In this document: in pieces, positions 1 through 64,000 of the stretch | Layout of the letters: each line of letters starts with the position of its first letter | Numbering within the stretch: the first letter of the stretch is position 1 | Virus record (IMG/VR): IMGVR_UViG_3300043811_000074 | Location: 1-64,000 of that record | DNA length: 64,000 nt | Strand: one strand, 5' to 3' | Origin: a virus | Translations under genes and position numbers: made by a program | The notes under the pieces: generated by a model | Database searches by the model: none | What the model was told of the DNA's origin: nothing | The model's input: only the letters and a program-made list of their open reading frames with translations

Positions 1-82
1 GCATACGACCCATCCCGAAGTCAAATCCACGGCAGAGCAACTGACCGAAGCGCGGACACAGCGCGAACTCCTCCAAGAGCAA

Positions 83-3000
83 ATGCAGGTCATCCTCCTG
101 GAGCGCCAGAAGAAGCGCCTGGAGGGAATGGGCGACGAACGCGCCGGCTTGCTCCAAGAGGCGCGGCGGCTGGTGGAGGAACTGAAGCAGAAAAAGGAAA
201 ACGGCGAGCGGCTCACCGAGGATTGGTTCGATACCTGGACGCCCTGGAGCGGCGGTCTTGGCTTGGATGCAAACGGCTGGCATCGGCCCAATCTGCTCAT
301 TGACACGACGTTCTCACGGAAGGGCGGCAAGGACTGGCCGCGCATCTTCACCGAAATCGACCTGGACCGCGAACGCAATTTCTCCCGTCAGCTGATCTAC
401 GATAATGCGCACGCCAAGGGATTGCTCAGGAACTACTGCAATTACGTCATCGGTTCGGGGCCGAAGCTGAAATTCACACCACGTAATGACATTGGCGAAG
501 GCCACGAAGAACATGCCGAGAAACTTGCCAAGCTGGGCACGAAATATCTGGAGGGCTGGGCCAAACGGCAGAAGTTCGGTAAAACGGTTCGCGAGGCGCT
601 CTGGCGCATAAAACAAGACGGCGAAGCGTTTCTGCGTCACTACGTCTACAACGGCGAATTGGTACTGCGCTGGATTGAGCCGGTCTACATCCGCAACAAG
701 CCGGGCGGCACGGAGGCAGAAGGCTGGACGCTGGGCATTCAGCATCGGGTATTCAGTGACGGCACGGAGGACGTACAAACGATCATCAACTACCACGTCG
801 TCCATTCCACACTGTTGCAGCAGCATCGCGCGTGCGAGGGCGGTAAGGCGAAGTGGCCGACGCCGATTGAAGACGACAAGCGCACGGCGACGGGTGAAGT
901 CGTGCCGGCGCGGCGCATCTTGCACCTGAAGAATTTCGACACGCCTGGCACGGTCAAACGCGGCCTGCCGGAATTTCGCGGTGAGACAGCAGGCGGCTTG
1001 ATTCGTGCCTCGGCGCTCCTGTCCGCGACGATGGAAGGCAACACGGAGCGAGCTTTGATTGCCTGGGTCAATCAGTGGGCCAGTGCCACCAATGCCGGCA
1101 TCACGGCCTTTGCGCCGACAGGTGACGGCAGTGGGTTAGATACCTGCGGCCGGTTCTGGTTTGGAACGGGCAAGCGTGGACCGTATGAAGTCAACGTCCC
1201 CAAGGGGCATGAATATGTCGAGCGTCCGCACTCGGCAGATACGGCCAGTGATATAGAGGCATTTCAGGCCGGGCTGGGCGCGGGCGGGGTAACGTTCTGC
1301 GCTCCGAAGTATTGGCTGGGGGATACGGGCGATGCGTCGTATGCCTCCAGCAAAGAGTACGGTAGCCCGATCATGCGCGAGAGTGAGACGGCGCAAGAGG
1401 AACTGACAGAGCCGGTACGCCAGCTGGCCATGAAAGCTGTGCAGGTGCGTGTCCGGCGCGGTCAACTGCCGCCTGAACTCCTGCAATTCTGCGAACTGCA
1501 AGTCGAGATGCCGAAGCTGATGGTCCGGGACCGAGGCGAGACGATCAAGGAAGAAATGGAACTGGCCACGGTGCAGCCCGGCATGGCCGAGCCGGTCCAA
1601 TCCATGCAGACCACGCGAATGAATCTTGGCCTCAATCAGGACCAGGAAAAGAAAAACATCAAGCTGGAACAGAAAGAGAATCCGCCACCTGAAGCGCCGG
1701 GGCCGGGTGGACCAAAACCGCCTGATGGTGGCGGGCCACAGATTCCGACGCATGACGGGCCGCCGCGCCCGCCCGCGCCGACGGTGACGCAGCCGAAGAT
1801 GGAAGACAGGCCGGATCGGGTGCGTGAGTCCGCTTTGTCCGCCGTCCGTACCGCCGACTTCGCGGGCACAACCGGCCTTCAGGAATCGGCACAAGCCTTG
1901 CCGGTCTTCATTTATGGGACGTTGCTTGACCCGCGTGTTCGCGCCAAGGTTGTCGGCAACGTCTCCGAAGCGCCGGCGCAGTTGCCGGGTTACAAGAAGA
2001 CCGATGATCGGCATTATCCCGACCTGGACGCCGACAATGGCGAGAGTGTCGAGGGGATCGCGCTGGACGCCACGCCGGAGCAGATTGCGGCCCTGGACAA
2101 GTGGGAAGGGTCAGACGGCTACAAGCGTGTCAAGGTGACGCTGGCCGATGGGCAGCAGGCGTGGGCTTATACGCGACGGCAGGCGGTCAGGGAAGAACTG
2201 GACGTTGCCGGGCATCAGCACAAAGGCACTGGGCCGGGCGGCGGCCAGTTCACCAAAGGCGACGGTGGTAGCAAATCAACCGCCGAGAAAATCACGAGCG
2301 CCTTTCGCTCCGCTGCCAAATTCATGTCGAGCAAGGGAAAAGCGATTTACAACAAACTGCCGTCTCCTGTCCGCAAGGTGATTCAAGGCTATCTCAAGGC
2401 GCGATTCAGTCTCTATCTTGGCGCACAAGCAGCTGCCAAGTCGATACTCACGGAACGGCATGGGCCGGAGCGCGCCGAACAGGTTGGGCGCATCCTCTTG
2501 GCTGCGGATTGGGCCGGGCAGTTCGCTGGGACGCCGCTTGCTCCATTTACCGCTGGCGCATCGCTTACCAGTTCTTTCGTGCCGGTTGCATCCGTGGCTT
2601 ATTGCCTGTTCAGCACGGCAACGAACCCGGCCGCGACAATCAGGGCTGCGAAGAAAGCAATATCGGCGACGATGCAGCGCCTTGGCAATGTCGGCATGAC
2701 GCCGCGCTTGGCGGAAGAAATCAAAGACGATGTAGAAACCGTGGTCGATGCGATGGACGATCAGACGGATGGCGAATGGTTCACGGCGCTTGTGTGCGTT
2801 GCCCTTGACGAATGTAAGGGCGACATGGACGCGGCGCTTGAACTGGGCAGCGAAGCCGTGAAAAGCGAGCGACCGGAACAGGATGACGGCGATGACGATC
2901 TTGCGGACCTGTTCCGCCTCAACGAGGAGTACAACCCGGAGATACACGGCGGGTTTCTTGAATGGGAGAAGACGCAAAAACCGCAACAAATCCGCGAAAA

Positions 3001-5356
3001 TAAACTAGGTCAAAATGACCTAGTTTCCGAAGACTCGCAAGAACAGGCCGAAGCCATTGCCGACTTGCTCCTGGCGCTTTATGGCGACGATGCGCTGGCG
3101 ATGTTCGATTCAGAACAGCGGATTACCGAAGCGTGGAATGCCGATCTTCACCCACGTGGACCAAAAGGACGATTCATCACCAGAGGCAGCGCCGAAGCGG
3201 TCAGCGCGACGAAGGAAAAGATCCACGCGGCACTCAAAGCGCCTGCCAGTAAGGAAGGGCTGGGCGAAATCCTATCGCACGTCAACCTGCTGACGGTGGC
3301 ACAAATCAAGGCGCTGGCGAAAGAGCATGGCGTCAAGGGCAGCGGCAAGAACCGGGAAGAACTGGTCAGGAAGATCGCGGACAGGCTGAATCGGGGACGG
3401 AGAGAAGATGGGGAGAAGGAATCGCACAAGATGAGCAAGGAAGCAATCGGGAAACGGCTTGATGAATTGCTTGCCCGAAACGGGCCACGCAAGCAAATTG
3501 ACGACCAGCTTAAAAAGGCGGAATCATCTTTTGATTTCAACCACACGATTCATAACCATAAAAACGGTGGCAAGGTCATTACAAAAGTTAAATGGGAGAA
3601 TGGCAGACAAGAAAAAGAAATCGTCGCTGGGCCATTCCAAACAGAGGATGAATTGTCAGACGCTTATCATTCTATTCGCGACGAACAGTTACGTCCGCTG
3701 AAGGAAAAAAAGGCTGCATTACAAAAAGAACTTGATGAACTTCTCAAGGCGGATAATGCCGATAATGTACCGATTGACCTAAATGCCAAGGAACCTCAAG
3801 AGAAAACTGAGCCGCGTGAAGAACACATTGATGCTTTGAATCAAGCCAAGCAAACCGACAAGCAATTCCAAGGCGGTGGCCGATACGAGGCCGAAGTATG
3901 GATGAAATTGCGCGACAGGAATCCAGACGCCGCGCTTCCGAAATTGACGAAACAGGGCGCAGAATATGTTGCAGACGAATACGATGCCGCTGGCAAGCCC
4001 GTTCCCGCCGAAGTCCTGAAAGATTATCCCGACCTTTCTCCCAAGCAACCAGAGCCAAAGGCAGCAGAGAAGCCAGCGGAACCGCCAACCAAGCCCGCAG
4101 AGAAGCCCGCGCCAACGGAGCATACAAGCAAGGAAACCGAGAATAACGTCATGAACTTCAACAACCTCAAAGACGCAGCGGCAGCTGGCACGGACCTGGG
4201 GCAGCTGCACGCGCAATTCGACCAGTACTTCGGCAGCCTGTCCGCAAAGGAAGCGGAAGAACTCGCAGCCAAGGCAGGATACACAGTGAAGGGCAAAGCG
4301 GCAGCGCTGGCCAAACTCAAGGACGTGCTGGCCGGTTTGAGTGTGTCAACGTACCGGGGTGATGTTATTGCCGAAATTTTAGAAAAATCTTCTTTTTCTA
4401 CCTTGACAGGTGCAAGTACGGCAAGTACAATTAGGACAGTGGACGAAAAGCCTGTTCCAACGCAAGGGGAGAAGAAGATGGAGACTACAACCGGCAAGGT
4501 CAAGGTGGAAGCTGAGTCTGTGCATGGCAAGTCGGAGAAAGAGGTCGAAATCCAGTTGGTGCGCAACAAGGCTGGCGAACTGGAGATTAAAGACGCGGGG
4601 ACGATCCAGTACGTCACGGTTAAGGTCAATGACTTGCTGACGCTCGCAGGAAAAATCAAGGAAAAGGAATTCGAGGCGCAGCCACGCGACGGCATCTTAT
4701 ACGGCAAGGGAACGCCGGTCGGCAAATCGCAAAGACAGGAAATCGGCATCGAGGTTGCCGGTCGGCCGGAGCATCAGGCGCTATACGACGCGGCTGTAGC
4801 CGCGAAGAAACAAATCGAAGATGCCCATCAACAGTTGTGGCAAGAGCAGCGTGAGCAATCGGCCGGCAGGGACCGGGAAGAACTCAAGGCGATCCAGGAC
4901 AAGCTGCCAGCTGGCCGCGTGGCCGCCAAGTTTTTCAACGTCCAATCGGGCGGCGCGGACGGCTGGGGCAATACGAGTCTGTATAAAACGGCTGACGGGC
5001 GAGTGATCGGCTGGGAAAATGGCCTGGGTATCGAACCGGCCAGCGATCACACCACGGGGACCGGCGGCTACACGACATACATCAGCGTACCTGATGCGGC
5101 TTTTGAGGCGCAGGAAAAAGCCAAGCAAGCCACGGCTGCCGTGGCTGCTGATGCCCAGAAGGCAGCGGCAGCGCAGCGGCAGGCGAAAACGGCGAAACTG
5201 CTGGCCGTGGAAGTCCCGGCTGCTGCAAAGGCCGCTTATGAGCGCTACCAAGGAGATGATGACCGGGCCTGGGAAAAGAGTGACGAGACCGCCTGGGGCT
5301 TGATCCGCAAGTATCGCGACGCCATTGAGGCGCAAGCGAAAGGCGGTGCGAAATGA
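83..5356 (+). CDS. Portal protein (lambda-like) fused to cargo domains: gamma-glutamylcyclotransferase-like, SAP/Rho-N-like and unknown
   Basis: N-terminal ~530 aa have portal motifs (NYVIGSG, DGEAFLR, ILHLK..RGLP, GD...ASYAS); GGCT motif VFIYGTL...LDKWEG; frame is open back to position 2, so the true start may be outside the window. Confidence 0.8.
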   Translation: MQVILLERQKKRLEGMGDERAGLLQEARRLVEELKQKKENGERLTEDWFDTWTPWSGGLGLDANGWHRPNLLIDTTFSRKGGKDWPRIFTEIDLDRERNFSRQLIYDNAHAKGLLRNYCNYVIGSGPKLKFTPRNDIGEGHEEHAEKLAKLGTKYLEGWAKRQKFGKTVREALWRIKQDGEAFLRHYVYNGELVLRWIEPVYIRNKPGGTEAEGWTLGIQHRVFSDGTEDVQTIINYHVVHSTLLQQHRACEGGKAKWPTPIEDDKRTATGEVVPARRILHLKNFDTPGTVKRGLPEFRGETAGGLIRASALLSATMEGNTERALIAWVNQWASATNAGITAFAPTGDGSGLDTCGRFWFGTGKRGPYEVNVPKGHEYVERPHSADTASDIEAFQAGLGAGGVTFCAPKYWLGDTGDASYASSKEYGSPIMRESETAQEELTEPVRQLAMKAVQVRVRRGQLPPELLQFCELQVEMPKLMVRDRGETIKEEMELATVQPGMAEPVQSMQTTRMNLGLNQDQEKKNIKLEQKENPPPEAPGPGGPKPPDGGGPQIPTHDGPPRPPAPTVTQPKMEDRPDRVRESALSAVRTADFAGTTGLQESAQALPVFIYGTLLDPRVRAKVVGNVSEAPAQLPGYKKTDDRHYPDLDADNGESVEGIALDATPEQIAALDKWEGSDGYKRVKVTLADGQQAWAYTRRQAVREELDVAGHQHKGTGPGGGQFTKGDGGSKSTAEKITSAFRSAAKFMSSKGKAIYNKLPSPVRKVIQGYLKARFSLYLGAQAAAKSILTERHGPERAEQVGRILLAADWAGQFAGTPLAPFTAGASLTSSFVPVASVAYCLFSTATNPAATIRAAKKAISATMQRLGNVGMTPRLAEEIKDDVETVVDAMDDQTDGEWFTALVCVALDECKGDMDAALELGSEAVKSERPEQDDGDDDLADLFRLNEEYNPEIHGGFLEWEKTQKPQQIRENKLGQNDLVSEDSQEQAEAIADLLLALYGDDALAMFDSEQRITEAWNADLHPRGPKGRFITRGSAEAVSATKEKIHAALKAPASKEGLGEILSHVNLLTVAQIKALAKEHGVKGSGKNREELVRKIADRLNRGRREDGEKESHKMSKEAIGKRLDELLARNGPRKQIDDQLKKAESSFDFNHTIHNHKNGGKVITKVKWENGRQEKEIVAGPFQTEDELSDAYHSIRDEQLRPLKEKKAALQKELDELLKADNADNVPIDLNAKEPQEKTEPREEHIDALNQAKQTDKQFQGGGRYEAEVWMKLRDRNPDAALPKLTKQGAEYVADEYDAAGKPVPAEVLKDYPDLSPKQPEPKAAEKPAEPPTKPAEKPAPTEHTSKETENNVMNFNNLKDAAAAGTDLGQLHAQFDQYFGSLSAKEAEELAAKAGYTVKGKAAALAKLKDVLAGLSVSTYRGDVIAEILEKSSFSTLTGASTASTIRTVDEKPVPTQGEKKMETTTGKVKVEAESVHGKSEKEVEIQLVRNKAGELEIKDAGTIQYVTVKVNDLLTLAGKIKEKEFEAQPRDGILYGKGTPVGKSQRQEIGIEVAGRPEHQALYDAAVAAKKQIEDAHQQLWQEQREQSAGRDREELKAIQDKLPAGRVAAKFFNVQSGGADGWGNTSLYKTADGRVIGWENGLGIEPASDHTTGTGGYTTYISVPDAAFEAQEKAKQATAAVAADAQKAAAAQRQAKTAKLLAVEVPAAAKAAYERYQGDDDRAWEKSDETAWGLIRKYRDAIEAQAKGGAK
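4403..4431 (+). promoter_or_regulatory. Sigma70-like promoter inside the portal ORF, with a GCAAGTAC direct repeat
   Basis: TTGACA(4403)-17 nt-TACAAT(4426); GCAAGTAC at 4412 and 4421; GGGGAG RBS before an in-frame ATG at 4478. Confidence 0.75.
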
Positions 5357-5568
5357 ATATGGTCGCACTCTATTACCATCGGTCGCTGCCAACTGCGTTA
5401 GTAGTGCAGCTTGACAACGGTTCTTTGTGGATTCGGAACAGCCTGATTTTTTCCACAATCCTGGAAAAAGAACTGACGCCATATCGTGGCTACAGACAGC
5501 AGCCGCCGCTCATGCCAGTGCCGTCATACCTCAGCCGCTTTTATGGGATGGAGGCTGCGAATGGCTAA
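5353..5568 (+). CDS. Hypothetical protein
   Basis: ATGA overlap with the portal ORF stop. Confidence 0.6.
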   Translation: MNMVALYYHRSLPTALVVQLDNGSLWIRNSLIFSTILEKELTPYRGYRQQPPLMPVPSYLSRFYGMEAANG

Positions 5569-5746
5569 AACCAAACAAGCCACTGGCCCAGTGCCAACAA
5601 CCTCTCTCCGCCTCAAACCGGAAACCCGCTCTCGGCTTATTCGGCTGGCGAAGAAGTGGACGCTCGCCGATGCCAAGCCGCTGACCATGACGGACGTTAT
5701 TGACCGGCTGGCGCAAGAGGCGAGTCGCAAGGAAAAGATAGACTGA
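5561..5746 (+). CDS. Ribbon-helix-helix (CopG/Arc-like) DNA-binding protein
   Basis: GGAGG RBS; TTSLRLKPETRSRLIRLA...MTDVIDRLA pattern. Confidence 0.65.
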   Translation: MAKTKQATGPVPTTSLRLKPETRSRLIRLAKKWTLADAKPLTMTDVIDRLAQEASRKEKID

Positions 5747-5779
5747 CCACACCGAGCAGGGCGACGTGATAGGAAATCA

Positions 5780-5956
5780 ATGACCGCCGAACTCACCGCC
5801 CGTCTCTGGGCCTGGGCCGTCAAGGGACTACAGGGCGGCATCACACACCTGCAAGCCCTGGAAGAGCTGGGCAAACCAGATCCGGCGGCGCTCCGGCAGC
5901 TGGAAACAGCAGCGAGTGACTTGCGGGAGATGGTCGAGAGGCTGAAGGGCAAATAA
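5780..5956 (+). CDS. Small hypothetical protein (58 aa, not in the ORF track)
   Basis: AGGA RBS; MTAELTARLWAW...; stop abuts a terminator. Confidence 0.5.
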   Translation: MTAELTARLWAWAVKGLQGGITHLQALEELGKPDPAALRQLETAASDLREMVERLKGK

Positions 5957-5980
5957 CCCCGCCAGTTGGCGGGGTTTTCT
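5955..5980 (+). terminator. Intrinsic terminator
   Basis: AACCCCGCCA-GT-TGGCGGGGTT followed by TTCT. Confidence 0.75.
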
Positions 5981-6036
5981 CGCGCGCACATATCTGGATT
6001 TGCTCCCGTCCTGGCCATGCCGTCATAATCTCTGGC

Positions 6037-7251
6037 ATGGTTGCTACCGTCCTTGATCTGGAACGCTGCCGACTGCGGGAAGATTACGTCAATCCCTTTT
6101 TGCACCGTCTGGAGCGCGGCAATATCGACACGGCCGGGGGGGTCATTCCTGGGGTCCGCGTCCAAGGTACGCGCAGTCGCAACAAGCGGCTCTATCCCCT
6201 CGAAACACTCCGCGAAGCCCTGCACCTGTATGAAGGGGCGTTCGTCTACTTCCGTCCGCACACCAAAAAAGCCACCGACGCCTACGATCCCCGCGACAAG
6301 ATCGGCTGGATTGAGAATTGCCGTCTGACCGAGGACGGTATCTACGGCGACTTGCATCTTTTGCTGAGTCACGAACACGCTTCGCGCATTCTGGAAGCGG
6401 CCCAAAAGAATCCGCGATTGTATGCACTGTCGCATGACGCCGATGGAAAATTGACAGCGCCGGACGAAAACGGGTATAAGCGAGTCGAATCAATTTCGGC
6501 GGTCTTCGCCTTGGATTTGGTGGACCGTGGAGGCAGCAACGATTCGCTCTTTGAGGATTTTTCGATGCCACGAACCGTTACCCTCCGCGAACTGATCCAG
6601 AACGAGCCGCGCCTGTCGGCTGAAGTGAAGCAGCGCCTGCTCGAATCGGATATGCCGATGGATCAGGAAATCCCCATGCCGGAGACGCCGCCTGCGCCAG
6701 AGGAACCTGAGAAGGACTGGAAGGAATGTTTGGGCGAAGCGATTGCCGCGCTGATGAAGCATGACGATCCCAAGGCGCATGGCATCATGGAGAAGCTCAT
6801 CGCCATCTTGCGGCCCGAAAGCGAGCAATCCCCGATTCCAGGCAGTAAAGAGCAACCTGAAATTCCGGTCATCAAAAATGAAGAGGAAGAAGAGGAAATC
6901 CCTGAAGAGGATGAAGACATGCCTGCCATGAAAGAAGAAGTCCAAAAACTCCGCGCCGACGTGGACCGGCTCACCGAGGAGCGCGACCAGTTTGCCCGGC
7001 GTGAAGCCATCCGCGAAGAACTCGCGCCGCTCAACATCACCGACAAAAACGCACGCACGCGGCTTGTCGAGAGCCTGTCCCTGTTGCCGGCGGACAAGGC
7101 CAAGCAAGCCATCAAGGATTTGCAAGAGCATGTTATCAAGCCGGGCCAGCGCCTCCGCGAGAGCGGCCCGCGTTCTGGTGGCGTGCCGGCGCCGGTCGCG
7201 GTCACGCCGATGACAAACAAGGAATTGGCTGACGCCTGCCGGAGAAAGTGA
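6037..7251 (+). CDS. Prohead protease-scaffold fusion
   Basis: SRNKRLYP, ..PH.., GIYGDLHLL, ALSHDA, DLVDRGG motifs; acidic coiled-coil C-terminal half; lies between portal and capsid. Confidence 0.8.
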   Translation: MVATVLDLERCRLREDYVNPFLHRLERGNIDTAGGVIPGVRVQGTRSRNKRLYPLETLREALHLYEGAFVYFRPHTKKATDAYDPRDKIGWIENCRLTEDGIYGDLHLLLSHEHASRILEAAQKNPRLYALSHDADGKLTAPDENGYKRVESISAVFALDLVDRGGSNDSLFEDFSMPRTVTLRELIQNEPRLSAEVKQRLLESDMPMDQEIPMPETPPAPEEPEKDWKECLGEAIAALMKHDDPKAHGIMEKLIAILRPESEQSPIPGSKEQPEIPVIKNEEEEEEIPEEDEDMPAMKEEVQKLRADVDRLTEERDQFARREAIREELAPLNITDKNARTRLVESLSLLPADKAKQAIKDLQEHVIKPGQRLRESGPRSGGVPAPVAVTPMTNKELADACRRK

Positions 7252-7258
7252 GATTGCA

Positions 7259-7438
7259 ATGGACAAGAAATCTGCCGAGACGGAAAAGCTCAAAGAGGAA
7301 TTTCGCAAAGCGCGGAAACGCATGAAGGAATCACGCGATTCCGAAGGCTACGGCGCTGACAATACCAAAGAGCGCAAGGCCATGTTTGCGGCCATGCGCA
7401 GCGAAGGGCGACTAAACGATAAGGTGCATGAGGATTGA
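7259..7438 (+). CDS. Small charged protein, possible internal head protein (59 aa)
   Basis: Read by hand: MDKKSAETEKLKEEF...; fills the gap in the head operon. Confidence 0.55.
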   Translation: MDKKSAETEKLKEEFRKARKRMKESRDSEGYGADNTKERKAMFAAMRSEGRLNDKVHED

Positions 7439-7440
7439 TT

Positions 7441-7596
7441 GTGACGCCTGACGAATTGCGCCTGAAAGAACAGTGCGACAAGATGCGGCAGCGTCTCAAG
7501 GAAAATATGGACCGGGACAACAGGTCCACAACCGTTGTGAATCCGAACAAGCCGCCCATCGGGGCGAAAAAGCATCCGCCAACGACACCCAAGTAA
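7441..7596 (+). CDS. Small charged protein, possible internal head protein (51 aa)
   Basis: GAGGA RBS, GTG start; MTPDELRLKEQ...RLKEN. Confidence 0.55.
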   Translation: MTPDELRLKEQCDKMRQRLKENMDRDNRSTTVVNPNKPPIGAKKHPPTTPK

Positions 7597-7605
7597 GGTG
7601 ACAAC

Positions 7606-8397
7606 ATGGGCAGCCGACGTTTACGGGCACAGGAAGAATTTTCCCTGACGCAGTGGCAGGGGATATTCCGCGACGATTTCACGACGTACACCGATGCCGC
7701 GCTCTGGACAAAGACGTTGACCGGCGGCGGCTCGGCAGTAGCACTGCAAACCGGCACGGCGCTAACGGACGGTTTCGGCGTGCTGAACTTTCTCACGGGC
7801 GCATCGGCCAATCGCGGAGCACTGATCGCCACGACTTCCAGCCTGTTTCAGTTTCTCAATGACCGGCCCATTTCGCTCGAATGCAAGATCAAGTTCGCCG
7901 AAGCTAATACCAACAACACGATGATCGGCTTCGGCTTGACCGATACCGTCAACAATACGGTCATTGCAGACACGACGGGCCTGTTCAACCTGGCCAACGA
8001 AGGCACGATGATTTACCTGCCTCAGGGGCAAACGCAGTGGTGGTCTGGCAGCAAGGTCAACGGCGCGACAGCCATAACGCAGCAATCCACGAAAACGGCG
8101 CTGTACACGGGCTGGCAGCGATTGGCCATCAACATCGACCCGAATCCCGGCATCGGTGGCATGGCCATCACCTACGAAGTCGAAAACGTCGGCACGCCGC
8201 AACCAGTTTCCGCGGTGGGCAGTCAACTGATTTACAACAACTTCAGCTTCAAAACGCCCACGGTTATCCGGGACATTTGGGCCATCCCGACCACGACGCA
8301 ATTGTATGCGTTTCTGATCGTCAAGGCTGGGTCGGGGTCTGCCGAGTCGATGGACTGCGATTATTACCAAGCCTCGGTTCTGCGCGATTTGCAGTAA
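7606..8397 (+). CDS. Head decoration or beta-sandwich structural protein
   Basis: Just upstream of the capsid gene; beta-rich, FRDDF motif. Confidence 0.55.
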   Translation: MGSRRLRAQEEFSLTQWQGIFRDDFTTYTDAALWTKTLTGGGSAVALQTGTALTDGFGVLNFLTGASANRGALIATTSSLFQFLNDRPISLECKIKFAEANTNNTMIGFGLTDTVNNTVIADTTGLFNLANEGTMIYLPQGQTQWWSGSKVNGATAITQQSTKTALYTGWQRLAINIDPNPGIGGMAITYEVENVGTPQPVSAVGSQLIYNNFSFKTPTVIRDIWAIPTTTQLYAFLIVKAGSGSAESMDCDYYQASVLRDLQ

Positions 8398-8448
8398 CAG
8401 GGAACCATTTTTGGCAGGGTTTCCCTGCTGTCACTGAGAGGTCAAGAC

Positions 8449-9630
8449 ATGGCCGCTTTTCGTCGCGATGAAATCCGCAAGTTGTACCAGCTGACGGCAA
8501 ATCCGCTCGAGCGCATCACCGAAATGCTGGACGAGAAGATTTTGCGCCCCGACGATTTCAGCATCCGTGATACCTTCCTGGCCACAGTCGAGGACGGCGA
8601 AGAGGTTCTCCGCGCGATCGACCCACGCCGTAAGTCAGGTGGACAGCGGCTCACGGAAGCGTCGCTGAATGCGGTGCGCACCAGCGACTTCGCTGGTATT
8701 ACCGGCCAGCTAATTTTCAACAAGGTCAAGGAAGGGTACGAATACCCCGGCCTGCTCTGGCCGCAACTGGTTGATGAATGGAACACGACGTTTCTGGAAG
8801 GTGAAGTCGTGCCAGGTGTCGGCGAGATCGGGGCGGCAAACATTCAGGTCGTGAGCGAGGCAGAAGAGTTTCCCTATCTCGGTCTGAATGAGGAAAAAAT
8901 CACGTTTGGTCCGCTGGAGAAACGCGGCTTCATCGTCGCCATCACGCGCGAAATTTTGATTGCCGATAACACCGGCCTCATCATGCAACGGTCGAACAAC
9001 GGCGGCAAGTTTTTGTCCATCAACAAAGAACAGCGCGTCCTGAACGTGGTCACTGGTCAGGTCAATACCTACGTCCGCAACGGCGTGGCATCGAACACCT
9101 ACCAGACGAGCGGCAGCTACGTCAACAGCATCGCCAATCCACTGATCGACTGGCGGGCGCTCGAGACTGGTGAACTTCTGTTTGATGCCATCACCGATCC
9201 GAACACGGGCCTGCCGATCCTTCAGCAGATTGCCAAACTCAAGATTCTTGTGCCGTCAGCGCTCAAGCGCACGGCGGAGCGCATCATCCGTGGCACGCAA
9301 CTGCGGGTTGGCGATGGTGCTTCCTTCTCCAGCGCGACCTATACGCCGGTCACAGGCGGCGTGCCCGGTCAAGGCGCGGCCGGGATTAGCGACTATGGAC
9401 CGGTTCTGTCCAACGCCTTTGTCAAGCTGGCCACAAGTTCCGCAAGCCAATGGTTCACTGGCGATTTCCCGGGCGCATTTGTTTATCGCACGGCCTGGGA
9501 CATTGAGGACGTGACAAGCGGCGAACAATCGGAGGCCGCGTTCAATCGCGACGTGGTGTACCGCGTCAAGGTCAGCGAAATGGGCGCGCCGGGTACGCTG
9601 GAGCCAAGAAAAGCGCAACAGAACACCTAA
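8449..9630 (+). CDS. Major capsid protein (HK97 fold likely)
   Basis: 393 aa; GAGG RBS; EKRGFIVAITREILIAD, ILVPSAL and WFTGDF motifs; position. Confidence 0.85.
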   Translation: MAAFRRDEIRKLYQLTANPLERITEMLDEKILRPDDFSIRDTFLATVEDGEEVLRAIDPRRKSGGQRLTEASLNAVRTSDFAGITGQLIFNKVKEGYEYPGLLWPQLVDEWNTTFLEGEVVPGVGEIGAANIQVVSEAEEFPYLGLNEEKITFGPLEKRGFIVAITREILIADNTGLIMQRSNNGGKFLSINKEQRVLNVVTGQVNTYVRNGVASNTYQTSGSYVNSIANPLIDWRALETGELLFDAITDPNTGLPILQQIAKLKILVPSALKRTAERIIRGTQLRVGDGASFSSATYTPVTGGVPGQGAAGISDYGPVLSNAFVKLATSSASQWFTGDFPGAFVYRTAWDIEDVTSGEQSEAAFNRDVVYRVKVSEMGAPGTLEPRKAQQNT

Positions 9631-9686
9631 TAAATGAAGCGCGATTTGCAAAGGCGCAGCTGCACCTTTGCTCGGGAGAGTGAGTC

Positions 9687-10136
9687 ATGGCCAAGAGCAA
9701 AGAAGAAATGGATACGCCAGCCGCCGAGAAGAACCAGAACATCGACCCCAGCATGTTTGCCATGTTCCAGCAATGGATGCAGGCGACGGTGACAGGGCCG
9801 GTGCAAGATCAACTTCAAGCGGCGAAGCGCGAACGTGAATCCATCGAGTTCCACGAAAAGCTGCGCGCTGAGATTTCCAAGCCGCTCAAGCAATCCAACC
9901 AAGAGAAGTTGGAAAAGCAGTTCGGCAATTGTCCGCTGCGCTTCAAAGTGTGGATGTCGGAAGTGGACAAGAAAACCGGCAAAGCGACTGAACCGCCAAC
10001 GGGCGAAATCGACAAATTTACTGGGATGCCGGCCCTGGAAATTCCGGCGCACAGCGAGGCAGAAGCGCGCGGCATCTACAACCAGTTTTGCGGCATTCGG
10101 TGGGCACAGACGCCAGCCCACGTCAAGCAACTGTAA
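9687..10136 (+). CDS. Hypothetical head-region protein
   Basis: GGAG RBS; follows the capsid gene. Confidence 0.65.
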   Translation: MAKSKEEMDTPAAEKNQNIDPSMFAMFQQWMQATVTGPVQDQLQAAKRERESIEFHEKLRAEISKPLKQSNQEKLEKQFGNCPLRFKVWMSEVDKKTGKATEPPTGEIDKFTGMPALEIPAHSEAEARGIYNQFCGIRWAQTPAHVKQL

Positions 10137-10152
10137 CCGTTGAGGTTTTCCA

Positions 10153-11064
10153 ATGGCTTATGATTTTCTCGTTGCCAGTGGTCAACTGCCCGCCAGTGCT
10201 GGCCTGTTGCTCAACGGCAGTGCCATGCAGGTTCCTGGCACAGGTCTGCGTGGCGTTTTCGCCAATGTCGGTGCCAGTACGGAGACGGTGATTATCACCC
10301 TGACTCCGGTTGCGCCGCAGACTGTGACGGCCCGGCGCATTGCCAAGGCGATTCTTGCGCCGGGCGACATTCTCTACCTCAGTGGCATCAACCTGCCTTC
10401 GGGTTGTTTGCTGAACGGGCAGACGACCGATGCCACGAGTGTTGATTACACCATTTACGGCACGGTCGGCTCGGACAGCGGCCCTGTTGAGGCATTCGTA
10501 CAAACTTCGAACGGCTCGCGCAAGAGCGTTAGCAGTGGCGGCCTGGTCACGACGCAGACTCAGGGGGCAAATGGCCTTTTCGCCACACCATTGCCCATGT
10601 TGGCCTGGAAGAACACGGACGGCACAACGCTTGCCGCCGCTGCCTCTGCCGGCAAGTTCGGCATGACGGTGACGCTGGCGACGGCAGCTTTTCTGCTCGG
10701 TGAAGTGGCGAACACGAACACCAAGACCGATGATGCCCTTCAGGAGTTTGATCTGCCGCCGTGGTATGTGGCGGGCAGTAACCTGACCGTCAATGTCAAC
10801 GCGAGCATCAATGGGGCTGGCACGCCGGGAACCAAGACGGCACAAATTAAGTGCTATCGCACAGCCAGCGACGGCACGCAAGGCGCGGACATCGGGCCGG
10901 GCACAACGGGAGCCATTACTGTCGCTGGCGCGGACATTCCGTTTACCATTACCGGCACGACGCTGAATCCTGGTGATCGGGTGATGTTTGAATTGGAAGT
11001 CGTGCTGCAAGAGACGGGCGGCACGAACATCAATGCGAAGGTCAACAGCGCCAGGGTGAGTTAA
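10153..11064 (+). CDS. Virion structural protein
   Basis: Thr/Gly/Ala-rich beta protein; GAGG RBS. Confidence 0.6.
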   Translation: MAYDFLVASGQLPASAGLLLNGSAMQVPGTGLRGVFANVGASTETVIITLTPVAPQTVTARRIAKAILAPGDILYLSGINLPSGCLLNGQTTDATSVDYTIYGTVGSDSGPVEAFVQTSNGSRKSVSSGGLVTTQTQGANGLFATPLPMLAWKNTDGTTLAAAASAGKFGMTVTLATAAFLLGEVANTNTKTDDALQEFDLPPWYVAGSNLTVNVNASINGAGTPGTKTAQIKCYRTASDGTQGADIGPGTTGAITVAGADIPFTITGTTLNPGDRVMFELEVVLQETGGTNINAKVNSARVS

Positions 11065-11381
11065 TGCGTGTGAAGAAAATTTCCGCCGTGTCCACGATCC
11101 ACGCGAATCAGATTGTGGCCGGTGTCGCAGGGCAAAGGATTTTCGTCTATGCCTATCACCTGTCCTTTTCGGGCACGGTCAACGCCAAATGGCAGGACGG
11201 CAGCACGGACCTGACTGGTTTGGATTATGGGGTTGCGGGCGTGATTTCCGACAGCCCGACCACGAAAGGACAAATGGGTAGTGCGCCGCTTTTTAGTTGT
11301 GCGGCAGGAGACGACCTGAATTTGAATCTGAGCGTTGGTTCGGTCCCGGTCAGTGGCTATGTGGTCTATGACCAAAGGTAA
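11064..11381 (+). CDS. Small structural protein, paralog 1
   Basis: Shares IVA.VAGQRI.V..YHLSF.G.VN.KWQDG.STDLTGLDYG with the next gene. Confidence 0.7.
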   Translation: MRVKKISAVSTIHANQIVAGVAGQRIFVYAYHLSFSGTVNAKWQDGSTDLTGLDYGVAGVISDSPTTKGQMGSAPLFSCAAGDDLNLNLSVGSVPVSGYVVYDQR

Positions 11382-11383
11382 AC

Positions 11384-11695
11384 ATGCCAGCAACAGCCAT
11401 AGTCCAGGTATCGGCAACTGGCGCAATCGTGGCTGCAGTGGCGGGGCAACGCATAACGGTTTGGTCCTATCACCTGAGTTTCGCCGGCTCGGTGAATGTC
11501 AAGTGGCAGGACGGGGCCAGCACCGACTTGACGGGTTTGGATTACGGCGCGGCGAACATAATCTCGAACAGTCCACCCGTGACGGATCAACAGGGCAAAA
11601 GTTTTCTGTTTCGGACTTCATTGGGCAATGCGTTGTACCTGAACCTGTCCGGCGCGGTGGCGGTTGGCGGGTATGTGATTTACGAACAGGGGTAA
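11384..11695 (+). CDS. Small structural protein, paralog 2
   Basis: Tandem paralog of 11064-11381. Confidence 0.7.
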   Translation: MPATAIVQVSATGAIVAAVAGQRITVWSYHLSFAGSVNVKWQDGASTDLTGLDYGAANIISNSPPVTDQQGKSFLFRTSLGNALYLNLSGAVAVGGYVIYEQG

Positions 11696-11716
11696 AGCGC
11701 AACGGAAGAGAACCTG

Positions 11717-11944
11717 ATGACTGACATTAAGATACCAGCATGGGCCAAACTGCGACGTTGCGGCGGTGGCTATAAGGTGATGCTGCAAGATGGCGCTATA
11801 CTCCACGGTTTGTACAAGCGAAAATGCGTGCCGGTTGTGGGTTTCTATGTTTGCGCCAGCGACCGCGCTGCCCAACGAATCATGCGTGGTTTGCAATGGA
11901 TGCGTGAGACGATTTATAAGCATACTGGCATAACGCCGGTGTAA
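11717..11944 (+). CDS. Hypothetical protein
   Basis: Fits the operon spacing. Confidence 0.5.
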   Translation: MTDIKIPAWAKLRRCGGGYKVMLQDGAILHGLYKRKCVPVVGFYVCASDRAAQRIMRGLQWMRETIYKHTGITPV

Positions 11945-11946
11945 AC

Positions 11947-12627
11947 ATGGCGACGCGCATGGGCCTCTTCGATTTCTTCAGGCCCAAACCTGTTTTGCAG
12001 AGACCGATTCAAGCGCCCGGTTTGTTTGACGTGATGAGGCCGCGAGTGGAACCGAATACGCTTGACCACTTTTTGAAGGGCTACACGATCTTTCCCGATG
12101 CCGGCAGCATTATGTCGGCGCGGTATGTGAGCGAGCGGCAGCAGCTTGAAATCATGGACCATGCGGCTGGCCTGCACACTTACGACGATGTTGACGCGGT
12201 GATGGCGGAACAGTTTTATTCGACCGATAACAAGGATCAATGGCTTGCCGACACCTACCAAAAAACCGCGCATCGGCCAGTGGATTTGGGCAGACCGATT
12301 GAGCCGCAGGACATTCGGGTGACGGCAGACCCAGCGCACATGAAGGCATTCGTCGATGGCCATTTGACGCTGCACTTTACGAGCAGTTTCGGCCCGGTCG
12401 TGGCGAAGTATGACCCGAAGAAAGAAGCCCTGGGGTGTGTGTTCAAAAGCGGCTTTGTCGGGACATACCTGAATGTGCCGAAGAGCGAAGCGGAATCGCT
12501 GGCGGCATCGACAAGCAAAGGCAAGTGGTTCCATGCTCACGTTAAGTTAGGGTACAATCCTGACCGGACATGGATTCATCGTTATCCTCTGGTTCGGAAC
12601 ACCTGGGTCGATCAGTACGCGGGGTAA
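11947..12627 (+). CDS. KTSC-domain protein (two copies)
   Basis: SS..VAKYDPKKEAL...FKSG...TYLNVP......LAASTSKGKWF; a degenerate first copy upstream. Confidence 0.7.
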   Translation: MATRMGLFDFFRPKPVLQRPIQAPGLFDVMRPRVEPNTLDHFLKGYTIFPDAGSIMSARYVSERQQLEIMDHAAGLHTYDDVDAVMAEQFYSTDNKDQWLADTYQKTAHRPVDLGRPIEPQDIRVTADPAHMKAFVDGHLTLHFTSSFGPVVAKYDPKKEALGCVFKSGFVGTYLNVPKSEAESLAASTSKGKWFHAHVKLGYNPDRTWIHRYPLVRNTWVDQYAG

Positions 12628-12630
12628 GCC

Positions 12631-12894
12631 GTGAGCGTCGCCACTCAACTGACGAACATTAATGCGGCGCTGGACGCTATGACGGCGGAAGTCGCGGCAA
12701 TGGCGACGAACCCGAAGCCCTATTATGTCATCCCGCCCAATATGGCTGGCGCGGGCAGTACGATTTCTGCCGTGGAGTATCGCAAGTTCCTGAGCGAGCA
12801 GATTGATGCGCTGATCGAACAGCGGCAGAAAGTGGAAGAGCCTTGGCAGGTGAATCGCTCTTTGGGCAATCGTGGCTGGCGCGGAGGCTGGTAA
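12631..12894 (+). CDS. Head completion protein (gpW-like)
   Basis: Size, helical pattern and position. Confidence 0.5.
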   Translation: MSVATQLTNINAALDAMTAEVAAMATNPKPYYVIPPNMAGAGSTISAVEYRKFLSEQIDALIEQRQKVEEPWQVNRSLGNRGWRGGW

Positions 12895-13284
12895 ATGGCG
12901 CTGCTCTGCCCGGTCAATGAGTTCTTGAAGCGCAAGGATTGGTCCATCGTGGCGCAACTGGTTTCCGATGCGGGCGCGACGCCGCCGACACAGGTGCAAC
13001 TGCTGACTGATGCGAACACGATAGCGGCGCTGGATTCGGCATCAGGTGACTTTCAGGCCGGCGCAACAGCAATGGGCCGCTACACCGATGCGAGCCTGGC
13101 GGCAATTGCGAGCGGGGCGGACAGTCCGGGGCAAGCGCTGATGTTCGACTGTGTCAGTGACCTGGCCATGATGAAACTGTACCGGCGCAAGCCGCAGTTG
13201 ATTCCCGATCAGATACACGATGCGTGGCTCAAGGCGCTCTGGCAAGCGGAACAACTGAAGCTCGGCGATCAGACGTTAAACTAG
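12895..13284 (+). CDS. Head-tail adaptor (Mu gp36/DUF1320-like)
   Basis: AALDSASG...GRY, CVSDLAMMKLYRRK...ALWQAEQLKLG. Confidence 0.65.
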   Translation: MALLCPVNEFLKRKDWSIVAQLVSDAGATPPTQVQLLTDANTIAALDSASGDFQAGATAMGRYTDASLAAIASGADSPGQALMFDCVSDLAMMKLYRRKPQLIPDQIHDAWLKALWQAEQLKLGDQTLN

Positions 13285-13292
13285 GGTGAGTC

Positions 13293-13799
13293 GTGAGCAA
13301 TGCCAACACGCCGCATGAAGTGCTGAAGGCGGGCGTCACGACAATTATAGCGGGCATGACGCTTGTTTCCGACGACGGCTCGCTGGCAATCGGCCAGAAC
13401 GTCTATAACCAGATGCTCACGGACGAAACGGTCTCCAAATGGCCGAATGTGCTGGTGACAACAGAGGGTTTGCGAGAAGAACCGTTCGGCAGCGATACGA
13501 ACAACATTTGGACCTGGTTTCCGGTCGCGGTCGGGATCATGGATCGGGACGCTAAACGGACGCCGGCGCGCGAAGGTGATTATTTCGCGTGGCGGCTGGC
13601 GATTAAGCAGCGGTTTTTTCAGAAGGCGAACCTGATTGATTTGTCCGTGTGCAGCGTGCCGCCGATTCCTGTTATCTATGTTTGCAACTGGTGCGAAGTG
13701 CGGCACGGGTCGATTTTGGAGCAGGAACCGAAAGCGAAAGAGTTTCTGAAATCGAGCTTGACGCTGCGTTTTTTCGTCATTGAAACACGCATGCCCTAA
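13293..13799 (+). CDS. Tail terminator/completion protein
   Basis: Position and size; WPNVLVT..GLRE motif. Confidence 0.5.
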   Translation: MSNANTPHEVLKAGVTTIIAGMTLVSDDGSLAIGQNVYNQMLTDETVSKWPNVLVTTEGLREEPFGSDTNNIWTWFPVAVGIMDRDAKRTPAREGDYFAWRLAIKQRFFQKANLIDLSVCSVPPIPVIYVCNWCEVRHGSILEQEPKAKEFLKSSLTLRFFVIETRMP

Positions 13800-13831
13800 C
13801 GAGGGCGGAGGGTATTCCGATTGCTGACCTC

Positions 13832-14236
13832 GTGATCACTTCAACTTTGGTCGTTGCAACCAATGTCCCGCAACCCAAGACGGGCATTGCGGGCGGCACG
13901 ATTACAGCGGGTGAACTCCTGATCGGCCCGACCACGGCGCTTGCTGCCGCCAAGAGCGATACGCTCGCGGATATTGGCGTTGTCGGCGTGGCACTGACGG
14001 GTGGGGCCGTGGGGCAGCTGATTAACTATGCGGGCAATCAGGGCGATGTCGTGACCATCGGCGCGACGGTCGCGCATGGGGAGACCTACTGCGCCTCTGC
14101 CAACGCGGGGAAGATTGCGCCCATTACGGACAAGACGACGGGCGAGTACATTTTCGTCCTGGGCTTCACGACGCCGGGCAGTACAACCACGATCACACTG
14201 ACCATGCAGAGTTACGGCAACCAAACGCACTATTGA
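13832..14236 (+). CDS. Small Gly/Thr-rich structural protein (cement/fibre-like)
   Basis: AGGTITAGE, VVGVAL, YCASANAGKIAP. Confidence 0.55.
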   Translation: MITSTLVVATNVPQPKTGIAGGTITAGELLIGPTTALAAAKSDTLADIGVVGVALTGGAVGQLINYAGNQGDVVTIGATVAHGETYCASANAGKIAPITDKTTGEYIFVLGFTTPGSTTTITLTMQSYGNQTHY

Positions 14237-14250
14237 TCGGGAGCGCATAA

Positions 14251-14832
14251 ATGGCTGGCAACAATGTGTTGGTTGGTCCTCTGGGAAAGGTCGTGCTTTG
14301 CACCACGACCAATGCTGCCGCCGTTTTGACGGCGGCGACTCAGGGACTTATTCAAGGTGCCGGCGGCCTCGTTCTCGGCGTGCGCGAAGGAACCGGCGTT
14401 TTCGATGAGGATATGCCCGAAAGCACGGATACGAACGATACTCCCGACAAAGCCTACGCGATGGGCAATCATGCGATGCGCTGGACGATTCGGACTTACC
14501 GGCAGACGACGGGTGCGCTTGCCAATGGTCCGCCGCATGGGTCGCTCGTCGGTGGCAATCCCAATACGGGCGGTATGGGATTCGTCCCGACGGGCCTTGG
14601 GCCTGGTGGTGGTGGTATCGTCGTGGCTTGCTTCATTTTCCCCTATGGGTTTACCGGCGGCGCTGCTGGTACAACTCTTGGGCCGCCGATTGTGGCAACG
14701 AATGCCTATGTGTTTCCCGTCTTCAAGATCAACCAATTCCGCCCCACGCTGCGCGTCGAAGGTTCTGCCAATCAGGAGTTTGATTTCGACGGCACAAGCA
14801 GCGGCGCGAAGGGCATCCCGACGCTGGTGTAA
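14251..14832 (+). CDS. Putative tail tube protein
   Basis: GGAG RBS; lies before the chaperone and tape measure. Confidence 0.55.
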   Translation: MAGNNVLVGPLGKVVLCTTTNAAAVLTAATQGLIQGAGGLVLGVREGTGVFDEDMPESTDTNDTPDKAYAMGNHAMRWTIRTYRQTTGALANGPPHGSLVGGNPNTGGMGFVPTGLGPGGGGIVVACFIFPYGFTGGAAGTTLGPPIVATNAYVFPVFKINQFRPTLRVEGSANQEFDFDGTSSGAKGIPTLV

Positions 14833-14841
14833 GGAATAAGA

Positions 14842-15390
14842 ATGGACGGCGTTCTTGAAACAATGGGCATTGCCACGTTTGATTGGAACGAGCAGACCTG
14901 GACATTGCCCAGGCCAAATGGCAGCGCGGAAGGGATGATCCGCACCTACCTGCAACACCGCGAACGGTATTGGGTGCAGGTGCAGTTTGAATATGATCAC
15001 CCCGACTTCCCCAAGGGGAAAATGGGCATCGCTGAATACTCATTCCACATGGAAGGCTGGCGGGCCTCGAACGTCAAAGGCAAATGGGCCTTTCGCAAGC
15101 CCGATTGGGCGCAGGCGATGGAGAACGACACAGATTGCTTCGCCGAGATGGTTTATCTGTGTCTGACGCAGGTAACGAAACAGGCGGAAGTGAGCCGGGC
15201 CGAAGTGCGGAAGATGGTCAAGGACAAGCAAGAGGATTGCGACCGGAAACGGGAAGAGGCATTCAAGGCAGGCATGGAACCGGAGAAGATTTACGCGACG
15301 ATCAACAGTGAGATCATGGAAGCCTTTCGAGGGTTGCTTGCGCCAACCCCTTCGATAGCCCCCACGGTTACGGTGGGGGCGAAACGCTGA
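14842..15390 (+). CDS. Tail assembly chaperone (gpG-like)
   Basis: Between tube and tape measure; overlapping -1 frame stays open to 15683. Confidence 0.6.
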   Translation: MDGVLETMGIATFDWNEQTWTLPRPNGSAEGMIRTYLQHRERYWVQVQFEYDHPDFPKGKMGIAEYSFHMEGWRASNVKGKWAFRKPDWAQAMENDTDCFAEMVYLCLTQVTKQAEVSRAEVRKMVKDKQEDCDRKREEAFKAGMEPEKIYATINSEIMEAFRGLLAPTPSIAPTVTVGAKR

Positions 15391-15683
15391 ACTACCCGGA
15401 AATCTGTGCCGTTCTTTTTGAGCGGGCCGGTTGGAGCAAAGAGAAGTGCTTGGAACATGACCGCTGGTATTTGGCGAACATCTGTTGCCGGGCGCGAGAC
15501 AGCAAGGGCAATCTGATGGTCATGCCCAAACCACACGCACCCTACCTGAATCCGAAAGAAGAATGGTTCGATGCCCGGCGCAAGTTGGGCATCCCGGAGT
15601 GGCAGATACAAGAGACCTGGGACGAATACGAAAGAGCCGCACAGCGAACGCAGATGAATGGCAGACACACCCGCACGTCCTGA
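15345..15683 (+). CDS. gpT-like extension reached by a putative -1 frameshift
   Basis: -1 frame open from before 15345; hairpin GCCCCCAC/GTGGGGGC at 15358-15380. Confidence 0.55.
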   Translation, partial: NPFDSPHGYGGGETLNYPEICAVLFERAGWSKEKCLEHDRWYLANICCRARDSKGNLMVMPKPHAPYLNPKEEWFDARRKLGIPEWQIQETWDEYERAAQRTQMNGRHTRTS

Positions 15684-18348
15684 CGATGAAGAAGCCGGCG
15701 CAAATGCTGCGCTGTTGACTCCAGAAGAACACGCGCTCGCCACTCAACTGAACCTTGATCTTGCTGCTGCTAGTAAAGCAGGCGACAAGGCAAAAGTCAG
15801 GGAAATAGAAGTACGTCTCAAACAAATCGATCCTTTTAATCAGGCCGTTTTTGGTTATGGTCAAACGGCCGGTACATTTCTTGATCCTAGGCAAACATTA
15901 AGCGAGACAGAAGTCGAAGCTACGAGAAAGCGTCTCACTTATGGGACAGCTGCCGAACGTGCAGCCGCACAAAGTTCGTTTAGTCAACCGCAACTCAGCG
16001 CGCTGGCGCAGCAACTCAAGGCATTGGAGCCTGAATTTACCGATGCTGATTTGCTGGCGATGGACGATAACGAAATTGCAGCAAATATCAAGATTCGGCA
16101 ACCTGTCCAGGAACAAACAAAGTCGGTCGGTTTGCACAGTTTCCTTTCGGCAGACAAGCCGCTGTCCATCAAGCAATTAAGCAAATTGTCAGGCTTGCCA
16201 GCCGATCAGGTTGGTATGGACTTAAAGCCGTTGCTTGAAGCGGGGCATATCGAAAGCAAGGTCATTCGCGGCAATGTGACCTACCGTTCTACTCAGCAGT
16301 TTTTCACCGGCGGCGAAATCCAAGGCGAAGGTGGTCCCACGGACGATGCCGAGACGATCAAGGCCAGTCCCGGCGAGTTCGTCGAGCAAGCCTCTGCCGT
16401 ATCCCGTGAAGGTCCGGCGAAGATGGAAGCCCTGAATGAGGGGCAGGCGCATATCGTCGGCAACGCGCCCGGCTTTTCCCACGGCGGCTTACTGGGCCGT
16501 GCGCGTCCGGGCGTGCTGCGCGGTGCAGGCATGGGGCCAGAACAGCAAGGACCGCCCGGCCCGCGCCCGCTCATGGGGGGGCCGCCGCGCCGTCCGCCAG
16601 CGCCACCGCCAGTTGCGACGATGCCGGAGCCAGAAGAACCGACACCGCCCAGCACGTCTACCGATCCGACCGTCGCAGCGCACGATCGCGCGGCAGCGGA
16701 ACGGTTGCAACGGTACGCGGCAGAACACAAGGCGCAACAGGCGGCAGCACGAGCGGCGCAACAGGCCGCCATACCAGCGCAACGACCGCCGCGCACCGTG
16801 GCACAAGATGCCATGTCGGCGCTCTACGGCGTTGTGCCGCTGCCGCTGGCGCCGACGCCGCCTATCCCGGCCAGTACGCTCGCGCAAGGCTTATACGGCA
16901 CGCAGCCACCGCAGCCAATGGCGCACGCTATTCCGCTTGGACCGCAGCAAGACCCGGCCCTCCTGAGCCGCACACAGAAGATTTACAGCGAGTTGACGGC
17001 GAAATCCGATCAGCAGCGGGCCTTGACCGCGCAGGCAGCCGGGACGCCGTATCAACCATTAAATCAGCAACAGCAGCAAGCCCTGTACGCGCAAGCGGCA
17101 GGCCGGGCGCTGCAAGAGTTTGAAGCAAAGACAAGGCTGGCCGGCGCGGGCCTGGATGCGTTCGGGCGGCGTGCCATCACCATCGCGGGCGGCCTGATCC
17201 GTGGCGGCGCGGCTGGAGTCATGGGCGCGGCAGGGTCGATCCCGGCCCTGTCTCAGACGGTCGGCGGCTCGGTCGGTCTGGTCCGCGGCGAGATTGGGAT
17301 TATTCTCGCGCCGACGTTGCTGAATCTGGCGAGCGGGTTACAAGGCTTGTCGCGCCGATTGCAGAGCATTTCGCCGGAAGGCAGGAGTGGCCTCAATACG
17401 CTGGCGGTCAGTGCGCTCGCAATGGGCGGGGGCATGCGCCTGGGCGGTATGCTTGGCATGGGCAGTGCCGCCGGGTTAGGTATCGGTCTGTTGTCAATGG
17501 GTCTGATGCGCTCGGGGCAGCAAGGCGGACAGGGATTGGGAGCGGTTGAGAAGACAGCGGAACAGCTGGCCGTCACGTTCGGGCATCTGATGAAGGCGCT
17601 GGATCCGGCAATTGTCGGGTTAGGGCGGCTGACGGAAGCAGCACTGCGCATGGGTGGCGGGGCGCTGCAATTCGTGGACAAGATTGGCAGCGTTGCCGGG
17701 CCATCGGGCGGCGGCATGTTGCTCACGGCCTTGACTGGCGCTGCAATCGGCAGTTGGATGACGCGCAGTAGCGTTGGCCGTGGCAGCAGTAGCGCGGCTC
17801 TTGCCGCTTTCGAGGGTGCAGGGTCAGGCAGCGGCAATCGGTTCGGTGGCTTCTTCGGCACACGCCGTGGTATGTTGGCTGGGGCAGGCTTGGCAGTCGG
17901 TGCAGAATTGGCCGGAAGTGCTGATGAGCGGCACGGTCCAACCTGGCAAGGCAATATCGGTTGGACAGCGATGGGAGCAAGTATCGGCTCAGCCATTGCG
18001 CCAGGGTTCGGCACAGCCATTGGTGCGGTTATCGGTCATGGCGCGCACTTATTATCTCATAGAATGGGTTGGATCGGTGGCGCGGCAGCGCCTTCGGAGG
18101 GCGGCTTGACCCGTCCCGAAGGCGTTACACAGCAGCAATGGAGTCAGTTCATGGCCGTCGGGACCGGCTTTCAAAGTCGCTCTGGCGGTCTGGAAGGTCT
18201 GCACGAGATGCTGCAACAAGAGGCTGTTCGCGACCCGATGCAGCAAGCGAACTTTGAGCAGCAAATGCGCGTCTTGCAACAGATTGAGCAGCACTTGCGA
18301 CCTGGGGCCAGTGTCCCCGGCGCTCCCACTGGACTCAGGTTTGATTAA
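15658..18348 (+). CDS. Tape measure protein with extra N-terminal domains
   Basis: Ala/Gly-rich with hydrophobic glycine-zipper stretches; GG.I.G.G..TDD...ASPGEFV motif; position. Confidence 0.75.
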   Translation: MADTPARPDDEEAGANAALLTPEEHALATQLNLDLAAASKAGDKAKVREIEVRLKQIDPFNQAVFGYGQTAGTFLDPRQTLSETEVEATRKRLTYGTAAERAAAQSSFSQPQLSALAQQLKALEPEFTDADLLAMDDNEIAANIKIRQPVQEQTKSVGLHSFLSADKPLSIKQLSKLSGLPADQVGMDLKPLLEAGHIESKVIRGNVTYRSTQQFFTGGEIQGEGGPTDDAETIKASPGEFVEQASAVSREGPAKMEALNEGQAHIVGNAPGFSHGGLLGRARPGVLRGAGMGPEQQGPPGPRPLMGGPPRRPPAPPPVATMPEPEEPTPPSTSTDPTVAAHDRAAAERLQRYAAEHKAQQAAARAAQQAAIPAQRPPRTVAQDAMSALYGVVPLPLAPTPPIPASTLAQGLYGTQPPQPMAHAIPLGPQQDPALLSRTQKIYSELTAKSDQQRALTAQAAGTPYQPLNQQQQQALYAQAAGRALQEFEAKTRLAGAGLDAFGRRAITIAGGLIRGGAAGVMGAAGSIPALSQTVGGSVGLVRGEIGIILAPTLLNLASGLQGLSRRLQSISPEGRSGLNTLAVSALAMGGGMRLGGMLGMGSAAGLGIGLLSMGLMRSGQQGGQGLGAVEKTAEQLAVTFGHLMKALDPAIVGLGRLTEAALRMGGGALQFVDKIGSVAGPSGGGMLLTALTGAAIGSWMTRSSVGRGSSSAALAAFEGAGSGSGNRFGGFFGTRRGMLAGAGLAVGAELAGSADERHGPTWQGNIGWTAMGASIGSAIAPGFGTAIGAVIGHGAHLLSHRMGWIGGAAAPSEGGLTRPEGVTQQQWSQFMAVGTGFQSRSGGLEGLHEMLQQEAVRDPMQQANFEQQMRVLQQIEQHLRPGASVPGAPTGLRFD

Positions 18349-19646
18349 TGGGCGTCGGCAATTATTACAACTGGCCCGATCCGCAAGTCAATCTGCCGGT
18401 GCGCGAAGCAAGCGGCGCGTCCCCGGAGTTTCTGTTAGATCAGGAATTCGATCAAGTTGATTGGATTGGTTGGATTCCGTGGTCTTCTGGCCTGGACTTG
18501 TTTCAATCGTTGCAAGTTTACAAGCAAGCATTTGAGGGATTCACGACAGTTGGGTTAGCAATTCCAGGCTCGCCTTTGATCGGTCAATGGCCTAATACAT
18601 TTTTATGGTATCAGCGCGCATTGCCTGCCAAGCATCCGGCCTATGGTGGCCCCGGCTACATCTGGTGCAAATCCATCAAGGGAGAAGGATTTATTCCAGA
18701 AGGCAAAGCCGTTGACGGTACAGCACGTTTCGCAGAAGCGAAGGTCCGCATAACCTTTACTACACGTCCTGATTTTCTAATGAACGACAATGATATGCTT
18801 GGATTGCAAATTAGTCGCCATTGGGACTTTCTTGGTGATATTGCTCTCGGCAGAAGACCCTGGGACAGTACCTATAGAACAACCGTCGCTGATGATGCGA
18901 CGCTTTTGCGCTATGTCGTAATGGAGAGATTTTATCGGTCGCGTTATCAAACGATTCCGAGCTTGAGCGGAGCCAAATGGAATAATCTGCCATTTGGCAC
19001 AAGCCCTTTATTCATTGCAGTTGCGCCCGTCTTTCAAACAACCTTCATCATCATCACCGAATCGGAATTGCACGTCACGCAAATGCAAATTCCGATTGAG
19101 AACATCCCGCATGAAGCGATTGAATACGCCATTGGCAAAACGAATCTCTATCAATACGGCATTGGCGGCAGTGGAGTTTTTAATGACGGCAGCCTGCAAC
19201 CTGCTTTCGGCCCATTTGGACCTGGCACAATGCTATGTATGGCCCCGCAGATTTCCAAGCCATACGTTGCGCCGAATCGGCGTTACTGCGTGGACATCAA
19301 GTTTATATTTTACATTTTTCCTAATGGCGTGACAAGCAGTGGACAAGCCTTTGGTGGTGCAAATTGGGCTTATCGGGCCGATATAACTAACAACCAAAAT
19401 CGCGGTTGGTTTCCGTTCTCCAGGAACGGCCTAGTTTATATGCAGCCTAATACTGGCAACATCATGATCCAATTACCTGGCCCAGATGTGTTGGCACGTT
19501 CAGCAACTCAGGGACCGCCGCCACCGAATGACCCGGTTGCTTCATTTTTATATTTTCCGCCAGCAGACTTCAACCTGTTGCATCGCCCGCGCGGTTCGCT
19601 TCGACCTAATCCGGACGGCAGCGTAAAGGTATACGCTTCGGTCTAA
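18348..19646 (+). CDS. Tail protein (distal tail/hub region)
   Basis: Coupled to the tape measure stop; visibly lower GC. Confidence 0.55.
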   Translation: MGVGNYYNWPDPQVNLPVREASGASPEFLLDQEFDQVDWIGWIPWSSGLDLFQSLQVYKQAFEGFTTVGLAIPGSPLIGQWPNTFLWYQRALPAKHPAYGGPGYIWCKSIKGEGFIPEGKAVDGTARFAEAKVRITFTTRPDFLMNDNDMLGLQISRHWDFLGDIALGRRPWDSTYRTTVADDATLLRYVVMERFYRSRYQTIPSLSGAKWNNLPFGTSPLFIAVAPVFQTTFIIITESELHVTQMQIPIENIPHEAIEYAIGKTNLYQYGIGGSGVFNDGSLQPAFGPFGPGTMLCMAPQISKPYVAPNRRYCVDIKFIFYIFPNGVTSSGQAFGGANWAYRADITNNQNRGWFPFSRNGLVYMQPNTGNIMIQLPGPDVLARSATQGPPPPNDPVASFLYFPPADFNLLHRPRGSLRPNPDGSVKVYASV

Positions 19647-20014
19647 CGCGACATAAGCCATGCGCCCGCGATGGAGTTGACCACGGAAAGGGCCAGCCCG
19701 ATGGAGCAAAGGATAATGCCAGTCCTAGCAAGCTGTTCGCTGCCTGGTTTGTGGCTTAAGCGACCAAGGCAGAGGCCCGTAATGCTGATCGGCAGGCCGA
19801 AGATGGGTAGAAGCCAAGCGACCATGCTGATGCGCCCGAGGATCATGGAAGTGATAGCAGCCGTTTCTTTCGGCTCGGCTGGTTCATCAGTTAGCGTGGC
19901 CGTTGGAAGCGGCACGATCAGCAGTTGCCGGCAGCGCGAGCAAAGAACTTGCTGCCCGTCTGGAACAGCAGTAAAACCGACCTGAGAGCATTTCGGACAG
20001 GTGAAGTGGATCAT
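19643..20014 (-). CDS. Zn-ribbon plus DUF4190-like membrane protein (moron)
   Basis: MIHFTCPKC...CSRC; AITSMILG...GLPISITGLCLG...LARTGIILCSIGL; GGAG RBS. Confidence 0.7.
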   Translation of the reverse strand: MIHFTCPKCSQVGFTAVPDGQQVLCSRCRQLLIVPLPTATLTDEPAEPKETAAITSMILGRISMVAWLLPIFGLPISITGLCLGRLSHKPGSEQLARTGIILCSIGLALSVVNSIAGAWLMSR

Positions 20015-20078
20015 TGGTGTTCTCCGCTAGGTCATTCGCCGGGCAACGTCTGACATTTTAGCACAGAGGAAAAGTTTT

Positions 20079-22781
20079 GTGCGTCCCGACAAGTTCAAAG
20101 CCATTGGCAACCATCCTTTTCTGCGGCAATTCGCGGACGAATGGGCGCTCATGGCCGATGCTATCGGGCAACTGCAAAACAACGCACAAGACGGCATCTC
20201 ACAATTCGACCGCAACGTAAAACCAGAATTTCCGATTATCGCCCGGATCACGGGCCAAAATGCTGCCGTCCCCTCTGCCTATTCGTGGACGCTGGAAATC
20301 GAAGATCAGGTCACGACGGGCATCTATGACGACAATCAGCAAGCGGGTGTCACGGGCGGACCTGGGACGTATACCGATGGTTCGTCCATGTTGCCGGCCT
20401 TCGAGCGATCCGGCAATACACAAGTGCCTATCGACGGCTCGGCGTTTGTGGAATTGCATCCGGCCTCAACCGGGCCGTGGTTCTGGTTCGATTGGATACC
20501 TGACCCTGACCCGGAAATAATCCTCGTTTCTTCCGTTTGTCTCGCTGGTTCGTCGCAGGCCGTCGCGGGCACGTCCACGTTGCTCACGTCAGCCAGCACG
20601 CCGACGAATATCACCGGCGCGGTCCTGACGTTCACAACTACGGCGGTAAACACCAACCTTGAAGTCGTCGGCGTCTTTGACTTCAACCTCGTGGTTGCCG
20701 TTTCCCTATCAAACAAGGTCTACGGCGTGCTGTCCGTGGATACCGTGGCGCAAGCGACCATCGCGGAACTTGGCTCACCGTTGCTCGGCAGTCCCGGCAC
20801 GACGGCAACCGTGATGCAGAAGTGGGTGCTGAACCTGGGACCGGGCACGCACACGCTCCAGCTGCAAGGCTACATGCAAACCGTAGTCGCGGGGGACACG
20901 GCCACGGCGAGCGCGAATACGACGCTGACCGTGGGGCCAAACTCGCTGGCCGTGCAGAAGCGGCAACTGCTGCCGGGCGGCTTAGTAGGACCGCCGGTCT
21001 GCTATTACAACCCCGCCGACTGCCTATGTCCGGGAAGCGGCGGTGGTGGGCCGGGCCTGGTGCTGACGAGTTGCTGCCCCAATGGGCTGCCGACGGTTAT
21101 TCCTCTCAACATCGTCGGCGGCAGTTTTGCGGGCGTCTACCAGCTGGCGAACGCCGGGGACGGTATTGCAACCCATTGGTACTGGACAGGCACGGTGGCG
21201 GGTCACACGCTGACGATCACGTTGGCCTGTGCCGGATCGGGTTGCAGCGGGTTTACGCTCTTGGTCGTTTGGAATGCGACCACTTATTTCAACTCGCAAG
21301 CGCCCGATGCGGGGTGCAACTGCGACTGCCTGACCTGGACGGGCACGGGCGGCGGCGCGGGGATCGTGGCGAGCAACTGCCAGATTGGGCCGGGGCCAGT
21401 GGTCAACACTTGCTGTCCTGGTGGGATGCAGTTGGTGTTGCCGGTCAGCTACGTCACGGCAGCGGGCACAACCACGGGGACGATCACCTACGATCCGAGT
21501 ATCAACGCCTGGCGCGGCATTTTCCCAGGCGATGCCGATTGCGCCGCGGCGGGCGTTTTGATCCAGTGCATCGGCGGACAGTGGGTGCTGGAGGCGGGGA
21601 CGGGGAGCGTTACGGCCACGGCGTTCAGTTGCGGCAATACACCGTACCTCTATTTCGCCAACGTGCAGACGATCATCCCATGCAGCACGGGCACGTTGAT
21701 TGTCGGGACCGGCGCAGTCACGCCGTGCTACTGCCCAGCCGGGACGATCCTGCCCACGGTGGTGGCGCTATCGGTGATTTCTGGCTCCGGGACGTGCGCC
21801 GCGTTCAATGGGCAGGGCTTCAACCTGACCTATGGGCCGACAAGTGGGGTCGGCGGCGTGCCGGGCTGGACGGGCAGCGGCACAATCGGCGGCGTGGCGG
21901 CGAGCGCCATCTTCTATTGCAGCGGTGGCAACTTCGCGCTGCGCATGACGGGACCGGGCGGGACGGCCGATCTTGGCTTTGGGCCAGCGCCGACGTGCGT
22001 ACCCTTCCTCTGGCAATCGCCCGCGTCGTGTTCGGGAAGCGGCGCGGGTTGTTTCGGCTTCTGCTCCGGCGCTGCGGATACGTTCGTGTTTCAGGTCGCG
22101 GGCAACAGTTCCAGCGCGGGCGGCATTACCAGCACGGGCGTCGGCACGGCGCACACGGCCAGTGCCGCCGCGAGCGCCACGATTACGGGCATCACCACCA
22201 ACCCCGGCGACGTGCTGATTGTCGTCGTCGGCGCATCGAACGCGGGCAGGACGCTCGCCAACCTGACCGCGACCTACAACGGTCTGCCGATGGAGTCAGC
22301 GGTCCTACAGAACATCAGCAGCTTCAACTTCGGCGCAACGGTCGTGCAGATATTTACTCTGGCGATCACGCAGGGTCAGACCGGCAACGTGGTCGTGACG
22401 AACAGTTCAGGGGCGACACATATCCTCGAGGCGCAGGCCATCGTGGACAGCAACCTGCCCTTTGGCGTCGTGGACCTGACCGCGACGAACACGGGGACAG
22501 GCGTAGCGCCAGCCGTGGCCGCGACGGGGACCACAAGTCAGGCGAACGAGATTTGCCACGTTGCCTTCTGCTTTGTCAACTCATCGGCTATAACGGTGGG
22601 TACATGGAACAGTCCATTCATCAGCGGCGGGCAGGACGTGCTACAGACACCGGGCGGGGCGCTGCCCGCGATTGGACTCACGGAGGGCTCGGACCTGTTG
22701 AGCGTGACGGGTACGCCGAGTGCGGGGCTGACGGGCTGCACGGCGTTTTATTGGGCCGGGGTGATGATAACCTTGAAGTGA
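20079..22781 (+). CDS. Cys-rich tail fibre/receptor-binding protein
   Basis: 900 aa, Gly/Thr-rich, repeated CCP/CxCP modules. Confidence 0.65.
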   Translation: MRPDKFKAIGNHPFLRQFADEWALMADAIGQLQNNAQDGISQFDRNVKPEFPIIARITGQNAAVPSAYSWTLEIEDQVTTGIYDDNQQAGVTGGPGTYTDGSSMLPAFERSGNTQVPIDGSAFVELHPASTGPWFWFDWIPDPDPEIILVSSVCLAGSSQAVAGTSTLLTSASTPTNITGAVLTFTTTAVNTNLEVVGVFDFNLVVAVSLSNKVYGVLSVDTVAQATIAELGSPLLGSPGTTATVMQKWVLNLGPGTHTLQLQGYMQTVVAGDTATASANTTLTVGPNSLAVQKRQLLPGGLVGPPVCYYNPADCLCPGSGGGGPGLVLTSCCPNGLPTVIPLNIVGGSFAGVYQLANAGDGIATHWYWTGTVAGHTLTITLACAGSGCSGFTLLVVWNATTYFNSQAPDAGCNCDCLTWTGTGGGAGIVASNCQIGPGPVVNTCCPGGMQLVLPVSYVTAAGTTTGTITYDPSINAWRGIFPGDADCAAAGVLIQCIGGQWVLEAGTGSVTATAFSCGNTPYLYFANVQTIIPCSTGTLIVGTGAVTPCYCPAGTILPTVVALSVISGSGTCAAFNGQGFNLTYGPTSGVGGVPGWTGSGTIGGVAASAIFYCSGGNFALRMTGPGGTADLGFGPAPTCVPFLWQSPASCSGSGAGCFGFCSGAADTFVFQVAGNSSSAGGITSTGVGTAHTASAAASATITGITTNPGDVLIVVVGASNAGRTLANLTATYNGLPMESAVLQNISSFNFGATVVQIFTLAITQGQTGNVVVTNSSGATHILEAQAIVDSNLPFGVVDLTATNTGTGVAPAVAATGTTSQANEICHVAFCFVNSSAITVGTWNSPFISGGQDVLQTPGGALPAIGLTEGSDLLSVTGTPSAGLTGCTAFYWAGVMITLK

Positions 22782-22788
22782 GGCTAAC

Positions 22789-22962
22789 ATGAAATCGGTG
22801 CGCCTGGACGGCTCCGAGAAGCCGAAGCCTGAAGCGCTGAAACCGTGCGGCAGCTGCGGTGGGAATGTTAGGCTCAAGCCGCCTGCCGCGCCAGTGCCGA
22901 CGGGCAAGCGACTCGTGCAACTTGCGCCGTATCGCTTCTTGCTTGTGAGGGATGAGAAATGA
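22789..22962 (+). CDS. Small CxxC protein (57 aa)
   Basis: GAGG RBS; MKSVRLDG...PCGSCG; ATGA overlap with the next gene. Confidence 0.5.
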   Translation: MKSVRLDGSEKPKPEALKPCGSCGGNVRLKPPAAPVPTGKRLVQLAPYRFLLVRDEK

Positions 22963-25202
22963 GCCAGCGTCTTGTCACTGTTCCGGCAACACCGTACACG
23001 AGCGCGCCGGGTGTCAACGATGACACCCACCTGGGTTTCGTGACGGGTTGCTCGTTCGTTATCGACGTGACGCACGGCAACGCTTATTTCTGCACGTCGG
23101 CGGCGCTCGGCGCGGCGACGTGGGTGACGCTCGGCAACGCAGGCGGTTCCACATCCATTACCACGGTCGGGACCATCACCATCGGCACTTGGCACGCCAC
23201 GCCGATAGGCTCGGCTTACGGCGGGACAGGTGGCGACAGCAGCGCCGTGACGGGCATTGCGCACGTTGCGGCTGGGGTATGGAGTTACAGCACGATTGCC
23301 ACAGCGGATATTGCTGCCAACGCCGTCACTTCCGCCAAGGTCGATTCATCGGTCATCATCGCCTCGGGCGCAAATGCCTTCACCGGCAATCAGGCAATGG
23401 GCGGTTTCAAGCTCACTGGCCTGGGCAATGCCACGGTGGGCACGGACGCGGCCAACCTGCAAACGGTCGTCGCGCAGATAGTCGCGCTGGCCCAGCTGCC
23501 GCTTTCGGGCGCGGCTTCGACCCTGTTCGGCGTGGGCAGCGGTGGCGCAGGTGCGATTCATACAATCACGCTCGGCAGCGGGCTATCCATGACGGGCAAC
23601 GTGTTGAGCGCCACGAGTGGCAGTGGGACGGTAACGAGCATCATCGCGGGGGCAGGGCTGACGGGCGGGACGATCACGGTCAGCGGGACGGTGGCGATTG
23701 ACTACACGCAAACGCCGACGTGGACGGGCACGCATAGTTATCTGCAAACGGTTGGTACTACTGTAACGGACGCATTGCATTTAGAAAACACAACGGCAGC
23801 ATCGCTCGGCAGTCAACAATACAGCCCCGCGCTTCATTTTAGTGGGCAGGGATGGGCAACAGGAGGCTCAACCAGTCAGTCCGTTGATTATTACTTGCTA
23901 GCACAACCGGCACAAGGGGCAAGCGCTACTGGCGCTCTCATTATTTACCGGCAATTGAACGGAGGCGCTTTGAATGTCTCTGCTCAGTTTTTCAGCGACG
24001 GCAGTGCAAGCATTGGCGCTGGCGGCCCAGGCGGACCAATCGGCAACGGAATTTTCAATGCGGGCATGGGAATCAGAATAAACAACAGTGCCGCATCAGC
24101 TCATTACTTGCGCGGCAATGGGACGAATTACGTCGATTCTGCCCTTCTCGCTGCGGACCTGACCGGCACAGTCGCCATCGCCAACGGCGGCACGAACAGC
24201 AGCACGGCGCTGACCAATGGCTACCTTATCGTTTCCAACAGCGGAGCCATTGTCGGAGCCAGTGCTGCCACAGGCGGCAGCTGGAGCGCCAACAGCAACA
24301 AGCTCACCAGTGTTACCGACCCAACCAATCCGCAGGACGCGGCCACGAAGAATTATGTCGATTTGGCGGTTGCTGCAATCGCCGCTAAGAATGACTGCGC
24401 CGCTGCAACTACAACGGCGTTGGCGGCCTCGACCTACAACAACGGCTCAGCCGGCGTTGGGGCTACTATCACGCTCACTGTTGCTGCTGTCTTGGTCCTC
24501 GACGGGTACACACCGGCGCTCAACGACCGCTTGCTCATCAAGAATCAAGCAAGCGCCGTTCAGAACGGGCTGTATGCTGTCACTACACTGGGCGTCCTGG
24601 GCGTGACACAGGCGGTCTTGACGCGCACAACGGACTTTGACCAACCCGGCGATGGTATCAACGGGGCGCTGGTGTTCGTCCTCAATGGCACGACCAATGG
24701 CAATACGCTTTGGAGTTGTACCACAGCAGCCAGTGTCACCTTTGGCACGACGAACATCAATTGGAGCCAGTTCACTGGTACGACCTACACCGCCGACGAA
24801 ACAACGCTGCATCTGGCAGGCACGACCTTCAGCATCATCTCTACCTACACCGGCCAAACCAGCATCACGACGCTGGGGACGATCACGACTGGCGTTTGGA
24901 ATGGCACGGCAATAGCCAACGCAAACCTCGCGCATTCATCCATCACGATTGCCAGCAGCACGCTGACCGGGACGGGTGCGGTGTCGCTCGGCGGGACAGC
25001 TACGCTCAACGTCAACTACGGCTTCACGAGCAACACAGCCTTGCAGGGCAACACGACCTTGGATCAGATTGCGCCGCCAGCGGCGAACGTGGCTATGGCT
25101 GGTTTCAAGATGACCGGCATGGGCAACGCGACCGTTGCCACGGATAGCTCGACGCTGGCAAATGTCTGGTCCGCGCTCTCTTACTCTCAACTCGGCTTTT
25201 AG
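22959..25202 (+). CDS. Tail fibre protein
   Basis: GSGTVTSI.AG.GLTGG, DPTNPQDAATKNYVD and DRLLIKNQ...QNGLY fibre motifs. Confidence 0.8.
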   Translation: MSQRLVTVPATPYTSAPGVNDDTHLGFVTGCSFVIDVTHGNAYFCTSAALGAATWVTLGNAGGSTSITTVGTITIGTWHATPIGSAYGGTGGDSSAVTGIAHVAAGVWSYSTIATADIAANAVTSAKVDSSVIIASGANAFTGNQAMGGFKLTGLGNATVGTDAANLQTVVAQIVALAQLPLSGAASTLFGVGSGGAGAIHTITLGSGLSMTGNVLSATSGSGTVTSIIAGAGLTGGTITVSGTVAIDYTQTPTWTGTHSYLQTVGTTVTDALHLENTTAASLGSQQYSPALHFSGQGWATGGSTSQSVDYYLLAQPAQGASATGALIIYRQLNGGALNVSAQFFSDGSASIGAGGPGGPIGNGIFNAGMGIRINNSAASAHYLRGNGTNYVDSALLAADLTGTVAIANGGTNSSTALTNGYLIVSNSGAIVGASAATGGSWSANSNKLTSVTDPTNPQDAATKNYVDLAVAAIAAKNDCAAATTTALAASTYNNGSAGVGATITLTVAAVLVLDGYTPALNDRLLIKNQASAVQNGLYAVTTLGVLGVTQAVLTRTTDFDQPGDGINGALVFVLNGTTNGNTLWSCTTAASVTFGTTNINWSQFTGTTYTADETTLHLAGTTFSIISTYTGQTSITTLGTITTGVWNGTAIANANLAHSSITIASSTLTGTGAVSLGGTATLNVNYGFTSNTALQGNTTLDQIAPPAANVAMAGFKMTGMGNATVATDSSTLANVWSALSYSQLGF

Positions 25203-25212
25203 GGGATAACCA

Positions 25213-25632
25213 ATGGCGGCCAGTAACGTCCCGATCTTCCCGCAGTCCTTCACGTCCACAACGATTCAATTCGCGCCTGGCGATACGACCGCAGAGAAGG
25301 ACATTTTTACGGCTGGCGCAGTCGGGTCAAAGATCAGCGCCATCTATGCGTACAGCACGGACACGGCTGACCGCGATATTGTGCTGTACTTCAAGCCAAG
25401 CGGCGGAACCGACCTCGCCTTCGTGACGATCAAGGTTCCGTTGACGTGCGGCAGCGTGGATACGATTCCCGCCATCAACCTTTTGGCGTCGGCGCAGTTT
25501 CCGCTGATAAAAGACGCGCAGGGCAACAGCTTCTTTTACCTGCCGGCCTCTGGAAAACTTCGTGCTGCGATGGGCACGACGATCACGACGGCCAAAGTAA
25601 TTAATCTTTGGATTGACGCCGCCGACTATTAA
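25213..25632 (+). CDS. Fibre-associated structural protein
   Basis: GGGG RBS; fibre cluster context. Confidence 0.6.
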   Translation: MAASNVPIFPQSFTSTTIQFAPGDTTAEKDIFTAGAVGSKISAIYAYSTDTADRDIVLYFKPSGGTDLAFVTIKVPLTCGSVDTIPAINLLASAQFPLIKDAQGNSFFYLPASGKLRAAMGTTITTAKVINLWIDAADY

Positions 25633-26324
25633 TCTTGCTTTTGTTCCCGCGATGGAACGCGAACCGCTTCCTCAAGCGTCATGCCCATGACATTGACGCG
25701 ACGCCATAAGACCCCTTGGCGTAAACCAAGTTCCTTGGCAATCTCAGTGATGGTGACTTGTCGGCCATGATAGGGAAAACGAAACGAATTGCACCGATTG
25801 TTGGCTTGTTCCGTCGCGGTTGCCCAGCGGCAATTGCCCGGTTCGTAATTGCCATCATTGTTGATGCGGTCGATGGTGTGTTTGGAAGATGGGCGATTGC
25901 CCATGTCTTCCAGAAAGGCAGGGAACGAATCTCTCCAGCGCTGACAGACCTTGATTCCGCGTCCACCATAACGCGGGAACTGAGGCGATTCGTGGTTAAA
26001 GCATCTGTTGAGCATCCCATTCCAGACGGCGCATTCCGGCAGGTAGGCTCCGCCGTGTTTAACTACAGCGATTTTCTCGTAATTGCGTGGAAATTCCTTT
26101 TGCAAGCATTTGCAGGATTTCGTGTGTCCGGTCTGCAAACTGTTACTGAGTGCTACGATTTCCTTTCCGCACTCGCACCGGCACAGCCAACGGTACTTGA
26201 TAACTCTCTTTACCTTGCCGACACGCTTGCATCCGAGATACCGAATCGCCGTGAGCCGTCCGAACACCTGCCCGGTAATGTCTGGCCCTTGAATCGGAAT
26301 GCTGATAGAATCGTGTTCAGCCAT
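25629..26324 (-). CDS. Free-standing HNH homing endonuclease
   Basis: DITGQVFGRLT, WLCRCECG, YGGRGIKVCQRW, TIDRINNDGNYEPGNCRWAT..EQANN. Confidence 0.92.
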   Translation of the reverse strand: MAEHDSISIPIQGPDITGQVFGRLTAIRYLGCKRVGKVKRVIKYRWLCRCECGKEIVALSNSLQTGHTKSCKCLQKEFPRNYEKIAVVKHGGAYLPECAVWNGMLNRCFNHESPQFPRYGGRGIKVCQRWRDSFPAFLEDMGNRPSSKHTIDRINNDGNYEPGNCRWATATEQANNRCNSFRFPYHGRQVTITEIAKELGLRQGVLWRRVNVMGMTLEEAVRVPSREQKQD

Positions 26325-26403
26325 GACCTGACCTTTCGTGGAAAAGGTTGCGTTGCGGTTAGAGCCGAAACGATGCTTTCAACATCGCGTCGGCTTGTTT
26401 TAT
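26318..26403 (+). ncRNA. Candidate cis-antisense RNA over the HNH RBS and start codon
   Basis: Extended -10 TGATAGAAT (26303-26311) inside the HNH 5' coding region; hairpin 26363-26395 plus T-rich tail. Confidence 0.5.
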
Positions 26404-26434
26404 TGTACCGATGCCCGAATAGAGGGCAACAGCA

Positions 26435-27529
26435 ATGATGGGCGATATTTCACCCAAGGCTAACACACAGAAAACCGGCACAGGACAAGTGCAAGTCTTC
26501 CAGACTGCGCCGACGCTCAACTCGCCGATCTTCGTAACTCCAGCGCTTGGCACGCCTGCCTCTGGTGTGCTGACCAATTGCACGGGCATCGTGGAAGCGG
26601 GCTTTTCCTTCACGGACATCACCACGGCGAACAGCAGCACGTCTCAGCATGGGTTGCTCCGAAAACTCGACAACACGGCAACGCATTACCTGGACGGAAC
26701 TGGGGCATGGTCAACCCCGGCAGGAACCGCCTATTCCGCTGACGAATCGACGCTGCACCTGTCCGGGACCACGTTCAGCATTATTTCGACCTATGTGGGG
26801 CAAAGCAGCATCGTGACCGTGGGCACGCTCACCGGCGGCGCAACCGGCGCGGGCTTCACGATTGCGCTTACCACGTCAACCGTGACGGGGACGCTCGGCC
26901 TGGCACGCGGCGGTACAAATGCGGACCTGTCCGCGACCGGCGGCCCGCACTTTTACCTGAAGCAACTCAGCACGGGCGCGGCCGTCACGGTAGGCGCGAT
27001 CCTATCCGGGGATTTGCCAATCTTTGTGGCTTCTGGCGCGTCCCATGCGGGCGGCGGCGTCCCCGATCCGGGCGCGACGGCCTACACCAACACGCAGCGG
27101 GTGCTGACCGATCAGTCAACATGGGCCATTGCCAAAGGGCAAATCGTCGGCTTCAAGTACACCGCGACCGACGAATCGACCACCAGCACAACCTACACCG
27201 ATCTTGCCACGGCGGACTCGGTGACGTTCAGTCTGGACGCCACACAAGACGTACTGGTGCTATACCACTCCAATACCTACGTCAGTGCCGGCGCGCCCAC
27301 GGAGTTTGTCTACTCTCAAGTCTATCTGGACGGCACGGCGCAAACGTCCCCGGTCAGCGCGGTGTTCCTCGCGCCCACGGCGAATGCCCTTGGTCTGCCG
27401 CAGATGATCGTCTATAAAATTGCTGCGGTGGGCAGTGGCAGTCATACCATTGACATCAAACACCACTGCGACAGTTCCAACGCATCGCACTGGCGCTGGC
27501 GGTCCTTGACCTGTTTCATTTTGGGGTAA
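26435..27529 (+). CDS. Tail fibre protein 2
   Basis: PTLNSPIFVTPALGTPASGVLTNCTG, GTLGLARGGTNA; shares a module with 22959-25202. Confidence 0.75.
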   Translation: MMGDISPKANTQKTGTGQVQVFQTAPTLNSPIFVTPALGTPASGVLTNCTGIVEAGFSFTDITTANSSTSQHGLLRKLDNTATHYLDGTGAWSTPAGTAYSADESTLHLSGTTFSIISTYVGQSSIVTVGTLTGGATGAGFTIALTTSTVTGTLGLARGGTNADLSATGGPHFYLKQLSTGAAVTVGAILSGDLPIFVASGASHAGGGVPDPGATAYTNTQRVLTDQSTWAIAKGQIVGFKYTATDESTTSTTYTDLATADSVTFSLDATQDVLVLYHSNTYVSAGAPTEFVYSQVYLDGTAQTSPVSAVFLAPTANALGLPQMIVYKIAAVGSGSHTIDIKHHCDSSNASHWRWRSLTCFILG

Positions 27530-27532
27530 TTC

Positions 27533-27913
27533 ATGCAACTTTATCCCTACGGTCCTGGCTCTTACCTGACCTCGCAACTCCAAGCGGAGATTGCCGCCGT
27601 GCTGCCCACCATCGCTGGCATCAATGGCAGCGGCTACGATGCCACGGTACGGCTGGCATCGCTGATTCAAGTGCTGTTCCCGGCCGCGCTCTCCATTGCA
27701 GACAAGACGACGCTGGACGCAAAGATAACGGCGCACGTCCCAGCGCCGATGACACCAGCGGAGACCTTTGATTCTGTGCCGCCGCCCGTGCGGGTTGCGA
27801 ATGCGCTGGCGATCCTGAGTGCGAAAAATGCGACCACAACACCACAGCAACGGGCGCATGCACAAACCATCGTGGATGATTGGGTGACGACAATCTCGAC
27901 AAAGGTGACGTAA
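27533..27913 (+). CDS. Fibre-associated hypothetical protein
   Basis: Follows the fibre gene; GGGG RBS. Confidence 0.55.
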   Translation: MQLYPYGPGSYLTSQLQAEIAAVLPTIAGINGSGYDATVRLASLIQVLFPAALSIADKTTLDAKITAHVPAPMTPAETFDSVPPPVRVANALAILSAKNATTTPQQRAHAQTIVDDWVTTISTKVT

Positions 27914-27983
27914 TGGGCTGGATCATCTTGTACGGCTATTGGCTATCATTCCTCAAGGCTATTGGCCTGCGAAAGGACAAAAA

Positions 27984-28301
27984 ATGAGCATTCTCGAATA
28001 CACAGAAGAACGACACGATTGGGGAGAGTCCGGTGAGGGCAAGCCTCCGCCCGGCGTCATGTGGGTCTACTACTGCCTCAATGAGCCGAAGATGGTGGAC
28101 TTCTTGTGCCCGTGCGGCTGCGGTAACACCTGTCCGACGCACCTGACTACGCCCGACCGGCCCAAGCAGCCCAACGACCGACGCTGGAACTACTCGCCAG
28201 GGCCGACGCTATCGCCCTCAATTCGCTGGACGGGTGGTTGCAAGGCGCATTTCACCATCACGGGTGGCAAAGTGACAATGCACGAAGATTCTGGAAAATA
28301 A
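27984..28301 (+). CDS. DUF6527-like Cys/His metal-binding protein
   Basis: FLCPCGCG...PTLSPSI....GCKAHFTI..G; AGGA RBS before ATG 27984. Confidence 0.7.
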   Translation: MSILEYTEERHDWGESGEGKPPPGVMWVYYCLNEPKMVDFLCPCGCGNTCPTHLTTPDRPKQPNDRRWNYSPGPTLSPSIRWTGGCKAHFTITGGKVTMHEDSGK

Positions 28302-28314
28302 CAGGAGGCCAGGT

Positions 28315-28845
28315 ATGGAAAGCATCATCCTCGCCTTTCTGCTGCTGCAAACCGGCTCATCACACTGGCAGGCCCGTGAGGTTGCCACGGTCCAGCTACG
28401 GGCCTTCCTACCCGCGTCCGCGCCGGTAATCAAGTGGGGCACTCACCACAAGGACAAGGAGATAGCGACCCGTTGCACCGTCCTCTGGCGGGAGTACGTC
28501 AAGAGTTCAGCTCGGAGCAAGGCGGAAAACACCTGGCCGCGCTGGTATAAGCAGAGGCCGTGGATTGACGGCTTGCCGCGCTCATTTCCTTGCCGCAGCG
28601 CGACGATTGCCGGCTGGCTCGCCGAAGCGAGGAAGACGGTCAAGATGGACGTTTCGCCGACCTATGGTGATTACCGCCATGCCACGCTGTTATTCATGGA
28701 GCGCCTCTACCAGCTAGAAGTGTCCAAGGCAGAGATAGAAGACTTGCTGGACGTGATGGCATGGCAGGAATGGAAATGGATGACAGACCATCGGGACGCT
28801 TATCAGAAATTGCCGTGGGAGAAATTGCACTTGCCAGGATGGTAA
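28315..28845 (+). CDS. Hypothetical protein with hydrophobic N-terminus
   Basis: AGGAGG RBS. Confidence 0.65.
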   Translation: MESIILAFLLLQTGSSHWQAREVATVQLRAFLPASAPVIKWGTHHKDKEIATRCTVLWREYVKSSARSKAENTWPRWYKQRPWIDGLPRSFPCRSATIAGWLAEARKTVKMDVSPTYGDYRHATLLFMERLYQLEVSKAEIEDLLDVMAWQEWKWMTDHRDAYQKLPWEKLHLPGW

Positions 28846-28848
28846 GCC

Positions 28849-29034
28849 ATGCCGAAGCGCGTTGCAAAACTGGTGCGCTGTCTCGGTCCAGGGCCGGAAC
28901 ATTCCTTTGTGTCGCATGACCCGCTCCGGCAGCGGATTTGCCGGCGCTGCAAGAACAACAGCCACCATCCGCGCGGCTTCATCGGACCAAGTTTCGCGGA
29001 CAAGAAGAATGTGCTGGACGGAGGAAGGACTTGA
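28849..29034 (+). CDS. Small Cys-containing protein
   Basis: RCLGPG..HSF.S......RICRRC. Confidence 0.55.
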   Translation: MPKRVAKLVRCLGPGPEHSFVSHDPLRQRICRRCKNNSHHPRGFIGPSFADKKNVLDGGRT

Positions 29035-29847
29035 AAAGATACTTGCCGCCTTTTTGTCATTCCGAGAAGACGATGAAACGTGCCGCCCGCGACCATGCCC
29101 ACCGGAAGGACGTTCGCAAACAGCGCCAGCATCTTCACGCCATCAAATCCGCTGCCGAGTTGCGCCGGATTGTGCTGGGCAGTCGGGGCATTCATCAGAA
29201 AGAGCGCAGGCTTGACCAGAATGGCGATTTCAAGTAAACTCACAGGGACGAAAACAGCCCGTTGGGTTGAAAGCTCACGACTTTCCCAACAGGCCGTTTT
29301 CTTGCAGCGAATTGTCACTCCATTTGATTTTAGCAAGTCTTCGCTGCACGTCAACTTTTTTTCAAGTCGTGAGCGTACTTTCTGCTGCATCACCGAAAAG
29401 AAAATGCCGCTCCCGTCCTCGATACGGGCCTTCCTCCGAGGAAGAAAAAGGTACGTTCATCCGTGCGGTGCTTATCGTGGTGATGCCGGACGCTGGAAAG
29501 TGTAGGACTGCTGGCGCTCAGACAAGAGCGTACATTGGCCCCGACTCACAACCGGGCATCCAGCACGAAACTTTGTCGAATGACAGGCAAAGAAACGTAT
29601 CCAGCAAGGCAAAATCAATCTCCCCGCTCTGCCGAGCCTGCAACGGGGGTCCAATGGGGCGAAAGCCTTGACCGTGCCAACGCTGGGCTGTCCTCGCCGG
29701 ATCAAGACAGCAGCAAGACCAAACGCAGCGGATGCCATGCCAAGGTGCATTGGATATATGGCTGTGGTGCGCGCTGCCGAATTTTCAAGTCTTGCGAAAA
29801 TGGCCAGAGCAAGTAAAATGCAGGGCAGACCAGCGGAGGGATTCATC

Positions 29848-30072
29848 ATGCGGCAGTTGCGTCACCAGAGCGTCACGGACAAGTACGCCAATCGGACCAT
29901 GCACGTTTGGCGGAAGCGGGTGGACGGGTTTTACCTCTGCGTCCTGTGCGGCGCGATCTGTCATTACCCGCCGCCGCCTGTTGAGCCGGAGGGCTGGGAG
30001 CCGCTCCGCTATGAGGCACTCACGGATGAGGACCGGGCGCTGTCGCCGAAAGCGAACGGGGAACTGGTGTGA
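29848..30072 (+). CDS. Hypothetical protein (CxxC)
   Basis: GGAGG RBS; upstream TTGCGA-16 nt-TAAAAT at 29792-29819. Confidence 0.55.
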   Translation: MRQLRHQSVTDKYANRTMHVWRKRVDGFYLCVLCGAICHYPPPPVEPEGWEPLRYEALTDEDRALSPKANGELV

Positions 30073-30344
30073 TCGACCCGCTGACGCGCTATCTGTGGAA
30101 GCGGTATCTGGCCGCCGTGGCGCGCAATCGGAGCAAGGTATTTATCCGTTTCGCGGCGGCGCTGGTAGACATGGGTTATGAGCCGTATGCTGCGGAGTTG
30201 GACGAAAAAGATCAGGTCGGCATTGATAACAGGATCATCCCGCCACCGCAAGGGGAATTGGTCGGCGAGCGGATGCTGAAATTTCCGTGCGGTTATCGGA
30301 GCGTGGAAAAACTGTTTCGCCTTGACACCCAGCACAGGAGATAG
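30069..30344 (+). CDS. Hypothetical protein
   Basis: GTGA coupling. Confidence 0.5.
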   Translation: MIDPLTRYLWKRYLAAVARNRSKVFIRFAAALVDMGYEPYAAELDEKDQVGIDNRIIPPPQGELVGERMLKFPCGYRSVEKLFRLDTQHRR

Positions 30345-30345
30345 G

Positions 30346-30915
30346 ATGCACATTTTCCGCCGTTGCACAGGTCTCTTATCCGTTGGCTTTATGGGTTCGG
30401 GTCTGTACGTCGGCGCGGCTCTTATCGCTGAAGCCTCAACGGACCCGCTCAGCGGCAATACGGGCTGGATAGGGGCCGGGTTGTTGGGCGCTGTGTTGGC
30501 GTGGCTGATGTTCGTTCACCTGCCAGGGTTGCAAAAACAACTCAGGGAGTTTGTCGCTGAGAAAGACTGCCAGATAAGAGAGCTGATGAAGGCGGCTGCT
30601 GAGGAGAGGCAAAAGGACAGAGAATCAAGACAGAACGCCAATGAAGTCTTCCGGCAAATGCTAGGAGCGATCCAGAAGCAATACGACGACAACAGAGAGG
30701 TTGATCGCAAGGCGTTTGAGGGCCGAAACGCCATACTGGTAGGGGCCATAGAGAAACAGACTCTTGCTATCGTTGCCGCACAGAATGAGCAATCTGCCCG
30801 GATTGTCAAGGAAATGGATGGCACTTGGCAGAAGCTCGCTGGCGCGCTCAGCAACATAGTTCCCAACGGGGACATGCCGCCCGGCAGGGGCGGTCCAAGA
30901 AGGGAGCGGGACTGA
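30346..30915 (+). CDS. Membrane protein with coiled-coil tail (holin-like candidate)
   Basis: Two hydrophobic segments, GWIGAGLLGAVLAWLMFVHLP; AGGAG RBS. Confidence 0.55.
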   Translation: MHIFRRCTGLLSVGFMGSGLYVGAALIAEASTDPLSGNTGWIGAGLLGAVLAWLMFVHLPGLQKQLREFVAEKDCQIRELMKAAAEERQKDRESRQNANEVFRQMLGAIQKQYDDNREVDRKAFEGRNAILVGAIEKQTLAIVAAQNEQSARIVKEMDGTWQKLAGALSNIVPNGDMPPGRGGPRRERD

Positions 30916-31307
30916 TGAGCGACATTGTTTGGCAAGCCTTGATCGCTGCGGGTGTAACACTCGTCTTGGCCTGGATGAATCAGCGTACCAAGAACGCTGT
31001 TACCAGCGCTGCCGATAAAGCGGCTACCAAGGTTGAGGAAGTCAAGGATACATTAGAGAGTCACAACGAGGCCAGCGCGGATAAGCTGGCGGAAATGGCA
31101 GAAGTTGGCGAGGCGACTCATACGCTTGTCAACTCAGCAATGGGCGCGCAGCTCCGCCTCCATGCCGCGACTGCCAGAGCATTGGCCGAGCAGACCCATC
31201 TGCCGGCGCATACCGCGGCTGCCGATCTAGCGGAAAAATTGCTGGCGCAGCACGAAGCAAAACAGAGAAGAGTTGACAATATGATCGCGGAGAATACCGA
31301 AAAGTGA
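30915..31307 (+). CDS. Membrane-anchored coiled-coil protein
   Basis: N-terminal TM (IVWQALIAAGVTLVLAWM); THTLVNS motif. Confidence 0.6.
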   Translation: MSDIVWQALIAAGVTLVLAWMNQRTKNAVTSAADKAATKVEEVKDTLESHNEASADKLAEMAEVGEATHTLVNSAMGAQLRLHAATARALAEQTHLPAHTAAADLAEKLLAQHEAKQRRVDNMIAENTEK

Positions 31308-31330
31308 TACAATGAACCCGGAGAACGTCA

Positions 31331-31531
31331 ATGGTCGGGAAATTCGTCTCCTACTCCGCGCCCGTCATGAGAATATCGCACGACGACCGCCCGGACAGTG
31401 AATACTACGTCAGCGCCACGGTCACGGTGACATTGAACGGGCGCACGGCGCGCATGTCAGACTTGCAACCGGGCGACCGCGTGGTGCTGCTAGGCGACCC
31501 GGCGGTGACGGTAACGGCTGAGAGGGATTAA
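31331..31531 (+). CDS. Small OB-fold-like protein
   Basis: VTLNGRTARMSDLQPGDRV. Confidence 0.55.
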   Translation: MVGKFVSYSAPVMRISHDDRPDSEYYVSATVTVTLNGRTARMSDLQPGDRVVLLGDPAVTVTAERD

Positions 31532-31534
31532 ATC

Positions 31535-31693
31535 ATGCTGCTGATTCTGCTGGTAATTCTGCTCATCCTGTGCCTGGGCGGCGGAGGCTGGGGTCAGTAC
31601 AACGGCCAGCCGTGGGGCGGCCCCGGCATCGGGCTGGGCGCAATTCTCTTGATAATCTTGATCGTGCTTTTGCTCTCAGGTCACAGTTTTTGA
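31535..31693 (+). CDS. DUF3309-like small membrane protein (52 aa)
   Basis: MLLILLVILLILCLGGGGWG...GGPGIGLGAILLIILIVLLLSG. Confidence 0.65.
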   Translation: MLLILLVILLILCLGGGGWGQYNGQPWGGPGIGLGAILLIILIVLLLSGHSF

Positions 31694-31707
31694 AAGGTGG
31701 GCGCATC

Positions 31708-31902
31708 ATGTCCTTTTTCGCGGTCATCTTTGTGGTCCTCATGATTCTGGCGCTGTTTGGCGGCGGGTATGCTTGGCGACCAATCGGTCCAACGCCGAAC
31801 TATGGTCCCTTCGGTGCATGGTTCATGTTGTGGCTGTGCGTGGCCATTCTCGGCTACATCGTCCTGGCTGGCGGTGGCGCTGGCACGATGGTCATTCACT
31901 GA
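31708..31902 (+). CDS. Small two-TM membrane protein
   Basis: MSFFAVIFVVLMILALFGG...; AAGG RBS. Confidence 0.6.
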   Translation: MSFFAVIFVVLMILALFGGGYAWRPIGPTPNYGPFGAWFMLWLCVAILGYIVLAGGGAGTMVIH

Positions 31903-31944
31903 CCCCTGTTCCGTCCCAACGCCATTTTCTAGGATGGAACCAGC

Positions 31945-32112
31945 ATGACCGACGCCGCCGACGCGCTCTTTCTGGCGCTGACCGCCCTGGCCGTGGGCCT
32001 TCTGTCCGGCATCGTCATCGGCTTCAATCTGGCGCAGCAGGCCATGCGGCGGCAGACGGTCAGGCTGTACCGGAACATGCGGGACGTTGCCAAACGCACA
32101 ACGAAACGATAG
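31945..32112 (+). CDS. Small single-TM protein with basic tail (55 aa)
   Basis: MTDAADALFLALTALAVGLLSGIVIGF... Confidence 0.5.
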   Translation: MTDAADALFLALTALAVGLLSGIVIGFNLAQQAMRRQTVRLYRNMRDVAKRTTKR

Positions 32113-32122
32113 CATTTCTCCA

Positions 32123-32344
32123 ATGACCGAACCCCGCACAGTCGGCCCTGGACAGACCGAAATCAGCGAATATCAGGCGCTGACGCTGATCCTGCGCCAG
32201 CTGGCGGACCTCAAAGCCACGGTGGACACCATCGCGCAGGCCGTATTAACTCAAGATCAGGTCGATGCCTTGACCGCACAGCTCAAAGCCAGTAACGATC
32301 AACTCCAAGCCGCTCTCAACCCAACGAAAGAGGAACCAACATGA
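32123..32344 (+). CDS. Small coiled-coil protein
   Basis: VDALTAQLKAS motif, similar to the next gene; start uncertain. Confidence 0.55.
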   Translation: MTEPRTVGPGQTEISEYQALTLILRQLADLKATVDTIAQAVLTQDQVDALTAQLKASNDQLQAALNPTKEEPT

Positions 32345-32586
32345 GCGTACCGCTTCTCGACGCCTTGACCGCCCAAGTAACCGCAACAACCACGGTGGAA
32401 CAATCCGCCCTGACCTTCATCAATGGCGAAGCGGCCCGCATTCAGGCTGCCGTCAATGCAGCGCTGGCAGGCGGCGCAACGGCTGCGGACCTTGCGCCGG
32501 TACAGGCGGAAATCGACGCCATGAAAGCATCGGCGGCTTCCATCAGCGCGGCGATTGTCGCCAATACGCCGGCAGCGCCTCATTGA
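32341..32586 (+). CDS. Small Ala-rich helical protein
   Basis: GAGGA RBS; LDALTAQV. Confidence 0.65.
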   Translation: MSVPLLDALTAQVTATTTVEQSALTFINGEAARIQAAVNAALAGGATAADLAPVQAEIDAMKASAASISAAIVANTPAAPH

Positions 32587-32604
32587 TCGTTCGGTTCGTT
32601 GTGG

Positions 32605-32650
32605 CGCTCGCTCCGGCTTCCAGTAGTTCTGGTCGGGGCGGGCGTTTTCT
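32605..32650 (+). terminator. Probable intrinsic terminator
   Basis: CGCTCGCTCCGG...TCGGGGCGGGCG-TTTTCT. Confidence 0.5.
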
Positions 32651-32665
32651 CTACGGCGCAGGATC

Positions 32666-32785
32666 ATGCACGATTCGCCGCCACCCATATCTTCCTGGCG
32701 TATCTTCTGCCTCTTCGTGGCCCTGGTGCTGCTGGGCGCGATGCTGTTCGCCTGCCTGATCTTCTTTCTGTGGGGGCCGCCGTGA
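32666..32785 (+). CDS. Small single-TM protein (39 aa)
   Basis: AGGA RBS; its TGA overlaps the GTG of the next gene. Confidence 0.5.
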   Translation: MHDSPPPISSWRIFCLFVALVLLGAMLFACLIFFLWGPP

Positions 32786-34332
32786 CCGCACGCACACAAC
32801 TTGCGGCCCTGTTCTTCGCCTACCTCTGCGCGGTCGCACGAGTACAGGCCCAGCCTGCCGAGTGGTGGCTGCGCAGTCCCGCTGATCAGGTTATGGCCGC
32901 AGCAGAAGACATTCAAAAGTACCCCCCGGAAATAGCGCAGTACATCCGCTATCTGGACCTGGCTCAGCTGACGCCAAAGCAGCGCGGGGAGTTGTACGTC
33001 GTCTACTGTGGACACCTGCAACACCTCTCGACGCGCACCAGCATCACCAATGCCAAGCCGGTCCTTGGCAACGGCGGTTCGCTCCTGCGCATCAACGCGC
33101 TGGACTACGGCAAAAGTTTCGCCGGAGCGTGGGAGAACCTGAAAGAGTTTGACCCCTACTTTCATCAGCGGTTCAAGACGACGGCGGACGTGCAGACGAA
33201 AAAAAGCTACTACTGGCCGGGCGGCAAGGGCGACGACGGCGAAGAGTACCCGGCCGGGACGTACTATCGTACGGTGACGATCAAGAAAAACACCGTCACG
33301 AATCTGCCCGCGCCGTGGCTGTCGCCGACCCCATCGCACAAGGCGGCGCTGACGAAACTGTACGCGCTCTCCAAGAGCGAGATTCCGATTGTCCATGCCG
33401 ATTGGTTCCTCTGGCAGACGGCGATTCAGGAGGATCGGGGACCGGCAGGGTATTACGATTTCCTCGGCGTGAAAGATCAGGCGTCTTACGAAAAGATCAT
33501 CGGCTTTTCGCAGAAGGTATTCGACGGCATAGGCAAGGTGGAATTACGCGCCGCCGTGGGCATCTCCGGGGTGACGTTGCAACCCCGCGCCATCGCCCGC
33601 TTCGGTGCGGTGGATTCTCCCTATTGGAAGACGTTTGACTTCCGGCTTGCTACTGGCGATAAAAACCCGCTGCAAGTGCTGGGCAAGGACATTGAAAAAG
33701 ATTTCGATGCGAGCGAGACTTTTGGTGTCTTGCCGAACGGCTTTTGGATTACCGGCCTGTTCAATAAAAAGGGCGAAGTCGTCAACTCGGCGCCCCCTGA
33801 CATCGCGGGCAACCATCTGGCGCGGGGCAATGACAAGCGCGTCCACGTCAACCTGTCTTGCATCGAATGTCATAGCAACGCGGGCTTGCAGGATTTTTCC
33901 GACTGGATCAAGCACATGGTGACGCCGCCGCCCGCGAACCAGTTGATCGGGCTGGACTATGAAGATTTGCTGCTCAAGCGCGATCAGTACCTACGGCAGT
34001 TGAAACCGTTTCTGTCCAAGGATAGGATAACGTACACGGAAGCCGTGCGCGAAGCCACGGGCATGAAGCCGCCTGAGTACGCGAAAGCCTACGCCGATGC
34101 GTGGTACAGCTACGATCAGGCGCAAGTCAATCTGGCCTGGGTGAGCCGCGACCTCGGCATTCCAGAGAAAGAACTGCGAACGATTTTGGGCAGCATGGTG
34201 TCAACGTGGAAGGGTGATTTGGTGCTGACCGCGCTCTTGAAAGACGACGGCACACACCTGCCGATCAGACAATATCATGAGAGCCTTGGGCGGATCATGG
34301 AAGCGGCGGTATCTTACGCGAGGAAGAAATGA
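32782..34332 (+). CDS. Secreted protein with a c-type heme motif
   Basis: Signal peptide ending VQA; YWKTFDF, LPNG and SCIECH (CxxCH). Confidence 0.7.
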   Translation: MTARTQLAALFFAYLCAVARVQAQPAEWWLRSPADQVMAAAEDIQKYPPEIAQYIRYLDLAQLTPKQRGELYVVYCGHLQHLSTRTSITNAKPVLGNGGSLLRINALDYGKSFAGAWENLKEFDPYFHQRFKTTADVQTKKSYYWPGGKGDDGEEYPAGTYYRTVTIKKNTVTNLPAPWLSPTPSHKAALTKLYALSKSEIPIVHADWFLWQTAIQEDRGPAGYYDFLGVKDQASYEKIIGFSQKVFDGIGKVELRAAVGISGVTLQPRAIARFGAVDSPYWKTFDFRLATGDKNPLQVLGKDIEKDFDASETFGVLPNGFWITGLFNKKGEVVNSAPPDIAGNHLARGNDKRVHVNLSCIECHSNAGLQDFSDWIKHMVTPPPANQLIGLDYEDLLLKRDQYLRQLKPFLSKDRITYTEAVREATGMKPPEYAKAYADAWYSYDQAQVNLAWVSRDLGIPEKELRTILGSMVSTWKGDLVLTALLKDDGTHLPIRQYHESLGRIMEAAVSYARKK

Positions 34333-34577
34333 CCTACTTTCGGCAATGCCTTTTATCCAAAATTGTTCAGCAAGGCAACGCGACGTATGAATTGCGACAA
34401 ACGGCGTGGTTGCCAGAGCAATTTGTTACGCTGGGAGGAGCCGTGCGTATCAGGTCCAGAGGTACAGAGTGGGATGATGACTGGCGCATTGCTTGGTGTG
34501 GTGAACGAATTGCGGAGAATTTGATTCACGAACACCGATTGGAAAGCGGTTCCCATGCGGCATGTACTGCTGATTAG
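34329..34577 (+). CDS. Hypothetical protein
   Basis: ATGA coupling. Confidence 0.5.
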   Translation: MTYFRQCLLSKIVQQGNATYELRQTAWLPEQFVTLGGAVRIRSRGTEWDDDWRIAWCGERIAENLIHEHRLESGSHAACTAD

Positions 34578-34589
34578 GCAAGGGAAGCA

Positions 34590-34859
34590 ATGCAATTTAC
34601 CACAGCCCACACTCGCATGATTGTTCTGGACCACTCTGGCCACTGGTTGCCCTACCCGCTCCGCGGCGACACCGAGACGGGCATCGTGGTGCAACAGGTC
34701 CGCGACAGCGATGGCTGCCCGGTGTTCAGCCACGGTCAGCCCGTCACGGAAAAGGTGGTCTATGATGCGCCGTTGACCGTGCGGGCGAATGTCGGGGAAA
34801 GATCGGTGGCAGCGCTCAAGCAAGAGAATATGGCCAAACCAAAGAGCAAGTGGATATGA
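34590..34859 (+). CDS. Hypothetical protein
   Basis: RBS and operon fit. Confidence 0.55.
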   Translation: MQFTTAHTRMIVLDHSGHWLPYPLRGDTETGIVVQQVRDSDGCPVFSHGQPVTEKVVYDAPLTVRANVGERSVAALKQENMAKPKSKWI

Positions 34860-34973
34860 TCGTGACGGGCGCGTTTCTGATCGTCGGCACGGCAGCCATT
34901 TTCCTTTGCGAAGGGCTGTACCGCTTTGTCGAGTGGATGATTCGGGGTGATGAATAAAGAAGGGAGACAAATC

Positions 34974-35654
34974 ATGCGAACGCTTTTTCTGATCCTGATT
35001 CCCGTGCTGGCGCTCTGTGCCATTCCGGGCAGCGCCGATGCGACCGGCTGCCACGTCAGCCCGTCCTACGTCAGCAGCTACAGCTACTACACGCCGAGCT
35101 ATAGCTACACCCCGACCTACGCCACGCTCGCCACAACTTTCGTCCCGGTGTTCGTGCCGAGCTACGGCGTGGGCTACTCCGGGGCGGCCAGCACGACCTC
35201 GACCACCAGCGGCAGCAGCGCCGATCTGTTGCAGTTGCAGCTGGAAATCGAAAGATTAAAGGGAAATTACAAGGACCTTCAGATACAATACCTACAGGAC
35301 AAGGCCAAGGGCGTCGCTGCTGTTGCACCACAGGCACCTTACCAGCCGCCGCCTCAGAAGGCGCAAGAGCCGTTGCCGAAGCCTGTAGGCGTCAATCCGG
35401 CCCTGCAAATCGCGTCGGCACGGTGCGCCGCCTGCCATGACGAGACGAATGCCAAGGCGAAGGGGAATAACTTCCTCTTGTTCAAAGGCGGCCGGATGGA
35501 CCACCTGACGCCGGCCGACAAGCTGCTGGTCCAGAAGGAGGTCTGGACCGGCCGGATGCCGAAAACGGGTGCGAAGCTCTCCGATCAGGAAATCTCCGTG
35601 CTGATTGAAGACCTGATCGGCGCAACGCCGCAAGTCACCCCGGAAAAGAAGTGA
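34974..35654 (+). CDS. Secreted monoheme cytochrome c domain protein
   Basis: Signal peptide (ADA); Tyr/Ser-rich linker; RCAACH; distal GRMPK Met; LSDQEI helix. Confidence 0.78.
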   Translation: MRTLFLILIPVLALCAIPGSADATGCHVSPSYVSSYSYYTPSYSYTPTYATLATTFVPVFVPSYGVGYSGAASTTSTTSGSSADLLQLQLEIERLKGNYKDLQIQYLQDKAKGVAAVAPQAPYQPPPQKAQEPLPKPVGVNPALQIASARCAACHDETNAKAKGNNFLLFKGGRMDHLTPADKLLVQKEVWTGRMPKTGAKLSDQEISVLIEDLIGATPQVTPEKK

Positions 35655-35661
35655 GACGAAT

Positions 35662-35886
35662 ATGGAACCGGCCTTTTGGCTCTTGATGGTGTTGTCCTGG
35701 GTAACGTTCGCTGTTGCCATGATTTCAACCCACTGCGCCTATCGGAACGGTGTCACGGACGGCTATGGTTACGCGAAGGAACCTGGCTGTCCTGGTTATC
35801 GTGCCGCTGGTGAGTACCTGAAGAAACGAATGGCCCATCGGTGGCCTGAACTAAAGTCTCAACCTCAAAAGGAGTCCCAACCATGA
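35662..35886 (+). CDS. Small membrane-anchored protein
   Basis: N-terminal TM; AYRNGVTDG. Confidence 0.55.
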   Translation: MEPAFWLLMVLSWVTFAVAMISTHCAYRNGVTDGYGYAKEPGCPGYRAAGEYLKKRMAHRWPELKSQPQKESQP

Positions 35887-36410
35887 AAACGATGCTCGCT
35901 CTGTTCGCCCTGATCGCCCTGACCGTCTCGGCTCAGGCGCAATGCGTCGGCCCGACGGCCAGCTTCAGCTACAGCAGCGCCGTGGTCTGCCCGCAGGTGA
36001 TCGTCCCCAGCGTGCAAATTGTGCAGCCGCAGGTGATTGTCCAACCGGCCTTTGTGCAGACCTACGCCGTGCCCGCCGTGACAGTTTGCCCGCAAGTGCA
36101 GGTCCAGGCGGCTTTCGTGCCCAGCGTGTCCTACGGTGCGAATTTCGCGGCTGTGGGCTATGGTGGGGCGCAATTCAATACCTTCGGCGCGCATGCGTCC
36201 TTTAACCGCTTCAACACATTCCACGGTGTCGGCATCAACCGCTTCGGCTTCCATGCGGGCGGCTTCGGGGCAAGTGCTGCCGTCGTCAACGGTGGGTTTG
36301 GGGCGTCGGCTTCGCTGGTGAGCGGTAATTCGGCGATTGCCGCAGCCGGAGCCAACAGCGTCAAAATCAGGAAGGGTCTTTTCGGTCGCACGATTGTCAA
36401 GGCCAAGTGA
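35883..36410 (+). CDS. Secreted low-complexity Val/Gln/Gly/Phe protein
   Basis: AAGGAG RBS; signal peptide ending AQA; VCPQV repeats; KGLFGR tail. Confidence 0.7.
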   Translation: MKTMLALFALIALTVSAQAQCVGPTASFSYSSAVVCPQVIVPSVQIVQPQVIVQPAFVQTYAVPAVTVCPQVQVQAAFVPSVSYGANFAAVGYGGAQFNTFGAHASFNRFNTFHGVGINRFGFHAGGFGASAAVVNGGFGASASLVSGNSAIAAAGANSVKIRKGLFGRTIVKAK

Positions 36411-36436
36411 TTTTCAGGTAAGCCTCCTGTAGCGCA

Positions 36437-36472
36437 AAACCGGCAAGGGACAACCAACCTTGCCGGTTTTTA
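36437..36472. terminator. Bidirectional terminator
   Basis: AAAACCGGCAAGG...CCTTGCCGGTTTTT between convergent genes. Confidence 0.8.
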
Positions 36473-37129
36473 TTTCACAACCAGCAGGTCGATCAGCGCC
36501 TGCACTTCCGATTTCGACAGGCCGGGTTGCACTCGTGTCATCTTCTTCGCGAGCGAGGCGTCCAGATCATTTATGCTCGTTGGCCGCGAACTGCCCCATG
36601 TCACTTTCAGCGTCGTCTCCGTGACAGAGTAGATCGCCAGGACGGGGCAATTAGTCTTCTTACCTTCAAACAGCAAGTCCATGCGCTTTGGCGTCGTGTT
36701 CGGATTGATCTTGATAACGTACTCCATGTTCGCCAACGATGGTGGCCAGTCATCGCAGTTTTTCACCAGCTTGTTGCCGTCGATAGTCCAGCGCTCCGTC
36801 GTAACCGTCCGGTCGAGCGACTGCGTATCCGGCCAGGATTGCTCCCACGTCCCTTGCAGTAGTTCGGCATCGTGCTTTGACAATTTCTTATCAACGAACG
36901 CCTTAAAATCTGCTGTACCTTTCTTCCAAAGAGCAAATTCTTTCTCTAGTTCTTCGGGGCAGTCCTGAACAACGGGAACGGAAACAGCCGCCCAATGAAC
37001 ATTGGCGCAGTGCTGGTGCGGCGACGGTCCTAATAGCCAGCATAAGAGGACGACAGTTGCCATGCTGACGCCAATGCCGAACAGACTGCCGACAAGTTCC
37101 GGCGAGATGGACTTCTGTTGATTGCTCAT
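36470..37129 (-). CDS. Membrane-anchored TIGR03067-like (Planctomycete) domain protein
   Basis: DAELLQGTW, WTIDGNKL, INPNTTPKRMDL, AIYSV...TLKV. Confidence 0.75.
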   Translation of the reverse strand: MSNQQKSISPELVGSLFGIGVSMATVVLLCWLLGPSPHQHCANVHWAAVSVPVVQDCPEELEKEFALWKKGTADFKAFVDKKLSKHDAELLQGTWEQSWPDTQSLDRTVTTERWTIDGNKLVKNCDDWPPSLANMEYVIKINPNTTPKRMDLLFEGKKTNCPVLAIYSVTETTLKVTWGSSRPTSINDLDASLAKKMTRVQPGLSKSEVQALIDLLVVK

Positions 37130-37278
37130 GGCTTCCCTTTCTGTTTTGCCCAGCGCGCCTTGACGGCAGCGCGGGCCTGTTCGCTCCGTTGTTCAGCGGT
37201 CATGTTCTTGGCGCGGGCCTTGCCGCCACGCCTGCCAAGCTCAATCGCCGCCCTGGATTTTTTCTTACCGCTTCGCAT
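37126..37278 (-). CDS. Small basic protein (LGRRGGKARA type)
   Basis: MRSGKKKSRAAIELGRRGGKARAKNMTAEQRSEQARAAVKARW; upstream TTGACG-18 nt-TACAAT (37314-37285), leaderless. Confidence 0.7.
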   Translation of the reverse strand: MRSGKKKSRAAIELGRRGGKARAKNMTAEQRSEQARAAVKARWAKQKGKP

Positions 37279-37435
37279 AAACCGATTGTAGGCGAACACG
37301 ATGCTTAGCGTCAAGTAGAAACCGCCAGTTTTTTTCATGCGCCCGTCTTCACCAATCTTTCTTGCCGTTTTCGCGGCGGCGGGATAGGATAAAGGGCAAC
37401 ACTGTCTGCATTTCTTTTCACAACGGGAGTCCAAC

Positions 37436-37777
37436 ATGGCAATCAGTTATCTTCCCCCAACCGACGCGCAGGCGCTCGAGGCGCTCACCGATGCGCAGAG
37501 CCAGCTGGCGGGCACGCCGGACAAGGGCGCGCTGGCCTGGGATGTTGTCACCCTGACCGCCTACGGCGTCTCCAAGGGCATCGACCTGAGTGGCCTCGTT
37601 ACCATGCCGCAGACGCGCATGGACAACCACGCGGCGCGTGCCAAGGCGCTCATCGACCCACTCCTGGCCGATCCCAAGGGCATCAACTGGCAAAACTTCG
37701 GCAACATTCTGAAAACTTTGCTTCCGATATTGCTCGGTCTTCTTTCCGGCCTGGGCGGTGGAACCACGGGCAGCTAG
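37436..37777 (+). CDS. Hypothetical protein with amphipathic C-terminus
   Basis: GGAG RBS; INWQNFGNILKTLLPILLGLL. Confidence 0.65.
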   Translation: MAISYLPPTDAQALEALTDAQSQLAGTPDKGALAWDVVTLTAYGVSKGIDLSGLVTMPQTRMDNHAARAKALIDPLLADPKGINWQNFGNILKTLLPILLGLLSGLGGGTTGS

Positions 37778-37797
37778 TCGTCGCGCGTAGCCTCGAC

Positions 37798-37838
37798 TAC
37801 TCCGGCCTTCACTATACCTCCGAAGGCCGGAGTTTTTC
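37798..37838 (+). terminator. Intrinsic terminator
   Basis: ACTCCGGCCTTC...GAAGGCCGGAGT-TTTT. Confidence 0.75.
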
Positions 37839-37850
37839 GGAGTTCCCTTC

Positions 37851-38009
37851 ATGCTGACCCGACGCATTCTCGCCGCGGCATTCATTCCAGCAATCTTTGT
37901 CTGGTTTTTCCTCTGCTTCATTGCCGACTCCCCCAGCGCCGAAGCTGACTTGCACTGGCTTTTTCGCAAACTCGGCTGGGAGAATTTGCTCTTTCCCAAC
38001 ATCCCCTGA
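37851..38009 (+). CDS. Small TM or signal-peptide protein (52 aa)
   Basis: GGAG RBS; MLTRRILAAAFIPAIFVWFFLCF. Confidence 0.45.
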   Translation: MLTRRILAAAFIPAIFVWFFLCFIADSPSAEADLHWLFRKLGWENLLFPNIP

Positions 38010-38021
38010 CAGGAGACTCGC

Positions 38022-39305
38022 ATGGTCGCTTTCGCGCGTTCTTACATCAAGTACCGGGACAAGCCTGGCAGTTTCATCAAACGACCGCACGCCGCCAGTC
38101 AGTCCTACGCGCCAGGGCAAATCTGCCGCGATTACAATTGGCCCAACGGCATCGCAGTACAACCGCTCACCATTGCCATCATGGAACTCGGTGGCCACTT
38201 CTACCCTTCCGACCTCTCGCCGTGGGCAGCGCGGGCCAATCTGCCGGTTCCCGTGGTCAATACTTTCATGCTGCCCGGCGCGGACGATTCGCCTTCGGAC
38301 GCTGACGGCGAGGTCATGTTAGATGTCTTTTGCGCTGCGCAGGCGTACTCTTCCGTCACCGGCCTGCCCGCGAAAATTCTCATCGTCTATGGCCCCAACA
38401 CGGGGCAGGCGTTCGCGGACATTACCGAATACTGCAACACGCTGACCGGCATCGGCTCCGGTTCCGGTTCGTGGGGCACGGCGGAAACCAACTCGGCAGA
38501 TTCAGACCGCGCCAACTTGGACGCACAACTGCAAAGAGCGCTGTTTCCGTGGCATTACGCCAGTGGCGACAATGGTTCCAATGATGGGACGAACACGCCG
38601 ACAGCCGATTGGCCTTCGTGCAGTCCTTACCTTGCCAGCTGTGGCGGCACGTCCAAGGTTCCCGGCTCGGGCGCGGAAACGGTCTGGAACAATGGCAATG
38701 GCGAGGGGACGGGCGGCGGCTTTTCCAAGTTCTACGGGCGCCCGATCTGGCAACCGGCGAACACTCAGGGCACAGGCCGCATGGTTCCCGATTGGGCAGC
38801 GGTCGCCGATCCGAACACCGGCTATGACACGCTCATCAATGGCAGCTGGCAAGTGATCGGCGGCACATCCGCCGTCGCTCCACTCTTGGCCGGGTTCATG
38901 TGCGCCGTCAACGGGGCGCGGCTCAAGCTGGGTCTGCCGATGATCGCGCAACCCAATCAAATGATCTGGTCGATGTTGAGCAGCTATTACGACATCATTT
39001 CCGGCTCCAATGGCGCGTACAACGCCGAAGCTGGGCCTGACCCCTGTTCCGGGGCCGGGCGGCCCACGGCAACCACGTTCGCCATGATGACCGGAGCCAG
39101 TCAGGTTCCGCCTGTGCTGCCGCCTCCGGTCAACTCCCCGCCCGTAAATCCGCCGCCTGCAACGCCGGCCTTTGTCCTGACCGTGCCGACGCCGATCAGG
39201 GCCGGGCAGACGTTCAAGATCAAGGCAGGCAAAGCAATCGCAGCAGGCAAGTACGATTGCTTCCCGTCAAGCGGCGCGGCGGACGCAGAAGTATTCGCCG
39301 ACTGA
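38022..39305 (+). CDS. S53 (sedolisin/kumamolisin-like) serine peptidase without a long propeptide
   Basis: EVMLD (Glu/Asp), ASGDNG, GGTSAVAP (Ser), DIISGSN...G.DPCSG.G Ca site. Confidence 0.9.
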   Translation: MVAFARSYIKYRDKPGSFIKRPHAASQSYAPGQICRDYNWPNGIAVQPLTIAIMELGGHFYPSDLSPWAARANLPVPVVNTFMLPGADDSPSDADGEVMLDVFCAAQAYSSVTGLPAKILIVYGPNTGQAFADITEYCNTLTGIGSGSGSWGTAETNSADSDRANLDAQLQRALFPWHYASGDNGSNDGTNTPTADWPSCSPYLASCGGTSKVPGSGAETVWNNGNGEGTGGGFSKFYGRPIWQPANTQGTGRMVPDWAAVADPNTGYDTLINGSWQVIGGTSAVAPLLAGFMCAVNGARLKLGLPMIAQPNQMIWSMLSSYYDIISGSNGAYNAEAGPDPCSGAGRPTATTFAMMTGASQVPPVLPPPVNSPPVNPPPATPAFVLTVPTPIRAGQTFKIKAGKAIAAGKYDCFPSSGAADAEVFAD

Positions 39306-39327
39306 CCCTTCACGGAAAGGACGCCCC

Positions 39328-39495
39328 ATGATCTGTAACAAGTGCGGCTGGCGCATGGCTGGGCCGTTTGAACATGAGACCTGTCCCAAGTGCGGGGAAA
39401 TGCTGCTCCGGTTTCGAGAGCAAGAGGAACCGGAGCAAGTCAAGGATGATAAGCCTGCCGACGAACCGCAAGAGCCGGAGAAGTGCCGCCCATGA
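39328..39495 (+). CDS. Small Zn-ribbon protein (55 aa)
   Basis: AAGGA RBS; MICNKCG...TCPKCG. Confidence 0.55.
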   Translation: MICNKCGWRMAGPFEHETCPKCGEMLLRFREQEEPEQVKDDKPADEPQEPEKCRP

Positions 39496-39512
39496 CCACC
39501 GCGAATTTATCT

Positions 39513-39674
39513 TTAGCCGCGCCTCCCATGCCAATTAACCGCGTCTCGTCGGCGCTGTGTATGACGGCCCGCGAGCCGATGCACTCGCGTCAGCCGCGCC
39601 GTGGCCCGGAGACTGTTCCCCTCAACCAGATGGTGCAGGACTTGGACTTGCTTATCGCGGGGCAGGATGTTCAT
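39513..39674 (-). pseudogene. IS1-family transposase N-terminal fragment
   Basis: MNILPRDKQVQVLHHLVEGNSLRATARLTRVHR HTH, then similarity stops abruptly. Confidence 0.7.
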
Positions 39675-39719
39675 GGGAAGCGCCTTTCCGTGCTTGGCGG
39701 TCCCCGGTAGAATGGAGTT

Positions 39720-39800
39720 GCTAGGCCGCATTCCGGTGGGAAACCGCTGGATTGTGGTTGCCCCGGTAAGTGCTGATAACACTCGCCGGGGTTTTCTTTG
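39720..39800 (+). ncRNA. Candidate antisense RNA to the transposase leader
   Basis: TTTCCG-17 nt-TAGAAT (39685-39713); hairpin CCCCGG..CCGGGG plus TTTTCTTT. Confidence 0.45.
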
Positions 39801-39801
39801 C

Positions 39802-39852
39802 GACTATAGTATTATAGACATTATCAACCACAATGTCCATAGTTCTATAGAC
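39802..39852 (-). promoter_or_regulatory. Transposase promoter overlapped by two 18-bp operator-like boxes
   Basis: TGGACA-17 nt-TATAAT on -; boxes GACTATAGTATTATAGAC and GTCCATAGTTCTATAGAC. Confidence 0.65.
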
Positions 39853-39875
39853 GATTTTGACGGAAAATGTCGGAT

Positions 39876-39967
39876 TACGGGGAGCGGGATTTGCACCCGC
39901 ACGGGCCTTTTGAGGGGGTTCCCACCGGTTCCCAAAACCGGCGCGTCTGCTGTTCCGCCATCCCCGC
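39876..39967 (-). tRNA. Atypical tRNA: Pro anticodon (TGG) on a Leu-like long-variable-arm body, no encoded CCA
   Basis: GCGGGGA TG GCG GAACAGCAGA CGC G CCGGT TTTGGGA ACCGG [24-nt V arm] GCGGG TGCAAAT CCCGC TCCCCGT A; all four stems pair. Confidence 0.8.
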
Positions 39968-39969
39968 GC

Positions 39970-40020
39970 AAAGAAAAAGCCAGCCAGGGAACGCACCGCG
40001 AACGATGGTTCCCAGCTGGC
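39970..40020 (-). terminator. Terminator immediately upstream of the tRNA
   Basis: GCCAGC-TGGGAAC..TTCG..GTTCCC-TGGCTGGC then TTTTTCTTT on -. Confidence 0.65.
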
Positions 40021-40122
40021 CGGGTTGGTTGGTTTTTGCCGCTGTGCGCGCACGAACGCGCACAGCGGTTTTTGTTGACAGTCAGACTTGAAGAATGGTG
40101 GGGAACGTGCTAAAGTAGAGAA

Positions 40123-40225
40123 CGAACCCTGATTGGTGCGCCGGTACATAGGCACACTCCTGTAGCAAGGGAACAATGGGTTCAACCGGGCTGGTGTGTT
40201 GACGCATACCAGCCCAACCCGTTTA
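40123..40225 (+). ncRNA. Candidate antisense RNA over the leader-ORF RBS/ATG upstream of the tRNA
   Basis: TTGAAG-17 nt-TAAAGT with TG extension (40088-40116); hairpin GGGCTGGTGTG/CATACCAGCCC at 40188-40215. Confidence 0.45.
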
Positions 40226-40239
40226 TGGTTTCATGCCTT

Positions 40240-40680
40240 TTACTTGTTCAATTCCTCAATGGCCCTATCAGACAGCCGGTAACGGCTCTTTGGCTTCCCT
40301 TCATCGTAAATCTGTTCGCGCACCAGCGAGTCCCGACCAAATTTGGCATCGGTCCTTTTCCGCACGCTGCGGATGACGGGCGGCAGGTTTGCTGCCGGTA
40401 TACCGATTTTCTTGGCCAATTCGTCCGTAGTCAGCCAGCCCGTCGGTGCGCGTGCCAGGGCTTCGAGAAGGTCTTCCTCGACCTTCTTCAGATTGTCGCT
40501 GCGGGTGTCGGAGATCGGCTCGGCGTTTGAGCCGTTTTCTGATGGACGGGACCGGCGCGGCTTTCTGATCGCCGATCCATTGACTTGATGACCCTGGATG
40601 AGCGCCTGAATACGGACGGCTTCCTCCGTGGTTTCCACTTCGTAGACAAATCCATCAGGTGTAGTCAGTTTTGCGGTCAT
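40240..40680 (-). CDS. Winged-helix DNA-binding protein
   Basis: LLEALARAPTGWLTTDELAKKIGI...SRYRL; AAGG RBS. Confidence 0.65.
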   Translation of the reverse strand: MTAKLTTPDGFVYEVETTEEAVRIQALIQGHQVNGSAIRKPRRSRPSENGSNAEPISDTRSDNLKKVEEDLLEALARAPTGWLTTDELAKKIGIPAANLPPVIRSVRKRTDAKFGRDSLVREQIYDEGKPKSRYRLSDRAIEELNK

Positions 40681-40807
40681 GGTTCACCTTTCCTAATTGT
40701 AATTGTCAACAGAATCATTACAAGCCTATTTTGTCTGTTTTTATTTTACCGTGCCATTACTGGCTTTGCAATGGTTTGGCATTGTTTACCAATTGAAAAA
40801 CATCCTC

Positions 40808-40836
40808 TTGCCACCGCGTCCATAGTTGTATAGACT
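40808..40836 (+). promoter_or_regulatory. XRE gene promoter with an 18-bp box
   Basis: TTGCCA-17 nt-TAGACT; GTCCATAGTTGTATAGAC at 40818-40835. Confidence 0.65.
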
Positions 40837-40843
40837 TGAAAAC

Positions 40844-41059
40844 ATGAAAGAGAACACCCATCTTCGTGTGATGGTCAAGGTCCACAAGGCGGTCAAAAGG
40901 TCCGGCTTGTCGCTTCAGGACGTGGGCCTGCGCATGGGCTATCCCGAAGCCACGGCTCGCAAGAGCGCGTGGCAATTTCTGCGCAGCAAAGACCCGCGAC
41001 TGTCGATGCTGTTCAGGTTCGCACAAGCGATGGGGCTGGACGTGAAAGAACTAATTTGA
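40844..41059 (+). CDS. XRE-family HTH regulator
   Basis: SGLSLQDVGLRMG...DPRLSMLFRFAQAMGLDVKEL. Confidence 0.8.
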   Translation: MKENTHLRVMVKVHKAVKRSGLSLQDVGLRMGYPEATARKSAWQFLRSKDPRLSMLFRFAQAMGLDVKELI

Positions 41060-41117
41060 ACAGGGGCGTTGACGTGCGGAATGAATCCCCTCCCCCTTTT
41101 TTCTTGATCGGTCAGCC

Positions 41118-42578
41118 ATGTCAAAAAAGAAAGCTGTTACTCCGCTGACCAATGCCGGGGTGATCTATTGCGGAGACAATCTGGAAAAACTTCGCGCCAT
41201 GCCGGGAGCAAGCGCCGACTTGATCTATATTGACCCGCCCTTCAATTCCAATCGCAATTATGAAGTCTTTTGGGGTGAGACGAAAGAGAAGCGGGCCTTT
41301 GAGGACCGGCACGAATCGACTCGCGCCTATATCGACTTCATGCGGCCCCGGTGCGTTGAACTCGCCCGCGTCTTGAAAAAGACCGGCAGTTTTTATTACC
41401 ACTGCGATTGGCACGCCAGCCATTACGTCAAGGTGATGCTGGATCAAATTCTTGGAGAAAACAACTTTCAAAATGAAATCGTGTGGAAGCGAAGTACGGC
41501 GCACAGCGATGCAAAACAGGGAAGCAAACACTATGGCCGTGTTCACGACGTACTGCTTTTTTACACGGGCAGCTCGGCCGATTTTACCTGGAATCAGCTC
41601 TACACGCCGCTGAGCGAGAAGTACATCGAATCTCACTATAGACAGGTCGATGAACATGGCCAACGATTTATGTGGGACAACATTACCGGACCTGGCGGCG
41701 CAGCAAAAGGCAACCCTTATTACTCAGTGTTGGGGGTCGAAGGTTATTGGCGGTACTCGCAAGAGCGGATGACGCAATTGATAAATGATGGGTTGGTTGC
41801 CATCCCTCCGAAGGGCAGAACGCCGCGATTAAAGCGATATTTGACAGATTCCAAGGGCTTGCCATTGCAAACCGTGTGGGATGACCTGTCGCCAATAAAC
41901 TCTCAGGCAAAGGAATCGCTCGGCTATCCGACGCAAAAACCGCTTGCGCTTCTTGAGCGAATCATCAGAGCAAGCAGCAATAAGGGAGACGTTTGCCTTG
42001 ACGCCTTCTGCGGATGCGGTACGGCTCTTGTCGCTGCCGAGAAGTTAGGCCGGCAGTGGATCGGCATGGACATTTCCCCGACTGCCTGCCGTGTCATGGC
42101 CGAACGGCTCAAGAAGATTTGCAAGCTACAGGAAGGGAAGAATTTTGTCGTTCGCGATTTACCGCGCAGCGCGGAACAATTGCGGAGAATGCCGCCGTTT
42201 GAATTTGAGAATTGGGCTGTGATTGCCTTGGGCGGAATTCCCAATAAAGCGCAAGTCGGAGATATGGGCATCGACGGTCGAATCTACCCGGTTTCTGCCG
42301 TGCCGAAAAAAGCAGCGAAGGGGGAAGAATTCGACTTCATGGACGTATGGTATCCGATCCAAGTGAAACAAAAGGACAAGGCAGGACGGCCCGACATTGA
42401 TTCCTTTGAAGCCGTGATGATGCGGGAAGATCGGCAGAAAGGGTTTTTCGTGTCTTTTGACTTCACGTCGGATGCCATGACGGAAATCAACGGCTTTTTC
42501 AAAAAGACAGGAAAAGCAATAATCGCGCTAACCGTTCAGGAAATTCTGGACGAAGAAATCGCGATGAAACTCGCCTGA
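41118..42578 (+). CDS. Beta-class N6/N4 DNA methyltransferase fused to an Mrr-like nuclease domain
   Basis: IYIDPPF, GYPTQKP, DAFCGCGT; C-terminal FENW..GDMGIDG..IQVKQ. Confidence 0.88.
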   Translation: MSKKKAVTPLTNAGVIYCGDNLEKLRAMPGASADLIYIDPPFNSNRNYEVFWGETKEKRAFEDRHESTRAYIDFMRPRCVELARVLKKTGSFYYHCDWHASHYVKVMLDQILGENNFQNEIVWKRSTAHSDAKQGSKHYGRVHDVLLFYTGSSADFTWNQLYTPLSEKYIESHYRQVDEHGQRFMWDNITGPGGAAKGNPYYSVLGVEGYWRYSQERMTQLINDGLVAIPPKGRTPRLKRYLTDSKGLPLQTVWDDLSPINSQAKESLGYPTQKPLALLERIIRASSNKGDVCLDAFCGCGTALVAAEKLGRQWIGMDISPTACRVMAERLKKICKLQEGKNFVVRDLPRSAEQLRRMPPFEFENWAVIALGGIPNKAQVGDMGIDGRIYPVSAVPKKAAKGEEFDFMDVWYPIQVKQKDKAGRPDIDSFEAVMMREDRQKGFFVSFDFTSDAMTEINGFFKKTGKAIIALTVQEILDEEIAMKLA

Positions 42579-42658
42579 GTTGCAATGCGATAGGCCAACA
42601 ATATCCAGAACTTCCGTGCCAAACCACACGGCCGGCGCAGGCAAACTGTACCACTACC

Positions 42659-42719
42659 TGCGTTCGTGCAGGTGCGCCATGTCCGTTAGCAATTGCAGGT
42701 AACGCGGGTCAGCTGGCAT
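42659..42719 (-). pseudogene. Phage gene truncated by the IS end
   Basis: AAGGA RBS; MPADPRYLQLLTDMAHLHER runs straight into the IS end. Confidence 0.5.
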
Positions 42720-42955
42720 CTTGATTCCTTTCCGCTCGTTTTGAAAGCAGTTCACTCTGTTTAGCAATACGTTCCGCAAATGCCGAGTTGGACACCCGCA
42801 GGCCGTGGATTTCGGTTCTCAGGTAGATGTTCTCGCGGTTCAGCGCCACGACCTGACCCCACGTCTGTTGCAGTTCGCCCCGGAGTGCAGATCGCGTTGG
42901 CGATCAACCAAAACTACTTCGCCACTGCTCATGATTATTTGTTTCGTCTGCTCTG

Positions 42956-43402
42956 TCATTTCCCGCTCTCCTGCAAAGCTGCCAACGCGGCGCGGGCGAG
43001 TTGCTCCATGGTGACATTAATAGCCTTCCAAGTATTCATCATTTGAATCTCAAACTCTTGCAAAGCGAAGCATCCCTGCGGTTCGAAGATGTTCAAGGCG
43101 CGCCGCAGTTTCATGGCAAAAGTGATCTGCAATCCCCGCTTCTCAATCTCCGCCAGCAGCACGCGCCTCATCCCGTCCGAGCAGTAGTCGGGCGGGGCGT
43201 CGGCGCGGACGGCGGGGACCGGGTCTTCGGCACAGTCATTTTGTAAACAAATCCGGCCGACATCATTGAGGAACGCTGGCATGTGCGGCAGGCCAATCTT
43301 CCACCCGCACACCCGGCACTTGGATTCGTCCCAGGGTGGCAAGAGGATGGCCGCGAGTTGGGCGTTGATTTCGGCGGGGGTCATGGTGGTGGTGTCGGTC
43401 AC
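42956..43402 (-). CDS. Hypothetical phage protein
   Basis: GGAGG RBS, GTGA coupling. Confidence 0.6.
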   Translation of the reverse strand: MTDTTTMTPAEINAQLAAILLPPWDESKCRVCGWKIGLPHMPAFLNDVGRICLQNDCAEDPVPAVRADAPPDYCSDGMRRVLLAEIEKRGLQITFAMKLRRALNIFEPQGCFALQEFEIQMMNTWKAINVTMEQLARAALAALQESGK

Positions 43403-44346
43403 TTCTTGGCCTCCGGCAGCAGGATTTCGCGGACTCGCTGTGCTGTACTAACCTCGCCAACAATACCATGCCGTAACCACACGACAGGCTTGTAACTTTC
43501 TGTTGGTTCCTTATCCCACTCAGACTTTGCTCGTGCTGCTAAAACTGCTAGTCCTGCCGCGTCCTCAAACATCGCCCCCGGCCTCAACTCATTGAGCGTG
43601 GTCCACTTGCCGTACTGGAGGGCGGCATGGCGCAGGACAAGGGCGACGACAAGAGCAAGTACACTTGGTTTATTTATATGTTCGTGATACCAAAACACTC
43701 GCTCCACTTGCTCCCACAACTCCGGGTGCTGCGTGCGGGCCTGCTCCGGCGTCAGGGGTGGCTCCGACGCGGGTTGCGGTTCTTGCGGCCATCTATGGTA
43801 GACATTTCCAGCTGATCCCGCCGCTTCATGCTTTCCAGGGTGGCCATCGTCAAGAGTGCAGTAGTAGTTAGAGCCGTCAATGATCGTCATTGCTTCACAG
43901 CAAGACTTCGCGGCAGGCTCGCTCAGCAGCGGGCACGGTTCGCCACCATGCCGAGCCGCCGTGTCGCACAGGCAGCGCTTGTCTCCGTGGACGGCGCAGC
44001 GCTCGCCGGTGCAGTAGTGGCAGTGGTCCGTCTCCGGTGGAGGCTCACTCGCCGGCGCTGCCGTCCGCTCAACGTGGTTGCGGTTCAGGCCGTGGGCGAA
44101 GTCGCGGGCGATTTCTTCGCCGCCGTCAAGATTGTGGTAAAACGCAAAACTATTGCCATTGAACACTACGAGCCAACGGCCGTTCGCGCCTTCTCGCACG
44201 CTGTACGGCCCGGTCGGTGTGGTCCGCTCAGCGTCAAGCCGCTGCACTTCCTTGGCCAGTTCCAAGATGGCGGCGCGGAGTAGTCGGCCAGATGGACCGG
44301 CGTACGGTTCACTTTTCAGGGCGTCAAGGGCTGGTGTTCGGCTCAT
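43399..44346 (-). CDS. Mosaic hypothetical protein with Cys/His modules
   Basis: Repeated PASEPP linkers; CTLDDGHPGKH. Confidence 0.6.
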   Translation of the reverse strand: MSRTPALDALKSEPYAGPSGRLLRAAILELAKEVQRLDAERTTPTGPYSVREGANGRWLVVFNGNSFAFYHNLDGGEEIARDFAHGLNRNHVERTAAPASEPPPETDHCHYCTGERCAVHGDKRCLCDTAARHGGEPCPLLSEPAAKSCCEAMTIIDGSNYYCTLDDGHPGKHEAAGSAGNVYHRWPQEPQPASEPPLTPEQARTQHPELWEQVERVFWYHEHINKPSVLALVVALVLRHAALQYGKWTTLNELRPGAMFEDAAGLAVLAARAKSEWDKEPTESYKPVVWLRHGIVGEVSTAQRVREILLPEAKK

Positions 44347-44457
44347 TGGGCCGGTCCTTTCTTTGGCGTCTCTTCCAGGGCGGCGTAGTCGGTGATATGT
44401 ACAATAATTGCATTATCATGGAATATGGCCAGCGCCAAATCATCCTCGTCCCACTGG

Positions 44458-45564
44458 TTACTCCGTGAACAGGGATTGCGATTCCTTGTCGGCTTCTTCC
44501 GCGAGCCGCCGATACGCTAGATCGACCTGAGACTGCCGTAGGTCGCATCCTAAAAAGTTCCTGCCAAGCCGCACAGAGACAGCTGCCGTGGTCCCCGATC
44601 CACTGAAGCAGTCCGCCACGGTATCACCTGGCCGGGAAAAGCCTTTGATGAAAAACTCGCAAAGCCGCTCCGGGTACGGGGCTTCCCCTTCGTGCGCCAG
44701 CTTGCTGCCAATATGACCACCGCCTACCCGCGCTCTCACGACACCACCGCAGCCGTCCGTCTCGTCGATCAGGATGACGTTGCCCGGATTTGCAAACTTC
44801 GGCATCGGGCGATTGCCGTTCTCTTTCAGCTGGCCGTCTACTTCGTGGCCGGCGGTGCAGTCCATTTCGCGGAGGACTTTCTTGTATTTGCCGTTGGCCC
44901 GACGAGTCGGGCCAGACATACCCTGTTTCGCCGCCGCACGATCCTTTTTCCGGCCGTCCTTATGACGGCCGGAAATCCCGACGAGACCGCCAGTGTTCCA
45001 AGGATCAACGCCGAAGTCTTCGGCGTTGATGCGGCGTCCGTCTGCATTGCGGTTGCTCATCTCCCCGCCGACCTGAGAATACTTCGGCGCATGACCCACG
45101 GCTGCCACATCAAAGTACGGCAGCGCGCCGGGTCGCTTGAAGCAGAGGACGTATTCCCAATCAGCACGGAGATAGTCGCTCCCGCCGCTCCCCGGTATCC
45201 CGGTGCCGCCGCCATTGCGGTCAACCTTGTGCCAAACGCACGGCCGGTACTGATGACAATTGCCGCCACGCTTCCACCAGAGATAGGCCAAACCCTCGCA
45301 CGCGGGCTGATACCTGCGGTCCTTGGTCGGTCCTGAGACAACCCAAAAGATCGGGCCAGTGACGACGCGCTGCGCTTCAGTCAGAATCTCAAGCTGCCAC
45401 TCAATCCAGGCGTCCGTGTCACGGGCGACACCTAGGTCAACGCCGTTCTCTAAATAAAGTCGCTGAAGCGTGTAGGGAGGCGACGACACACACAGCTGCA
45501 CGCTGTCCGTTGGTTGGGACCGCCAGAACTCCGTTGCGTCAGACTTGATAATCGTCGCTGTCAC
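44458..45564 (-). CDS. Beta-class DNA methyltransferase (SPPY, probably N4-C)
   Basis: SSPPY; HEGEAPYPERL; DCFSGSGTT. Confidence 0.85.
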   Translation of the reverse strand: MTATIIKSDATEFWRSQPTDSVQLCVSSPPYTLQRLYLENGVDLGVARDTDAWIEWQLEILTEAQRVVTGPIFWVVSGPTKDRRYQPACEGLAYLWWKRGGNCHQYRPCVWHKVDRNGGGTGIPGSGGSDYLRADWEYVLCFKRPGALPYFDVAAVGHAPKYSQVGGEMSNRNADGRRINAEDFGVDPWNTGGLVGISGRHKDGRKKDRAAAKQGMSGPTRRANGKYKKVLREMDCTAGHEVDGQLKENGNRPMPKFANPGNVILIDETDGCGGVVRARVGGGHIGSKLAHEGEAPYPERLCEFFIKGFSRPGDTVADCFSGSGTTAAVSVRLGRNFLGCDLRQSQVDLAYRRLAEEADKESQSLFTE

Positions 45565-45764
45565 CTTGCCTCCCTCCCCGGCCACTCGCCCCGTGCGTCA
45601 AGGTAACTCCGGCACACTTCCGCCAGCGCCGCCCCGGCGAGGCAGCTGCCGCTGACCGGGATGCCGTAGCAGCCATTGGCGTCGCGCTGTGTTTGCAGGT
45701 GGGCAATCGCCTGCTGGATGGCGCGGTCGTCGTCTTCGTCCAGGGTCAGGTGCATGTGTTTCAC
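45561..45764 (-). CDS. Hypothetical protein
   Basis: GGAGG RBS, GTGA coupling at both ends. Confidence 0.55.
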   Translation of the reverse strand: MKHMHLTLDEDDDRAIQQAIAHLQTQRDANGCYGIPVSGSCLAGAALAEVCRSYLDARGEWPGREAR

Positions 45765-46327
45765 GGCTGAATCCTCCAAATATGCGTTGCGAACCATCCC
45801 CCATCGGCACGCGGATAGGTCGCGGTCAGGAGCGGGACGATTTCTTTTTTCCACGACTCGAACGAGCGGATGCCGCCGTTGCAGTCGAAGACAAAATCGC
45901 TAGTGATTTCGCCGGTCCTGCCGCATTGCCCGCAAGTCGCCTCCATAAAAGCTGAGTCGCGACAATTGCAGCGGCGATTGGTGCGCCAGCAAGCGGTCCA
46001 GTGAGTCATCCTGTATGCCCACTTCGCGTTAGCGCCGGGCTTGGTCCAAGGGCCAGTCCATTGGACGCGGACCAGGGCGATTTGCGGCGCGAACATATTC
46101 TCGACGTCTGCGACCGCCGCGACAAACTTGCGACCCAGGTTCGCCACCGCTGATTTCATCATCGTGGGCGAAGTATAGCCGCGTTCCTCGAAGCCGGGAA
46201 TCTGGCCGCGCACTTCGGAGAGCGGCACTTGCAGGGCGAAGGCGAGCGCCGACGGACCGCAGTTGCATCCGTAATCTCGATTGGCCTGTTCGAATTCTTC
46301 CATCGTGAACGGGTAATCGTAGTTCAT
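45761..46327 (-). CDS. Papain-fold/C39-like peptidase candidate
   Basis: NCGPSALAFAL, THW and VFD give a Cys-His-Asp order. Confidence 0.5.
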   Translation of the reverse strand: MNYDYPFTMEEFEQANRDYGCNCGPSALAFALQVPLSEVRGQIPGFEERGYTSPTMMKSAVANLGRKFVAAVADVENMFAPQIALVRVQWTGPWTKPGANAKWAYRMTHWTACWRTNRRCNCRDSAFMEATCGQCGRTGEITSDFVFDCNGGIRSFESWKKEIVPLLTATYPRADGGWFATHIWRIQP

Positions 46328-46527
46328 TTCCCCATTTCCTCTTTCAGTATCTTGAACAATTCGACCATTGTTCCAACCGGGCAATGTTCGACTAATGCCT
46401 TCGCCAACCGGCGGGCGTCCTGAGCGAAGTTAATGTCGCTGGACAATGGCTTTGGCAGCAAGTGAATACTAACCGTGTTGACGCCAATCGTGTCGATCTC
46501 AACAACGATGCTCTTAGCCTTTTTCAT
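46324..46527 (-). CDS. Hypothetical protein
   Basis: ATGA coupling. Confidence 0.5.
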   Translation of the reverse strand: MKKAKSIVVEIDTIGVNTVSIHLLPKPLSSDINFAQDARRLAKALVEHCPVGTMVELFKILKEEMGK

Positions 46528-46766
46528 TGCCAACCACTGCCTCCGCACTCAGGACATTCAAAGTAAAGCCCAACGCCACCCTGGTCCGTTCCGACCCAAC
46601 CATCGCCGTCGCAGTACGGGCACTCAATCTGCATTTCGTAATCGTCTTCCCCGTCGTCGTCTGGCTCGCAGATTTCATCATCGCTGATGTAGTGCGGGCT
46701 GTTTTCCCGGTGCATCCGGTCGGAGTAGTCCTGGTCCGATTCATCGGGATAGCGTTCGGTGGTCAT
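46524..46766 (-). CDS. Acidic protein with DnaJ-like CxxCxGxG pair
   Basis: CPYCDGDG, CPECGGSG. Confidence 0.6.
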   Translation of the reverse strand: MTTERYPDESDQDYSDRMHRENSPHYISDDEICEPDDDGEDDYEMQIECPYCDGDGWVGTDQGGVGLYFECPECGGSGWQ

Positions 46767-46933
46767 TTGGTAACTTCCTCCGTAATGCGCACCGGCAAGC
46801 CATGCCATGCTTTTTTCACGAACCTGAGCCAACTTTTCGCAGTTGCCTTTTCCCGATAGCGCTGCTGCATTCGGACCCAGCCACGCAGAGGGTGATTTAC
46901 TTCAATGGCATAGACAATAGCTTGCTTGCTCAT
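46763..46933 (-). CDS. Hypothetical protein
   Basis: ATGA coupling. Confidence 0.5.
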   Translation of the reverse strand: MSKQAIVYAIEVNHPLRGWVRMQQRYREKATAKSWLRFVKKAWHGLPVRITEEVTK

Positions 46934-47108
46934 TTTCCGACGTTCTCCATTTGCTTCACCAATTCCGCGACCGTGATTCCCCGATGGTCCGCGACGTTCG
47001 CCAGCGTATCTTGCTCTGACCACGAGCCAGCCCGCCACGCACAATGCGGGCGTCGGACAGCATCTCGGCAGCGAGCTTATCATTGGGCCAAATGGGTTTC
47101 ATCATGGG

Positions 47109-47306
47109 CTACTCCACTGGATTCGGTATCTCGTCTGACAGTTCGTAACGGATCAGCCGCCCGCTCGTATCGTTGAACACCTTGAGCCATTCGGCAGTCG
47201 TGAACTCGCCGTGTTCCTTGGTGACGCTATCCATCGCGTTCCAGATGGCGGTGTTTGCCGCTGCCAGCCGCTTGCGCCGGTCCATTTCTTTCTTGGTGAT
47301 TCGCAT
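47109..47306 (-). CDS. Hypothetical protein
   Basis: GGAG RBS. Confidence 0.55.
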   Translation of the reverse strand: MRITKKEMDRRKRLAAANTAIWNAMDSVTKEHGEFTTAEWLKVFNDTSGRLIRYELSDEIPNPVE

Positions 47307-47309
47307 GGA

Positions 47310-47522
47310 TTACTCCAGCACAACCGCCGTCAGCGTGTTGCGCTCCGGCAGGTGTTCAAAACGTGAATAGTATTCCGATCCTGGACGACGCGGCGCGACC
47401 TGCTTAGTCACCAGCACAGCGTCACGAAATCCCGGCTGAAAATCAGCGACTCCACCGTTCACCAGCACCGGCGCATCGGGCGGCAGCTGGGCCAGGGCCT
47501 CCATTGCTTCGCGCACAGTCAT
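47310..47522 (-). CDS. Hypothetical phage protein
   Basis: MTVREAMEALAQLPPDAPVLV, a common phage N-terminus. Confidence 0.6.
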   Translation of the reverse strand: MTVREAMEALAQLPPDAPVLVNGGVADFQPGFRDAVLVTKQVAPRRPGSEYYSRFEHLPERNTLTAVVLE

Positions 47523-47583
47523 TGGATAATCTCCGATTCAGCCAACATACAACGATGTTTTGGATTGCCGCCCCACGGAAACG

Positions 47584-47835
47584 TCACGATGCGTCTTTCT
47601 GCGTCGATGATGGTTGCTGGACCTTCGTACCTTCCAGAAGCAAGATCAACGGCGATGGTAATGATTCGACCATGCCGAGAATCGACTGAATCGCCTTGGC
47701 CTTCGCTTCCCGGTAGCTCACGATGTCGAGGCCGATTAACTCGGCGGCCTTTGCCTCGGTGAGTTCGCCCGCTTCCTGCGTCAACATGATCGGATAGACC
47801 AGGCTCCCCAGCTTGCACAGTTCCAGACTGCTCAT
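47584..47835 (-). CDS. Small HTH-like protein
   Basis: AGELTEAKAAELIGLD. Confidence 0.45.
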   Translation of the reverse strand: MSSLELCKLGSLVYPIMLTQEAGELTEAKAAELIGLDIVSYREAKAKAIQSILGMVESLPSPLILLLEGTKVQQPSSTQKDAS

Positions 47836-47873
47836 TAAACACCTTTCCACAGTGAGGACAGGTAATCACAGCT

Positions 47874-48098
47874 TCACTCCAACGGTATTTCCAGGTATTC
47901 TTTGAGTGCCTGTCTTGCTCGGTCGATGAAGATGTCACGTGCCATCATTTGATCGGCGAGCCTATGTCGCTCGCACGCTTCGCCGGGGAACATCTTCGAC
48001 GTTTTGTAGTTCGATTCCGCGATGAAGGTCACGCGACAACCGCAGCCTTCGGAGTAGGTCCAATCGCGGTTTCGTTCGCGCCGCCATTGCTGTTTCAT
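47874..48098 (-). CDS. Hypothetical protein
   Basis: GAGG RBS. Confidence 0.5.
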   Translation of the reverse strand: MKQQWRRERNRDWTYSEGCGCRVTFIAESNYKTSKMFPGEACERHRLADQMMARDIFIDRARQALKEYLEIPLE

Positions 48099-48111
48099 GG
48101 CATTTCCTCTG

Positions 48112-48306
48112 TTACATTCCGTCGATCAGGTCTTCCAGTGGCGTTTCGGTTTCCTCTTCTTCGGGCGCGTGGTTACGCCAGATTTTCTTGCCGCGCTGCT
48201 GCTCGCGCCGAATCGTGTCAGCGCCACCCGGAACTTCGCCAAGTTTACAGCCAGTTTCCATCTTCATTTGCCGTTCCATACGTTCGGCTTCTTCTTTGGA
48301 AATCAT
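48112..48306 (-). CDS. Hypothetical protein
   Basis: ATGA coupling. Confidence 0.5.
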   Translation of the reverse strand: MISKEEAERMERQMKMETGCKLGEVPGGADTIRREQQRGKKIWRNHAPEEEETETPLEDLIDGM

Positions 48307-49067
48307 TTGTCGGATGCCCCTTTCGGTCTGTAGTATCGTGCATCGCCTTCCTGGATTGTTTCGTGGTCATCAGCCGCCTCTTCCAAGTCCCTCTGAAACT
48401 GTGATTGGTTTGGGAGTGCTACTTCCGCCATGTTCCGAATCTCGGCCAGCGCGTCGAACAGTTCGTGAGTTGCGACCTCCTCGCCGAAGTTTGCAAGCGA
48501 CTTCCGGCGGCGCTGGGCGTTGGCTTTCTCGGCAATCTTCCGCAGCGACTCCAGCAACGTCTTGACTTGTTCTGTTCGCCCGTCGTGAAGCCTTTCCCAT
48601 TTCGTCGCCAACTCAGCGAACCGCAAGACAATGCCGCGCTGAAGCTCTGGCGTTGTTTGGTCCCACCGCACCAGAACCTCGTCTTTGGTCTGCTTGTCCC
48701 ATTTGATTGCTTCGCGGGCATCATCCATGATCTTCCGCGCCCTGCCGTCCCGCAGCATGGCCGCTGTGATGCCACATTCCTGCCGCAGCGTGTCCAGTTC
48801 GGCGATGTAGTGCAGCTGGCCAGCCGTTGCCCCGGTCTCGACAACGCCCAGCATCTTGCAGCACGCAATGCCGCTCGTTGGCAGGCCATTGACGCCATTC
48901 GGCAATTGTCCGCCCTTGCCGCCGCAATGCTGGCAGATTTCGTACAGCATGGATTGCTTGCGCGGTGGACCGGCAACCGCTCCTTGCGACCTGTCCGGCC
49001 CCGGCAAGTGTCCGCACATTTGCTCGTCAGCGAGCATCTTGTCAACTTCGTCTTTGGTGACTTTCAC
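48303..49067 (-). CDS. Hypothetical protein
   Basis: GTGA overlap with the XRE gene stop; AGGAG RBS. Confidence 0.55.
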   Translation of the reverse strand: MKVTKDEVDKMLADEQMCGHLPGPDRSQGAVAGPPRKQSMLYEICQHCGGKGGQLPNGVNGLPTSGIACCKMLGVVETGATAGQLHYIAELDTLRQECGITAAMLRDGRARKIMDDAREAIKWDKQTKDEVLVRWDQTTPELQRGIVLRFAELATKWERLHDGRTEQVKTLLESLRKIAEKANAQRRRKSLANFGEEVATHELFDALAEIRNMAEVALPNQSQFQRDLEEAADDHETIQEGDARYYRPKGASDK

Positions 49068-49297
49068 TCGAATTTCTCCTTCCCCAAAAGAACCTTGTTC
49101 GGGCTGATCCCCAACATGAAGCACAGCCGCAGTATCGTATCCGCTCCGGGCATGGACTTCGCCGTTTCAATACCGTGCAGACCGGCAACGCTCAGGTCCG
49201 TGCGGTCAGCCACGTCCCGCAAGCTGAACCGCAGCGCCAAGCGACGGTCTCGAAGGCGCTGACCTAGTTGCTCCATGAATTCGGTCGGCTCACGCAT
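49064..49297 (-). CDS. XRE-family HTH protein
   Basis: LGQRLRDRRLALRFSLRDVADRTDLS...IET.KSMP. Confidence 0.85.
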   Translation of the reverse strand: MREPTEFMEQLGQRLRDRRLALRFSLRDVADRTDLSVAGLHGIETAKSMPGADTILRLCFMLGISPNKVLLGKEKFE

Positions 49298-49300
49298 GGC

Positions 49301-49498
49301 TTACCTTCCTTTCCGATAGCGCGGGTCTGATTTGGGCGGCTGGTAATCGGGCGGCAGCGGTTCGTCCGGGTCGTACTGATGCACGAAGCCCACTCTGCCC
49401 GCGCCAGAGCAATCGCCGTGCGCCGGGACCGGGCCGATACAGGAGTCCTCTTCATCCGCCGGCAGTTTCTCCCGGCAGGTGGGGCAGACGACTATCAT
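49301..49498 (-). CDS. Small Cys/His protein
   Basis: CPTC...PAHGDCSGAG. Confidence 0.5.
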   Translation of the reverse strand: MIVVCPTCREKLPADEEDSCIGPVPAHGDCSGAGRVGFVHQYDPDEPLPPDYQPPKSDPRYRKGR

Positions 49499-49701
49499 GG
49501 CTTGGCCTCCAGGTAACTCTTGAGCCATTCGGCGCGGGCCTGGTCTGCCGACTCCATGAAACTCAGGCCGTTGCCTTTGAGTGCTTCGTACCGTTCGGAA
49601 ATGACGCGCCGGGCCGCGATAATTTCTTTGCTGTACGTCGGCTGCATGATGTTGCCGCTGGCGAGAACACGAGACACGAACAGGCAGTCGTCAAGGCTCA
49701 T
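49495..49701 (-). CDS. Hypothetical protein
   Basis: ATGA coupling. Confidence 0.5.
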   Translation of the reverse strand: MSLDDCLFVSRVLASGNIMQPTYSKEIIAARRVISERYEALKGNGLSFMESADQARAEWLKSYLEAKP

Positions 49702-49925
49702 GGCTTGGCCCTTGTGGGAAATTCCTGCAAGCACAGGAATCGCAGAAGTAGCACAGGTGGCGGTTTCAGCAAAAACGCACGGGCGACGAATCTAATCCGA
49801 TCCTTGTTTGCTTTGGACATTTTGGGCCACGGTAAAACGCGTGGTTCATGGGCAACCGCTTTCGCGACCATCCACGCAGCAAGCTCGTCTACTTCGGCTT
49901 TCGTCGGCTTTTTCATCGTCGTCAC
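49698..49925 (-). CDS. Hypothetical protein
   Basis: GTGA coupling to rusA. Confidence 0.45.
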   Translation of the reverse strand: MTTMKKPTKAEVDELAAWMVAKAVAHEPRVLPWPKMSKANKDRIRFVARAFLLKPPPVLLLRFLCLQEFPTRAKP

Positions 49926-50404
49926 TCCCTCACTCGGATCGTCACCACGACCTTGCCGCCCGCGAACACACTGCGACGGAACAGGTGCATTTCGTCGATG
50001 TTGGAATCGTCGGCCAGTACACCAGCCTTGACAAGAGCATCGACCACAAGTTTTTCTGCGTTGCAAATATCAAACCGTCCCTTGGTCGGTGGGAACACTT
50101 CCAGCGTCACCGCCAGCCGAAAGCATCTGGCAAAGCCCCATGCTTGGCCTATCTGCGCAGCGGTACACACAACGGCCCAAACGTCCTTGTAATACTGCCG
50201 CGTCGCCTTGGCGCTGACCATAAACACCTTGCCGTCGCGCTGAATCGGAACCTTTGAATGGTTCGCCGACAGCGGCCACGGCAGCACGAGGGTCAGTGGC
50301 TCCGGCGTGGCCGGCATCTTCGCCAGCGCCGGCCTTGGCAGGCAGGCATCGGTGATTGTGCCGTTCGCTACGCCACGGGTATACCAGTCGGGATCAGCGG
50401 TCAT
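49922..50404 (-). CDS. rusA: RusA-family Holliday junction resolvase
   Basis: LPWPLSAN, FPP...RFDICNAEKLVVDAL..AGVLADDSNI. Confidence 0.85.
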   Translation of the reverse strand: MTADPDWYTRGVANGTITDACLPRPALAKMPATPEPLTLVLPWPLSANHSKVPIQRDGKVFMVSAKATRQYYKDVWAVVCTAAQIGQAWGFARCFRLAVTLEVFPPTKGRFDICNAEKLVVDALVKAGVLADDSNIDEMHLFRRSVFAGGKVVVTIRVRE

Positions 50405-51018
50405 GTTTCCTCCGGCAACGGTGCTATCTTGTTCTTCGCCAAAGCGCTTTTTCTTTCTGCCTCAATCCAGGCGGTGAGCGCCTTGGGCATTTTTCCCGTC
50501 TGATGCCGCCGCGTGGAATACACCAGGGCTTCCAAGACGATCACGGATTCCAGGCGCGGCAAACAATTCTCGGTATCCGGCTGATCGGAGAGATACCACC
50601 ATCGCTGACCGTTGCCATAACTTGGCACTGACAACCATTGCTTGCCATAGGCATTCTTTGCGCCGGCGAAGTCATTTTTGCTCGCATCCTCCATGACAGG
50701 GATTTCGCTGATTTGCAGGAACAGGTCCACGGACAGCCGATCCCCAACGCCGATAGCGAATTCGTTTGCCAATCTCTTGGCGTCTTTGACCGCTTCTTCC
50801 AGGCTAGTCAAGTAGCCGTAAAAATCGTTTAACGTGCTACGGTTGCTCAGTACGTTCTCATCATGGCGCAGGACTATCTTGGTTTCCGATTCCCTGAGCC
50901 AGAGAATCCGCTTGGTGAATGGCAGAAATTGAAACGTATCGCCCACGACAAACCGCTCGAAAAGGCGCATTTCTTCATCGCGGATTACCGGGCAAATGCT
51001 GTTGTGCTTGTCCATCAT
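50401..51018 (-). CDS. Hypothetical protein
   Basis: Coupled at both ends. Confidence 0.6.
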   Translation of the reverse strand: MMDKHNSICPVIRDEEMRLFERFVVGDTFQFLPFTKRILWLRESETKIVLRHDENVLSNRSTLNDFYGYLTSLEEAVKDAKRLANEFAIGVGDRLSVDLFLQISEIPVMEDASKNDFAGAKNAYGKQWLSVPSYGNGQRWWYLSDQPDTENCLPRLESVIVLEALVYSTRRHQTGKMPKALTAWIEAERKSALAKNKIAPLPEET

Positions 51019-51209
51019 ACTTCCTCCCTCAAGCGCCCGCCGTCTGCTGCGGTTGGTTCCGGCAATTCCAGGGCGGCCAGGCGATGCAAGATCGAGGCTG
51101 CCGAATTCATCGCCTGTCGTGGGTCAATCGGGAACAGGTCAGTCAGCGCATTGGCAATGCACGCTTGCGCTGCCTCCCAATCGTTGATAGCGACTGCTGC
51201 ACTTATCAT
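51015..51209 (-). CDS. Hypothetical protein
   Basis: AASILHRLA, similar to the next gene. Confidence 0.5.
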   Translation of the reverse strand: MISAAVAINDWEAAQACIANALTDLFPIDPRQAMNSAASILHRLAALELPEPTAADGGRLREEV

Positions 51210-51397
51210 GATTCTTTCCTTTCCGGTTTCTGCCGATCCAACATGATCGGCTGCTCCAGCGACGCGAGCCGTGCCAGGATTGCCCGTGCCGTCCGATCAG
51301 CTGCCCCGCGGCTGGCGTAGAGCATTTCCACCAGCGCCGTGGTGATGCAGTCAAGGGCCGCTTGGTACTCGGCGGCGATGTCGGGCGGGATGCGCAT
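51206..51397 (-). CDS. Hypothetical protein
   Basis: ARAILARLA; GAGG RBS. Confidence 0.5.
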   Translation of the reverse strand: MRIPPDIAAEYQAALDCITTALVEMLYASRGAADRTARAILARLASLEQPIMLDRQKPERKES

Positions 51398-51406
51398 GGG
51401 CGGTCC

Positions 51407-51676
51407 TCACTTTCCAGGCCAGAGCCTATTGCGCACTTCGATCAACTCGGCAATCAGCTTGTCCACGGTGACTGCTTCCTCAAACATCGCCACGGCGCGA
51501 CCGTCCAGCGACGGCGATTCGACTTGCACCACCAGGCACTTGTTGCCGGTGTCCCGGCGCTCGCCCTGACCAATCCACAGCCCGGTCAGGTCGTGATAAA
51601 ACTGGTACTTAGCCCCGAACAGTTTGTTTTGCTTCGGCGGCGGCAGGCGTTCGTAATCGTCGCGGCGGAGGGTCAT
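51407..51676 (-). CDS. Hypothetical protein
   Basis: ATGA coupling. Confidence 0.55.
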   Translation of the reverse strand: MTLRRDDYERLPPPKQNKLFGAKYQFYHDLTGLWIGQGERRDTGNKCLVVQVESPSLDGRAVAMFEEAVTVDKLIAELIEVRNRLWPGK

Positions 51677-51855
51677 GGCTTTCGCTCCAGGTCGAGGATG
51701 AAGCGTGCGAGACTATCGGCTTTGTTGAGCAATTCTTGATGGTATTCAGGATCGACCCAAACCGGCGCGCCTTCGGTATCGTTCAGGTACTCATTGCCTT
51801 GTGCAGCGCCGCGAATGTATTCGGCGTCGGCACGAATTTCGTCGGGGATGGTCAT
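51673..51855 (-). CDS. Hypothetical protein
   Basis: AAGGG RBS. Confidence 0.5.
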   Translation of the reverse strand: MTIPDEIRADAEYIRGAAQGNEYLNDTEGAPVWVDPEYHQELLNKADSLARFILDLERKP

Positions 51856-52124
51856 TGCGTCCCTTTCATGCTGGTGGAAATGCCGCGTTGCCCTTAGCAT
51901 TATCGGCCAGCGGGCCGCCGTCAATCCGTCGCTCGGCAGCGCCATTTTTCTGATTCATTCGCCAGCGATTGTGTTCCGCCGACTGGCCGGAGTGCGGACA
52001 CTTCTCACCCTTGGCGTGGTGCGTGGCGTACACCAGCGCTGCATTGTCGCGGACGCCACCGGCAGGTCCAGGACGGGGACCAGCTGGCCACAGTGGGGGC
52101 AGTGATGGAAGTTGGAGGATGGCA

Positions 52125-52763
52125 TTATTCGATCCCCAAAAGTTTCTTTTGCATCTTTGTGGCAAAGGCTCGGGCGCTGCGTTCGTCCCTGAGTTTTTTG
52201 TTGGCCGCTTCCAGACGTTTTTCCAGGCCGACAAGTCTTTCGGTCAGCGCGGCAAATTGTAGATCGTCCCGGCGTAACTTGCTACGCACGCGATGCACCG
52301 ATTCAATTGCCGCCAGTATCCAACACTTTTCGGCGGCGCTGTCCTGATGCGACGGTTCTTTTTTTTCGTGGATCGGCACTTTCTCTTGGCGCGATGGCTT
52401 GGTATTCTTCGCCAATTGTTTCGGCTCGGTTGGATTCCAGCGCTGCCTTTCCCGTGCTTGCCGCTGTTCATCCAACGTCTGATTGTCCATCTCGACACTG
52501 AGCCGCAAGACGGTCTCGTGGTCCCACACGGTTTGAATCAGCAGCACGTCGCCAAAGTCGCGGCCCACAAACCATGCGCCGGTTTCCCGGCAATGGAAAT
52601 ACCTGGAATTACCCAGCCGCCGAAATGGAATTGGGTCATTCCTGCCAATCTCAACAGCCCGGCGAACATGCTGAGAGACTTCGCGCTTGTCGGCATCGCC
52701 GTAGCGTGCGATGCGCTCTCGGTAGCGGGCCAGAGCATGATCCGAGACACGAATGGAAGGCAC
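52125..52763 (-). CDS. Protein with an N-terminal VSDHA..RY.ER (RelE/DUF4258-like) domain and coiled-coil tail
   Basis: MPSIRVSDHALARYRERI...LLIQTV; GAGG RBS. Confidence 0.55.
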   Translation of the reverse strand: MPSIRVSDHALARYRERIARYGDADKREVSQHVRRAVEIGRNDPIPFRRLGNSRYFHCRETGAWFVGRDFGDVLLIQTVWDHETVLRLSVEMDNQTLDEQRQARERQRWNPTEPKQLAKNTKPSRQEKVPIHEKKEPSHQDSAAEKCWILAAIESVHRVRSKLRRDDLQFAALTERLVGLEKRLEAANKKLRDERSARAFATKMQKKLLGIE

Positions 52764-52902
52764 GATAACCTCGCTTCCTCAGTACGTGCCGAACCGCCCG
52801 GCATTTCCTGCCACGGAAAGAAGCGCAGACGATTCGGCTAGTGCTTGCATGAATGGCGTCCGTGGCAGGACGTTGTGATACTACGCTTCTCCGGGCTGGG
52901 CG

Positions 52903-53667
52903 TCAAGGTCCGTTGCGGAGATTTTCGAGAATCCGTCTGCCGATGTATTCGGCTACTTGCGGCACTACGGAATTTCCGAGACCTCTGTATCTGTCCAACC
53001 TATCGGGAAGCCCATCAACCACTCGACAAAGTTTGCTGTTGGGCAACCACCTTGTTCGATCTGGAAATGCAGCACAAGGTTGGCACTCGCCGGGCCACAG
53101 CCGAAGCCGAGCCGTTTGTTTCTCGCCTGTTTTTTCAAATGGGCCTCTTTGGAAAACCTCATTCGTTTCGCGTCGCTCGCCTGAGCGGTAGGCCACAATG
53201 AAAACTCTTTCTCTTTCGTGGGGCGCACCAAAAGCCTGCGCGGGTATAGTCTGCCATTCCGCATCAAACCCGATCTCGGAAAGATTTCCGAGAACAGTTC
53301 CAAGCCCCCGAAAAGTAAGAGCTGAGACGTTCTCCAAGATTGCGTATCGCGGTCGAATTGCGCCAAGAATCCGAGCAAATTCAAACCAGAGTCCAGAGCG
53401 TTCGTCGGCAAGTCCAGCTCCATTGTGATTTGCCCCACTAATTCCTTGACAAGGAAAACCGCCTGCAATCAAATCAACATCGCAATCCATGTTCGTCGGT
53501 GGGAAGGTTCGCACGTCATCCCATTTTGGAATTGCCGGCCAGTGTTTCTCCAACACGTTTCGGCAGAATGGATCAATCTCCACTTGCCAGGCGCACTTCA
53601 TCCCGGCGCGTTCCAAGCCTAAATCCATCCCGCCAATTCCAGCAAAGAGTGAACCAAACCGCATCAC
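52903..53667 (-). CDS. C5-cytosine DNA methyltransferase, alpha subunit (no motif IX)
   Basis: SLFAGIGG, GGFPCQ, ENV, RERVFIVA, LGNSVVPQ. Confidence 0.92.
   Translation of the reverse strand: MMRFGSLFAGIGGMDLGLERAGMKCAWQVEIDPFCRNVLEKHWPAIPKWDDVRTFPPTNMDCDVDLIAGGFPCQGISGANHNGAGLADERSGLWFEFARILGAIRPRYAILENVSALTFRGLGTVLGNLSEIGFDAEWQTIPAQAFGAPHERERVFIVAYRSGERRETNEVFQRGPFEKTGEKQTARLRLWPGECQPCAAFPDRTRWLPNSKLCRVVDGLPDRLDRYRGLGNSVVPQVAEYIGRRILENLRNGP
52965..53468 (-). CDS. C5 MTase beta subunit, encoded out of frame inside alpha
   Basis: SWRTSQ, FPRSGLMRNG, LWPTAQASD, and motif IX-like ANFVEWLMGFPIGWT; start uncertain. Confidence 0.75.
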   Translation of the reverse strand: MQAVFLVKELVGQITMELDLPTNALDSGLNLLGFLAQFDRDTQSWRTSQLLLFGGLELFSEIFPRSGLMRNGRLYPRRLLVRPTKEKEFSLWPTAQASDAKRMRFSKEAHLKKQARNKRLGFGCGPASANLVLHFQIEQGGCPTANFVEWLMGFPIGWTDTEVSEIP

Positions 53668-53963
53668 TCCCTCCCCTCCAATATCCCCTCAACCAGCCCC
53701 CGCGCCGTCTCGCCCAGGTCCACCAGGGCCGCCTCCACTTCGGCGCGGCAGGGATGCTGGCTCAGGCGGCGGAGGGTCAGCACAACTTCGACCACGGTTT
53801 CCGGCGTCACCTTCTCACGGGCCGCAATCGCCGTTCGCCGCCAGGTCCACGCGGCATTCGGTGATGTGGTTCGCGGCGCGAGCAGCGCTTGAGGCAGAGT
53901 TCGCAGAAACCGCCGACGCGAAAAGTCTTCAAGAGCGCAGTGTCGATGATCTTCATGCGTCAT
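53664..53963 (-). CDS. Hypothetical protein
   Basis: Coupled to the MTase start. Confidence 0.5.
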   Translation of the reverse strand: MTHEDHRHCALEDFSRRRFLRTLPQALLAPRTTSPNAAWTWRRTAIAAREKVTPETVVEVVLTLRRLSQHPCRAEVEAALVDLGETARGLVEGILEGRE

Positions 53964-54165
53964 AGTCCCCGTAAACACTCCCATACTGACCGGGCATATT
54001 CGAGCCGCTGCATTCATGCCGGTGATTCGTTGCGTGCGGACAGCGTTTGTTCCCGCACTTGGGACACAAAACCATCCTTGCCGTTTCAGCTGGCAGCGCC
54101 GGTACGGTCGGATTCCGTTCGTCGCGATCTCGCAAGCATTGGATACAGTCGCAACGGTCGTTCAC
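53953..54165 (-). CDS. Small Cys-rich phage protein
   Basis: RMVLCPKCGNKRCPHATNHRHECSGSN.PGQ.GS.Y. Confidence 0.75.
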   Translation of the reverse strand: MNDRCDCIQCLRDRDERNPTVPALPAETARMVLCPKCGNKRCPHATNHRHECSGSNMPGQYGSVYGDYDA

Positions 54166-54238
54166 GAATTAACCGGCCTGGAAGCCACCGCCTGAAGAGC
54201 GGTGGAGGAAAGGCCGCTCCTAAAAATAACTACCGACC

Positions 54239-54267
54239 TTGCTAGGGAGCGCCGCGATCCCTATAAT
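54239..54267 (+). promoter_or_regulatory. tnpB promoter (leaderless)
   Basis: TTGCTA-17 nt-TATAAT, ATG 6 nt downstream. Confidence 0.65.
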
Positions 54268-54273
54268 CAAGCA

Positions 54274-55386
54274 ATGAAGCTAACGCTGCAACTCAAGCTG
54301 CTGCCCGATGCTGACCAAAGCGCCGCGCTGCTGGACACCATGCGCCGGTTCAACGCAGCCGCTTCTTTCGCTGCCGAACAGGGTTTTGCGGCTAGTGTTT
54401 TCTCCAAGCCGAGTATCCAAAAACTCTGTTACTACGATCTTCGCAAATATTTCAAGCTGTCCGCACAAATGGCCATTCGCGCCATTGCCAAAGCAGCAGA
54501 AGCGTTTGTCGCGAACAAGGCTGTTTGCCCTGAGTTTCGGCCTGACGGAGCAATGGCCTACGATGAACGAATCCTGTCCTTCAAAGACTGTCACCGCGTC
54601 AGCATCTTGACAGTGAGTCTCGGGCGCGTCCTCTTGCCCTACGTCTTCGGTGAGTATCAGGCAGCGAACCTTGATCGCATCCGTGGCCAGTGTGACCTTG
54701 TGTACCGGGACGGTAACTTTTTCCTCTATTGCACCATCGAATTTCAGGAAGCGCCGCCCGTTGAAGTTCGAGACTTCCTTGGCATCGACCTTGGCATCGT
54801 CAACATCGCCACGGATAGCGAAGGCGAAGCGTTCTCCGGCAAGACAGTTGACAGGAACCGCCGCCGCCGCCAGACCGCACGGAAGCAATACCAGCGGCGC
54901 GGAACCAAAAACGCCAAGCGCCGGCTCAAGCGTATGAGCGGACGGCAACGGCGTTTTCAAACATGGGTCAACCACGGCATTAGCAAGCAAGTGGTGATGA
55001 AAGCAAAGGCACTCGGCGTCGGGATCGGCTTGGAGGATTTGTCCTTCATCCGCTCGCGCATCGAGCCAACGGTTTCCAAACGCTTTCGCCGCCGCTTCGG
55101 GAATTGGGGTTTCTGCCAACTTCGGGCGTTCATTGAGTACAAGGCATTCCGCGAAGGCATTCCGGTCGTGACGGTCGATCCCCGCAACAGTAGCCGGACG
55201 TGCAGCGTCTGCGGCCACTGTGAGAAGGGCAACCGTCCCGATCAGGAAACCTTTCGCTGCAAACACTGCGATTTCTCCATGAATGCCGACTATAACGCTT
55301 CCCGGAACATCCGGGATTGGGCCAAAAGTAAACTGGCCTCAAAAATCGCGACTGCCCAGGTCAGTGATAAAGCCGTCTGCCTTTAG
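54274..55386 (+). CDS. tnpB: RNA-guided endonuclease TnpB
   Basis: GIDLG, GLEDL, SRTCSVCG, FRCKHC, NADYNA; RuvC D-E-D intact. Confidence 0.95.
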   Translation: MKLTLQLKLLPDADQSAALLDTMRRFNAAASFAAEQGFAASVFSKPSIQKLCYYDLRKYFKLSAQMAIRAIAKAAEAFVANKAVCPEFRPDGAMAYDERILSFKDCHRVSILTVSLGRVLLPYVFGEYQAANLDRIRGQCDLVYRDGNFFLYCTIEFQEAPPVEVRDFLGIDLGIVNIATDSEGEAFSGKTVDRNRRRRQTARKQYQRRGTKNAKRRLKRMSGRQRRFQTWVNHGISKQVVMKAKALGVGIGLEDLSFIRSRIEPTVSKRFRRRFGNWGFCQLRAFIEYKAFREGIPVVTVDPRNSSRTCSVCGHCEKGNRPDQETFRCKHCDFSMNADYNASRNIRDWAKSKLASKIATAQVSDKAVCL

Positions 55387-55398
55387 GCGACGGTCAGT

Positions 55399-55707
55399 TT
55401 ACTTCGGCCTCCCATTCAGCGGAACCACATTCGCCTCTCGGCGCGTTGCTTCCAGGTCCACTTGCAGCTGCCGGTATTGTACCCTCAATTCATCCAGGGC
55501 CGCCTGACATTTCGACACCGCGACCATCATTCGCTGCGTGCAGTCCTCGACGGCTTGCAAATCAAATACGCTGGCGAGAGCTTTGCGAACCATCTCCGGT
55601 TCGGCGCGGGCGGCAATCCCTATTGCCAGCACAATCATACCGGCCCATTCCCGGCCAGCGGTGCGCGTGATAACACCGAGCATGTCTTCGGCTTCCTGTT
55701 CGTCCAT
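55399..55707 (-). CDS. Hypothetical protein
   Basis: AGGA RBS; stop supplied by the IS right end. Confidence 0.6.
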   Translation of the reverse strand: MDEQEAEDMLGVITRTAGREWAGMIVLAIGIAARAEPEMVRKALASVFDLQAVEDCTQRMMVAVSKCQAALDELRVQYRQLQVDLEATRREANVVPLNGRPK

Positions 55708-55711
55708 CGGC

Positions 55712-56200
55712 TTACTTCCTGTTGACTAACTCAAGAATTCCGCCGCAACTTATACAAAGCAGTTTGCAACCACGAATGCGCTTTTGAATTAAGCCACAAC
55801 GATTACATTGCCGGTTTGGTGCATCACGGTTTTGTCTGCCTGATTCTGGCGGTGGCCTTTGTTTGAAACAGCCGGATTTATTCCACTCACGCCTTAGAAC
55901 AGCGACCGCATCGAATGTTCTTTCGATTGTCGCTCGCCATTCTCTCAAAATTCGATGTAAAAGAGAATGACAGGCTTTGCAAAGCGGAATCACGTCGGCA
56001 AGGTCTTCATGTCCAAAACGCTCATAAGTATGGTGATGTAGTTGAATGTCCTTGGAACTGCAACACATGCAGGCCAATGGCAAGCCAGATTCCCAATATC
56101 GCTTTCGGAAATTCTGCCAATGAGCGCAGGCAAGATACTCTTTGTAACTTCCGAATCCGAGTCGCCTAAATGACTTCATGGCCAAATCCGCCAATCGCAT
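55712..56200 (-). CDS. HNH endonuclease
   Basis: YKEYLACAHW, CMCC, LHHHTYER, LCKACH; start uncertain. Confidence 0.75.
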   Translation of the reverse strand: MRLADLAMKSFRRLGFGSYKEYLACAHWQNFRKRYWESGLPLACMCCSSKDIQLHHHTYERFGHEDLADVIPLCKACHSLLHRILREWRATIERTFDAVAVLRREWNKSGCFKQRPPPESGRQNRDAPNRQCNRCGLIQKRIRGCKLLCISCGGILELVNRK

Positions 56201-56468
56201 AACCCAAAGCGGAGAGCGCACCGACCCCGCAGAAAACGGGGCCGGAATCGCATGAACCCTGAAGGGAGCCGCGCCCGCCTTGGCTTGATTCTTTAGAGAC
56301 TTTTCCAAGGTCGCCGTCAAGTCTTAACGATGGTTCGGCCGGGCCTAGCGCTCCGAACGCACCGGGGCTGAATTTTCTGCACCCCTTGTCGCTGTACTCG
56401 TTCGCGGCATTGCTGCCTTGCCTCGGCGGTCGGTGGGGTGAACACCGTTTGTCCAACCTGGGACTATG

Positions 56469-59400
56469 TTAAAATTCGCTGTCTGGTTGCGTGAATGTTG
56501 CCCGTCTCGCCTTGCCGAGTTTCACGAGCCGATCCCAGCATTCTTGTTTCAGGATGCCATGCACAAGCCGTAAATCTTGCGCCACGGCTTCAATCTCGTC
56601 ATTCGTTTTGGCCTTGTCCAGTTCGGCAGTTTTCTTTTTCTCGTAAGGTTCTGGCTCAAGTTTGGCGTCAATCATCTGTGACAGGTCATAGCCGCACTTG
56701 GCGCGTTCGGCAGGAACCCCTTTCCACTTGGCGAAATTCCTGGCTTTGAGCGAAGGTGGTTCGTGCGTCCATTGTCCTTCTTCAATTCGGTTGACGCGGG
56801 CCACTTCCTCAAACGGAGTTCGTTTCTTCAAGAGCGAGATGATTCTGCCAGCCTGTCCCTTGCTCAATATCTTGGTAATGTTCATGCCAAGGAACCTGAT
56901 GAATTTCTCTTGCGCCTCTGTTGCTTCTTTTGGCCCGGCATTGCTGCCAGTGCCAACATCGTGCGCCGTGTAGGTTGCTTCAGCATTCGCCTTGGCGCGG
57001 CGCTCGGCTTCTTTCTTGGCTTCACGTTCTGCCTGTTCCCGCTCCGCTTGCACCTTGGCCCGCGCGTCAGCATCCTCGCGCTGGGCCTGTCCAATGGCGT
57101 CCTCAACGCTCATTTCTTCTTCGGTGGCTTCATCGGCAAGAATCTCCGAAGCTCGGTCAACGATCTTATCCGGCAGTCCTTCCGCATAAATCATGACTGT
57201 TGAAGCGCAATCTGCTAGGCCGGTAATGCCCACGAGGTCAACGATCAGGGCATTGGGTTTTGAGGACGCGGCAATCGCGGCCAAGCGTTCCTCTCGTGTT
57301 GCCAGTCCGTTCAGCAGGCCGCGTAAAGGACGGCATGAGCGGCCCTTCATTTGTTCGGCAAGTGACGATGCCTTTTTGCTGACTGGCCGAAAGACGGCCA
57401 CGCACGCGATAGAGGGATCGTTGTAACCTTCGCGGCAAAGACCGCAGACAGACAGAAATTGAAACTTGCCCGATTGATGGTCAAGATAGACCTGTTTGCG
57501 TTCATGCTCTGGCGAAGCGCCGTCGAGTTCGCGGGCCTGATCGCCACTTTTGGTAATATCTGTTGGCTCCAACATCCGGCCACAAGCGCAGGCCGCGCCG
57601 TCGCCGATCAAAAGGCGCGGTTGCCACTTCACCAGACCGCAGGTGCATTTTGTTTCGACGCGGGCATTGATGAAGCGGGCGACGTTCTTGGCCATTTCCA
57701 CGCCGGGCGAAAAGATCAGCGTGCGCCGGTTCTCAACCATATCCAGGAGAGGCAACACCAGAGTTGCCAGCATTTTTTCTTCGCCGAGTTTTCTTTCGAG
57801 ATCGGCTTCGTCGAAGTCTTCTCCTAGCTTGGCGAGCGATTTGAAATCCACTCCCTCTACGTCGATGTATTTCTGGACGTAGGGTACAGCCCAGCCGTCT
57901 TTGACTCCGCAAGGCTTGCTCGGCGAGTAGAGCGGGTAATCGACCGCGATGCCGGGAAACATCTTGTCTCCCACGGACACTTGATCCCCCCGCTTCGGGG
58001 TCGCGGTCATGCCGGTGCGCCGGCTCTTGGGATTCTGTTCAAACCAATCGACGATATGCCCCACACTTGTTAGGTGATAAGCGTGCCGGTGCGCCTCATC
58101 GAATACGATCAGCCAGTTCAGCCGATTGTCGAATTTGTGCAGTCGGCTCCATGCGGCTCCATGCGCCTCTGGCTCGCGACACAGACGCGCAATTTCATCG
58201 CGCACGGCGTCCGCTTCGCCGCCGCGCTCCAGGTGTCTCAGGAATCTCTTGCAGGACCGCTCTGGGCAAGCGCCAAGGTCCATGACTCCATAACCGCCAA
58301 GCGATTCGATTTGTTCGGGTGTCGGTGGTTTGGCGCGGAGAAGTGACGCGCGGCTGACGACGGAGATTTTCGGAATGTCATCGGCGTCAATCGTGGCGGC
58401 GTCCATTTCGATGCCGGGTCGGATGCCGAGAACTTCTTCGATTTCTTGCGCGAATTGCCAGACAAGTTGCGTCTCGTAACTCACGACCATGCAGCGATAA
58501 TCCTCGCCGCGCCGGAGCCAGGTGTTCATCTTCATGCAGGCGCAAATAGTGTTGTGTGTTACCGTGAAGTCGCCAAGCAAAAATCGCCCGTCACCGGACA
58601 ACGTAAAGCCGAAGTATTCGCCTTCCCCGATTGGTTCAACGGCGAAACCAAACGACAGATGGTCTTTCTTCTGTTTTCGTGGGGCCGCTCTTTTTCTGGC
58701 AATGCGTGTTGGGATGACTGAGCAATCGCCGCTGATTGATACTCGCCAGTAGGTTCCGGTCGTGCCGTTGTTTGTGCAGGTCTTTTGGCATTCAGCAACA
58801 TAGGCGGCCAGTCCAAGCGAACGGGCCACGAACGCAACGTCCTCAGAGAGTCCCTTGATTTTGGAAATGTAATCGAATCCGCCGTGATGTTCGCATCCGT
58901 CCGTGTCCAGTAAACCGGCAAGAATTTGCAGGCGTGTTTCACGGCTTCCGGTCTTGTAGACGTGCGGAATCCGTTTGCCATCCTTGATCAAAAGTTTAAT
59001 CCAAGATAGGAGCGGATTCTCGTTGCCGTGATAACTGCCTTTCCGCAGCCGCCAAGTCGTTGCCTTTCCGCTTTTCATGCCTTCAACCTTGACCAAATCA
59101 AGGCAGAATTCGCTGGCTACGGTCGCAAGGGCATCGACTATTTCTTGATCGGCGGTTGTCACTTCAGGTTTTTTGAAAGTCCCGTCACCAAGCCAAACGC
59201 CAAGAAAGTAAGGATTGAGCAAAGGCACTTCGTGGTCGTGAAATTCGACCGCGACACGAAAGCCCTTCATGATGTGCTTGAAAGAGGAAGATTCCGCAAG
59301 GTACTTATCAAGCGAAATGTCAATCACCTGTCCCGGCTTCATCCCGCGAATCGTGTTGATCTTCTTGGAAAAATTGGTGGCCTTCAGGGTCAGAACATGA

Positions 59401-59801
59401 ACGTCGTTCACGACGAAAGGTTCTCCGCGATTTGGCGTGATCCGAAACAGTTGTCCGACTCCCTGATTAGTTCGGAGAACGCGGCGCGGCTTTGAATCTG
59501 GACCCATCAGTAAATCGCCGACAGCAATTTCCTCGACTGGCTTGATTGTCCCACTGAAGAGCATAACCATCGTGCCGCGTCCAAGACACTTTCCACCGCC
59601 TGTAAAAATCCGCGTCAGCGTGCCGAGTTCCCCGCCGTCCCATAGACGGAATGATTCGTCATGATCGGTCAGTTGGTAATCGCGGGCCACGATACCGGCG
59701 CGCGTCCCTGGCTCAAAAAGAGTTTCCATGTTCTCTCCTAGCCGACAAGCATATCGTATTGCCACTTGGGAACGCGCCCAACCTTCTGACAATCGCGGCA
59801 A
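56469..59801 (-). CDS. SF2 (DEAH/ResIII-like) helicase with intein
   Basis: RDYQ, TGGGK/T, DEAH, TATP.RGD, EGYNDP, QMKGR..R; start may be internal (METLF). Confidence 0.9.
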   Translation of the reverse strand: MPRLSEGWARSQVAIRYACRLGENMETLFEPGTRAGIVARDYQLTDHDESFRLWDGGELGTLTRIFTGGGKCLGRGTMVMLFSGTIKPVEEIAVGDLLMGPDSKPRRVLRTNQGVGQLFRITPNRGEPFVVNDVHVLTLKATNFSKKINTIRGMKPGQVIDISLDKYLAESSSFKHIMKGFRVAVEFHDHEVPLLNPYFLGVWLGDGTFKKPEVTTADQEIVDALATVASEFCLDLVKVEGMKSGKATTWRLRKGSYHGNENPLLSWIKLLIKDGKRIPHVYKTGSRETRLQILAGLLDTDGCEHHGGFDYISKIKGLSEDVAFVARSLGLAAYVAECQKTCTNNGTTGTYWRVSISGDCSVIPTRIARKRAAPRKQKKDHLSFGFAVEPIGEGEYFGFTLSGDGRFLLGDFTVTHNTICACMKMNTWLRRGEDYRCMVVSYETQLVWQFAQEIEEVLGIRPGIEMDAATIDADDIPKISVVSRASLLRAKPPTPEQIESLGGYGVMDLGACPERSCKRFLRHLERGGEADAVRDEIARLCREPEAHGAAWSRLHKFDNRLNWLIVFDEAHRHAYHLTSVGHIVDWFEQNPKSRRTGMTATPKRGDQVSVGDKMFPGIAVDYPLYSPSKPCGVKDGWAVPYVQKYIDVEGVDFKSLAKLGEDFDEADLERKLGEEKMLATLVLPLLDMVENRRTLIFSPGVEMAKNVARFINARVETKCTCGLVKWQPRLLIGDGAACACGRMLEPTDITKSGDQARELDGASPEHERKQVYLDHQSGKFQFLSVCGLCREGYNDPSIACVAVFRPVSKKASSLAEQMKGRSCRPLRGLLNGLATREERLAAIAASSKPNALIVDLVGITGLADCASTVMIYAEGLPDKIVDRASEILADEATEEEMSVEDAIGQAQREDADARAKVQAEREQAEREAKKEAERRAKANAEATYTAHDVGTGSNAGPKEATEAQEKFIRFLGMNITKILSKGQAGRIISLLKKRTPFEEVARVNRIEEGQWTHEPPSLKARNFAKWKGVPAERAKCGYDLSQMIDAKLEPEPYEKKKTAELDKAKTNDEIEAVAQDLRLVHGILKQECWDRLVKLGKARRATFTQPDSEF
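58551..59588 (-). mobile_element. Intein (Hint plus LAGLIDADG), 346 aa, in Walker A
   Basis: GGGK|CLGRGT...PYFLGVWLGDG...LAGLLDTDG...TVTHN|T. Confidence 0.93.
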
Positions 59802-60796
59802 CCTTTGCCGTCACATTTGGGACAAGCGGAGTGGCATTTTGCGGTGCGCACGGTTGAGCAACCGTCCTTGAATTTTTGGATGGCGCTTTCGCGGCGGTTG
59901 TTGTAGTCGAGCCATTCGTCTTTGGGCAGGTTGTCGTCAACGAATTTCATCAGACCACGGCAGAAGGATTCGAGTTGCGAGTTGCGCTGTTTGATCGCTT
60001 CGTCGATGGTGGCCGGTTCGGTGTCCTCTTCCTCTTTTAGTAGGTCTTCGTCGATTTGCTCGGAAAGTGTTTTCTTTTTCTTGCCGTTCGCGGACGGCTC
60101 TTTCGGCTTCTTGTTCAGCGCCTTGCAGTCGGGGCAAGCCTCCCGCATGACGCGCCCGAGTTCTTTTTGATGCTGGCAGAATGAGCAGAATTTCGGCAGC
60201 GCTTTGGTCGCGGTTGTGGCCTGCCCATTCCGCACGGCATCGACAGCGTGATTCTGAATCTCTGGCGGTTCGTGCGCGACGGTCGCGGCGTCTGAGAGTG
60301 ACACCGTGCCGTCAATCACGGCGGCTTGGAGTTCGGGAGTCCCTTCATCTGTGACGGTTTTTGCTCTTGCTACAGAGCGCCCGCTGACATTGAGCATTTC
60401 AGCAGCTTTGGCGCGGGAGGGTGTGCCATCTGGCACATGCTGATTTGCTCCCTTCGGCAGCGTGGCCAGCGTTGCCGCGAACATGGCCCGTTGGCTTTCG
60501 TTGAGATGCTGCCGCAGTACCTTTTTCATGACGTACTGCATGGGGTCTTTGCCGATAAACTCGGCGAATGTTGGCACGACTTCAGCCATCAGCGCGGCTT
60601 TATGTTTGTGGCGTCCGTCCAGAATTTTCCCGCCGTAGGTGATGATCGGCTCGCCTTCATCGTACCCGTTTTCGCGCATGTGAGCAGCGAGCGCTTCAAG
60701 GTCGATGCCGATGCCGAATTCAACGAGAGCAGAAAGAGGATGATGCTTGAGGGTTCGCCAGCTGGCGGGAGTGTCGATTGGTTGCGTGGTCTTCAT
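59738..60796 (-). CDS. ParB/Srx-like N-terminal domain protein with HTH
   Basis: PIITYGGKILDGRHK, RQHLNESQRAM, AAEMLNVSGRSV. Confidence 0.8.
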   Translation of the reverse strand: MKTTQPIDTPASWRTLKHHPLSALVEFGIGIDLEALAAHMRENGYDEGEPIITYGGKILDGRHKHKAALMAEVVPTFAEFIGKDPMQYVMKKVLRQHLNESQRAMFAATLATLPKGANQHVPDGTPSRAKAAEMLNVSGRSVARAKTVTDEGTPELQAAVIDGTVSLSDAATVAHEPPEIQNHAVDAVRNGQATTATKALPKFCSFCQHQKELGRVMREACPDCKALNKKPKEPSANGKKKKTLSEQIDEDLLKEEEDTEPATIDEAIKQRNSQLESFCRGLMKFVDDNLPKDEWLDYNNRRESAIQKFKDGCSTVRTAKCHSACPKCDGKGCRDCQKVGRVPKWQYDMLVG

Positions 60797-61110
60797 GCGT
60801 CCGCCCCTTCCTCTCCGAAGAGGTCTTCGCGCACGTCGAATTGAATTTGATCTTTCTTGCTGCGCCGACCCCGGATCGGTTCGATATGCCGCGCCGGAGT
60901 TTTGCGCGTCGTGACGGGAGTAATGAGTACGTCGTCGGGGTCTTGGGGATGGGGAATGATGGTCAGCTTGAGACAGGCTTCGCGTTTGTCGGGCAGGCTT
61001 GGACGTTGGCGACAGTCAACAATGGCCGCCTCGATTTGCTGGCGGAAATCCTCTTGGAGTCCAGCCGATAACAGGTGCATGGTTTCGAGAGTTAGGGTTG
61101 CTGCTTTCAT
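60793..61110 (-). CDS. Hypothetical phage protein
   Basis: AAGGA RBS; ATGA coupling. Confidence 0.65.
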   Translation of the reverse strand: MKAATLTLETMHLLSAGLQEDFRQQIEAAIVDCRQRPSLPDKREACLKLTIIPHPQDPDDVLITPVTTRKTPARHIEPIRGRRSKKDQIQFDVREDLFGEEGADA

Positions 61111-61129
61111 GCGCCATCCTTCGCGGAAT

Positions 61130-61276
61130 AAAAGTGCCAACCCGCCCCGGCCTTGGTCTCGTGCCCGCAAAGGAAGACGCGCGGGTACGGGTTGGTGGCT
61201 CAAAAATGTTTTGTCTTGTGTGATTGCGGGCACACACACCAGAGAAGAGATTAATCAATCCGCGAATCCTTGTCAA
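61130..61276 (-). promoter_or_regulatory. Promoter plus structured leader, copy A
   Basis: TTGACA-14 nt-GATTAATCT; box GTGCCCGCAA and its complement inside a downstream hairpin. Confidence 0.65.
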
Positions 61277-62442
61277 GCCGAAACTGGAAGATTTTTTCCG
61301 GCATGGTAGGAATGCAGCGCAACCACAACATCCTTGACAAGCTCTTCGTCCAGGTCCGTGGGGGCCGTCCCTTGGAGGATTCCCACCAGAACATCGGGAG
61401 GAGTCCCGCATTTCACGCAGGCGACCACGACCGGCCAGAGCCGTTGAGTGCAGTCGGAAAACTTTTCCAGACCCAGCACTTTGCGGAGTTTGTTGCCCGC
61501 GTCTTTTTTGCCAGCTGGGAATTGCAGCTTGAGCCAGGTCGTTTGCAGGGCCGTCAGTTTGTCGTTGGGTTCCCCGGTGGGAATCGGCGGCTCCATGGGT
61601 TCGGGTTCCGCTTTGGGTTGTTCCTTCGCTTTGGCAGGGGCTTTTGCTGCTGGCTTCGCTTCGGCTTTTGGTGCGGCCTTGTGGTCGCTCATCGCATCAG
61701 CATCCATGTTCGGTTTGGCATCGCCTTGGACTTGATCCTCGTCTTGCGTGAACAGGTCGCTTGTGGCCGTGGTCGTGCGAACGGCCTTGACGTAGGCGCG
61801 TTTGTCCGCCATTGCAATCACGGTTTGAAGCAAGTCGAATTGGTCAGGGTTTTCGATTGTGCCGACGCGCTGCTCTTCAATCAGCGGCTCGCCGTCGCGG
61901 AACTTGGCATTGCAGCCGCCTTTTTTCGGCCAGCACAACCAGCCGCCGCCGTATTCTTCCTTGCCCTTGATGACCGTCCCGGCTTTCTTGCAGGCGGGGC
62001 AAGTGCGCTCTTCGGAGCGATAGCGGTACTTGCGCTCCCATGTCGTGCAGGCTCCGCGCCCGGTTCCGACAACAGGACCATCGGTGTCCATGTAATGCAG
62101 GCGGCATTCGACGACGATGGAGATAACCGGGGTCGTCACGCCGTCGCCGAAGATCGGCTCGCCATGATAGGTCGGCACAAGCCGCAGAGGTTGACAAAGG
62201 ACTTCCGCGCCGGGCTGATGCAGAAACGGCTTGGCCACGCCGGGAACTTTGCCGAAATGCACCCCGTCTTCCATGACAGCGGTTTGAATGGCGCGTACGC
62301 GGTCGCGGGCAGTTTTGATGTCGATTAGATGCTGGGTAAATTCCCCTTGCGGCATCATCGCCAAGGCTTTCCAGCCCTGCGAAGATTCACGCACAGTCAG
62401 TTGCCCGGCAATTTCGGTGAGTTGTTGGCTTGAGCTTGTCAT
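61273..62442 (-). CDS. Putative single-strand annealing/recombination protein
   Basis: HFGKVPG..KPFLHQPGAE, TVIAMADKRA.V.AV...SDLFTQD; ATGA overlap with the HNH gene. Confidence 0.6.
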   Translation of the reverse strand: MTSSSQQLTEIAGQLTVRESSQGWKALAMMPQGEFTQHLIDIKTARDRVRAIQTAVMEDGVHFGKVPGVAKPFLHQPGAEVLCQPLRLVPTYHGEPIFGDGVTTPVISIVVECRLHYMDTDGPVVGTGRGACTTWERKYRYRSEERTCPACKKAGTVIKGKEEYGGGWLCWPKKGGCNAKFRDGEPLIEEQRVGTIENPDQFDLLQTVIAMADKRAYVKAVRTTTATSDLFTQDEDQVQGDAKPNMDADAMSDHKAAPKAEAKPAAKAPAKAKEQPKAEPEPMEPPIPTGEPNDKLTALQTTWLKLQFPAGKKDAGNKLRKVLGLEKFSDCTQRLWPVVVACVKCGTPPDVLVGILQGTAPTDLDEELVKDVVVALHSYHAGKNLPVSA

Positions 62443-62930
62443 GGTTGTGCCTTTCGTTTGGGTCGCGGTCCTTTTTTGTGATTGAGTTGGATTCCGTCTT
62501 CTTCTGCCCAGCGCTTCACCCATTTCCAAACTGCCGCGATAGTGAAGCCAGTGGCATCGACGATTTCGGGGTAAGTCGTGCCTGCCTTTACCATGCCCAT
62601 GATCTTTTCGCGGTGTTCCGGTAATCGCGCTTTCATGCGAAGATCCTTTTTGCCGTGACATTTCAGGCAGAGTGTTTGTAGATTCTCCATCGTGTTGTGC
62701 TTGCGGTTTCTATCTTTGTGATCCAAGGTGATCGGCCTGCCCCACTTCTGCCGATGTTCAGCGTCCGTCATGCCGCAATGAAGGCATTTGTAGCCGTCGC
62801 GTTCAAGAACCCGTTTGCGTAGACCGCCGTAGTTCGATGCCGTGCTGAACCCGTTTTGCTCTTGGAACTCGCGGCGTTTACGGCGATGCCATTCCAGCTT
62901 ATAAGCCTTGTGCTTTTCAGTTACAGGCAT
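62439..62930 (-). CDS. HNH endonuclease with C-terminal HTH
   Basis: VLERDGYKCLHCG, LDHKD, NTMENLQTLCLKCH. Confidence 0.85.
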   Translation of the reverse strand: MPVTEKHKAYKLEWHRRKRREFQEQNGFSTASNYGGLRKRVLERDGYKCLHCGMTDAEHRQKWGRPITLDHKDRNRKHNTMENLQTLCLKCHGKKDLRMKARLPEHREKIMGMVKAGTTYPEIVDATGFTIAAVWKWVKRWAEEDGIQLNHKKGPRPKRKAQP

Positions 62931-62939
62931 AGCACCCTC

Positions 62940-63070
62940 AAAAGTCACCAGCCCCCCGGCTGAAATCTCGGCCTGCAAGAGACGAGGCGCGGGGCAGCTG
63001 GTGATTCGCGTTGTGAGCGTGGCTTGCAGGCCGTGGGATAGAGATTAATCTTTCCCGCCCTGGGCGTCAA
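62940..63070 (-). promoter_or_regulatory. Promoter plus structured leader, copy B
   Basis: TTGACG-14 nt-GATTAATCT; box CGGCCTGCAAG and its complement inside a downstream hairpin. Confidence 0.65.
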
Positions 63071-63202
63071 GGTCGGTAGGTGGGGAATCCGGCAGTTCCA
63101 CTGTCATCATGGCAACCTGCACGGCGCAGAGTTCGTCATAGATGGCCGGGTCTTCTGATTCCAGATAGGCTTCGATCAGTTGGGCTTCACGTTCTTCGAG
63201 CG

Positions 63203-63496
63203 TCATTTCACAATCTCCCCGTTATCGTCCAGCAGCAGCGTTGCGGGCCGCACAATCGGCCCGGTGACATGCCGCCGGAGCGTGGTTTCGATGATGCCTC
63301 TGTCGTCTCCGTCCGTTTTCCACCAGACGATAAATGTTATCTGACCTTTTTCCTTGACGCTGGGCACGTTATGCAGCGGCAAGAGGTCTACCTGATGCGG
63401 CGGGCCGCCAGCCCGGACGCGAACGAAAGCCAGGTCCGCGAGCCGGTGAAAGCCCCGGCGCGCTGCGCGGATGGTTGCGCCGAAAGTTGGTGTCAT
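63203..63496 (-). CDS. Hypothetical protein
   Basis: GGAGG RBS before MTPTF. Confidence 0.5.
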   Translation of the reverse strand: MTPTFGATIRAARRGFHRLADLAFVRVRAGGPPHQVDLLPLHNVPSVKEKGQITFIVWWKTDGDDRGIIETTLRRHVTGPIVRPATLLLDDNGEIVK

Positions 63497-64000
63497 GGTC
63501 CCTCCAGGTAGCCGAGACATTCCCGTAGTGCGCCGATGAGCATTTGCTTGGCCTCTGCTTCCGTGACCGCTTCGCCGCTGTGAGCGATGGTCCGGTCGTT
63601 AGCGTGGATTTTCTCTAGCATCGCCAGCGCCGTCCTGCAAGGCGCTGGCCGTAGGGTGCCGCGGATCAATTCTGCGGGCGGAGTCGATTACTCGCTCCGC
63701 ACAGTCCTTCAGTTCGTCGCGGGTCATGGGGTTTGCCTTTCGATTTCAGCGATCAGGTTTTCAGCGATCAGGAGTTCGGCTCGCTGTTCTCCTGTGTATC
63801 CCGACGCAGGGCCGTAGCGTTCTACCAGCGACTTCAGGCATGAAAGCAAGCGCTTTGACGCTGCCATAAGGCGAGCGTTGTTGGCTTCCGTTTCAAGCGT
63901 GTCGCCGGGCGCGCCGTTGGCTATCGTGGCGAGATACCAGACACAGGACAGGTTGCCCGACGATCCCTTCCCACCAAGTTTGCCGCGCGCGCCGATGCGC

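Follow-up and report, generated by a model that had tools for sequence, protein, structure and literature searches.

A proposed leader-peptide attenuator in front of a leucine-type tRNA with a proline anticodon, in a phage and in Planctomycetota

In a stretch of 64,000 nucleotides (here called the window) of a complete 72.7-kb phage genome, a gene for a tRNA with a leucine-type body and the proline anticodon UGG is located on the - strand immediately behind a predicted intrinsic terminator, which is preceded by a short leader open reading frame (ORF) ending in two CCA codons. We propose, with a probability slightly above one half (about 0.55), that this arrangement is a ribosome-dependent transcription attenuator that responds to how the codon of the gated tRNA is decoded and thereby holds down the amount of this tRNA, which probably mistranslates (Pro to Leu), and that it constitutes a mobile cis-regulatory cassette. 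The Shine-Dalgarno (SD) sequence and ATG, the 18-codon leader with its CCA-CCA end and the U-tract hairpin abutting the tRNA recur in three other loci, so that the layout is more than chance and the core of the cassette (leader, terminator and tRNA) is, as judged from sequence, not a chance assembly. Since the layout is common to a phage and a few bacteria, production of this risky, leucine-type, proline-codon-reading tRNA is probably restricted by tight control. Re-inspection of the sequence recovered every feature that a preliminary description had placed in this - strand region, which is organised as follows:

40818-40834: third copy of the 17-nt box TCTATANAACTATGGAC, in the divergent XRE/wHTH promoter region
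40240-40680, - strand: wHTH gene, 146 aa (ORF list, AlphaFold topology, Foldseek)
40187-40216: hairpin 1 (-17.3 kcal/mol, z -2.9), followed on the - strand by the conserved GGTTGAACCCA (40177-40187)
40096-40161, - strand: leader, with AGGAG at 40157-40161, ATG at 40147-40149, 18 codons (MYRRTNQGSFSTLARSPP) and CCA CCA at 40096-40101
40088-40116, + strand: antisense promoter-like site TTGAAG-17-(TGc)TAAAGT, 8/12
40039-40068: hairpin 2, 13 bp (-28.1 kcal/mol, z -5.1), with a T-run on the + strand
39970-40021, - strand: attenuator, a predicted intrinsic terminator (-30.7 kcal/mol, z -5.3), whose tail UUUUUCUUU ends 2 nt before the tRNA
39876-39967, - strand: tRNA with anticodon UGG and a tRNA-Leu-type body (ARAGORN, Rfam, family alignments)
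39802-39851, - strand: operator-like box, two copies of the 17-nt TCTATANAACTATGGAC, just downstream of the tRNA and over a strong promoter
39811-39839, - strand: strong promoter, 11/12 in the promoter scan

The tRNA was identified by ARAGORN as Pro/tgg, 92 nt long, and scores 48.9 bits against the Rfam tRNA model (RF00005; gathering score 29). It has a long variable arm, A73, a G1-U72 pair and an unusual elbow, with AGC in place of the usual GG in the D loop and UGCAAAU as T loop. The minimum free energy fold of the tRNA alone is uninformative, since it forms no cloverleaf and is no better than the folds of shuffled sequences. A pattern scan and an RNA model (R1) placed it in a rare family that numbers 11 loci, each with the anticodon UGG (called by ARAGORN in the window and in seven of the ten other loci, and read from alignments in L109, L141 and L142). 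In an alignment fitted to the model, pairing of the family cloverleaf reaches 99.6% and 15 of the 23 pairs show compensatory changes, a result that none of 500 shuffles equalled; an unfitted alignment of seven sequences is 100% paired, with nine compensatory pairs. Every member has a completely paired 7-bp acceptor stem and 5-bp T stem, and the 8/4 or 9/3 split of allo-tRNAs is absent. A73 is invariant and, together with the leucine-type D arm and the long variable arm, gives the family the hallmarks of bacterial type II tRNA-Leu.

The ancestry of the body is also traceable. In four carrier genomes, all eight next-best R1 matches that were examined are tRNA-Leu and, in genome G001, the D arm of the family tRNA is nearly identical to that of the genome's own tRNA-Leu(UAG), from which the anticodon loop differs by A35G (CUUAGGA in tRNA-Leu(UAG) versus CUUGGGA in the family tRNA). 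Judged by this comparison, the family tRNA body is derived from tRNA-Leu(UAG) through A35G. The chimeric character suggested earlier takes the form, in the family alignments and in G001, of a UGG anticodon on a leucine-type body; G001 also retains a canonical tRNA-Pro(UGG). Bacterial tRNA-Pro has a short variable loop and a C1:G72 pair, and bacterial ProRS is reported to need G72; the family tRNAs have a variable arm of at least 21 nt and G1:U72 (window) or G1:C72 (elsewhere), and fit a tRNA-Pro by the anticodon alone. Because bacterial LeuRS does not read the anticodon, we infer that, where a CCN proline codon is read, the family tRNA would most likely insert leucine. Its altered elbow, with AGC in the D loop and UGC in the T loop, might hinder its charging or its use by the ribosome, so that it might play no part in translation. 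On these alignments, the loci form a new family of natural tRNAs that combine a leucine-type body with a proline anticodon and are present in Planctomycetota, Acidobacteriota and one phage.

With up to one mismatch, the search pattern matched 5 of 398 genomes of one Planctomycetota family; across a sample of the phylum it matched exactly one of 401 genomes, and R1 detected the family in 2 of 151 genomes of one acidobacterial order and in one of three genomes of a genus. Five of the nine genome pattern matches are not family members, and 20 of the 25 metagenome and viral pattern matches are not tRNAs, the metagenomes having been covered by a single exact-pattern scan. An outlier with another anticodon arm (L106, 45 bits) was excluded from all counts. 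Among viral contigs, a T-arm pattern matched at least 80 loci, and the matches listed included no family member (21 were other tRNAs and 59 were without a tRNA); three further patterns gave zero matches and one more gave a single non-tRNA match. A blastn search of 39300-41100 against 50,697 phage records also yielded zero matches.

In seven of the ten non-phage loci, an IS1595 transposase gene (Pfam-confirmed in three) is present within about 1 kb of the tRNA, often convergent with it and at distances down to 15-31 nt. From this distribution we take the cassette to be mobile and usually to reside beside an IS1595 transposase. No remnant of this transposase was detected in the window by tblastn (nothing better than E 0.1), no further full copies of the element in G124 or G001, and no convincing terminal repeats. 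A 20-nt inverted repeat containing the 5' end of the tRNA was considered as a boundary of the insertion sequence and is probably due to chance. Proline-for-leucine recoding of the transposase genes was likewise discarded, as no such alignment columns are present.

The preliminary description had proposed looking for the same layout around homologous tRNAs: leader ORF and terminator are conserved in four of the 11 family loci, namely in the window phage and in three Planctomycetota genomes (L141, L142 and L151; together, the gate loci), and not in the rest. The AGGAG and the ATG at 40149 noticed there are present with a spacing of 7 nt, and in all four gate loci SD and ATG are found 48 nt before CCACCA. 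The leader comprises 18 codons in each case, with a C-terminal end (V/L)(A/P)R(G/S)-P-P, and codons 17-18 are always CCA CCA, CCA being the codon read by the gated tRNA; the adjacent Arg codon is variable (CGT, CGG, CGC or CGA), and Ser is encoded by TCC or AGC. CCA accounts for 17.7% of the Pro codons in 20 phage ORFs, and no in-frame CCACCA is present among 10,955 phage codons. At the SD and ATG, no nucleotide homology between L141 and L142 could be detected, the homology recognised by BLAST beginning 79 nt upstream of the tRNA. The invariant CCA-CCA pair at leader codons 17-18, to us the strongest clue, had been absent from the preliminary description.

Codons 2-16 of the four leaders display no clear third-position excess (53, 52 and 61 differences by codon position), so that selection at the peptide level is evident only near the C-terminal motif. 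Bases kept among the gate loci include TCAA just after the two prolines and those at codons 12-13, both of which could equally be held by the antisense promoter considered below. The leader peptides are polar and basic, as in the window, and do not resemble hydrophobic toxins; the small hydrophobic toxic peptide of type I toxin-antitoxin systems is thus lacking. The whole 273-nt leader folds far better than its shuffles (z -5.4, 0/200). The leader ORF looks translated. The frame that starts at ATG 40149 had been described as open through terminator and tRNA, and in the window it indeed remains open to 39721, but this openness is not conserved, since the leader of L151 stops in the terminator loop.

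The U-tailed terminator recognised earlier is a constant element of the gate. In the gate loci, the U-tract ends 0-2 nt from the tRNA, and the predicted stabilities range from -30.7 to -37.2 kcal/mol with z from -5.3 to -10 (L141, -37.2 and z -6.9; L142, -32 and z -6.6; L151, -32 and z -10). The stems differ in sequence and keep their strength and their contact with the tRNA. As the terminator leaves no room for a promoter of the tRNA's own, the tRNA should be producible only by read-through, and the suggestion that the terminator gates the tRNA is thereby supported in these four of the 11 loci. The attenuator at 39970-40021 was missed by a simple terminator scan. When the RNA masked by a ribosome (+13 to +16 nt, with codon 17-18 in the P site) was excluded from pairing, L141 and L142 lost 1-6 basal terminator pairs and L151 lost 0-3; in the window, the two proline codons are 76 nt from the terminator, and a ribosome paused on them would not be able to touch it. 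No conserved alternative pairing that could serve as antiterminator was detected among the gate loci. The two closest relatives of the window tRNA, L102 and L109, are without the gate: in L102, a consensus promoter is found 190 nt upstream, together with ACGPPP-stop within a hairpin, and the hairpin of L109 lacks a U-tract.

Two further hairpins had been noted. Hairpin 1, behind the wHTH gene, is present and is shared, together with GGTTGAACCCA, by the window and L151, where its counterpart was flagged by the scan as an antisense-strand terminator; on the + strand it would end a putative antisense RNA. Hairpin 2 (40039-40068) is also present in the window, but the alignment lacks it in L141, L142 and L151. 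It was flagged as a + strand terminator and, given its T-run on that strand, is probably the terminator of the late operon, specific to the window phage and inserted between leader and attenuator. The earlier interpretation is partly supported, for the leader ORF, the terminator and the antisense promoter-like site considered next, and not for the open frame and hairpin 2.

A + strand promoter had been proposed to direct an RNA over the leader ribosome-binding site. The site at 40088-40116 has homologues in L151 and L141, but it matches the consensus at 8/12, below the scan threshold of 9, and was therefore not flagged, and no such site was observed in L142. The homologous site of L151 (TTGATT-17-TAGAAT, 9/12) was flagged as the sole promoter-like match in 600 nt, and an antisense-oriented terminator is situated upstream of the leader ribosome-binding site of this locus; in L141, TTGAAT-17-GACAAT (8/12) was recognised by eye at the homologous place. 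The putative antisense RNA of the window (about 40123 to 40225) would cover the start codon and the SD of the leader. For 39400-41000, no RNA sequencing run was listed, the single run listed being of DNA and perhaps the source.

The wHTH gene upstream, also recognised in the preliminary description, encodes a protein whose single-sequence AlphaFold model has a helix-helix-helix-beta-hairpin topology (C-terminal pLDDT 81-90) and whose best Foldseek matches are MarR/ArsR/PadR regulators, at weak scores (best E 1.7e-3). Searches of Pfam, PHROG and PADLOC gave nothing for this protein, those against viral contigs no relatives, and that against 5.8 billion proteins the self-match only. The gene is probably co-transcribed with leader and tRNA. 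BLASTP revealed no similarity between the window wHTH protein and the upstream ORFs of L109 and L151, so that a conserved upstream regulator is not supported. The cassette adjoins a gene for a methyltransferase-Mrr fusion, in a moron- or defence-like spot with operator boxes on both sides; the 17-nt box TCTATANAACTATGGAC has three matches, a number attained by 0 of 100 shuffles. PADLOC reported methyltransferases only among the neighbours, and a 427-aa neighbouring protein has no relatives in viral contigs. The DNA is GC-rich, with 142 ORFs of at least 120 aa in 64 kb, many of these long frames being spurious.

In the attenuator that we favour, transcripts start upstream, as the U-tract is too close to the 5' end of the tRNA for a promoter to lie between them; those of the phage probably begin at the wHTH gene promoters. 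The CCA-CCA pair at codons 17-18 would place the ribosome in an R-(G/S)-P-P context prone to stalling. In L141, L142 and L151, the front edge of a ribosome paused there would rest on the foot of the terminator and might pull the hairpin off the U-tract, allowing read-through. Faster decoding of CCA-CCA, for instance by the cassette's own tRNA, would shorten the pause and restore termination, and this negative feedback would keep the tRNA level low. The opposite sign may also apply, if a paused ribosome loses its coupling to RNA polymerase and termination increases, as in EF-P-dependent coupling. The cis-antisense RNA from the promoter inside the leader probably adds control by masking the leader ribosome-binding site. 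The window phage has a 67-nt insert with the + strand terminator between leader and attenuator and its version must therefore rely on translation through the hairpins, or else is partly decoupled. We also entertain, tentatively and as a possibility against which we would bet, that the cassette is a mobile mistranslation switch, in which a Leu-charged tRNA rewrites Pro codons, the leader gauges its decoding of CCA-CCA and the antisense RNA is a second lock; to phages and IS1595 elements it would serve as an RNA-only toxin or abortive-infection module if the feedback is positive, and as a means of dosing proteome-wide Pro-to-Leu errors under stress if it is negative.

Other readings of the locus were considered. 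An unlikely one is a reserve tRNA that would receive proline by virtue of G35, G36 and A73 and be induced when CCA decoding fails, for example when the host tRNA-Pro(UGG) is cut or depleted by a nuclease toxin or a defence system to which the leucine-type body and altered elbow would be resistant. Sensor codons that match the tRNA would follow the logic of classical attenuators and, in outline, of mgtP; UGG is kept throughout the family, whereas a leucine-charged tRNA could drift in its anticodon; the carriers are a phage and mobile elements, the canonical tRNA-Pro(UGG) of carrier genomes is a possible target, and a MazF-family toxin gene adjoins the L141 tRNA. Nevertheless, the body is plainly that of tRNA-Leu, with a long variable arm foreign to tRNA-Pro, C or U at position 72 and A at position 37 in four members, and most loci have no linked nuclease. 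The preliminary description had preferred a toxin-antitoxin or abortive-infection module, in which the antisense RNA keeps the leader off, so that the terminator forms, and loss of the antisense RNA leads to synthesis of the tRNA and death by Pro-to-Leu errors. The anatomy fits, as two layers both hold the tRNA off, and the setting is suggestive: the defence-like phage spot beside the methyltransferase-Mrr fusion, bracketed by operator boxes, a PemK/MazF toxin gene at L141 and a HicB gene at L113. Irregular acidobacterial tRNAs are described in the vicinity of toxin-antitoxin systems, and two of the variants were lethal to E. coli (Mukai et al., 2016/17, in its main text). If pausing favours termination, the tRNA would moreover relieve its own pause, producing a runaway switch. 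We nevertheless consider this module quite improbable: toxicity, an unstable antisense RNA and a trigger are all hypothetical, the antisense promoter is weak or absent in two of the four loci, and leader peptides and PADLOC neighbours speak against it. Attenuation would act only during ongoing transcription, so that post-segregational killing in the style of hok/sok, with a stable pre-made message unlocked after gene loss or host shut-off, would not work.

It is also quite improbable, in our view, that the arrangement is an ordinary one, in which the hairpin ends an upstream operon, leaky read-through makes the tRNA, and leader ORF and antisense promoter are functionless inheritance. The abundance of spurious long ORFs in the window, codons 2-16 without a third-position signal and a promoter match below threshold agree with it, and the four gate loci are related, so that their shared features are not independent. 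However, the SD and ATG keep the same 48-nt distance in L142 despite a flank that cannot be aligned, CCA-CCA is invariant while the neighbouring Arg uses four synonymous codons, and the terminator stems diverge in sequence yet retain strength and contact with the tRNA. Very improbable, finally, is a tRNA-shaped RNA outside translation that is part, target or regulator of IS1595-type elements, the phage copy being a leftover. The proximity and convergence of the transposase genes and the unusual elbow bases would suit such a role, and for some irregular tRNAs a tie to transposable elements rather than translation was proposed (Mukai et al., 2016/17, in its main text). Against it are the window without a transposase remnant, the single element copies in G001 and G124, the terminal repeats that failed to convince, transposase genes without proline-for-leucine recoding, and an anticodon loop, A73 and stems kept as in a working tRNA.

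If the proposed attenuator is real, it would be a way for cells, phages and insertion sequences to carry a code-breaking tRNA safely, and a natural, compact, protein-free circuit for dosing mistranslation; a clone of 1 kb would then suffice for a direct test of what natural mistranslating tRNAs are for. The mistranslation switch entertained above would provide the first instance of a tRNA gene under leader-peptide attenuation, and no earlier defence or addiction module would have had a tRNA as its effector. Leader-peptide attenuation is textbook knowledge, and a tRNA gene as target with its own codon as sensor is apparently new: in the literature we found no description of leader-peptide attenuation gating a tRNA gene, or of such a cassette.

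The trpL, hisL and pheL leaders are leader-peptide transcription attenuators, and control through ribosome dwell time is what we propose here as well. Attenuators with proline codons in the leader exist in mgtP/mgtL of Salmonella (Lee and Groisman, 2012). The cassette shares with all these leaders the order of a short ORF with tandem sensed codons, an intrinsic terminator and a regulated gene. Unlike in these systems, the regulated gene is a tRNA and not a protein operon, and the sensor is the tRNA's own codon. It also differs from classical attenuators in that no conserved 1:2/2:3/3:4 pairing was found, the paused ribosome touching the terminator directly in three loci according to our proposal, and in that a stop codon ahead of the terminator is not a conserved part of the leader. 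Polyproline pausing is described as affecting intrinsic termination through EF-P-dependent coupling (Elgamal, Artsimovitch and Ibba, 2016) and, as in that work, the putatively translated frame of the cassette has a Pro-Pro pause site shortly before an intrinsic terminator. As outlined in that report, the coupling is a general side effect within genes, whereas the cassette has a dedicated, conserved 18-codon leader before a tRNA; the coupling would predict that a pause gives more termination, opposite in sign to our preferred model. The putative cis-antisense RNA of the cassette, which would target the site where ribosomes bind the leader ORF, recalls a different class of systems.

In the type I toxin-antitoxin system hok/mok/sok, a cis-antisense RNA acts at the ribosome-binding site of a leader, the translation of which is needed for the harmful product. 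In the cassette, by contrast, the downstream product is a tRNA rather than a membrane peptide, the coupling would operate through transcription termination and not translation, and no stable pre-made toxin message is possible.

Also close in kind are the allo-tRNAs and other irregular tRNAs reported from soil and peat Acidobacteria and from phages, near toxin-antitoxin and transposon genes (Mukai et al., 2016/17). Like these, the UGG family has a long variable arm and an anticodon mismatched to the body. The allo-tRNAs of that report are of serine identity, with acceptor/T stems of 8/4 or 9/3, and the UGG family has 7/5 stems and a leucine-type D arm. The main text of Mukai et al. contains no UGG member, although its supplementary figures S5 and S6 may include irregular 7/5 tRNAs, and it describes no leader or terminator gate for allo-tRNAs. 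Disagreement between body and anticodon, with proline-linked mistranslation, is also a trait, as far as summaries of these systems go, of the Streptomyces tRNA-ProX, which with its own synthetase (ProRSx) puts proline at other codons, and of an engineered yeast tRNA-Leu with UGG, which inserts Leu at Pro codons and impairs growth. Unlike tRNA-ProX as so described, the UGG family would insert leucine where proline is encoded, lacks a neighbouring synthetase of its own and is accompanied by a gate in cis.

The tRNA cassette has the last of the + strand late genes on one side and a regulatory region on the other, in a virus record of 72,720 bp, which has direct terminal repeats, is rated complete and contributes its first 64 kb to the window; genes for a tail tape-measure and a head protease, along with helicase/terminase-like genes, show it to be a tailed phage. 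Each of the elements listed in the preliminary description is present in the sequence, and the features of the region are:

ends at 39305, + strand, sedolisin-like ORF, last of the late genes
39802-39818, 39835-39851 and 40818-40834, box TCTATANAACTATGGAC, two copies exact, one with 3 mismatches
39876-39967, - strand, tRNA of 92 nt, anticodon UGG, sole tRNA of the window (ARAGORN; Rfam tRNA, 48.9 bits)
39970-40021, - strand, terminator hairpin (-30.7 kcal/mol), tail UUUUUCUUU ending 2 nt before the tRNA
40039-40068, 13-bp hairpin
40088-40116, + strand, antisense promoter-like site TTGAAG-17-TAAAGT, TG one base before the -10 (8/12)
40149, - strand, leader start, AGGAG plus ATG
40187-40216, hairpin after the wHTH gene
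40240-40680, - strand, 146-aa ORF upstream of the tRNA
40826-41059, + strand, XRE-like gene of the regulatory region
41118-42578, + strand, N6/N4 DNA methyltransferase fused to a C-terminal Mrr-type restriction endonuclease domain (family search)
44458-45585, - strand, second methyltransferase

The C-terminal half of the 146-aa protein was confidently modelled as a winged helix-turn-helix, as had been proposed, with MarR/ArsR/PadR regulators as best, weak, structural matches. The TCTATANAACTATGGAC box, for which three matches occurred in 0/100 shuffles, has two copies over the strong - strand promoter that closely follows the tRNA, and its third falls within the divergent XRE/wHTH promoter region; the boxes are likely operators of one repressor, bracketing the tRNA module. 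A 54-aa ORF (MNILPRDKQVQVLHHLVEGNSLRATARLT...; 39513-39677, - strand), downstream of the strongest promoter of the region, looks like the truncated N-terminal helix-turn-helix of a larger protein; it had no family matches and none in the related loci.

The family to which the window tRNA belongs is real. Related phages were not retrieved by protein-based or BLAST searches; a pattern made of the odd D loop (AACAGCAGA) plus the T loop (UGCAAAU) matched homologous loci in metagenomes (L096, L101/L105, L102) and in MAGs of Terriglobia, Bryobacteraceae and Planctomycetota (L108, L111, L113, L109), and a covariance model built on seven family sequences retrieved four further members in Planctomycetota genomes (L141, L142, L151, L152). 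In the unfitted seven-sequence alignment all pair cells are standard (161/161), with compensatory changes in 9 pairs; after 12 sequences had been fitted to the model, pairing is at 99.6% and 15/23 pairs are compensatory, a result equalled by 0/500 shuffles. UGG and A73 are kept in 11/11 members (window counted, outlier L106 left out), and the ARAGORN call is tRNA-Pro(tgg) for the window member and for 7 of the remaining 10; the anticodon loops of L109, L141 and L142 were taken from the alignments, and position 33 of L141 is A, not U. The outlier, L106:2074-2166 on a high-GC metagenome contig, is a remoter tRNA-shaped relative (45 bits) with the D and T loops of the family, a different anticodon arm and, by ARAGORN, the anticodon GAA.

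By sequence comparison the family looks like a former tRNA-Leu(UAG) turned CCN reader, since in four carrier genomes, each with one member at 99-112 bits, the next-best model matches were tRNA-Leu in 8/8 examined cases (57-68 bits), and since in carrier genome G001 the family D arm equals that of tRNA-Leu(UAG) apart from the D loop and the anticodon loops differ by one change, A35G. G001 also carries a normal 75-nt tRNA-Pro(UGG). Identity with the allo-tRNAs of Mukai et al. was rejected because the family stems are 7/5. In place of the usual G18-G19 the D loop has AGC, and in the T loop UUCRAAU is replaced by UGCAAAU; most members keep both (T-loop variants: UGCGAAU in L142, UGCAACC in L151, UGCAAGU in L152). 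These changes look like a co-changed elbow, which could affect how RNase P, LeuRS or the ribosome recognises the tRNA.

The layout of leader and terminator expected around homologous tRNAs was recovered in L141, L142 and L151, but the other seven family loci showed no such terminator on checking. In these three the hairpin has a folding energy of -32 to -37 kcal/mol (z -6.6 to -10) and its U run directly abuts the tRNA, as in the window, where the leader of 273 nt folds with z = -5.4; the stem sequence is not shared between the window, L151 and the L141/L142 pair. In 4/4 of these loci CCACCA is preceded, at a distance of exactly 48 nt, by an ATG with an SD-like site, which gives 18-codon leaders:

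window, MYRRTNQGSFSTLARSPP
L151, MYGNTWAGSFFILPRSPP
L141, MYLAKGRAGRRIVARGPP
L142, MWDRIPGSLIHVVARGPP

BLAST homology between L141 and L142 begins only 79 nt upstream of the tRNA, and therefore the SD and ATG are kept without alignable sequence. The Arg codon preceding the prolines varies (CGT, CGA, CGG or CGC) and the Ser codon is TCC in the window and AGC in L151; both prolines are CCA in all four loci. CCA, the codon matching anticodon UGG, accounts for 17.7% of proline codons in 20 phage ORFs, whose 10,955 codons contain no in-frame CCACCA. Leader codons 2-16 have no clear third-position excess (53/52/61 differences), which counts against a coding reading; constraint appears confined to where the leader starts, how long it is and its C-terminal motif, which is also the case for many leaders of attenuators. 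The regulatory reading is partly supported, through a conserved terminator and leader, and is sharpened by the putative CCA-CCA sensor. Its open frame is not a general trait: the frame of ATG 40149 is open to 39721, and openness is not conserved, because the L151 stop falls in the terminator loop.

The preferred model is that a ribosome pause would lead to read-through. The prolines lie 8-11 nt from the terminator stem in L141, L142 and L151; with mRNA covered to +13 or +16 from the P site at codon 17 or 18, masking costs the stem 1-6 basal pairs in L141 and L142 (0-3 in L151) and parts the remaining hairpin from the U-tract, thus a ribosome paused at Pro-Pro would weaken termination. A conserved antiterminator pairing was looked for in vain. 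In the window, a 67-nt insert with the 40039-40068 hairpin puts the prolines 76 nt off and masking is without effect; translation running on through both hairpins could still oppose termination, since the leader frame continues through them. EF-P work suggests the reverse sign, a pause leading to uncoupling and termination.

A + strand promoter had been predicted to make an RNA covering the leader RBS. The site at 40088-40116 exists, but its 8/12 is below the scan cut-off and it was hence unflagged. In L151, a 600-nt scan gave as sole promoter-like site TTGATT-17-TAGAAT, at the homologous position on the strand opposite the tRNA, and flagged, again on that strand, a terminator at the hairpin that precedes the RBS (tail ACTTTAATTT). 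By eye, TTGAAT-17-GACAAT can be seen at the homologous place in L141, as can, on the antisense strand, a hairpin with TTTGTTCTTTGTT after it, both unflagged; L142 has nothing comparable there. TCAA after the prolines (TTGA on the other strand) is kept in three loci with differing amino acids (FK, IN, FK), which fits a promoter constraint. The odds that an antisense RNA, about 100 nt long, spans the leader RBS are in our judgement roughly even. For the 40039-40068 hairpin one correction applies: its T-run lies on the + strand, where the scan flags a strong terminator (40038-40069). That terminator lies just beyond a second + strand promoter-like site, TAGACA-17-CATAGT (39815-39843, 9/12), which points back across the tRNA; together with late-operon read-through, the two would yield an RNA complementary to the tRNA itself.

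Occurrence of the family is rare and scattered, with one copy per genome where present. The diagnostic pattern (<=1 mismatch) occurred in 5/398 genomes of one Planctomycetota family, the exact pattern in 1/401 genomes sampled across the phylum, namely the query genome itself, and the model found members in 2/151 genomes of an acidobacterial order and in 1/3 in the genus of carrier genome G368. In 7/10 non-phage loci (L102, L109, L113, L141, L142, L151, L152; Pfam-confirmed for L102, L142, L151) the tRNA has a transposase gene of the IS1595 family at a distance of at most about 1 kb, often convergent with it and with 15-31 nt between the end of the gene and the tRNA 3' end (L142, L109). This occurrence, with the adjoining transposases, indicates a mobile cassette, as judged from genomic context. 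Two genomes searched held no second copy of the transposase element, clear terminal repeats were not found, and a search for a transposase remnant in the window gave none. A PemK/MazF-family toxin ORF lies between tRNA and transposase in L141 (1195-1629, + strand), and a HicB-family antitoxin ORF upstream in L113 (1804-2475, - strand), accompanied by what may be a small HicA partner.

The acidobacterial subgroup (L096, L101, L108, L113) encodes the 3' CCA and has in common about 38 nt 3' of the tRNA (containing AGTATA...TGTCAAG), with no common upstream sequence, no leader and no U-tailed terminator; a DUF5343-like gene lies upstream in L096 and L108 (Pfam confirmation for L108 only). L152:1501-1593 has a different, tryptophan-rich leader ORF (MPWWRFCAPWFWF...) with a good SD in the 140 nt upstream, containing TGGTGG, the reverse complement of CCACCA; no terminator abuts this tRNA, and a transposase lies upstream on the same strand.

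What can be said most safely is that the tRNA is obtainable only via terminator read-through, with a conserved leader bearing the tRNA's own codon directly before it. The tRNA is unusual and probably code-breaking. That it carries leucine is plausible, given the leucine-type body, A73 and the recognition by LeuRS, which is reported to be anticodon-blind. Leucine-charged, it would speed CCA-CCA passage and thereby alter its own synthesis. A yeast tRNA-Leu given a UGG anticodon placed Leu at Pro codons and harmed growth. The main rival for the biological role is a proline-charged back-up tRNA. The module proposed earlier, toxin-antitoxin or abortive infection with the tRNA as toxin, is conceivable but unlikely and faces the difficulty that attenuation cannot release a pre-made message.

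In the main texts of the open literature searched, including Mukai et al., a non-canonical tRNA review and a mistranslation review, we found no description of a bacterial or phage family of leucine-type UGG tRNAs, of a tRNA gene under leader-peptide attenuation or of a tRNA acting as toxin. A Pro-codon leader sensing charged tRNA-Pro is known from mgtP, and the tRNA cassette would resemble it in using a Pro-codon leader as sensor; the proposed control is of a known kind, leader-peptide attenuation, here applied to a tRNA gene.

What the first reader, a model, noticed from the sequence alone, without database searches (positions are those of the whole stretch)
39876..39967. Chimeric tRNA: proline anticodon on a leucine-type body
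Seen: full cloverleaf with a Pro-type loop TT-TGG-GA, but a 3-bp Leu-like D stem (GCG GAACAGCAGA CGC), a 24-nt variable arm, A73 and G1-U72. The D loop has AG for GG and the T loop TGC for TTC, which looks compensatory. Known: bacterial ProRS needs G72/A73 and tRNA-Pro has a short variable loop; LeuRS largely ignores the anticodon and reads A73 and the tertiary core; allo-tRNAs with mismatched identity exist but have 8/4 or 9/3 folds, whereas this is 7/5. Inference: a natural missense tRNA inserting Leu (or Ser) at CCA/CCG.
Basis: partly seen in the sequence, partly recalled or inferred. Interest (0 to 1): 0.88.

Follow-up and report, generated by a model that had tools for sequence, protein, structure and literature searches.

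The report
Orphan leucine-type tRNA with proline anticodon
A soil phage carries one intact transfer RNA that is built like a leucine tRNA but reads proline codons; it belongs to a widespread family, apparently not in print, that usually rides inside jumping genes, and here it sits alone without its usual partner gene.

Summary
Window 39876-39967 (- strand) is a 92-nt, 7/5, class II tRNA with anticodon UGG, A73, G1-U72 and a 24-nt variable region. It is the only tRNA on a complete 72.7-kb phage contig.

It is not a one-off. I found 35 distinct Leu-bodied UGG tRNAs with strong stem covariation. Of these, 17 lie next to an IS1595-family transposase. In those elements CCA, the codon matching the anticodon, sits at a few fixed transposase columns.

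Earlier agents of this scan reported the same family on other DNA. Five literature searches found no paper on it.

This phage has no IS1595 transposase. Its own CCA codons behave as ordinary proline codons. The copy is therefore a solo one, lying directly behind a terminator hairpin.

The body and sister tRNAs with UUA, UGC and GGA anticodons favour charging by LeuRS, but Leu versus Pro is not settled. The transposase columns give conflicting hints.

Verdict: a real, interesting solo member of a new variant of mismatched-identity tRNAs. Its role in this phage is unproven.

The parts
39876..39967 (-). Whole tRNA gene: 92 nt, class II, 7/5 fold, anticodon UGG, discriminator A73 at 39876, no encoded CCA
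   Evidence: ARAGORN; Rfam RF00005 48.9 bits; family model R1 87.8 bits
39961..39967 (-). Acceptor stem 5' strand GCGGGGA. It pairs with 39877-39883 (UCCCCGU), and the first pair is G1-U72
   Evidence: Read. G-U at 1:72 occurs in 2 of 34 family members, this copy and L367
39943..39958 (-). D arm GCGG AACAGCAG ACGC: 3-bp stem, Leu-type, with AG where canonical tRNAs have G18G19
   Evidence: The same D arm occurs in L358, L219 and L294. AG in the D loop goes with a TGC T loop in 39 of 44 tRNAs
39925..39941 (-). Anticodon arm CCGGU UUUGGGA ACCGG. The anticodon UGG is at 39932-39934, with U33 and G37
   Evidence: L367 has an identical anticodon arm
39901..39924 (-). Variable region of 24 nt, UGGGAACCCCCUCAAAAGGCCCGU: outer GGG/CCC stem and a possible inner CC/GG stem with a 5' bulge
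   Evidence: L379 and L358 have a similar architecture. Outer-stem pairs are paired in 88.3% of cells across the family
39884..39900 (-). T arm GCGGG UGCAAAU CCCGC, with G at position 55 instead of U
   Evidence: The exact 17-mer recurs in 21 ARAGORN-called phage tRNAs of many isotypes
39970..40020 (-). Strong hairpin plus U-run (TTTTTCTTT) that ends 2 nt before the tRNA 5' end. It looks like an intrinsic terminator or leader hairpin
   Evidence: Read. Fold of the 60 nt upstream gives -30.7 kcal/mol, z -4.5. A comparable hairpin (z at most -2) lies upstream of 19 of 35 family members
40038..40069 (.). Second, palindromic hairpin further upstream of the tRNA. It is terminator-like on the + strand
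   Evidence: 13 pairs, 10 of them G-C, pair I4
39811..39839 (-). Promoter-like site TGGACA-17-TATAAT just downstream of the tRNA, pointing away from it. It is context, not part of the tRNA
   Evidence: 11 of 12 matches. The scan found 5 sites in the region, against a mean of 0.6 in shuffles
39760..39802 (+). Terminator hairpin on the + strand that closes the operon ending with the S53-like protease gene. Its tail TTTTCTTTGCG is the inverted copy of the tail of the hairpin before the tRNA
   Evidence: Read; inverted repeat I1 (21 nt, 81% complementary)

Best explanation
This is a real, structurally intact tRNA gene with a leucine-type class II body and the proline anticodon UGG. It is a solo copy from a widespread family of Leu-bodied tRNAs with non-leucine anticodons.

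The usual home of that family is an IS1595-family insertion sequence. There the tRNA's anticodon matches a codon kept at a few fixed places in the transposase gene. In this complete 72.7-kb soil phage there is no such transposase. The phage's own CCA codons are normal proline codons. The gene lies in a non-conserved intergenic spot, directly behind a terminator-like hairpin.

Most likely it arrived as mobile-element cargo, or as a small cassette, and now stands alone.

If it is transcribed and processed, the most likely charging enzyme is LeuRS. Bacterial LeuRS does not read the anticodon; it uses A73 and the D/T-loop core (established knowledge for E. coli LeuRS, recalled). The tRNA would then read CCA, and probably CCG, as leucine in competition with the host's tRNA-Pro(UGG), presumably at a low level.

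Shown here: the gene and its fold, family membership, the IS1595 link of its relatives, the absence of the partner in this phage, and the ordinary proline use of CCA in the phage. Inferred, not shown: expression, charging with Leu, and whether the phage gains anything from it.
For: Gene and fold.

Complete phage:
- 127-bp terminal overlap
- CheckV estimate of 100% complete, with direct terminal repeats
- tape-measure and head-protease hits, and large terminase

Family:
- One pattern (Leu-type D arm plus the UUUGGG loop) found 35 distinct well-formed tRNAs in viral, genome and metagenome collections. Two further rows were dropped as malformed.
- On 34 of them, 98.2% of pair cells are paired and 19 of 23 pairs show changes on both sides. 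The covariation score is 0.694 against 0.176 in shuffles, with 0 of 500 shuffles as high. Slid controls score at most 0.158.

Leu-type body: plus a D arm shared with phage Leu tRNAs.

An extra tRNA, not the cell's tRNA-Pro: the Terriglobia MAG that holds relative L219 has 71 tRNAs. These include canonical Pro(UGG), Pro(CGG), Pro(GGG) and all Leu isoacceptors.

IS1595 link:
- 17 of 35 distinct tRNAs (20 of 38 loci) have a PF12762 plus PF12760 transposase in the held stretch. The two genes are mostly tail to tail, 1-100 nt apart.
- Searching from the transposase side, 18 of 80 viral IS1595 loci hold a Leu-type tRNA above 50 bits. Their anticodons are UGG x11, AGG x2, UGC x2, UUA x2 and GGA x1.

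Codon match:
- Column 479: CCA in 15 of 20 UGG elements, CCT in one AGG element, TAA in both UUA elements.
- Column 262: CCA in 12 of 20 UGG elements.

Solo state: the best tblastn hit of 11 transposases against the whole phage has E 0.013. Similarity to relatives is confined to the tRNA itself: L358 83% over 77 nt, L367 81%, L379 78% over 100 nt.

CCA in the phage: 183 codons, 10.2 per 1000, spread over the genes. In the helicase, 11 CCA sites align with Pro in a mean 0.52 of homologues and with Leu in 0.02.

Charging by LeuRS: sister tRNAs with UUA and UGC anticodons keep A73 and lack G3-U70. No anticodon-reading synthetase, and not AlaRS, would be expected to take them.
Against: - Nothing here measures expression or charging.
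- G35, G36, G37 and A73 are all bacterial ProRS determinants (recalled), and this copy has the full tRNA-Pro-like loop UUUGGGA. All 11 UGG tRNAs from the transposase-first search have A37 instead.
- Four of the 34 aligned family members (5 of the 35 distinct tRNAs) have C1-G72, the bacterial tRNA-Pro hallmark.
- Transposase column 262 is Pro, coded CCG or CCT, in elements whose tRNAs read other codons. CCA there may therefore simply mean proline.
- Column 479 is not a conserved leucine. In the 59 loci where the model found no Leu-type tRNA it reads P 18, T 12, S 7, I 7, C 5, A 3, K 2, V 2, M 1, L 1, with 3 not parsed.
- All four distinct G37-type UGG tRNAs found in viral contigs are solo: this one, L190, L206 and the L202 group. 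That could mean phages keep them for a purpose and they are not relics.
- No remnant of a transposase, no terminal inverted repeats and no flank similarity document a past insertion sequence here.
Confidence: 0.55

Rival explanations
1. It is a working proline tRNA of unusual shape. ProRS charges it through G35, G36, G37 and A73. The phage keeps it to boost decoding of CCA, which it uses at 10.2 per 1000 codons.
For: - The anticodon loop UUUGGGA and A73 are present.
- CCA is a common, ordinary proline codon in the phage.
- Four of the 34 aligned relatives (5 of the 35 distinct tRNAs) have C1-G72.
- Transposase column 262 is a conserved Pro that UGG elements always write as CCA.
- Solo copies recur in viral contigs.
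Against: - Position 72 is U, not G.
- The A15/U48 pairing and the long variable arm are Leu-type, not Pro-type.
- Class II synthetases such as ProRS approach the tRNA from the variable-loop side (general knowledge, recalled), so a 24-nt arm may hinder binding.
- Sister tRNAs with UUA, UGC and GGA anticodons on the same body cannot be explained by anticodon-driven charging.
- A terminator-like hairpin right before the gene is odd for a helper tRNA.
Confidence: 0.22
2. One reading: the phage deliberately uses a stand-alone missense tRNA to put Leu (or Ser) at CCA/CCG, for example to damage host proteins or diversify its own.
For: - The body is Leu-type and the anticodon is a proline one.
- The gene is intact, with all stems paired.
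- It is the only tRNA the phage carries.
- Solo copies occur in other viral contigs.
Against: - The phage's own 183 CCA codons would be hit too, and they sit at proline positions.
- The family's usual context is a transposon, not a phage function.
- The three phage records that share the neighbouring protease module have no such tRNA, though they are only distant relatives.
- Ser identity is unlikely: A73, C2-G71 and a Leu-type D arm.
Confidence: 0.1
3. The RNA does not work in translation. It might be a tRNA-shaped regulatory or structural RNA, a decoy for host tRNA-cutting defences, or a recombination or attachment site.
For: - Mukai et al. [quoted passage not shown]
- The elbow variant of AG in the D loop with G55 recurs in phage tRNAs.
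- More than 80 viral loci hold tRNA-like elements with the same D and T arms but no anticodon arm.
Against: - This copy keeps a perfect anticodon arm with U33 and a purine at 37, plus A73.
- The family shows covariation in all four stems, the anticodon stem included.
- The anticodon matches fixed codons in the partner transposases. That points to decoding.
- No integrase was seen among the 40 phage proteins I scanned. Not all ORFs were scanned.
Confidence: 0.08

Closest known systems
Allo-tRNAs and 'polycistrons of irregular tRNAs' of Acidobacteria and soil metagenomes (Mukai et al. 2017, PMC5389517; review PMC7609411). I read passages found by term search.
   Same: - Natural bacterial and phage tRNAs with a long variable arm
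- The anticodon does not match the identity set of the body
- Soil and Acidobacteria setting
- A stated possible link to transposable elements
   Different: - Allo-tRNAs have an 8/4 or 9/3 acceptor/T geometry and mostly Ser identity. This one is 7/5 with a Leu-type D arm and A73.
- The words 'proline', 'UGG' and 'IS1595' do not occur in the 2017 paper.
Nematode nev-tRNAs (Hamashima et al. 2012, PMC3333845, abstract read; 2015, PMC4300185, search listing only)
   Same: - Class II tRNAs derived from tRNA-Leu with anticodons for other amino acids (Gly, Ile)
- Charged only with leucine in vitro, and decode GGG as Leu in vitro
- This is the best model for how the tRNA here would work
   Different: - They are eukaryotic nuclear genes, with other anticodons and no mobile-element context.
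- It is a resemblance in mechanism, not membership.
Bacterial tRNA-Leu(UAG)
   Same: - Class II fold and A73
- 3-bp D stem, with the D arm GCGGAA...AGACGC
- The two-base GU spacer before the T stem
- G37
- One transition, A35 to G, turns UAG into UGG
   Different: - The anticodon reads proline codons.
- The variable region is 24 nt, against 13-17 nt in the ordinary phage and MAG Leu tRNAs seen here.
- AG in the D loop and G55 in the T loop replace the canonical GG and U55.
- The first pair is G1-U72.
tRNA-ProA with ProRSx in Streptomyces and Kitasatospora (Schuntermann et al. 2023, PMC10404621; search listing only; details recalled)
   Same: A natural bacterial tRNA whose body identity and anticodon disagree, giving programmed mistranslation.
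   Different: - The logic is opposite: a Pro body with an Ala- or Thr-type anticodon, paired with a dedicated synthetase.
- No dedicated synthetase lies near the tRNA here.
bldA tRNA-Leu(UAA) and rare TTA codons in Streptomyces (recalled, no call)
   Same: A single tRNA gates the translation of genes that keep a rare matching codon. This is the logic suggested by the fixed CCA codons in the IS1595 transposases.
   Different: - bldA is a cognate Leu tRNA reading a Leu codon.
- No partner gene with such codons exists in this phage.

Membership tests
Bacterial tRNA-Leu (LeuRS substrates) | Class II fold with a long variable arm and a 3-bp D stem | tested here: met
   ARAGORN drawing; 24-nt variable region
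Bacterial tRNA-Leu (LeuRS substrates) | Discriminator A73 | tested here: met
   A at 39876. All 34 aligned family members have A73
Bacterial tRNA-Leu (LeuRS substrates) | Canonical G18G19 in the D loop with U55/C56 in the T loop | tested here: not met
   The D loop has AG and the T loop is UGCAAAU. The pair of changes covaries in phage tRNAs, 39 of 44, so the contact may be kept in another form
Bacterial tRNA-Leu (LeuRS substrates) | Leucine anticodon (NAG or YAA) | tested here: not met
   The anticodon is UGG
Bacterial tRNA-Leu (LeuRS substrates) | Aminoacylation by LeuRS | not testable with these tools
   Needs a charging assay
Bacterial tRNA-Pro | Anticodon NGG with G37 | tested here: met
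   Anticodon loop UUUGGGA
Bacterial tRNA-Pro | C1-G72 with A73 | tested here: not met
   The first pair is G1-U72, although A73 is present. The canonical Pro tRNAs of MAG G001 all start with C and end ...GACCA
Bacterial tRNA-Pro | Class I body: short variable loop and 4-bp D stem, about 77 nt | tested here: not met
   92 nt with a 24-nt variable region. Body score against canonical Pro(UGG) is 9, against 20-27 for three of the five canonical Leu tRNAs (UAG 11, CAA 10)
Allo-tRNA (Mukai et al. 2017) | 8/4 or 9/3 acceptor/T-stem geometry | tested here: not met
   7-bp acceptor stem and 5-bp T stem
Allo-tRNA (Mukai et al. 2017) | Long variable arm, with an anticodon unrelated to the identity of the body | tested here: met
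IS1595-associated Leu-type tRNAs with non-Leu anticodons (not found in print; seen by earlier agents of this scan) | Leu-type 7/5 class II body, A73, non-leucine anticodon | tested here: met
   Model R1 scores 87.8 bits, and the model includes this sequence
IS1595-associated Leu-type tRNAs with non-Leu anticodons (not found in print; seen by earlier agents of this scan) | IS1595-family transposase (PF12762 plus PF12760) next to the tRNA | tested here: not met
   tblastn of 11 transposases against the whole 72,720-bp phage gives a best E of 0.013. Relatives have the transposase in 17 of 35 cases
IS1595-associated Leu-type tRNAs with non-Leu anticodons (not found in print; seen by earlier agents of this scan) | A partner gene that keeps the matching codon at fixed positions | tested here: not met
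   There is no partner gene. CCA is common (183 codons) and sits at proline positions in the phage
IS1595-associated Leu-type tRNAs with non-Leu anticodons (not found in print; seen by earlier agents of this scan) | Stable hairpin directly upstream of the tRNA | tested here: met
   -30.7 kcal/mol, z -4.5, ending 10 nt before the tRNA in the fold. 19 of 35 members have z at most -2

The most novel reading that the evidence does not exclude
The solo tRNA is a working, leucine-charged reader of CCA that mobile DNA spreads as a portable 'private code' key. In insertion sequences it decodes two or three sentinel codons of the transposase. Carried alone by a phage, it would switch on, or poison, such sentinel-bearing genes of resident elements or of the host during infection. 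Mobile elements would then control each other, and the host proteome, by locally bending the genetic code.
Probability: 0.18. Interest if true: 0.9.

Novelty: new variant of a known kind. Interest (0 to 1): 0.62.

Why it matters
Natural tRNAs whose body and anticodon disagree are rare. They are prized as evidence on how the genetic code can bend, and as parts for code engineering.

A 7/5 leucine-type tRNA with a proline anticodon, found in bacteria and phages, linked to IS1595 transposons and matched to fixed codons in their transposase genes, is in none of the papers my five searches returned. If these tRNAs carry leucine, mobile DNA would be spreading a source of Pro-to-Leu misreading across several phyla.

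This phage copy shows that the tRNA can travel and persist without its transposase. It is a compact, intact sequence that can be tested at once: a charging assay, and a CCA reporter read out by mass spectrometry.

If it turns out to carry proline, it would be the first class II-shaped tRNA-Pro I know of (recalled). That would be of interest for synthetase recognition.

Tried and rejected
- **DNA similarity of 7 kb around the tRNA.** The phage collection gave only 13 weak hits, all to the methyltransferase gene. The plasmid collection gave none.
- **Pattern TGGCGGAA...GGTGCAAATCC.** It found no tRNA that ARAGORN calls. It turned up a separate tRNA-like family, listed under things noticed.
- **An anticodon-free metagenome scan of the subfamily.** I used an anticodon-free viral scan and a transposase-first search instead.
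- **Terminal inverted repeats around five tRNA-plus-transposase pairs.** None were convincing, so the insertion-sequence ends are not defined.
- **Flank similarity between this window and relatives.** None was found outside the tRNA.
- **Inferring the inserted amino acid from transposase columns.** Inconclusive.
  - Column 376 has CCA where others have I, L, V or M, but in only 3 related elements.
  - Column 262 is a conserved Pro.
  - Column 479 is variable, and the loci labelled 'no tRNA' may carry other tRNAs that my model cannot see.
- **Relatives of the phage.**
  - A single-protein search with the neighbouring protease found none in viral contigs.
  - A profile search found 36 loci. The best three records share only the protease and cytochrome module.
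  - The terminase matches 1 of those 3 records, weakly (E 5e-4).
  - Their lack of any R1 match therefore says little about this phage's lineage.
- **Sequencing runs.** One DNA holder was listed, a soil metagenome that may be the source. No RNA holder was listed. I did not lay reads.
- **Supplementary files of papers were not opened.** The supplements of Mukai et al. 2017 may list irregular 7/5 tRNAs that bear on the claim 'not in print'.
- **tRNAscan-SE isotype models are not on hand.** One search is a crude stand-in.
- **Not all phage ORFs were scanned against family libraries.** I scanned 40 proteins.
Full report
**What is there.**
ARAGORN finds exactly one tRNA in the window and in the whole contig: tRNA-Pro(tgg), complement 39876-39967, 92 nt. 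Rfam's tRNA model scores it 48.9 bits against a gathering score of 29, end to end.

Read on the minus strand, the parts are:
- acceptor GCGGGGA/UCCCCGU, with G1-U72
- U8, G9
- D arm GCGG-AACAGCAG-ACGC, with a 3-bp stem
- G26
- anticodon arm CCGGU-UUUGGGA-ACCGG
- a 24-nt variable region, UGGGAACCCCCUCAAAAGGCCCGU
- T arm GCGGG-UGCAAAU-CCCGC
- discriminator A73, with no encoded CCA

**The setting.**
The window is the first 64 kb of a single 72,720-bp contig with a 127-bp terminal overlap. IMG/VR classes it as having direct terminal repeats, and CheckV estimates it as 100% complete.

It is a phage:
- tape-measure, head-protease and head-decoration hits
- large terminase
- two N-type DNA methyltransferases and a C5 methylase
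- RusA

The only sequencing run that holds the region is a soil metagenome.

On the tRNA's strand the order is as follows:
1. a 146-aa gene with no family hit (40680-40240)
2. a palindromic hairpin (40069-40038)
3. a strong hairpin with a U-run (40020-39970) that ends 2 nt before the tRNA
4. the tRNA
5. a near-consensus promoter-like site pointing onward (39839-39811)

**The elbow variant is a recurrent phage trait.**
In 21 of them it lies in an ARAGORN-called tRNA: Met, Cys, Gly, Ile, Thr, Glu or Leu.

Over all unique tRNAs called in loci L001-L200, a TTC T loop goes with GG in the D loop in 194 of 194. A TGC T loop goes with AG and no GG in 39 of 44. It is not special to this tRNA.

**The Leu body with a UGG anticodon is a family.**

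After I required a 7-bp acceptor, a 5-bp T stem and a 5-bp anticodon stem, 37 distinct sequences remained. Of these, 35 are well formed. All have A73. Sixteen have variable regions of 21-38 nt, far longer than the 13-17 nt of ordinary Leu tRNAs seen here.

On 34 of them the cloverleaf is paired in 98.2% of cells. Nineteen of 23 pairs show changes on both sides. The covariation score is 0.694, against 0.176 in shuffles (0 of 500 as high) and at most 0.158 when the partners are slid.

The nearest relatives of the window's copy are:
- L358: same D arm, similar variable arm, but C1-G72
- L367/L382: identical anticodon arm, and also G1-U72
- L379
- L219/L294

Identity is 75-83% and is confined to the tRNA.

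One caution applies. The pattern fixed the anticodon and G37. An anticodon-free viral scan of the AG-type D arm gave ordinary Leu tRNAs: GAG x4, CAA x2, UAA and UAG, all 81-88 nt. It gave only two UGG tRNAs, this one and L190, and those were the two with long arms.

**It is an extra tRNA, with a Leu body.**
The Terriglobia MAG that holds L219 has 71 tRNA matches. These include canonical Pro(UGG), Pro(CGG) and Pro(GGG) of 77-78 nt with C1-G72, and all five Leu isoacceptors. The class II UGG tRNA comes on top of a full set.

I compared the window's tRNA with that set, leaving out the anticodon and variable arms. The best matches are the MAG's own class II UGG tRNA (30), Leu(GAG) (27), Leu(UAA) (23) and Leu(CAG) (20). 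Canonical Pro(UGG) scores 9, Ser tRNAs at most 14 and Tyr at most 5.

**The family's usual home is an IS1595 insertion sequence.**
An all-against-all comparison of ORFs around the tRNAs gave one large cluster, present in 19 of 38 loci. One more locus was found by tblastn. That makes 17 of 35 distinct tRNAs.

The protein is an IS1595-family transposase, with PF12762 at E 1e-33 to 1e-42 plus the PF12760 zinc ribbon. Most pairs are tail to tail, 1-100 nt apart.

I found this link before reading the scan's earlier notes. Those notes report the same family on other DNA at least ten times, and one of them is marked 'part of it fell'.

Going the other way, a profile of ten transposases found 241 relatives in viral contigs, and the best 80 were kept. 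My covariance model R1 found a Leu-type tRNA above 50 bits in 18 of the 80. Their anticodons are UGG x11 (all with A37), AGG x2, UGC x2, UUA x2 and GGA x1, and all have A73.

**Codon matching.**
I aligned 30 transposases with their codons. The codon complementary to each element's anticodon piles up in five columns.
- Column 479, the residue after the C-terminal GKRLxYxx motif:
  - CCA in 15 of 20 UGG elements
  - CCT in one of two AGG elements
  - TAA in both UUA elements
  - Leu or Met codons in four others
- Column 262, the P of RIRxAMxxEP(L/M/V): CCA in 12 of 20 UGG elements and CCT in the same AGG element.
- Column 97: CCA in 9 elements.

Several transposases have only two or three CCA codons in all, and every one of them sits at these columns. 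Their other prolines are mostly CCG.

I therefore confirm that these transposase genes keep the codon their tRNA reads at fixed places.

**Which amino acid?**
This is not settled.

For Leu:
- The body is Leu-type. Bacterial LeuRS ignores the anticodon (recalled, E. coli work).
- Sisters with UUA and UGC anticodons have A73 and no G3-U70, so body-driven charging is the simplest common explanation.
- At column 376, three related UGG elements have CCA where the others have I, L, V or M.
- Nematode nev-tRNAs are a precedent for Leu charging of such chimeras (PMC3333845, abstract).

For Pro:
- G35, G36, G37 and A73 are ProRS determinants (recalled).
- Four of the 34 aligned members (5 of the 35 distinct tRNAs) have C1-G72.
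- Column 262 is Pro, written CCG or CCT, in elements with unrelated tRNAs.
- Column 479 is variable across the 59 loci where my model found no Leu-type tRNA: P 18, T 12, S 7, I 7, C 5, A 3, K 2, V 2, M 1, L 1, and 3 not parsed. Those loci may hold other kinds of tRNA, so they are not a clean control.

**This copy stands alone.**
- Eleven transposases searched against the whole phage by tblastn give nothing better than E 0.013.
- There is no flank similarity to any relative and no convincing element ends.
- The phage is not recoded. CCA occurs 183 times, 10.2 per 1000 codons and 18% of Pro codons, spread across the genes.
- In the intein-bearing SF2 helicase, aligned with 36 homologues, 11 CCA sites align with Pro in a mean 0.52 of homologues and with Leu in 0.02. 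That is much like CCG (0.73 Pro), CCT (0.67) and CCC (0.87). Leu codons align with Leu in 0.59-0.71.
- The other G37-type UGG tRNAs found in viral contigs (L190, L206 and the L202 group) also lack a transposase in the held stretch. Solo copies in phages therefore recur.
- Three phage records share the neighbouring protease and cytochrome module, and none has an R1 match. They are only distant relatives, since the terminase matches 1 of 3 weakly. Whether this phage's own lineage keeps the tRNA is unknown.

**Literature.**
- Searches for IS1595 with tRNA or 'long variable arm', and for IS1595 with 'anticodon', returned nothing on such a link.
- Searches for 'proline anticodon' with LeuRS, mistranslation or 'variable arm', and for ProRSx, did not either.
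- A search for phrases such as 'tRNA cargo' and 'transposon-encoded tRNA' returned no paper at all.
- Mukai et al. 2017 does not contain 'proline', 'UGG' or 'IS1595'. It does link some allo-tRNAs to transposon-related genes.
- A 2024 review of mistranslating tRNAs contains none of 'transpos', 'phage', 'allo-tRNA' or 'nev-tRNA'.
- Supplements were closed.

**Verdict.**
The feature is a real, intact, solo member of a Leu-bodied, proline-reading tRNA family whose normal context is an IS1595 transposon.

It is unproven, and it missed the mobile-element origin. In this phage the tRNA has no matched partner and no evident need, so stranded cargo is my leading reading at 0.55. A true proline-carrying helper tRNA is the main rival at 0.22.

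Noticed in passing
L081-L200 (for example L084:1820-1884, L100:1534-1611, L087:264-344): More than 80 viral loci, many of them prophages of isolate genomes, hold a tRNA-like element. It has a 7-bp acceptor-like stem, the D arm GUGGCGGAAUAGGUAGACGC, a 30-55-nt middle with no anticodon arm, and a T arm ending GGUGCAAAUCC. ARAGORN calls none of them. Rfam has no match for them at the gathering score in the 15 loci tried, nor at E up to 1 in L084. In L084 the element lies beside a ROOL RNA.
   Followed up: partly
Loci L001-L200; in the window 39884-39900 and 39943-39958: Phage tRNAs of many isotypes carry a paired change at the elbow. A T loop UGC (G55) goes with AG instead of GG in the D loop in 39 of 44. 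A TTC T loop goes with GG in 194 of 194. This could be a phage way to alter the D/T-loop contact.
   Followed up: partly
L664:4112-4195, L688:4124-4205, L630:991-1075, L631:423-506, L658:3764-3847, L629:2229-2329, L654:3508-3591: Leu-type tRNAs beside IS1595 transposases in viral contigs carry the anticodons UUA (reads the stop codon UAA), UGC (Ala codon GCA), GGA (Ser) and AGG (Pro). In both UUA elements the transposase frame has TAA exactly at the column where UGG elements have CCA.
   Followed up: partly
window 56469-59801 (-): The SF2 helicase of 1110 aa appears to hold an intein. Homologues carry Hint and homing-endonuclease families (PF05203, PF05204, PF14528). Other homologues, of about 740-765 aa, cover about 63% of the query.
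   Followed up: no
window 54202-55386 (+) and 52903-53667 (-): A TnpB-like gene (OrfB_IS605 plus the Cas12f1-like TNB domain) lies about 0.5 kb from a C5 DNA methylase gene. The methylase matches only profile positions 1-175 of 324, so it may be truncated. This is another mobile element in the same phage.
   Followed up: no
G001:C2:2594723-2597771 (locus L584 and neighbours): The Terriglobia MAG has about 25 tRNA genes within 3 kb that duplicate most isotypes, some with odd shapes, for example a 98-nt 'Leu(gag)' and a 92-nt Tyr. It is probably a mobile tRNA array.
   Followed up: no
L228, L238, L245, L250, L267, L286 (Ruminococcus, Lachnospiraceae and Oscillospiraceae MAG contigs): The 5' half of a Leu-type tRNA, up to the loop UUUGGG, is repeated 2-5 times per contig at spacings of 107-3279 nt. 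What follows is a non-tRNA sequence rather than the rest of the tRNA.
   Followed up: no
window 39733-39748 versus 39913-39928; 39782-39802 versus 39967-39987: Two inverted repeats touch the tRNA. One is a 16-nt match (88%) between the tRNA's anticodon-stem and variable-arm segment and a site 130 nt downstream. An RNA made from the promoter-like site at 39839-39811 would be partly antisense to the tRNA there. The other is a 21-nt repeat (81%) formed by the tails of the two terminators that bracket the 164-nt stretch holding the tRNA. Either could be chance.
   Followed up: no
window 38022-39305 (+): The protein next to the tRNA has no Pfam or PHROG hit of its own. It has many homologues that JGI names kumamolisin or subtilase, at 52-64% identity on contigs of 63-116 kb. 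It lies after a cytochrome-like gene set that is partly shared with viral record L700.
   Followed up: partly
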